DNA of 19,129 nucleotides from Candidatus Methylomirabilota bacterium (GTDB taxonomy: Bacteria > Methylomirabilota > Methylomirabilia > Rokubacteriales > CSP1-6), in contig JBKPAK010000249.1 of the NCBI GenBank assembly GCA_046726415.1, forward strand, positions 1-19,129, read 5' to 3'. How positions within the stretch are numbered: the stretch's first letter is position 1; every line of letters begins with the position of its first letter. The notes under the pieces were generated by a model. That model did no database searches. It was not told the origin of the DNA and worked only from the letters and a program-made list of their open reading frames with translations. Below, piece by piece: positions 1 through 19,129 of this stretch. Made by a program: the position numbers and the translations under genes.

Positions 1-4
1 TAGG

Positions 5-343
5 ATGGACGACATCCCTCGCATCGACGTCTGCGACGCTCACCGCCGCGTGCAGTCAGGCTACGCCCTCCTCGTGTGCGCGTACGACAATGAGGGCGAA
101 TACCGGCGGCTTCGTCCGGAAGGCGGGACCGCGCTGGTCACCTTGCAGCGGCGGGCGCCCTCGCTCTCGAGGGAGCGGGAAATCATCTTCTACTGCGCCT
201 GCCCTGCCGAAACGACATCCGCCCGGGAGGCCCGCCGGTTTCGGTCGTACGGCTTCACCGACACGAAAGCGCTGCGCGGCGGCGTGGGAGCGTGGAAGAA
301 AGCGGGCTATCTGATGGTGGGGGCGTATTGCCTCACGCGATAG
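5..343 (+). CDS. Rhodanese-like domain protein (112 aa)
   Basis: Rhodanese motifs IIFYCACPAETTSA (active-site loop region) and C-terminal ALRGGVGAWKKAG. Start lies at the window edge. Confidence 0.8.
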   Translation: MDDIPRIDVCDAHRRVQSGYALLVCAYDNEGEYRRLRPEGGTALVTLQRRAPSLSREREIIFYCACPAETTSAREARRFRSYGFTDTKALRGGVGAWKKAGYLMVGAYCLTR

Positions 344-384
344 CGTCCGCTCCTCTCGCGGGCCCGAGGACACCGACGCGCTGA

Positions 385-400
385 CGGCATAGCCGTTGCT
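385..400 (+). promoter_or_regulatory. Putative sigma54 promoter (-24/-12)
   Basis: CGGCATAGCCGTTGCT: GG(386-387)-N10-GC(398-399) with TTGC, in the gap upstream of the lipid kinase ATG at 415. Confidence 0.5.
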
Positions 401-414
401 TCGTCAGGAACACC

Positions 415-1342
415 ATGGCGATGCGGTCCGTCGAGATCGTCGTCACGCCTGGATCCGGAAACGGGCACGCACTGGCCACCGCCTATGGGTTGCTGCCGGT
501 GCTCGCCGACCGCGGCTACCGCGGCCATGTGCGCAGTTTCCAGGGCCCCCGTGATGTCCGCCAGTGGGGGCGACACTGCGGGCCCACGTTCTCTCACCTC
601 ATCGGCGTGGGGGGCGACGCCACCCTGAGCGCGGCGGCGGAAGTGGCCATTCGCGTGGGCGTGCCGTTGGTCCCGGTGCCCAGGGGGTTCGGCAACGTGT
701 TCGCCCGTACCTTCGGTCACGACGATCGGGCCGAGGCGATCGTCGAGCTGATCGAGAGCGGAGCGGTGTGCCGGGTGGACGTGGGGTGCGCGGGCCAGGA
801 GATCTTTCTGTGTCATCGGAGCTATGGGTTCCTCGACGATGTTCAGTCCGCCGTCGAGCGGAACCGCGCGCAGCCGCGGTCGCGGCTGCGCCGCCACCTC
901 GCCTACTACGCGATGGCCTGCGAGATCCTCGGCAAGATCCCGTTGTCCACGATCCGGGTCGACGTGGACGGGGAGCGAGTGGCCGAGAAACTGCGCGCTG
1001 GTCACCGTGGCCAATGTGGAGACCTACCGCGGCTTCCTCACCTTGACGCCGGCGGCATCGCCGCTCGATGGTCTCCTCGACATCTGCATCATCCCCCAGA
1101 CCACCAAGCGACGGCTCTTCGCGCGGCTCTTCGCCTTGCTCCTGAAGCTCCCTGGGCGCTGGAACGGCGTCCAGCTCCGGCGCGGTCGCGACGTGTCTGT
1201 CACCGTCGATGGCCGCGCGCGCGACGAGCTACGGGTCGCCCCGGGTGCCCTGCCACTGGTCGTGCCCGCCGCGCGCATTTCGGTGCGGCGCCCTCCGCGC
1301 GCCCTCGTCGCCGGTGGTCGCCCGTTCACGCGCGCGGCCTGA
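415..1342 (+). pseudogene. Diacylglycerol/lipid kinase family protein (YegS/DgkB-like), split by a 1-nt frameshift near 988-990
   Basis: N-half (frame of 415) has TPGSG, GVGGDATL, PRGFGNVFA, RVDVG. C-half (frame of ORF 824-1342) has VANVETYRG and ASPLDGLLDICI. Removing one A from GAGAAACTGC gives a continuous 308-aa protein. Could be a true pseudogene or a sequencing error. Confidence 0.75.
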
Positions 1343-1360
1343 CCGCCGGATGGCACGGCC

Positions 1361-2338
1361 CTACGGCATGGCCTTGTGGGCGTCGGCGACCCACCCCCGC
1401 GAGCGCATCGCGATGAGGACGATCAGTCCCACGCCGATCCACACGGCCTGACGGGCGCGACGCACGAGGCTGAAGGCCAGCCCCGCCCCGGCTCCGACTC
1501 CCAGGGCGGCGAAGGCACCGGCATTGGCTCCCTCCAGCGCGCCGATGCTGGCCGGCACGAGGAAGGTCGCGAAACGGACAGCGGCCCCGAACGCCTCGAC
1601 CACCACCGCGATGGCCAGCGAGAGGGGCACCTGCAAGGCCTGAAGGATGAGGAAAGCCTCCAGGCCTCCAAGCACCCAGCCCGCGAAATGACAGGCGGTT
1701 GAGACCAGCACTCGCGGCCACTGATACCGGTAGAAGTGCCTGAGCGAGTCGTCCAGGCGCTGGGCGTAGGATGCACCGCCGCCGACGCCGAGCGCGCTCA
1801 CCACCCGCCCGGCCTGGGCGATCACGCCCGTCAGCTGCACCAGCACGAAGCCGCCGACGGCCACGCTCTCCCCGAGCAGCAGCCAAAGCATGCTGCGCCA
1901 GAGCTGCGAGTCGAGATCGATCGCCATGCGAGCGATCACGAGGCCGAGCAGCAGGAAGAGTCCCTGGGCGATCGTGCTCGTGGTCTTGGCGATCACCAGC
2001 GAAGGGACGCTCTCCTCGTACGACACGTGATGCCGGACCAGCCAGGCCTTCACCGCTTCGCCGCCCACCGATGCCACGGCGGTCACGAGGTTCAGGGCAT
2101 CCCCCGCAACGCGGGCGCCGAGTAAGGTCAGAAACGGAGCGCGATCCCGTGCGAACGCGAAACGCCAACCCAGGGTGTCGACGGCCATGATGATGCCGTG
2201 GGGCAGGCAGAGCAGGGCGAACTGCCACCAGGCGAGTCGAGACAGCGCCTCCCCGATGGATTGCGTGCCGATCTGAAGGACGAGGTACACGAGGAACGCG
2301 ACTCCCGCGACGAACAGGGCCGTGCGGACTATGCGCAT
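1361..2338 (-). CDS. Lysylphosphatidylglycerol-synthase TM/UPF0104 flippase-like membrane protein (~325 aa)
   Basis: Multi-TM protein with motifs LGWRFAF, GDALNLVT..SVGGEAVK and VPASIGALEG. Start placed at MRIVRTALF (ATG 2338) because the upstream extension is non-hydrophobic and overlaps a promoter match. Confidence 0.8.
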   Translation of the reverse strand: MRIVRTALFVAGVAFLVYLVLQIGTQSIGEALSRLAWWQFALLCLPHGIIMAVDTLGWRFAFARDRAPFLTLLGARVAGDALNLVTAVASVGGEAVKAWLVRHHVSYEESVPSLVIAKTTSTIAQGLFLLLGLVIARMAIDLDSQLWRSMLWLLLGESVAVGGFVLVQLTGVIAQAGRVVSALGVGGGASYAQRLDDSLRHFYRYQWPRVLVSTACHFAGWVLGGLEAFLILQALQVPLSLAIAVVVEAFGAAVRFATFLVPASIGALEGANAGAFAALGVGAGAGLAFSLVRRARQAVWIGVGLIVLIAMRSRGWVADAHKAMP

Positions 2339-2350
2339 GGCTCTCGGGCC

Positions 2351-2366
2351 ACCAAGTTCCGTGCCA
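2351..2366 (-). promoter_or_regulatory. Putative sigma54 promoter (variant -12)
   Basis: Minus strand TTGGCACGGAACTTGGT: consensus -24 TTGGCACG, N10 spacing, -12 TTGG instead of TTGC. Lies 14 nt before ATG 2338. Confidence 0.5.
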
Positions 2367-2418
2367 AGCCTTGCCGGAGGCGGGGACGCCGCGTTTGTGG
2401 TACCAATAGTAAATTGTC

Positions 2419-3111
2419 GTGACGCCGCATCTTCACCGTCGCTACCCATCCGTTCTGCGCGGCGCGCCGTCGTTTGCGCGCGAGCGCGGGCTGCTCTGGG
2501 GGGCTGCGCTGGCCCTGACCGGCTATCTCCTGATGGTCTGGTGGGCCGACGCGCATACTCGGGCCCTGGATGAAGCGGTCCGCAACGCGGTGAATTTAAC
2601 CCGACATCCTCTGCTGCACCAGTTGATGGCGGATGTGTCGCGCCTCGGCGCAGCCGAGGGCCTCATCGCACTGATCGCCGTGGGCTCGGCGAGCCTGTGG
2701 CGACACGACCGCTGCTGGGCCCTGGTTCTGCCCGCGCTCATGGCGGGCACAGGGGCGCTTCAGTTCCTCGCCAAGTGGTCTGTCGACCGCCCGCGCCCGA
2801 ATCTCGAGCCCTGGGGATTCCCGAGCGGCCACGTGCTCAGCCTGGTCGTGTTCTTTGGACTTCTGACCTACCTGGGGGAGCGGTCGGGAGGAAGCCGGCC
2901 CCGCCGGTGCCTGACCGCGGTCATGTGCGCGATGCCGGTGGTGGTCGTGGCGTACAGTCGGCTGTACCTCGACAAGCACTGGCTCAGCGATCTGGCTGGT
3001 GGTTTCACGGTTGGCCTGGCGTATCTGCTCCTCGTCATCCTCGTCGTCGAAACGACCCGCGCTCGGCGTTCGGCGCGGAAGCGACCGATGCCCGCGCATG
3101 ATGTGGTTTGA
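2419..3111 (+). CDS. PAP2-family phosphatase (membrane lipid-phosphate phosphatase)
   Basis: All three PAP2 motifs present: KWSVDRPRP, FPSGH, SRLYLDKHWLSD, plus TM segments. Start codon uncertain. Confidence 0.88.
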   Translation: MTPHLHRRYPSVLRGAPSFARERGLLWGAALALTGYLLMVWWADAHTRALDEAVRNAVNLTRHPLLHQLMADVSRLGAAEGLIALIAVGSASLWRHDRCWALVLPALMAGTGALQFLAKWSVDRPRPNLEPWGFPSGHVLSLVVFFGLLTYLGERSGGSRPRRCLTAVMCAMPVVVVAYSRLYLDKHWLSDLAGGFTVGLAYLLLVILVVETTRARRSARKRPMPAHDVV

Positions 3112-3181
3112 AGAAGGTCCTTCCGCTCGATGAGCCCGCCGTCTTTGCCCGTGGCCGCTCCTTGAATGACAGCGCATTGCG

Positions 3182-3895
3182 ATGGCGACAAAGGTTCGGC
3201 GTCCCGACCTGCCCGATCTGAGCCGCTACGGCCGCCTGGCCGAGTACCAGCGCAAACGCCGCTTCGACGTGACGCCCGAACCGGCCGGCAAGCCAGTGGG
3301 CAAAAGGCCCGCTCGAACCTCCCGTGCCGCCCTTCAGTTCGTCGTGCAGAAGCACCGCGCCAGCCACCTTCACTACGACTTTCGGCTGGAGCACGAGGGG
3401 GTGATGCTGTCGTGGTCGGTGCCGAAAGGGCCGTCGCTCGATCCCACCGTCAAGCGCCTCGCCATGCAGACTGAACCTCATCCGATGGACTACAACGAGT
3501 TCGAGGGCGTGATCCCGGAGGGCGAGTACGGCGGAGGCACGGTGATGATCTGGGATCGCGGCACCTGGACGCCCGAGACGGACGACGTCAACCGGGCCCT
3601 CGTCAAAGGCGATCTGAAGTTCACCTTGCGCGGTCGCAAGCTTACTGGCTCGTGGGTCCTCGTGCGGATTCGCGGCGAGCGCCAGTGGCTGCTCATCAAG
3701 CACCGTGACGCCGCCGTCTCCAGCGAAGACCTCACAATCACCCGCCCACTTTCGGTCGTGTCGCGCCGAACGATGGCGGGTATCGCTCGCGCCGCCGGCG
3801 CGAGCCCTCGCCAGCTCGCCCTCGCCGCCGCCGCCGATCCGCCCCGTGCCGCGGCGGCCACGGCAACGCGCGTTCCTCGGAGTTTGGGATCCTGA
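3182..3895 (+). CDS. ligD: Stand-alone LigD 3'-phosphoesterase (PE) domain protein
   Basis: YQRKRRFDVTPEP, FVVQKHRASHLHYDFRLE, SWSVPKGPS, KRLAMQTEPHP, GEYGGGTVMIWDRGTW and WLLIK match the LigD N-terminal PE domain. No ligase or polymerase domain fused. Confidence 0.92.
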   Translation: MATKVRRPDLPDLSRYGRLAEYQRKRRFDVTPEPAGKPVGKRPARTSRAALQFVVQKHRASHLHYDFRLEHEGVMLSWSVPKGPSLDPTVKRLAMQTEPHPMDYNEFEGVIPEGEYGGGTVMIWDRGTWTPETDDVNRALVKGDLKFTLRGRKLTGSWVLVRIRGERQWLLIKHRDAAVSSEDLTITRPLSVVSRRTMAGIARAAGASPRQLALAAAADPPRAAAATATRVPRSLGS

Positions 3896-5484
3896 CGCCG
3901 ACCGCCGTTCCGGTCGCCGTCGCGCGCGCCCTGCGTGAGATCGGCCTCCTGCTCGAGGCCCAAGGCGCCAATCGCTACCGGGCGCGCGCGTACGAGCGCG
4001 CGGCGCGGGCGATCGAGGCGTTGGGTGACAGCCTGGACGCGCTGATCGCCGAGGGTCGGCTGACCCGCGTGCCCGGTATCGGGTCCACCCTGGCCGCCAC
4101 CATCGAGGAGCTGGCGCGCACAGGTCGGAGCACGTCGCTCGAGCGCCTTCGCCAGCGCCTGCCGCCCAGTGCCCTTGGGGCGAAGACCGAACGAAAGATC
4201 CAGTCCGAGATCGAGCGCCGGGCCGGCCCCCGGCGCGAGGCTCTCCTGCACGAGGCCACGGCCGAGGCGGACGAGATCCTCCACGACGTTCGCGCGCACC
4301 CGGCGGTCGAGCGGGCCGATGTGGCGGGAGCGCTCCGGCGCCAGACCGAGACGGTCAGCCGTATCGACCTGGTCGCGGCCGGGAGCGATCCACAGGCCAT
4401 CCTCGACCATCTCGCACGCCTTTCCCTGGCTGCGTCGGTGTTGGAGCGCGCGGAGGATCGCGTCGCCCTTCGCCTGACCGGCGGCTTGCCGCTGCATGCC
4501 ATCGTCGTGCCGCCGGTGTCCTACGTGGCCGCGCTCCATCGCCTCACGGGTTCGGAGGCACACCTCGCCAAGCTAGGAGCGCTCGGGCGGGAGCGCGGCA
4601 TCACCATGGACACGTCGGGCTGGCGCCGACGCGGTCGCCTGCTGGCCGTCCGCAGCGAAGCGGATATCTACCGGCATCTCGGGCTGCCGCACATCCCTCC
4701 CGAAATGCGGGAAGACGAGGGCGAGATCGAGGCCGCCGTCGCGGGCGCGCTGCCGCGCGATCCCGTCGAGCTGCACGACATTCGAGGCGCGGTGCACTGC
4801 CACACGACGTACTCGGATGGCGCTCACTCGATCGAGGAGATGGCGCGGGGCGCCGACGCCCTCGGCATGCAGTATCTGACCATTACCGATCACTCACCGA
4901 CCGCGTCGTACGCCGGGGGCCTCACGGTGGACCGCCTACGCCGCCAGTGGGAGGAGATCGCGCGAGTCCAGGAGAAGGTCCAGGTGCGCCTGCTCCGCGG
5001 AACCGAATCCGACATCCTGGCGGACGGCTCCCTCGACTACCCGGACGACGTACTCGAGCAGCTCGACATCGTGATCGCCAGCGTCCATCACCGGCATCGC
5101 CTGGACGCCATCCAGATGACCCGCCGGATCGTGACGGCGATGCGCCACCCGCGCTTCAAGGTCTGGGGCCACGCGCTCGGCCGCTACGTGCTGCAACGAC
5201 CTCCCTTCGCCTGCCACATGGAGGAAGTCCTGGATGCGATCGGCCAGGCCAAAGCCGCGGTCGAGGTCAACGGCGACCCCCACCGGCTCGACATGGAGCC
5301 GCGCTGGATCCGCGAGGCGCGCAAGCGCGGCATCCGATTCGTCATCTCCACCGACGCTCACTCGGTGGCCGCCCTGGGCAATCTGCGCTGGGGCGTGGCC
5401 ATGGCGCGCCGGGGCTGGCTCTCGCGGGTGGACGTCCTGAACACCCTGGGCGTGGACGAGTTCCGGGCGGCGGTGCGGCCATGA
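3892..5484 (+). CDS. polX: PolX-PHP (X-family polymerase/3'-5' exonuclease), non-canonical, probably polymerase-inactive (~530 aa)
   Basis: N-terminal motif LREIGLLLEAQGANRYRARAYERAA (3931-4005) is in frame upstream of the TTG at 4021. HhH VPGIG, GALRRQTETV, TGS and intact PHP motifs HCHTTYSDG, TDHS, GTESDI, SVH, GH, EVNG, STDAH. Start inferred as CTG 3892. Confidence 0.9.
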   Translation: MTPTAVPVAVARALREIGLLLEAQGANRYRARAYERAARAIEALGDSLDALIAEGRLTRVPGIGSTLAATIEELARTGRSTSLERLRQRLPPSALGAKTERKIQSEIERRAGPRREALLHEATAEADEILHDVRAHPAVERADVAGALRRQTETVSRIDLVAAGSDPQAILDHLARLSLAASVLERAEDRVALRLTGGLPLHAIVVPPVSYVAALHRLTGSEAHLAKLGALGRERGITMDTSGWRRRGRLLAVRSEADIYRHLGLPHIPPEMREDEGEIEAAVAGALPRDPVELHDIRGAVHCHTTYSDGAHSIEEMARGADALGMQYLTITDHSPTASYAGGLTVDRLRRQWEEIARVQEKVQVRLLRGTESDILADGSLDYPDDVLEQLDIVIASVHHRHRLDAIQMTRRIVTAMRHPRFKVWGHALGRYVLQRPPFACHMEEVLDAIGQAKAAVEVNGDPHRLDMEPRWIREARKRGIRFVISTDAHSVAALGNLRWGVAMARRGWLSRVDVLNTLGVDEFRAAVRP

Positions 5485-6155
5485 CGCGTCTTTTCATTCT
5501 CTCGCCCGCCTCCTGCCGGGGCGAGCGCGCGCGTCTGCTGTTCAACGAGCGCGCCGCGTTCGACGCCGCTCGTCGGCTTCGCTCGCCAGCGGGTATCTCT
5601 CTCGGGGAGGTCTTTGCGTTCATGAGCGGCCTCTACTTCCGAGGCAAGCTGTCGTATGCGCGCGCCTTCGCCCGGCCTCCCGCTGGCGGGCCGGGTGTCG
5701 TGGTCATCACGCCGTGCGACGGGTTCAGGACGCCTGAGGAGCCCGTGGATATCGCGCGACTGAAGCGCTACGCGGTGGTGCCCATCGAGCGGAGCGAGGC
5801 GCGCTACCGGCGGCCGCTCCTACGCGATGCCCGTGCCCTCGCCAGCCTGCTCGATGCCGGTTCCGAGATCGTCCTGCTGGGCAGCGTGGCCAGCGGGAAG
5901 TACGTCGATCTGCTGGGCGAGGTCTTCGGACCTCGCCTCCGCTTTCCCGTCGAGTTCGTGGGGCGGGGCGACATGAGCCGTGGCGGGCTCCTGCTGCGCT
6001 GCGTAGCTGAGGGGCGGGAGCTGGAGTACATCCCCCTCGTGGGTGCCGTCCGCCGCGGGCCTCGCCCACCTCGGCTCGTGCCACGTCCGGGTATCTACCG
6101 GCAGGCGATGGAGGCCGACGGCGCCCCCGTGCGCCTCCCGGCGGGGGACGTGTGA
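5481..6155 (+). CDS. Hypothetical protein (224 aa), possibly distant YaaA/DUF328-like
   Basis: ATGA overlap with the polX stop and GTGA overlap with the next gene. Globular-looking sequence with ILSPA, SGLYFRGK, VLLGSVASGKY and GRGDMSRGGLLLRC. Confidence 0.75.
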   Translation: MTRLFILSPASCRGERARLLFNERAAFDAARRLRSPAGISLGEVFAFMSGLYFRGKLSYARAFARPPAGGPGVVVITPCDGFRTPEEPVDIARLKRYAVVPIERSEARYRRPLLRDARALASLLDAGSEIVLLGSVASGKYVDLLGEVFGPRLRFPVEFVGRGDMSRGGLLLRCVAEGRELEYIPLVGAVRRGPRPPRLVPRPGIYRQAMEADGAPVRLPAGDV

Positions 6156-7183
6156 GCGGAGGAGAGCGCCGGCGAGCCGGGACCGCGGCGACCCGCGAGT
6201 ATCATCCCGCGCAGCGCACGGTGTCGCGCATTCCCCCGGGGATACGTGGAGCCGGCGTGGACATTCCGCGCGACGCGGACACTGCGGATGTGCAGGTGGG
6301 GACGCGCGCCGTGCATCTCACCAATCTCGGCAAACCGTTCTGGCCGGCCCTCGGCCTAGCCAAGCGCGATCTGCTCCAGTACTACGCGGACGTCTCGGGG
6401 GTACTGCTGCCGCATCTGCGCGACCGGGCCATGGTCATGAAGCGCTACCCCAACGGGGCCAGCGGTGAGTTCTTCTTCATGAAGCGCGCCCCCTCGCCGC
6501 GGCCGGAATGGATCGAGCTCTGCTCGATCGAGCATCAGTCGACCAACATCATCGACTTCCCCATGATCCAGGACCTCGCCTCGCTGCTCTGGGTGGTGAA
6601 TCTCGGCTGTATCGACCTGAACCAGTGGTACGCGCGCTGCGACGACGTGGACCGGCCCGACTACGTCCACTTCGACCTCGATCCGGTGAAGGGAAAGCCG
6701 GAGCCGTCGTTCGCGCGCGTCCGGGAAGCGGCGCTGCTCGTGCGGGACGGGCTCGAGGCGCTGGGCATGCCCGCCTACGCCAAGACCACCGGCTCGCGCG
6801 GCATCCATGTGTACGTTCCCATCGTGCGCGGCCCCAACCAGAAGGACGTCTGGGAGTTCGCCAAGCGCTTCTCCATCCGCCTGGCCGGTCTCCATCCCAC
6901 CCTCCTCACCGCCGAGTATCGGGTCACCCGGCGCCCGGCCGGGCACATCCTGGTGGACTACAACCAGAATGCCTGGGGGCGCACCCTGGCGTCCGTCTAC
7001 TCCGTGCGCCCCCATCCGCACGCGGCCGTGTCGACGCCCGTCACCTGGAAGGAGCTCGAGAGCGACATCGCCATCGAAGACTTCCATCTTCGCAATGTGC
7101 CAGCGCGGGTTCGCCGCGTGGCGGATCTGTGGAAGCCACTCCTCCAGAGCAAGGGACGGGTCCGCTTGGAGCGCTTCCTGTGA
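6152..7183 (+). CDS. ligD: Stand-alone LigD polymerase / Prim-Pol (AEP family)
   Basis: LTNLGKPFWP, KRDLLQYY, KRYPNG, FFMKRAP, HFDLDP (DxD), KTTGSRGIH, VDYNQN, YSVRP, VSTPVTW. Confidence 0.92.
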   Translation: MSGGERRRAGTAATREYHPAQRTVSRIPPGIRGAGVDIPRDADTADVQVGTRAVHLTNLGKPFWPALGLAKRDLLQYYADVSGVLLPHLRDRAMVMKRYPNGASGEFFFMKRAPSPRPEWIELCSIEHQSTNIIDFPMIQDLASLLWVVNLGCIDLNQWYARCDDVDRPDYVHFDLDPVKGKPEPSFARVREAALLVRDGLEALGMPAYAKTTGSRGIHVYVPIVRGPNQKDVWEFAKRFSIRLAGLHPTLLTAEYRVTRRPAGHILVDYNQNAWGRTLASVYSVRPHPHAAVSTPVTWKELESDIAIEDFHLRNVPARVRRVADLWKPLLQSKGRVRLERFL

Positions 7184-7296
7184 GCCTGCCCATCGTGGCG
7201 CCGAGGCGCTGCGCGCCCAAGGGCCCTGAGGTTGAGCCCGCGCCCGCCAGCGCACTGGCCTGCTGGCACCGCGGATGCTGGACTCAGCGCGCATGA
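7180..7296 (+). other. 38-codon micro-ORF, possible remnant start of an ATP-dependent ligase gene
   Basis: GGAG (7168-7171) then GTG overlapping the polymerase stop (GTGA). Begins MSLPIVAP and ends with a TGA overlapping ATG 7293. Confidence 0.3.
7264..7279 (+). promoter_or_regulatory. Putative sigma54 promoter of tkt
   Basis: TGGCACCGCGGATGCT: GG(7265-7266)-N10-GC(7277-7278), 15 nt before ATG 7293. Confidence 0.55.
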
Positions 7297-9164
7297 GATC
7301 CAGCCGAACCGCGGACGCATTCATCAAATCCCTGGATGATGTCGCCACCCGGTTGCGCATCGAGTCGATCCGAGCCACGACAGCGGCCGGCAGCGGCCAT
7401 CCGTCCAGCTCGGCATCGGCGGCAGACCTGGTGGCCGCCACCTTCTACGAGATGTGCTTCGATCCCGCCAAGCCTCGCGCGATCACCAGCGATCGATTTG
7501 TCCTCAGTAAGGGTCACGCGGCACCTGTGCTGTACGCGGCCTGGGCCGAGATCGGAGCCCTCAAGCGCGAGCAACTCACGACCCTGCGCAAGCTCGACAG
7601 CGATCTCGAGGGGCATCCCACGCCGCGCCTGCCGTTCGTCGACGTGGCGACCGGTTCACTCGGACAGGGCCTAGGGGTGGGCGTCGGACTGGCGTTGGGC
7701 GCTCGCCTGGCCGGCAGCCCCGCGCGGGCCTTCGTGCTGCTGGGCGACGGCGAGACCGCCGAGGGCTCGGTGTGGGAAGCCGCCCAGATGGCGGCTCACG
7801 AGCGACTCGACAACCTCGTAGCGATCGTCGATGTCAACGGGCTCGGCCAATCCGGATCCACCATGCTCGACCACGACGTGAGTGCGTACCAGCGGCGGTG
7901 GGCCGCGTTCGGATGGCGGGCGGAAGTCGTGGATGGCCACGCCATGCGGGACATCGTGCGCGCGCTGCGCCGCACGCGTGCTCGGCGGGGCGCGCCGGTC
8001 GCGCTGGTGGCCCGGACGGTGAAGGGCAAAGGCATCGAGGAGATCGAAGGGCGCGAGGGTTGGCACGGCAGACCCCTTCCCGCGGATATGGCCGAGCGCG
8101 CCATTGCGGCACTCGAGAAGAAGCTCCATCACCTGCCGCCCCCGCCGATCCGCTTGCCGCAGCCCTCGGCGGCGCCGACTCCGCCCCCGCCGACCGGTAC
8201 GGCGCCGACCGGTACGGCGCCGGGCACGTCGAGCGGCGACGTCGCGACTCGCGAAGCCTATGGCACCGCGCTGGCTCAGTTGGGCGCGCGCGACGCGCGG
8301 GTGGTCGCCCTCGACGGCGACGTGAAGAACTCGACGTACGCCGAGCGCTTTCGCGACGCCCACCCCGACCGGTATGTCGAAGGCTACATCGCCGAGCAGA
8401 ACATGGTGAGCGTGGCGGCCGGCCTCGCGGCGCAGGGGCGGATCCCGTTCGTGTCGTCTTTTGCGTGCTTTTTGACGCGCGCGGCCGATCAGATCAGGAT
8501 GGTGGGAATCTCGGGCGGCAACGTCAAGTTCTGCGGCTCTCACGCCGGTGTCAGCATCGGCGAAGACGGACCTTCGCAGATGGGGCTCGAGGACCTGGCC
8601 CTCTTCCGGGCGGTCCCCGGCGCTCTCGTGCTCTACCCGGCCGACGGGGTGGCGACCGATGCCTGCGTTCGGCTGGCGGCCCACCATCACGGCGTCGCCT
8701 ACATCCGGACCACTCGCATGAAGACCCCGAGTATCTACGGACCGGAGGAGGCATTCGATCCTGGTGGCCTCAAGGTGCTGCGGAGCCGTGACGGCGATCG
8801 GCTGACCGTGGTGGCGGCCGGCATCACCCTGCACGAGGCGCTGGCGGCCCACGACGAGCTGGCTCGCGGCGGCGTCTCCGTGCGCGTGATCGATCTCTAC
8901 GGAGTGAAGCCCGTCGATGCGGACGGCTTGGTGGCCGCGGCGCGGGCCACCGGTAACACGCTCCTCACCGTGGAAGATCACTATGCGGAGGGAGGCCTCG
9001 GCGACGCGGTCCTCGGAGCCGTGGCCACCAGCGGCATCGCCACTCACCGCCTGGCAGTGAGCGAAGTGCCGCGCAGCGGAGCCCCCCGTGAATTGCTCGA
9101 GCGCTATGGCATCGGGCGGAGGGCCATCGCCGCGGTCGTGCGCAAGATCCTCGGCCACGACTGA
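7293..9164 (+). CDS. tkt: Transketolase, single-chain, human-TKT-like subtype
   Basis: GSGHP, DRFVLSKGHAAP, LEGHP, TGSLGQG, TPP motif GDGETAEGSVWEA..N, IAEQNMV, GEDGPSQM, VEDHY. Start may be 7275 or 7293. Confidence 0.93.
   Translation: MRSSRTADAFIKSLDDVATRLRIESIRATTAAGSGHPSSSASAADLVAATFYEMCFDPAKPRAITSDRFVLSKGHAAPVLYAAWAEIGALKREQLTTLRKLDSDLEGHPTPRLPFVDVATGSLGQGLGVGVGLALGARLAGSPARAFVLLGDGETAEGSVWEAAQMAAHERLDNLVAIVDVNGLGQSGSTMLDHDVSAYQRRWAAFGWRAEVVDGHAMRDIVRALRRTRARRGAPVALVARTVKGKGIEEIEGREGWHGRPLPADMAERAIAALEKKLHHLPPPPIRLPQPSAAPTPPPPTGTAPTGTAPGTSSGDVATREAYGTALAQLGARDARVVALDGDVKNSTYAERFRDAHPDRYVEGYIAEQNMVSVAAGLAAQGRIPFVSSFACFLTRAADQIRMVGISGGNVKFCGSHAGVSIGEDGPSQMGLEDLALFRAVPGALVLYPADGVATDACVRLAAHHHGVAYIRTTRMKTPSIYGPEEAFDPGGLKVLRSRDGDRLTVVAAGITLHEALAAHDELARGGVSVRVIDLYGVKPVDADGLVAAARATGNTLLTVEDHYAEGGLGDAVLGAVATSGIATHRLAVSEVPRSGAPRELLERYGIGRRAIAAVVRKILGHD
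8189..8222 (+). repeat. 15-bp tandem duplication in the tkt interdomain linker (PTGTA x2)
   Basis: GCCGACCGGTACGGC twice (8189-8203, 8204-8218) plus GCCG, in frame. Confidence 0.85.
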
Positions 9165-9274
9165 GCGAACACTCAATCACGTCTTGGGGCATCGAGCCAG
9201 TGGAGCTCAGCGCGTCTCGCTGGCATGCTGCACGCAACTGGCCTCAACGAGTTCGGCGGATGGTTCTCCTCTCC

Positions 9275-9296
9275 CCCCTATCCCCGAAGGTAGGGG
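9275..9296. terminator. Hairpin between convergent tkt and receiver genes, possible terminator
   Basis: CCCCTATC-cccgaa-GGTAGGGG, 8-bp stem with one G-U pair. No U-tract. Confidence 0.25.
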
Positions 9297-9324
9297 CTCC
9301 CTGGGCGGGCCACTCGCCGGGCTC

Positions 9325-9753
9325 TCACCGCTGGGCGCGACCGCTGAGGAGCGCGCGGAGCACCTCGGGGTCGACCGGCTTGAGGAGGTGGGCATCGAAT
9401 CCGGCCTCGCCCGCCCGCTCCTGATCCTCGAGGCGGCCGTAGCCGGTGACGGCCACGAGGAAGACCGGCCTCGAGCCTGGCAGGGCGCGAATCCTGCGGG
9501 CCAACTCGTAGCCATCGAGTCCGGGGAGTCCCACGTCGATGAGCGCCACGTCAGGTCTGGCGTCGACGCATCGCGCGAGCCCGGTCTCCCCGTCGCTGGC
9601 TTCGGCGGCTTCGTGACCCCAGAGCCGGAGAAGGGCCATCAGCATTTCCCGGCTATCGTCGCTGTCTTCCACCACCAACACCCGGAGCGGCAGCCTCGGC
9701 GGGGCGGACGCCAAGGGCGTGGCCAGGAGGATACCCGCGTCAGCGAATAGCAC
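9325..9753 (-). CDS. Stand-alone response regulator receiver protein
   Basis: RVLVVEDSDD, PDVALIDVGLPGLDGYE (phospho-Asp), VTGYG, HLLKP. SD GAGGAG upstream of the GTG. Confidence 0.88.
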   Translation of the reverse strand: MLFADAGILLATPLASAPPRLPLRVLVVEDSDDSREMLMALLRLWGHEAAEASDGETGLARCVDARPDVALIDVGLPGLDGYELARRIRALPGSRPVFLVAVTGYGRLEDQERAGEAGFDAHLLKPVDPEVLRALLSGRAQR

Positions 9754-9811
9754 CTATTATTCTCCTCTGTGTTCGTGTTCCCAAGGGGGGCAGGCCGGCC
9801 CACCAGGGCCC

Positions 9812-9997
9812 TTACAGGTATTGCCCCATGATGGCGGCGCCCTCGGCCGCGCGGGGCTCGCCCCTCTGCCCCGTGGCCAGGGGCTGGATGTGGTGGGCCG
9901 GCGCCTCGGGGTCCGACGCGGACCTGAACCTTTCGGTATTAGCGCTCGGTATGCTCGCCGCCAGCTCGGTATTCGCGCTCGGTACGCTCACCGCCAT
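9812..9997 (-). CDS. Small hypothetical protein (61 aa) with a duplicated 11-aa N-terminal unit
   Basis: SD AAGGAG about 7 nt before the ATG, with a sigma54 match immediately upstream. Confidence 0.5.
   Translation of the reverse strand: MAVSVPSANTELAASIPSANTERFRSASDPEAPAHHIQPLATGQRGEPRAAEGAAIMGQYL
9933..9996. repeat. Imperfect 33-bp-period direct repeat (2 copies)
   Basis: TCGGTATTAGCGCTCGGTATGCTCGCCGCCA (9933-9963) vs TCGGTATTCGCGCTCGGTACGCTCACCGCCA (9966-9996), 3 mismatches in 31 nt. Confidence 0.8.
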
Positions 9998-10033
9998 CGC
10001 TCGACTCCTTCCGTTCGCCTACCGCCATGTGAG

Positions 10034-10049
10034 TGCATGGGAAGTGCCA
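10034..10049 (-). promoter_or_regulatory. Putative sigma54 promoter for the 61-aa ORF and receiver gene
   Basis: Minus strand TGGCACTTCCCATGCA (GG-N10-GC). Confidence 0.6.
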
Positions 10050-10117
10050 TAGCGCGCTCCCTGGCATGGTCGGTGAAGCTGGCGGGAAGTCATGCGCGAA
10101 TGGTCAGAGGGCGTGGC

Positions 10118-10133
10118 TGGCGCATCGGTTGCA
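10118..10133 (+). promoter_or_regulatory. Putative sigma54 promoter with no obvious sense gene downstream
   Basis: TGGCGCATCGGTTGCA (GG-N10-GC with TTGCA). Confidence 0.45.
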
Positions 10134-10200
10134 CCGGGACACGAGGACGCGGTACCGTGACTTGACGCGATCCTCGCGAAGACGGGCCGTCTCCGACCGC

Positions 10201-11541
10201 CTACGGGAGTCGGAGGGGATACGTCACTTGCAGGCCAACGGTGACGCGATTCTGGTCGACGTCGTTGGTGATCTGGGTTCCCGAGCTGCGCTGGAAGAAG
10301 AAGTTGTAGGCGGCCACGGCGGTCAGCCAGTCGGCGATCCGGTAGGTGGCGGTCAAGCCGATGTTGAAGGCGTTCGTGTCGATGCGCGTGTTTTCGTTGG
10401 CCGTCACGTAGGCGCCGGTGAGGCCCACGGCGAAGTTGCGGGTCAGACCCGAGACCTCCACACCGGCCCCCACGGCGTTCGTCTCCGCCGTACCCGGCAA
10501 TCCGCCGATCACCGCGTTGCGGCGGTCGAAGCTCAGCCACATCGCTCCCCACCGAAAGATCTGAGTCGCGAGGGCGCTGGCCGCCAGGCTGAAGCCGACG
10601 TTGCCCTCGGTGGCGTACTGCGGACCGAGCCGCAGCGATGCGTGGAGTGACTCGGTGATTTGATAGCGCGCGCCGACGAGGCCGGCGAACGTCGCGGTGC
10701 TTTCCCCCACCACATCGGAGTAGGCGAACTCGAAGTCCGCCAGTCCGGTCAGGCGAGGCAAGAGTCGGCGCTCCAGCGAAGCCCGGAAGCCGTAGAGGTC
10801 AAAATCGTTGAGTGGCTCGCCTTCCGGCGGCGCCTCGATGAGGCGCGTGCGCTGCCACGACCCGGCGACCAGCAGGCGGGTGATTGGGTCGATGTCCCAT
10901 TCGAGGCCCGGGGCCACCAGGTTCGTCCAGCTGTCGACGCGTCCCGTCGAGATGCTGGGGAGCGCCGTGGCGCTCGTATTGTTGTCGCGGGAGTAGCGTT
11001 CCGAGAGGCGCACGCGGAGCCGGGGATCGATCCGGTAGAGGCCGTCCAGGGTAGCAACCTGACGGGCCAGCGCGTCGTTCAGCTCCGTCTGGTCGGCGTA
11101 GATCTCGGACGTGAACGCGTAGCCCAGGACGAGGTTGTACCGCGGATCGCGGATTCCGAAGATCACTCCCGGCGAGAAGCGGGTGATGAAGTCGGACCGC
11201 TTGAGGTTGTTGTCGGAGAAAACGTTGTCGTTGTACTCCTCGTCGACCAGGAAAGTCGGGATGAGCACGTAGCGCCCGGCCTGCAGCTCGCTCACTAGAC
11301 GATCGGGCTGGACGCCTCGGATGGGCGGGCTGGGAGGTGCCGGGATCGGCATCGGATACGGCCCGGGAGTGGGCAGGGTCGGCGGCAGGACCGGGGCCTC
11401 GCGCTCTGGCCCGAGTGGCGGTAGCCCGGGCGGCGTCTGCTGCAAGGTCATCTGCCCGGCAGCATCCGTGGCGAGCCAGGCCAGCCACACTAAGGCTAGC
11501 AGGGATGGCCGCCAGGCTCGCGGTCTCACGCGCCATCTCAT
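10201..11541 (-). CDS. Outer-membrane beta-barrel protein, polysaccharide-export associated (BBP2/EpsX-like)
   Basis: Signal peptide, Pro-rich linker, then EEYNDNVF..SDFITRFSPG (typical start of this barrel family), amphipathic beta strands, and C-terminal NRVTVGLQVTYP. Confidence 0.78.
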   Translation of the reverse strand: MRWRVRPRAWRPSLLALVWLAWLATDAAGQMTLQQTPPGLPPLGPEREAPVLPPTLPTPGPYPMPIPAPPSPPIRGVQPDRLVSELQAGRYVLIPTFLVDEEYNDNVFSDNNLKRSDFITRFSPGVIFGIRDPRYNLVLGYAFTSEIYADQTELNDALARQVATLDGLYRIDPRLRVRLSERYSRDNNTSATALPSISTGRVDSWTNLVAPGLEWDIDPITRLLVAGSWQRTRLIEAPPEGEPLNDFDLYGFRASLERRLLPRLTGLADFEFAYSDVVGESTATFAGLVGARYQITESLHASLRLGPQYATEGNVGFSLAASALATQIFRWGAMWLSFDRRNAVIGGLPGTAETNAVGAGVEVSGLTRNFAVGLTGAYVTANENTRIDTNAFNIGLTATYRIADWLTAVAAYNFFFQRSSGTQITNDVDQNRVTVGLQVTYPLRLP

Positions 11542-11712
11542 ACCACACGGTCGCCGAGCGCGTCACCTTCAATCGGCGTCTGGTCACGGCGATGGTCGTC
11601 GAACCTGCGCGGCCCAAGTCGCCCGCAAACGGTGGCAGAAGCTACAGTTCGGCGACGTTGCCCGGCGAAATGCAGTCCGACGGCACTGCTCCTCGGAACT
11701 CTTCGCACTCGC

Positions 11713-11728
11713 TGGCACAGCGCTTGAA
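11713..11728 (+). promoter_or_regulatory. Putative sigma54 promoter of rsbRST (variant -12)
   Basis: TGGCACAGCGCTTGAA: consensus -24, N10 spacing, -12 TTGA. Followed by an AT-rich stretch. Confidence 0.5.
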
Positions 11729-11849
11729 ATGTTAAAGCCTTGGCACATTCTAAATACAGGGAGGCGGATCGACTGGATGACGACGCAGCGGGCCACCCGT
11801 CGGGTGGAGCCTCCGGTCGCCGTTGGGACCGGACAAGACGGAGGAGGTT

Positions 11850-12728
11850 GTGAGTAACGGTCGATCCCGCGTGGCCACTCCCGAGTCCTCCGCTGACGCA
11901 GCCCGGGAGCTCGCGGAACTGGCCGCTGACCTCCGTCGCCAACGGGCCCCCGTCCTGGACGAATGGGTCCGGCGCATCATCGAGGCCCACTTCCTCACGA
12001 CCGTGAGCCGCGACCAGCTCGGTCCGGCCGTGTCGCCACTCTACGACGGCTACATCGAAGCCCTGGAAACCGGGACGACGGAGCCGCTCGAGGCGAGCGC
12101 GCGGAGCCTACTCCAGCGCGGGCGACTGCGTTCGGAAACCCATGAAGTCGTCGGCCTCATTCTCCTGCTCCGCGACGTGCTCGCACAGAGCCTGCGAGAG
12201 AGCTCGGCCGCGCCCAGTCGCGGGGCCGACATCCTAGAGCGGGCGGCCTCCCGGCTGGCCGTTGCTGTGGCCGTCGGCCTCGTCGAGGAGCGAGAGCGGG
12301 CCATTCGCGACGAGCAAGAGGCGATCCGGGAGCTCTCGACCCCCCTGCTCCAGATTCGCGATCGCCTTTTCATCCTGCCGATGATCGGAGTGATCGATCA
12401 GCGGCGGGCCCGGCAGCTCACCGAGCAAGTCTTGCGCGGTGTCCGGTCGAGTCGAGCAAAAGTGGTCCTGATCGACATGACCGGGGTTCCCACCCTGGAT
12501 GCCAGTGCGGCAACCCATCTCGTTCAGACGGTGGACGCGGCCCGCCTGCTCGGCACGATCGTCATCATGAGCGGGATCTCGGCCGAGTTGGCCCACATGC
12601 TCGTGAGCCTTGGCGTGGATCTTGGACGCGTCCTGACCGTCGGCGATCTCCAGGCCGGCCTCGAGGAGGCTGAGAAATTGCTCGGCTACCGACTCATCAC
12701 TCGGAGGGCGGCGGCGCGGCCCGGCTGA
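11850..12728 (+). CDS. rsbR: RsbR-like stressosome protein (helical N-terminal sensor + STAS, 292 aa)
   Basis: IRELSTP..LPMIGVID..RA..VVLIDMTGVP..LLG..SGIS STAS signature. GGAGGAGG SD before GTG 11850. Confidence 0.88.
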   Translation: MSNGRSRVATPESSADAARELAELAADLRRQRAPVLDEWVRRIIEAHFLTTVSRDQLGPAVSPLYDGYIEALETGTTEPLEASARSLLQRGRLRSETHEVVGLILLLRDVLAQSLRESSAAPSRGADILERAASRLAVAVAVGLVEERERAIRDEQEAIRELSTPLLQIRDRLFILPMIGVIDQRRARQLTEQVLRGVRSSRAKVVLIDMTGVPTLDASAATHLVQTVDAARLLGTIVIMSGISAELAHMLVSLGVDLGRVLTVGDLQAGLEEAEKLLGYRLITRRAAARPG

Positions 12729-12747
12729 CGCTGGCGGCGCCGCGACC

Positions 12748-13113
12748 ATGCCCGTCCCCATCCTCAAGCAGGGGCCGTATCTGATCGCCTCGATCCAGTC
12801 TGCACTGACCGACCTGGACCTGTTGCAGCTTCGCGACGCCCTGGTGGAGCAGGTCGGTCGCTATCGCTCGCGCGGCGTGCTCATGGACGTGACGGCGCTG
12901 GATGTCATGGACTCCTTCGCCAGCCGCACGGTGCGCGAAATCGCCCAGATGGTCAAGCTCCGAGGGGTGGACACCGTGATCGTGGGCATCGATCCGGACG
13001 TAGCGCTGGCCATGGTCCGCCTCGGACTCGATCTCGAAGGCGTCACCACGACGCTGGATCTGGAGGAAGGTCTGGCGTTTCTCGATGCCCGAACGAAAGA
13101 GGTCAGCCAATGA
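12748..13113 (+). CDS. rsbS: RsbS STAS antagonist
   Basis: MPVPILK, LIASIQ, DVMDSF (conserved phospho-Ser), VGIDPDVA, LDLEEGL. Confidence 0.92.
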   Translation: MPVPILKQGPYLIASIQSALTDLDLLQLRDALVEQVGRYRSRGVLMDVTALDVMDSFASRTVREIAQMVKLRGVDTVIVGIDPDVALAMVRLGLDLEGVTTTLDLEEGLAFLDARTKEVSQ

Positions 13114-13553
13114 GCGCGCAGCCTGTTCTCAAACCACCCACCGTCCCTCCTGCGGTCGAGGAGACGTGTGTTCCGATCGACGCGGATATCCACATTGCCG
13201 CCGCCCGTCAGAAGGGTCGCCTCCTCGCCACCCAGCTTGGCTTCTCGTCGGGGGAGGCCACCTTCATCGCCACCGCCATTTCGGAGCTGGCCCGCAACAT
13301 TCTGATCTATGCGACCCGGGGTGAGATCCGCCTCACGCCCGTCCAGCACGACGCCCGGCGGGGGATCATCGTCACCGCCCGCGACGAGGGTCATGGCATC
13401 GAAGACATCGGCCGGGCCATGGAGGATGGCTACTCGACCTCGGGTCGCCTCGGCGTGGGATTGCCCGGCGTGAAGCGGCTCATGGACGAGTTCGACATCG
13501 TCTCCGAGGTCGGCCGCGGCACCACGGTCATTGTCACGAAGTGGAGACGCTGA
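13110..13553 (+). CDS. rsbT: RsbT Ser/Thr switch kinase (GHKL)
   Basis: ATAISELARNI, DEGHGI, DGYSTSGRLGVGLPG, RLMDEF, GRGTTV. ATGA overlap with rsbS. Confidence 0.93.
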   Translation: MSAQPVLKPPTVPPAVEETCVPIDADIHIAAARQKGRLLATQLGFSSGEATFIATAISELARNILIYATRGEIRLTPVQHDARRGIIVTARDEGHGIEDIGRAMEDGYSTSGRLGVGLPGVKRLMDEFDIVSEVGRGTTVIVTKWRR

Positions 13554-13630
13554 TCGTTCATGGATGTCACGAAGTGGAGACGCTGATCGTTCATGGATGT
13601 CACGAAGTGGAGACGCTGATCGTTCATCGA
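13532..13630. repeat. 3 x 33-bp tandem repeat spanning the rsbT stop codon
   Basis: TGTCACGAAGTGGAGACGCTGATCGTTCATGGA at 13532, 13565 and 13598 (third copy has one mismatch). No spacers. Confidence 0.95.
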
Positions 13631-13742
13631 TGACCGCCGGCGCGCCGCTCGGCGCTCGTTTCGTGTGTCCCACGTCTCGTGTGACTACGTCGGCCACCCT
13701 GCTGCCATCCCATCTGACTGCATCGGGCGACGGCAAGCTCGT

Positions 13743-13758
13743 TGGCGTAGTGCTTGCT
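13743..13758 (+). promoter_or_regulatory. Putative sigma54 promoter of the polysaccharide operon
   Basis: TGGCGTAGTGCTTGCT: GG(13744-13745)-N10-GC(13756-13757). Confidence 0.6.
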
Positions 13759-13820
13759 ACACGAGCGGCAGGGAATTCGCGGCGGTGCGCAGCAGTCGGC
13801 GCGCCGCGTCGAACATGAGG

Positions 13821-13891
13821 CACGCGAATTCCACCGAAGGACCGCGTGAGGGTCTGGCCAAAGGGAGACGCCGGACCCAAAGGGGCGAAGC
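13821..13891 (+). promoter_or_regulatory. Structured leader: tandem hairpins plus ops-like motif (JUMPstart-like)
   Basis: CACGCG..CGCGTG stem, then GGGTCTGGC-11 nt-GCCGGACCC 9-bp stem, then AAAGGGGCGAAGC, directly before a NusG paralog. Confidence 0.45.
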
Positions 13892-13892
13892 T

Positions 13893-14465
13893 TTGTTGAC
13901 GACGGAGAGCATCGATCCGCACACTTCGGGGCCGCGTGCGGACGCAGACCACCGGGACCGACCGGCGGCCTGTTGGCACGCCCTCTGGACGCGCAGTCAC
14001 TGCGAGCAACTCGTTCGCGGCCAGCTGGTGGCTCGGGGGTTCGAGGCATTTCTTCCCGAGATCAACGTCTGGTCGACGCGAGCTGGCACGCGTCGTCGAA
14101 TCCGCGCTCCGATGTTTCCGGGCTATCTTTTCCTGCGCCACGCCGTGGACAAGCAGAGCTATATCGACGTGATCAAGACGCGGGGCCTCGTTCGCATCTT
14201 GGGGGAGCAATGGAATCGCCTCGACGTCCTGCCCGATCGAGACGTGGAGGCGATTCGGCGGCTCCTGGCCGCGGAGGTGCCCATCCTGCCTCATGCTTTT
14301 CTGCGCGAAGGGCAGCGCGTCCGCGTCATCCGCGGGCCCCTGACCGACGTGGAAGGCGTTCTGGTGCACAGCAAGCCCGACAAGGGGCTCCTCGTTCTGT
14401 CCGTGAATTTGCTCAAGCGGAGTGTGGCCGTCGAGGTGGATTGCACGCTGGTGATGGCCGCGTAG
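13893..14465 (+). CDS. NusG-paralog antitermination factor (UpxY/RfaH/LoaP-like, ~190 aa)
   Basis: NGN domain WHALWTRSHCE..FLP..PMFPGYLF and KOW domain GQRVRVIRGPLTDVEG. Start inferred at TTG 13893 after AGGGG; ATG 13815 is an alternative. Confidence 0.88.
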   Translation: MLTTESIDPHTSGPRADADHRDRPAACWHALWTRSHCEQLVRGQLVARGFEAFLPEINVWSTRAGTRRRIRAPMFPGYLFLRHAVDKQSYIDVIKTRGLVRILGEQWNRLDVLPDRDVEAIRRLLAAEVPILPHAFLREGQRVRVIRGPLTDVEGVLVHSKPDKGLLVLSVNLLKRSVAVEVDCTLVMAA

Positions 14466-14497
14466 GCGCCGCCATCCGTCACGCGCAGGAGGAAGGC

Positions 14498-15097
14498 ATG
14501 AGGACGCAGAACTTGCTCGGTCAGTTCTTCCTGGTTCTTTCGCTCGTCCCGGGAACGGCATGGGCGCAGGCGCCCGCGGCCAGCCCTAAGGATCTGAAGG
14601 CCGAGGAACGAGTCGACTATCGGATCGGACCCGAGGATCTCCTCGACATCGCGGTGTGGAACAACGCCTCCATCAGCCGGACCACGCCCGTGCGGCCGGA
14701 CGGGAAGATTTCGCTTCCCCTTCTGAACGACGTACAGGCGGCCGGCCTCACGCCGACCCAGCTCAGCGAGGGCATCGCCAAGAAGCTGGCCGAATACATG
14801 CCGAATCCCGAGGTCTCGGTGATCGTGCGCGAAGTCAACCACTTCAAGGTCTCCGTGCTTGGCGAGGTCAAGAAGCCGGGCCGCTATGACTTCCGGAGTC
14901 AGGCCACCGTGCTGGACGCGCTGGCCGTGGCCGGAGGACTCAGCGACTTCGCGTCGCGCTCGCGCATCGTCATCCTCCGCAACAACAGCAGCGGAACGCA
15001 GCAGCGCATTCCGGTCAACTACAACAAGATCGTCTCGGCCGATGCGCCGCCGGGCAATTTCTATCTCCAGCCGGGCGACATCATCCTGGTCCCGTAG
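14498..15097 (+). CDS. wza: Short polysaccharide export OPX/Wza-family protein (199 aa)
   Basis: AGGAGG SD, signal peptide ending AWA-Q, PES motif YRIGPEDLLDI..VRPDGKISLPL..AAGLT, SLBB VLGEVKKPG, ends LQPGDIILVP. Confidence 0.9.
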   Translation: MRTQNLLGQFFLVLSLVPGTAWAQAPAASPKDLKAEERVDYRIGPEDLLDIAVWNNASISRTTPVRPDGKISLPLLNDVQAAGLTPTQLSEGIAKKLAEYMPNPEVSVIVREVNHFKVSVLGEVKKPGRYDFRSQATVLDALAVAGGLSDFASRSRIVILRNNSSGTQQRIPVNYNKIVSADAPPGNFYLQPGDIILVP

Positions 15098-15151
15098 CCG
15101 TGGGGCGGAACCGCGCGTCGTCCACTGGTCGTTCAGCCGGAGGAGCGTCGA

Positions 15152-16672
15152 ATGCCTGACCATCCCTGGCCCGTGTCCGGCCTCCCGCCCAGCCTCCACA
15201 TGTTCTGGCGTCGCAAGTGGCTCGGGCTGGTCTGCTTCGCGGCCACCTTCGCGATCCTGGCCGGGGTGGTGGCCGGAGTGCCGTCGCTCTATCAGGCGAG
15301 CAGCACCGTGCTGGTGGACCGCCAGCAAGTGCCCGACGCCTTCGTGCGTTCTGCCGTGGTCGGCGAGGTGGAGACCCAACTGCACACCGTCAGTCAGCAG
15401 GTCCTGAGTCGGACGCGGCTCGAGGACTTGATCAACCGCTTCGATCTCTATCCCGATCTTCGCCGGAACGCCCCGTCCGAAGCGGTGCTGGAGCAGATGC
15501 GGCGCGACACTCGGTTCGAGGTCAAGGCCGTCGAGCAACCGGGCGGCCGCGCCGCGGCCATCGCGTTCTCGCTGAGCTACCGAGGATGGGATCCTGAGCT
15601 GGTGGCCAAGGTCAGCAACGCGCTCGCCTCGCTCTACGTCGAGGAGAATTCCATGGGGCGCGAGCGCCGGGCGGCCGAGACGGCCGCCTTTCTCAAGACG
15701 CAGCTCGACGACATGAAGCGCAAGCTGGAGGACGAGGAGCGCCGGATGGGTCAGCGCCCCTCGCGAATGGAAGCGGACATTGTCGCCCTCGAAGGACTGA
15801 GCACGCGGCTACGCCTGAACAGCGACCGACAAATGCGCGCCATGGACCGCCGCGACCGCCTCGCGCGCGAGCCCGGCACCGCCGCGGAGGCCCCGGCGTC
15901 GCCGGACGCCCTCAGCGCGCGGCTGGCCACGCTCAAGCAAGAGTTGGCCGTGCTGCGCACCCGGTTCACCGAGAAGTACCCGGATGTCATCCGCACCAAG
16001 GGCGATATCGCCGCTCTGGAACAGCGCCTTCGGGAGACGCCGCCCGACACCCGCCCGGCGGCCGCCCCGCGCCCGACGCGAGATGGCGCCAACGAAGCGA
16101 ACGCCGAGCTGAAAGCGCTGCAGGAGGAAGAGCGCACCCTCCGGCTCAGCCTGGCCGCGCTCGAGCGCCGAATCGAGAGCGCTCCCCAGCGCGAGCAGGA
16201 GTTTCAGCAGCGGGCCCGCAACTACACCATGACGAAAGAACTCTACGATTCGCTGCTGAAGCGGTACGAGGACGCCCAGGTCGCCGAAAGCATGGAGCAT
16301 GGGCGGAAGGGTGAGCGCTTCGCCCTGCTCGACGCGGCGGTGCCGCCCAAGGCCCCGCTCGCCCCTCACCGCTTGCTGCTGATGCTGGTGAGTCTCGGCC
16401 TCTCGTCGGGCGTCGCGCTGGGCGCCATCATCCTGGCGGAGCGATTCGACACCTCGTTTCACTCGCCAGATGACCTCAAGAGGTTCACGCGAGTTCCCGT
16501 GGTGGCGGGCATCCCGCGCCTCGACACCGAGGCCGACCTCGCACGGCGCCGACGGCACCGCGGGTGGCTGGCCGTCGGCGCGGTCGTCATGGTGGCGCTG
16601 ATGGCCGGCGGGTCGTACATGGTCGCCCAGGACAATGAGGGCCTGGCCCGGACCTTGGCCCGGGCCAACTGA
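15152..16672 (+). CDS. Polysaccharide co-polymerase / chain-length determinant (GumC/Wzc N-terminal type)
   Basis: GGAGGAG SD, N-terminal TM and YQASSTVLV, coiled coil with FTEKYPDV, Pro-rich motif before the second TM (PPKAPLAP), third C-terminal TM. Confidence 0.88.
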   Translation: MPDHPWPVSGLPPSLHMFWRRKWLGLVCFAATFAILAGVVAGVPSLYQASSTVLVDRQQVPDAFVRSAVVGEVETQLHTVSQQVLSRTRLEDLINRFDLYPDLRRNAPSEAVLEQMRRDTRFEVKAVEQPGGRAAAIAFSLSYRGWDPELVAKVSNALASLYVEENSMGRERRAAETAAFLKTQLDDMKRKLEDEERRMGQRPSRMEADIVALEGLSTRLRLNSDRQMRAMDRRDRLAREPGTAAEAPASPDALSARLATLKQELAVLRTRFTEKYPDVIRTKGDIAALEQRLRETPPDTRPAAAPRPTRDGANEANAELKALQEEERTLRLSLAALERRIESAPQREQEFQQRARNYTMTKELYDSLLKRYEDAQVAESMEHGRKGERFALLDAAVPPKAPLAPHRLLLMLVSLGLSSGVALGAIILAERFDTSFHSPDDLKRFTRVPVVAGIPRLDTEADLARRRRHRGWLAVGAVVMVALMAGGSYMVAQDNEGLARTLARAN

Positions 16673-16680
16673 GACCGGCC

Positions 16681-17688
16681 ATGTACCTGGACTTCTACGG
16701 ACTGCGCGAGAAGCCGTTCAACCCCACCCCGGACCCGAAATTCCTCTATCTGACCACGGCCCATCGCGAGGCGTTGGCCCGACTGCTCTACGGGGTACAG
16801 GAGAGCCAGGGCTTCATCGTCCTCTTCGGGGAAGTCGGAACCGGTAAGACGACGCTCCTGCACACGTTGCTTCAGCGCCTCGACGGACGGGCGGCGGTGG
16901 CATTCATCCTGAACTCGACCTTGCCCTTCGACGGTTTGCTCGAGTACATGCTGGAGGATTTCGGGATCCACAGTGCCGGCACCACCACCGCCCAGCGCCT
17001 GGTCGCCTTGAATCGCTTCCTGATCGAGCGGCGACGAGAGGGCCAGAACGCGGTGCTCATCTTGGACGAGGCGCAGAACCTGTCCCCGGCCACCCTCGAG
17101 CAGGTGCGGCTGCTGTCGAACTTCGAGACCCCCACCTGCAAGTTGCTCCAGATTCTGATGGTGGGGCAACCGGAGCTACGGCCCAAGCTCGACCGCCCGG
17201 AGTTACGCCAGCTCCGGCAGCGAATCGGCGTCCAGTGCGCGATCGGGCCGCTGACGACCGAGGAGACCGGTGAGTACATCCGAAGCCGGTTGCGAGTGGC
17301 TGGTGGCCGGGACGTGCGGTTGTTCACCCCGGGCGCGGTGGGCCGCGTCGCGCAGTACAGCGGCGGCGTGCCCCGACTCATCAACATGGTCTGCGATCAC
17401 TGCCTGCTCATCGGGTATTCCGAGCAGACGCGACGCGTGGATCGCGACATCGTCGAGCGAGCCATCGAGGAGATAGAGTCCGGTCGGCGTCCCCTTCAGG
17501 CCAGAGGCATTCGCTGGCGACCGGCCCCATCGCTGTTGCGGTGGGCCCTGGGCGGAGTCGGCGCGGCCACCGTGGCCGGCCTCGCCGTGCTGGCGTGGGG
17601 GGGAGATGGACTGGGCGGCCTCGCGAATCTCATCCTCGGCGAAGTTCTCGATCTCGCTCGGGAAGCCCGAGATTTGGTGATGCGATGA
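16681..17688 (+). CDS. ExeA-like AAA ATPase
   Basis: MYLDFYGLREKPF..TPDP, Walker A GEVGTGKT, Walker B LILDEAQ, GQPEL, GGVPRLIN, C-terminal TM. Confidence 0.9.
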   Translation: MYLDFYGLREKPFNPTPDPKFLYLTTAHREALARLLYGVQESQGFIVLFGEVGTGKTTLLHTLLQRLDGRAAVAFILNSTLPFDGLLEYMLEDFGIHSAGTTTAQRLVALNRFLIERRREGQNAVLILDEAQNLSPATLEQVRLLSNFETPTCKLLQILMVGQPELRPKLDRPELRQLRQRIGVQCAIGPLTTEETGEYIRSRLRVAGGRDVRLFTPGAVGRVAQYSGGVPRLINMVCDHCLLIGYSEQTRRVDRDIVERAIEEIESGRRPLQARGIRWRPAPSLLRWALGGVGAATVAGLAVLAWGGDGLGGLANLILGEVLDLAREARDLVMR

Positions 17689-18614
17689 GCACATTTTTCA
17701 GGGCCCTCGAGCAAGCGGAGCGAGACCGGGCTCGCGGACGCGGCGAACACCCCCCCGCGGAAACCGAATCGCTCGCTCCGGCACCCGAGCGTCCAGGTGA
17801 GCGTTCCGGCCCCACAGAGGGGGACGAGTATCCCGCGGCGCCCGCGAGCGCCCCCGCGGCGCCAATCGACCGCGTGCCGACATGGGTTCTCGATGTTTCG
17901 ACGCACGCGCACGACGGCCGCCGGTCGGACGGTGTGATCGACGCGCCCTGGGGTGAGCTCGACGAGCACCTGGTGAGCCTGCTCCGGCCGAGTTCGACCG
18001 AAGCGGAACACTACCGCGCCCTCCGCCACACGATCCACGAGCTGCGCAAAACCGCCGGGCTGTCGGTGATCGCCATCTCCAGCCCCTCCGCGGGCGACGG
18101 CAAGACGACCACGGCAATCAACCTGGCAGGAGCACTCGCCCAGGCGCCTCATGCGCAAGTTCTTCTCGCCGATCTGGACCTTCGCGGCGCGACGGTGGCC
18201 GACCGCCTCGGGTTGAAGGAGCTGGCCGGACCCGGGCTGGTTCACGCGATCCTGAACGCGGACGTCGCGCTCGAGGACGTCGTGCAGCGCTATGAGGCTT
18301 ACAACCTCTCCGTACTACCCGCCGGATCGTCGATGGTGGCGCCCTACGAGCTCCTCGAATCGCCGCGGCTGGGGACGCTCCTCGACCACGCGCGGCAACA
18401 GTACGATTACGTCGTGCTGGACACGCCTCCGATCGTGGGCGTGGCCGACGGTCGCGTCATCGGCCGGTGGGTCGACGGGTTCTTCCTCGTGGTTGCCGCG
18501 CACGTGACCCCGCGCCGCTTGCTCGAGGAGGCGCTGAACCTCATGGAGCCGTCCAAGCTGATGGGACTCGTGTTCAACAAGGTCGACCCACCAGGGCTGA
18601 GCTATTACCGCTGA
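17685..18614 (+). CDS. CpsD/CapB-family bacterial tyrosine kinase (309 aa)
   Basis: MSTFFRALEQAE start (ATGA overlap), EHYRALR, Walker A SPSAGDGKT, A' LADLD, Walker B VLDTPP, C-terminal SYYR. Confidence 0.9.
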   Translation: MSTFFRALEQAERDRARGRGEHPPAETESLAPAPERPGERSGPTEGDEYPAAPASAPAAPIDRVPTWVLDVSTHAHDGRRSDGVIDAPWGELDEHLVSLLRPSSTEAEHYRALRHTIHELRKTAGLSVIAISSPSAGDGKTTTAINLAGALAQAPHAQVLLADLDLRGATVADRLGLKELAGPGLVHAILNADVALEDVVQRYEAYNLSVLPAGSSMVAPYELLESPRLGTLLDHARQQYDYVVLDTPPIVGVADGRVIGRWVDGFFLVVAAHVTPRRLLEEALNLMEPSKLMGLVFNKVDPPGLSYYR

Positions 18615-18626
18615 GCGCGCGTTCGC

Positions 18627-18642
18627 TGGACGCGCGCTTGCA
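18627..18642 (+). promoter_or_regulatory. Putative internal sigma54 promoter overlapping a 9-bp inverted repeat
   Basis: TGGACGCGCGCTTGCA (GG-N10-GC), 17 nt before ATG 18658. Inverted repeat AGCGCGCGT..ACGCGCGCT spans 18614-18638. Confidence 0.45.
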
Positions 18643-18657
18643 ATCATCCTCAATAGC

Positions 18658-19129
18658 ATGGCCATCGTTCTCGCGCTCCTCGAAGGTGGTGCCCTGTTCG
18701 CGGCGCTGTGGCTGATGGGGCTCGTCGCCCCCTGGCCGGCGGCGGCTGCCGTCGGCTGGCCTGGCGTCCTCGCCGTTTCGGCCATTACCGCCCTGTACTA
18801 CACCGATTGCTACGATCTCCGCCGCGTGTCGAGCGTGAGCCGGTTCGCCCCCCGGCTGCTCCGGTGCGTGGCCCTGGCGTCAGTGCCCCTGGGCGCCTAC
18901 TCCGTGGTGGTCCCGCATGCCGGGACCACCGCGATGGCCACGCTCCTGCTCTTGGTCGGGCTGCCCACCGCCGTCCGCGGTCTGCTCTATCGCGCCGTGC
19001 GCAGCGCGCCCTTCGCGGAGCGGATCCTCATCGTCGGCTCCGGTCCGCTGGCGCAAAAGGTGGCCGAGGTGATCCAGACGCAATCGGGCCACCGGTACGT
19101 CACCGTCGGGATGATCGATGGCGCGCCAG
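18658..19129 (+). CDS. Priming sugar-phosphate transferase (WcaJ/WbaP-like), N-terminal part, truncated by the window end
   Basis: My translation: MAIVLALLEGGALF.. four TM segments, LYYTDCYDLR, then Rossmann-like ERILIVGSGPLAQKVA..YVTVGMID. Absent from the ORF track because there is no stop in the window. Confidence 0.8.
   Translation, partial: MAIVLALLEGGALFAALWLMGLVAPWPAAAAVGWPGVLAVSAITALYYTDCYDLRRVSSVSRFAPRLLRCVALASVPLGAYSVVVPHAGTTAMATLLLLVGLPTAVRGLLYRAVRSAPFAERILIVGSGPLAQKVAEVIQTQSGHRYVTVGMIDGAP

Follow-up and report, generated by a model that had tools for sequence, protein, structure and literature searches.

The window, by which we mean the whole analysed stretch of 19,129 nucleotides (contig JBKPAK010000249.1 of a Candidatus Methylomirabilota bacterium, assembly GCA_046726415.1), contains on its plus strand a cassette of genes joined through 4-nt overlaps. 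The first cassette gene, at 3182..3895, encodes a stand-alone LigD 3'-phosphoesterase (PE; PF13298 LigD_N, E 3.8e-44; TIGR02777, E 6.8e-64). It is followed by a PolX-family gene at 3892..5484, by an unnamed gene, probably of the YaaA/DUF6884 superfamily, at 5481..6155 (ATG 5481 to TGA 6155, 224 aa), and by the gene of a stand-alone LigD-type primase-polymerase (PrimPol) at 6152..7183 (PF21686, E 6.8e-81). Among solved structures, the best relatives of this PrimPol are 5dmu (E 1.3e-52), Prim-PolC 6sa0 (E 1.6e-44) and the M. tuberculosis LigD-POL 2iru (E 5.3e-40). A transketolase gene lies directly after PrimPol, and the cassette in the window contains no ligase gene.

The original prediction had described the 224-aa ORF as coupled to both polX and the PrimPol gene, and the overlaps confirm this: its ATG overlaps the PolX stop codon (ATGA, 5481-5484), and its TGA overlaps the GTG start of PrimPol in a translational-coupling arrangement (GTGA, 6152-6155). 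The PolX gene, with an 8-kDa HhH domain, a thumb and a PHP domain, was delimited by Pfam and by homology to the PolX of a relative. Pfam detected the thumb and PHP domains when the frame was read from 4021, the homology reaches back to 3913, and reading from 3892 adds an HHH_8 domain at residues 10-79 (E 2.8e-15). No ATG, GTG or TTG start occurs between the upstream stop and 4021, and the PE stop codon (TGA, 3893-3895) overlaps CTG 3892, a codon in the PolX frame. A palm or fingers domain of PolX was not matched by Pfam.

The ORF at 5481-6155 is a real, conserved gene; we rejected the reading that it is a spurious ORF in high-GC DNA because thousands of conserved homologues exist. Single-sequence searches with the window protein gave no match in Pfam, NCBIfam or the PDB, and an isocitrate dehydrogenase stretch found in a PDB profile search (E 0.0047) was judged spurious. 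At E<=0.001 there are at least 8000 homologue candidates, which carry the source name 'hypothetical protein' or none, and the family amounts to 1558 clusters at 50% identity; 590 of 600 genome stretches were confirmed as carrying a member. The ESM Atlas returned solely unnamed clusters of the same family, and no usable match when restricted to named entries. The gene is thus a member of a large, previously unnamed bacterial family. Members occur in 99 of the 251 genomes of the window's own phylum, nearly always in single copy, and the family is widely distributed among phyla that dominate soils (Acidobacteriota, Verrucomicrobiota, Methylomirabilota and Gemmatimonadota). A tblastn search against plasmid and phage collections gave no match.

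Every sequence motif that had been listed for the protein beforehand is present, and all show complete or almost complete conservation in sets of 20 and 60 homologues. Motif 1, FILSPASCRGERA (residues 5-17, 5493..5531), covers strand 1, a Gly-containing loop and a helix; S8 and A10 are invariant among 60 sequences, and P9, G14 and R16 are conserved in at least 90% of them. Motif 2, SGLYFRGKLSYA (residues 49-60, 5625..5660), is of the SGLYF type, with S49, L51, Y52, K56 and Y59 invariant in the same 60 sequences. Motif 3, VVVITPCDGF (residues 73-82, 5697..5726), forms a strand and hairpin (strands 73-77 and 81-83 in the model described below), and its G81 and L82 reach at least 90% in the 60 sequences. 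Motif 4, VLLGSVASGKY (residues 131-141, 5871..5903), consists of a strand, a Gly loop and a helix, with G134 invariant and L132, L133, S135, A137, K140 and Y141 at 90% or more of the 60. Motif 5, FVGRGDMSRGGLLLR (residues 159-173, 5955..5999), comprises a loop and the N-terminus of a helix; G163, R167 and L172 are invariant in the 60 sequences, and all of its positions are invariant in 20 closer ones. All five are encoded on the plus strand. Identity across phyla is 53-68% for the 224-aa protein and 63-74% for the adjacent PrimPol, and conservation as high as 53-68% would fit a catalytic protein no less well than one that only binds. The protein has a pI of 10.6 (median of 60 members, 10.1); such a high pI may merely mirror Arg-rich, high-GC proteomes.

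Putative relatives and predicted structure

The original prediction had tentatively placed the protein, by the order of its motifs, with YaaA/DUF328. For this comparison the E. coli YaaA sequence was taken from NC_000913, and YaaA profiles were built from genome searches; a homologue search with E. coli YaaA yielded solely enterobacterial sequences of 77-100% identity, which were unfit for a profile. In a low-stringency profile alignment the motifs of the family and of YaaA are collinear (FLLSPA with LISPAK, VITPxxGL with MLSGLYGV, LLGSIAxxKY with NLASDEYF, and GRGDMSRG with ARGLMSRF). All four signature motifs of E. coli YaaA have collinear counterparts here, in the order proposed, but in an alignment whose P of 0.04 is not significant by itself, and the family has no counterpart of the SPAK Lys. 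Direct profile comparison with YaaA gave P 0.02-0.04 (probability 1-2%), which is non-significant alone. The relation to YaaA gains its significance from DUF6884, because the comparison with DUF6884 reaches P 2.5e-5.

In hhalign, the family aligned with DUF6884 with a probability of 75.3% (P 2.5e-5) and, in a second run, of 73.3% (P 3e-5), over 82-123 columns. DUF6884 itself aligned with YaaA under the same conditions at P 3.3e-5, on par with the family. The best P among column-shuffle controls, of which 30 were attempted and at least one was unparsed, was 0.048, and the reversed profile gave P 0.47. At the profile level, these alignments point to remote homology to DUF6884. The Pfam curators relate DUF6884 to YaaA, and describe CxxxK and LSAxxG as its conserved motifs, with a proposed active site that holds a flipped nucleotide (PMC11701544). 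Neither CxxxK nor LSAxxG is literally conserved in the 224-aa family, whose aligned positions read SPAxxxG and ITPxxG.

Motif 1 aligns with LISPAK of YaaA and, in a low-confidence part of the alignment, with the LISCxxxK region of DUF6884. Motif 3 pairs with ILSAKYGL (DUF6884) and MLSGLYGV (YaaA), motif 4 with LAGxKY (DUF6884) and NLASDEY (YaaA), and motif 5 with ARGLMSRF of YaaA and RGGLaLR of an actinobacterial YaaA-like group. Motif 2 aligns with the DLYxSxLFRxxLxYA motif of DUF6884; its SGLYF is a separate motif that pairs with DLYxSxLF and not with the LSGLYG of YaaA. An SGLY-to-SGLY match with YaaA in a single-sequence comparison (7 columns, probability 0.4%) was at chance level.

Neither existing Pfam model recognized the protein. 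PF03883 (29.6-bit gathering score) gave no match for the window protein at E<=0.01 and none at E<=10 in 60 relatives or in the window's whole genome. PF21818 (DUF6884, 30-bit gathering score) did not match the window protein, nor anything in its whole genome at E<=10; it was the most frequent weak Pfam match among relatives, in 2 of 60, with a best E of 0.024 and a score below the 30-bit cut-off. Of the YaaA/DUF328 assignment, the superfamily level therefore stands, but membership of DUF328 or DUF6884 does not. Because the protein fails both models, we read it as belonging to a third family of the YaaA/DUF6884 superfamily.

The AlphaFold (AF2) model of the 224-aa protein (pLDDT 95.2, pTM 0.91) has YaaA (PDB 5caj) as its best solved structural match. 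The second-best is the archaeal protein AF0587, whose function is not known, and the 224-aa and DUF6884 models share these identical top two matches. A Foldseek search against the PDB returned nothing at E<=0.001, with YaaA absent among the matches listed; its Ku, vWA and Rossmann rows were at chance level (E 0.13-0.8). In BFVD, a viral library, ranks 1, 2, 4 and 6 (four of the top six) are phage proteins of DUF6884 or named 'YaaA', at E-values from 6.5e-3 to 0.13. The best match has a probability of 1.00 and a TMt of 0.65 (rmsd 3.9 over 171 columns), and for a phage protein named 'YaaA' the probability is 1.00 and the TMt 0.65. The structure matched no unrelated characterised family; known lyases, glycosylases and nucleases showed no similarity in PDB sequence, profile and structure searches. 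The convergence of these weak matches suggests that the modelled protein has the YaaA fold (5caj), and the YaaA-type fold proposed earlier is upheld at the level of the superfamily.

The 224-aa protein and DUF6884 have the same order of secondary structures and common positions, namely a Ser after strand 1, Ser/Thr-x-x-x-Gly after strand 2 (ITPxxG versus LSAKYG), an LY...YA helix, and Ala-x-x-x-Tyr after strand 4. However, the 224-aa protein exceeds DUF6884 in length by about 80 residues, since it has additional helices (15-49 and 91-98) and is extended at the C-terminus (178-213). It has a Pro opposite the invariant Cys of DUF6884, and of the CxxxK and LSAxxG motifs the Ser/Thr and Gly alone are shared. 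The family has invariant motifs of its own, SGLYFRGK and GRGDMSRGG, and its gene neighbourhood differs from that of DUF6884. DUF6884 is common in phages, whereas the 224-aa family was not found in the phage and plasmid collections. B. subtilis YfjM and many phage proteins are examples of DUF6884. In the low-stringency alignment with YaaA, SPA, [ST]xxxG hairpin, AxxxY and RGxMSR elements are collinear, and both proteins are basic. In contrast to YaaA, the family lacks most of the ~95 residues that YaaA inserts between strand 1 and its LSGLYG hairpin, as well as the SPAK Lys. The E. coli yaaA gene is flanked by yaaX and the transporter gene yaaJ, outside any repair operon.

Genomic context

Homologues of the protein show a strong association with repair genes. 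A repair gene (PrimPol, ATP-ligase, PolX, PE, ExoIII-like nuclease or Ku) lies within 3 kb in 58 of 80 loci from several phyla, although these counts are not independent because the 80 were the top scorers among at least 590 loci and are mutually related. The counts come from tblastn with seven queries (PrimPol, ligase, PolX, PE, EEP, Ku and PNK). PrimPol lies directly downstream in 33 of the 80 loci and ligase in 13, and PolX directly upstream in 14. Six arrangements occur among the repair-linked loci, including X-PrimPol, X-ligase, PolX-X-EEP-ligase and PE-X, where X is the family member, and in the remaining 22 of 80 no repair neighbour was found within 3 kb. In the window's own phylum, 26 of 30 loci have repair neighbours, 19 of them as PolX-X-PrimPol. 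Pfam was run on 118 of the 211 neighbour ORFs, the remaining 93 being screened by the seven tblastn queries alone; it identified a ligase in 8 and an EEP in 2. In 3 loci an ExoIII-like EEP gene is part of the cassette. In unrelated lineages the family is thus repeatedly co-transcribed with, or adjacent to, genes for PrimPol, ATP-ligase, PE or PolX. The whole cassette may travel by transfer.

Fusions were found among 14 long relatives that were scanned: an AAA_33 kinase is fused N-terminally in two and C-terminally in two. The best solved match of the fused kinases is the kinase domain of mammalian PNKP (E 2.5e-11 and 2.5e-12). A complex prediction for PrimPol (29-row alignment) with the 224-aa protein (60 rows) scored 0.07 against a mark of 0.32, which is evidence neither way.

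The original prediction had also inferred an accessory role in NHEJ-like repair. Adjacency to Ku is very rare: of the 80 loci, one has Ku within 3 kb and one more within 4.3 kb. Most carrier genomes nevertheless encode Ku, namely 28 of 30 from other phyla and 93 of 99 from the window's own phylum; the window's genome has two Ku genes, both on other contigs. We rejected the idea that the protein is a Ku substitute because Ku is found in nearly all carrier genomes.

Compared with Ku-LigD NHEJ, the cassettes hold the same enzyme modules, POL, PE and LIG, and their carrier genomes are nearly always Ku-positive. However, the modules are separate genes and not a fused LigD, Ku is rarely adjacent, and the 224-aa protein resembles Ku solely in chance-level Foldseek rows (E 0.17-0.65). 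In mycobacteria, a complex of stand-alone LigC and Prim-PolC performs excision repair (PMC5663958). The 224-aa family resembles this system in its operons of a stand-alone PrimPol with a stand-alone ATP-dependent ligase, in the score of the window PrimPol (155.7 bits against Prim-PolC, 140.8 bits against M. tuberculosis LigD-POL), and in the ExoIII-like EEP of the three loci. It differs in that its cassettes have PolX and PE in addition, the one in the window being without a ligase, and in that the abstract of PMC5663958 names no YaaA-like subunit of the complex. Because Ku is almost never adjacent, a LigC/Prim-PolC-like role in gap or excision repair seems, by analogy, at least as likely as one in classical NHEJ.

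Discussion

A predicted YaaA fold, together with the usual neighbourhood of break- and gap-repair enzymes, suggests that the 224-aa protein probably assists DNA repair in bacteria, as a helper not described before. We regard as moderately probable the explanation as a whole that the family is a third branch of the 'melon-slice' alpha/beta superfamily of YaaA (DUF328) and DUF6884, which its fold and motif order match; that its members sense lesions or gaps for a repair cassette independent of Ku has, in our judgement, a somewhat better than even chance of being right. DNA binding is argued by analogy with the relatives. YaaA co-purifies with dsDNA, has a basic depression and protects against peroxide (PMC4834066), sensitivity to MMC, UV and H2O2 is seen in a Caulobacter yaaA mutant (PMC10055390), and abasic and RNA-base baits enrich for YfjM, a DUF6884 protein (PMC10220248, Table 1). 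The end- or gap-binding that the original prediction proposed may be envisaged on the same analogy. The 224-aa protein would bind damaged DNA at a nick, a short gap, an abasic site or a broken end. Its putative binding site would be a basic depression formed by the strand-loop-helix motifs SPAxxxGxR, LLGSxAxxKY and GRGDMSRGG together with the SGLYFRGK helix, and from there it might present or pass the substrate to the adjoining end-healing, gap-filling and sealing enzymes. It would thus detect lesions or gaps for a cassette of LigC/Prim-PolC type that repairs strand breaks or performs excision repair and works without Ku, while the carrier genomes would keep their Ku-dependent NHEJ elsewhere.

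The protein could instead be an enzyme and not a binder, processing lesions or ends before PrimPol and the ligase act, for example as an AP or dRP lyase, a base-flipping glycosylase-like protein or a remover of blocked termini, with catalysis through the invariant Ser, Lys, Tyr and Asp of the conserved loops. Its cross-phylum identity (53-68%) is similar to that of the PrimPol enzyme (63-74%), and S8, S49, Y52, K56, Y59 and R167, as well as D164 in the closer set, are invariant at strand-loop-helix positions typical of active sites. It is fused to or lies beside end-healing enzymes (PNKP-like kinase, PE and EEP), and the flipped-nucleotide active site that the Pfam curators propose for DUF6884 (PMC11701544) also speaks for catalysis. 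But the CxxxK and LSAxxG motifs of that site are not literally kept, and sequence, profile and structure searches found no similarity to known lyases, glycosylases or nucleases. We know of no catalytic activity for any member of the YaaA/DUF6884 superfamily, which also weighs against an enzyme. On this balance we consider an enzymatic role possible but rather unlikely, and give the same low rating to its specific form, a base- or end-flipping enzyme that carries out an unassigned step of strand-break or excision repair; the candidate step would be to recognise and clean an abasic, dRP or otherwise blocked terminus before PrimPol fills the gap and a ligase of LigC/LigD type seals it.

PNK-type kinases, ATP-dependent ligases and 3'-phosphoesterases occur in RNA-repair systems too, and the sharing of these enzyme types would fit a target of RNA or RNA-containing ends in an RNA-repair or tRNA-related system. 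So would AF0587 as the second-best structural match of both the 224-aa protein and DUF6884, a DUF6884 protein that carries a long extra fused domain, and the enrichment of YfjM on the RNA-base bait as well (PMC10220248, Table 1). We find this improbable, as the commonest partners are DNA polymerases (LigD PrimPol and PolX) and a LigD-type ligase, the fused kinase is nearest to the DNA-end kinase of PNKP, and the scan of 118 neighbour ORFs revealed neither tRNA nor RNA-ligase (RtcB, Rnl) neighbours. It is similarly improbable, if not slightly more so, that we are looking at conserved synteny only, and that the protein has an unrelated role, for instance in iron or peroxide homeostasis or in regulation. 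The 22 of 80 loci without repair neighbours leave room for such a role, the E. coli yaaA phenotype was initially tied to unincorporated iron (PMC4834066), and PF03883 YaaA was found in 0 of 30 carrier genomes, so the 224-aa protein could simply replace YaaA. Against this, the association persists in differing arrangements across differing phyla, polynucleotide-kinase fusions have arisen independently in both orders, and the start and stop codons overlap neighbouring genes.

To our knowledge, no molecular function is known for YaaA, although its structure has been solved and its stress and DNA-damage phenotypes are clear, DUF6884 is merely a curated 'domain of unknown function', and the accessory factors of bacterial LigD/LigC repair are poorly known. 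The third, very large family gives the superfamily the clearest genomic context found in this analysis. That context (translational coupling to genes for PolX and for LigD-type polymerase, ligase and phosphoesterase, and fusion to a PNKP-like DNA-end kinase) sharpens 'DNA-binding stress protein' into a testable hypothesis, that of a lesion or gap sensor, or processor, in strand-break repair, and it makes the 224-aa family a candidate new component of bacterial LigD/LigC repair. If the protein were a base- or end-flipping enzyme, its chemistry would reveal the long-sought function of the YaaA/DUF6884 superfamily.

X lies in a tightly coupled repair cassette

The X gene runs from ATG 5481 to TGA 6155 on the forward strand and encodes 224 residues. 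Its start ATG shares ATGA with the stop of the upstream gene and its stop TGA shares GTGA with the GTG of the downstream gene, which bears out the original prediction that the ORF is coupled on both sides, to polX and to the PrimPol gene. The upstream PolX (3892..5484, +) matched DNA_pol_B_thumb (E 3.9e-14) and PHP (E 9.9e-11), and scored 338.8 bits against NCBIfam PRK08609, under the 426-bit cut-off. The downstream gene (6152..7183, +) encodes a stand-alone LigD primase-polymerase (PrimPol; PF21686, E 6.8e-81), which scored slightly better against Prim-PolC than against M. tuberculosis LigD-POL; a transketolase gene comes next. One gene 5' of PolX is a stand-alone LigD 3'-phosphoesterase (PE; 3182..3895, +; PF13298, E 3.8e-44). 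X itself had no match in Pfam, none in NCBIfam at E≤0.1, and no sequence relative in the PDB.

Coding sequence of PolX continues 5' of TTG 4021, the first canonical start in its frame. Homology extends back to 3913, an HHH_8 domain (E 2.8e-15) appears in the PolX frame when it is read from 3892, and ATG, GTG and TTG are all absent from the stretch upstream of 4021 (3889-4021). CTG 3892 overlaps the PE stop (cTGA), and the sequence suggests that this non-canonical, translationally coupled CTG is the PolX start, in which case 4-nt overlaps would link all four genes of the cassette. Pfam gave no match to the polymerase-beta palm and fingers in PolX (3892-5484), in which only about 134 residues separate the 8-kDa domain from the thumb. 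The protein may be polymerase-degenerate, with its PHP (exonuclease/phosphatase) domain kept.

A 193-aa ORF without a Pfam match (2596-3177, -) is divergent from the PE gene, with just 4 nt between the annotated starts of the two, so that one or both starts are probably misplaced. Elsewhere, 15152-18614 carries an exopolysaccharide-type set (a Wzz/GNVR chain-length determinant, an AAA_22 ATPase and a ParA/MinD-like AAA_31 protein), near which lie a 566-aa ORF without a Pfam match (12861-14561, -) and an outer-membrane beta-barrel (10201-11541, -).

X belongs to a large, unannotated family

At least 8000 candidate relatives of X were found at E≤0.001 in a set of 5.8 billion proteins; source names of those scored were 'hypothetical protein' or blank throughout, and none carried a precomputed Pfam domain. 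An exhaustive search across 50%-identity representatives gave 1558 clusters at E≤0.001, 1143 at 1e-10 and 213 at 1e-30. Among 600 pattern matches in species-representative genomes, 590 could be confirmed, and the top 80 of these loci (53-68% identity) belong to Acidobacteriota, Methylomirabilota/Rokubacteria, Verrucomicrobiota, Gemmatimonadota, Planctomycetota, Actinomycetota, Chloroflexota and Dormibacterota MAGs. The family was not found in the plasmid and phage collections.

Within the phylum of the window, 99 of 251 genomes carry the family (42 of the 104 high-quality genomes). It is restricted to two families there (81/158 and 17/21 genomes), with none in the 72 genomes of the eleven others, and is patchy inside genera and nearly always single-copy, as in the genome of the window. 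Decaying copies, with in-frame stops or split in two, were seen at G108:C15, G226:C18, G247:C124 and G177:C29 (genome:contig), and they are consistent with X being an accessory, dispensable gene. The phylum and Ku tallies include genomes G216, G076, G261, G034 and G217, which are flagged as unpublished, and no claim is based on these alone; one of the 80 loci, L033, is in G261.

X is related to DUF6884 and YaaA at the superfamily level

When 60 X relatives were compared with Pfam at E≤10, DUF6884 was the most often matched family, yet in only two of them (best E 0.024), and PF03883 (YaaA) was matched in none. Profile-profile comparison of X with the DUF6884 alignment gave a probability of 75.3% (P 2.5e-5, score 38.8), and a second run 73.3% (P 3e-5, 82 columns). 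Under identical conditions DUF6884 itself reached P 3.3e-5 and 1.5e-5 against YaaA-type alignments, two families described as distantly related by the Pfam curators (PMC11701544). As controls, column-shuffled X profiles gave a best P of 0.048 (score 18.5; thirty shuffles attempted, at least one without a result) and the reversed profile P 0.47.

The original prediction had proposed a YaaA/DUF328 fold from the order of motifs. The motifs named are all collinear in a low-stringency alignment (FLLSPA/LISPAK, VITPxxGL/MLSGLYGV, LLGSIAxxKY/NLASDEYF, GRGDMSRG/ARGLMSRF), but that alignment, like every direct comparison of X with YaaA (P 0.02-0.04), is not significant; the fold assignment holds for the superfamily, through DUF6884 and viral structures, and not for PF03883. 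In these alignments, all three groups share a Ser following strand 1, Ser/Thr-x-x-x-Gly in the hairpin following strand 2, Ala-x-x-x-Tyr following strand 4, and a Gly opening the last core helix. Because the hallmark Cys of DUF6884 is Pro in X and the Lys of the YaaA SPAK motif is missing, we place X, from its sequence, as a separate family inside the YaaA/DUF6884 superfamily and outside both Pfam families.

The AlphaFold2 model of X, built on a 60-sequence alignment (mean pLDDT 95.2, pTM 0.91), is an alpha/beta domain with strands at 3-7, 73-77, 81-83, 129-133, 153-156 and 183-185. Foldseek found no PDB match at E≤0.001. Among predicted viral structures, rank 1 was a DUF6884 protein of Caulobacter phage Kronos (E 6.5e-3, probability 0.99) and rank 2 a phage protein named YaaA (E 8.8e-3, probability 1.00, TMt 0.65, rmsd 3.9, 171 columns); ranks 4 and 6 were further DUF6884 proteins. 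The X and DUF6884 models have an identical order of secondary structure, except that X has added helices (15-49, 91-98) and a C-terminal extension. Archaeal AF0587 (2q07, residues 258-388) was the second-best solved match for both families, and in L119 (G284) a DUF6884 domain carries a fused C-terminal region of some 430 residues, so the fold occurs also as a domain of larger proteins.

A second YaaA-like group in Actinomycetota (L107-L114; about 70 bits on PF03883) starts with LLAPSExKAxGG and ends with RGGLaLRL, resembling X at both termini, and may be intermediate between YaaA and X. At L081 (G011), a DUF6884 gene apparently truncated at its 5' end directly adjoins a 497-aa ORF; a mobile element may have interrupted the gene. 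PF03883 was absent from all 30 X-carrier genomes G251-G280, and in the window's phylum just 2 of 251 genomes have it. X and YaaA may have a complementary distribution which, if real, fits functional replacement.

X neighbours and fusion partners are often repair enzymes

We searched the X loci by tblastn with the window PE, PolX and PrimPol, and with ligase, EEP nuclease, Ku and the fused kinase from other loci. At least one queried gene was within 3 kb of X in 58 of 80 loci, and the other 22 had none of them within 3 kb; Ku was that close in only one locus. These counts are descriptive only, because the loci are the best-scoring ones and related to one another. PrimPol was directly downstream on the same strand in 33 loci. 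An ATP-dependent ligase was the next gene downstream in 13, mostly of Verrucomicrobiota, and was no more than 2.5 kb away in a further 15; an ExoIII-like EEP gene was directly downstream in two, and directly upstream were PolX (14/80) or PE (2/80). Pfam, run on 118 of 211 neighbour ORFs, found DNA_ligase_A_M in eight and Exo_endo_phos in two, and elsewhere turned up ordinary, lineage-specific genes. Thirty loci of the window's phylum, with 1.5-kb flanks only, showed PolX-X-PrimPol in 19 and some repair neighbour in 26. There, PrimPol is often followed by an ATP-dependent ligase, giving PolX-X-PrimPol-ligase (many relatives, L120-L136), whereas the window version has the transketolase gene in place of the ligase (7183-7275). 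The weight of the link between X and repair rests on the variety of arrangements across phyla, not on the counts.

Ku was present in 28 of 30 carrier genomes of other phyla and in 93 of 99 carriers of the window's phylum (two tallies cross-read); it was not found in G115, G123, G126, G129, G190 and G198, five of which are <85% complete. The genome of the window has two Ku genes and seven ATP-ligase matches, all on other contigs.

Fourteen long relatives (271-552 aa), out of 150 representatives listed, were scanned for fusions. An AAA_33 P-loop kinase is present in four, at the N terminus of two and the C terminus of the other two; one relative has a GNAT domain and one DUF7790. The best solved relatives of the fused kinases are the mammalian PNKP kinase domain (E 2.5e-11 and 2.5e-12), followed by kinase-domain entries of Clostridium thermocellum Pnkp.

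Discussion

Our data demonstrate that the X family is real, conserved and unannotated, that it is kin to YaaA/DUF6884 at the superfamily level, and that genomic context and domain fusions tie it tightly and repeatedly to enzymes of DNA end-healing, gap-filling and sealing. The literature searched yielded no description of this family, or of YaaA/DUF328/DUF6884/UPF0246 in connection with LigD, polynucleotide kinase or end joining. E. coli YaaA is reported as a monomer of new fold with a basic apical depression; dsDNA co-purifies with it, and cells that lack it mutate at a higher rate when stressed with peroxide (PMC4834066). Caulobacter yaaA mutants are described as sensitive to MMC, UV and H2O2 (PMC10055390), and B. 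subtilis YfjM (DUF6884) is listed among the proteins enriched by DNA baits that contain abasic sites or RNA bases (PMC10220248, Table 1). For DUF6884, a cleft that binds DNA is proposed in the Pfam update, as is a flipped nucleotide (PMC11701544).

X has a pI of 10.6 (median 10.1 among 60 members). Three conserved strand-loop-helix motifs and the SGLYFRGK helix would form a putative phosphate- or lesion-binding depression, which might recognise a nick, gap, abasic site or broken end and couple it to PrimPol, PolX, PE, ligase or kinase. The chief competing reading takes X itself for an enzyme, which would suit its unusually strong conservation. We infer that a LigC/Prim-PolC-like gap or excision pathway is better suited than classical NHEJ, since the modules are encoded singly and Ku is not a neighbour; in mycobacteria, stand-alone LigC and Prim-PolC are described as an excision-repair apparatus (PMC5663958).

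The original observation of X is confirmed, and the reading built on it is supported for fold and context, its functional part being a prediction. In our view X represents a new family and is a variant inside a known, functionally unsolved superfamily; it is of clear interest for bacterial DNA-repair research and readily testable.
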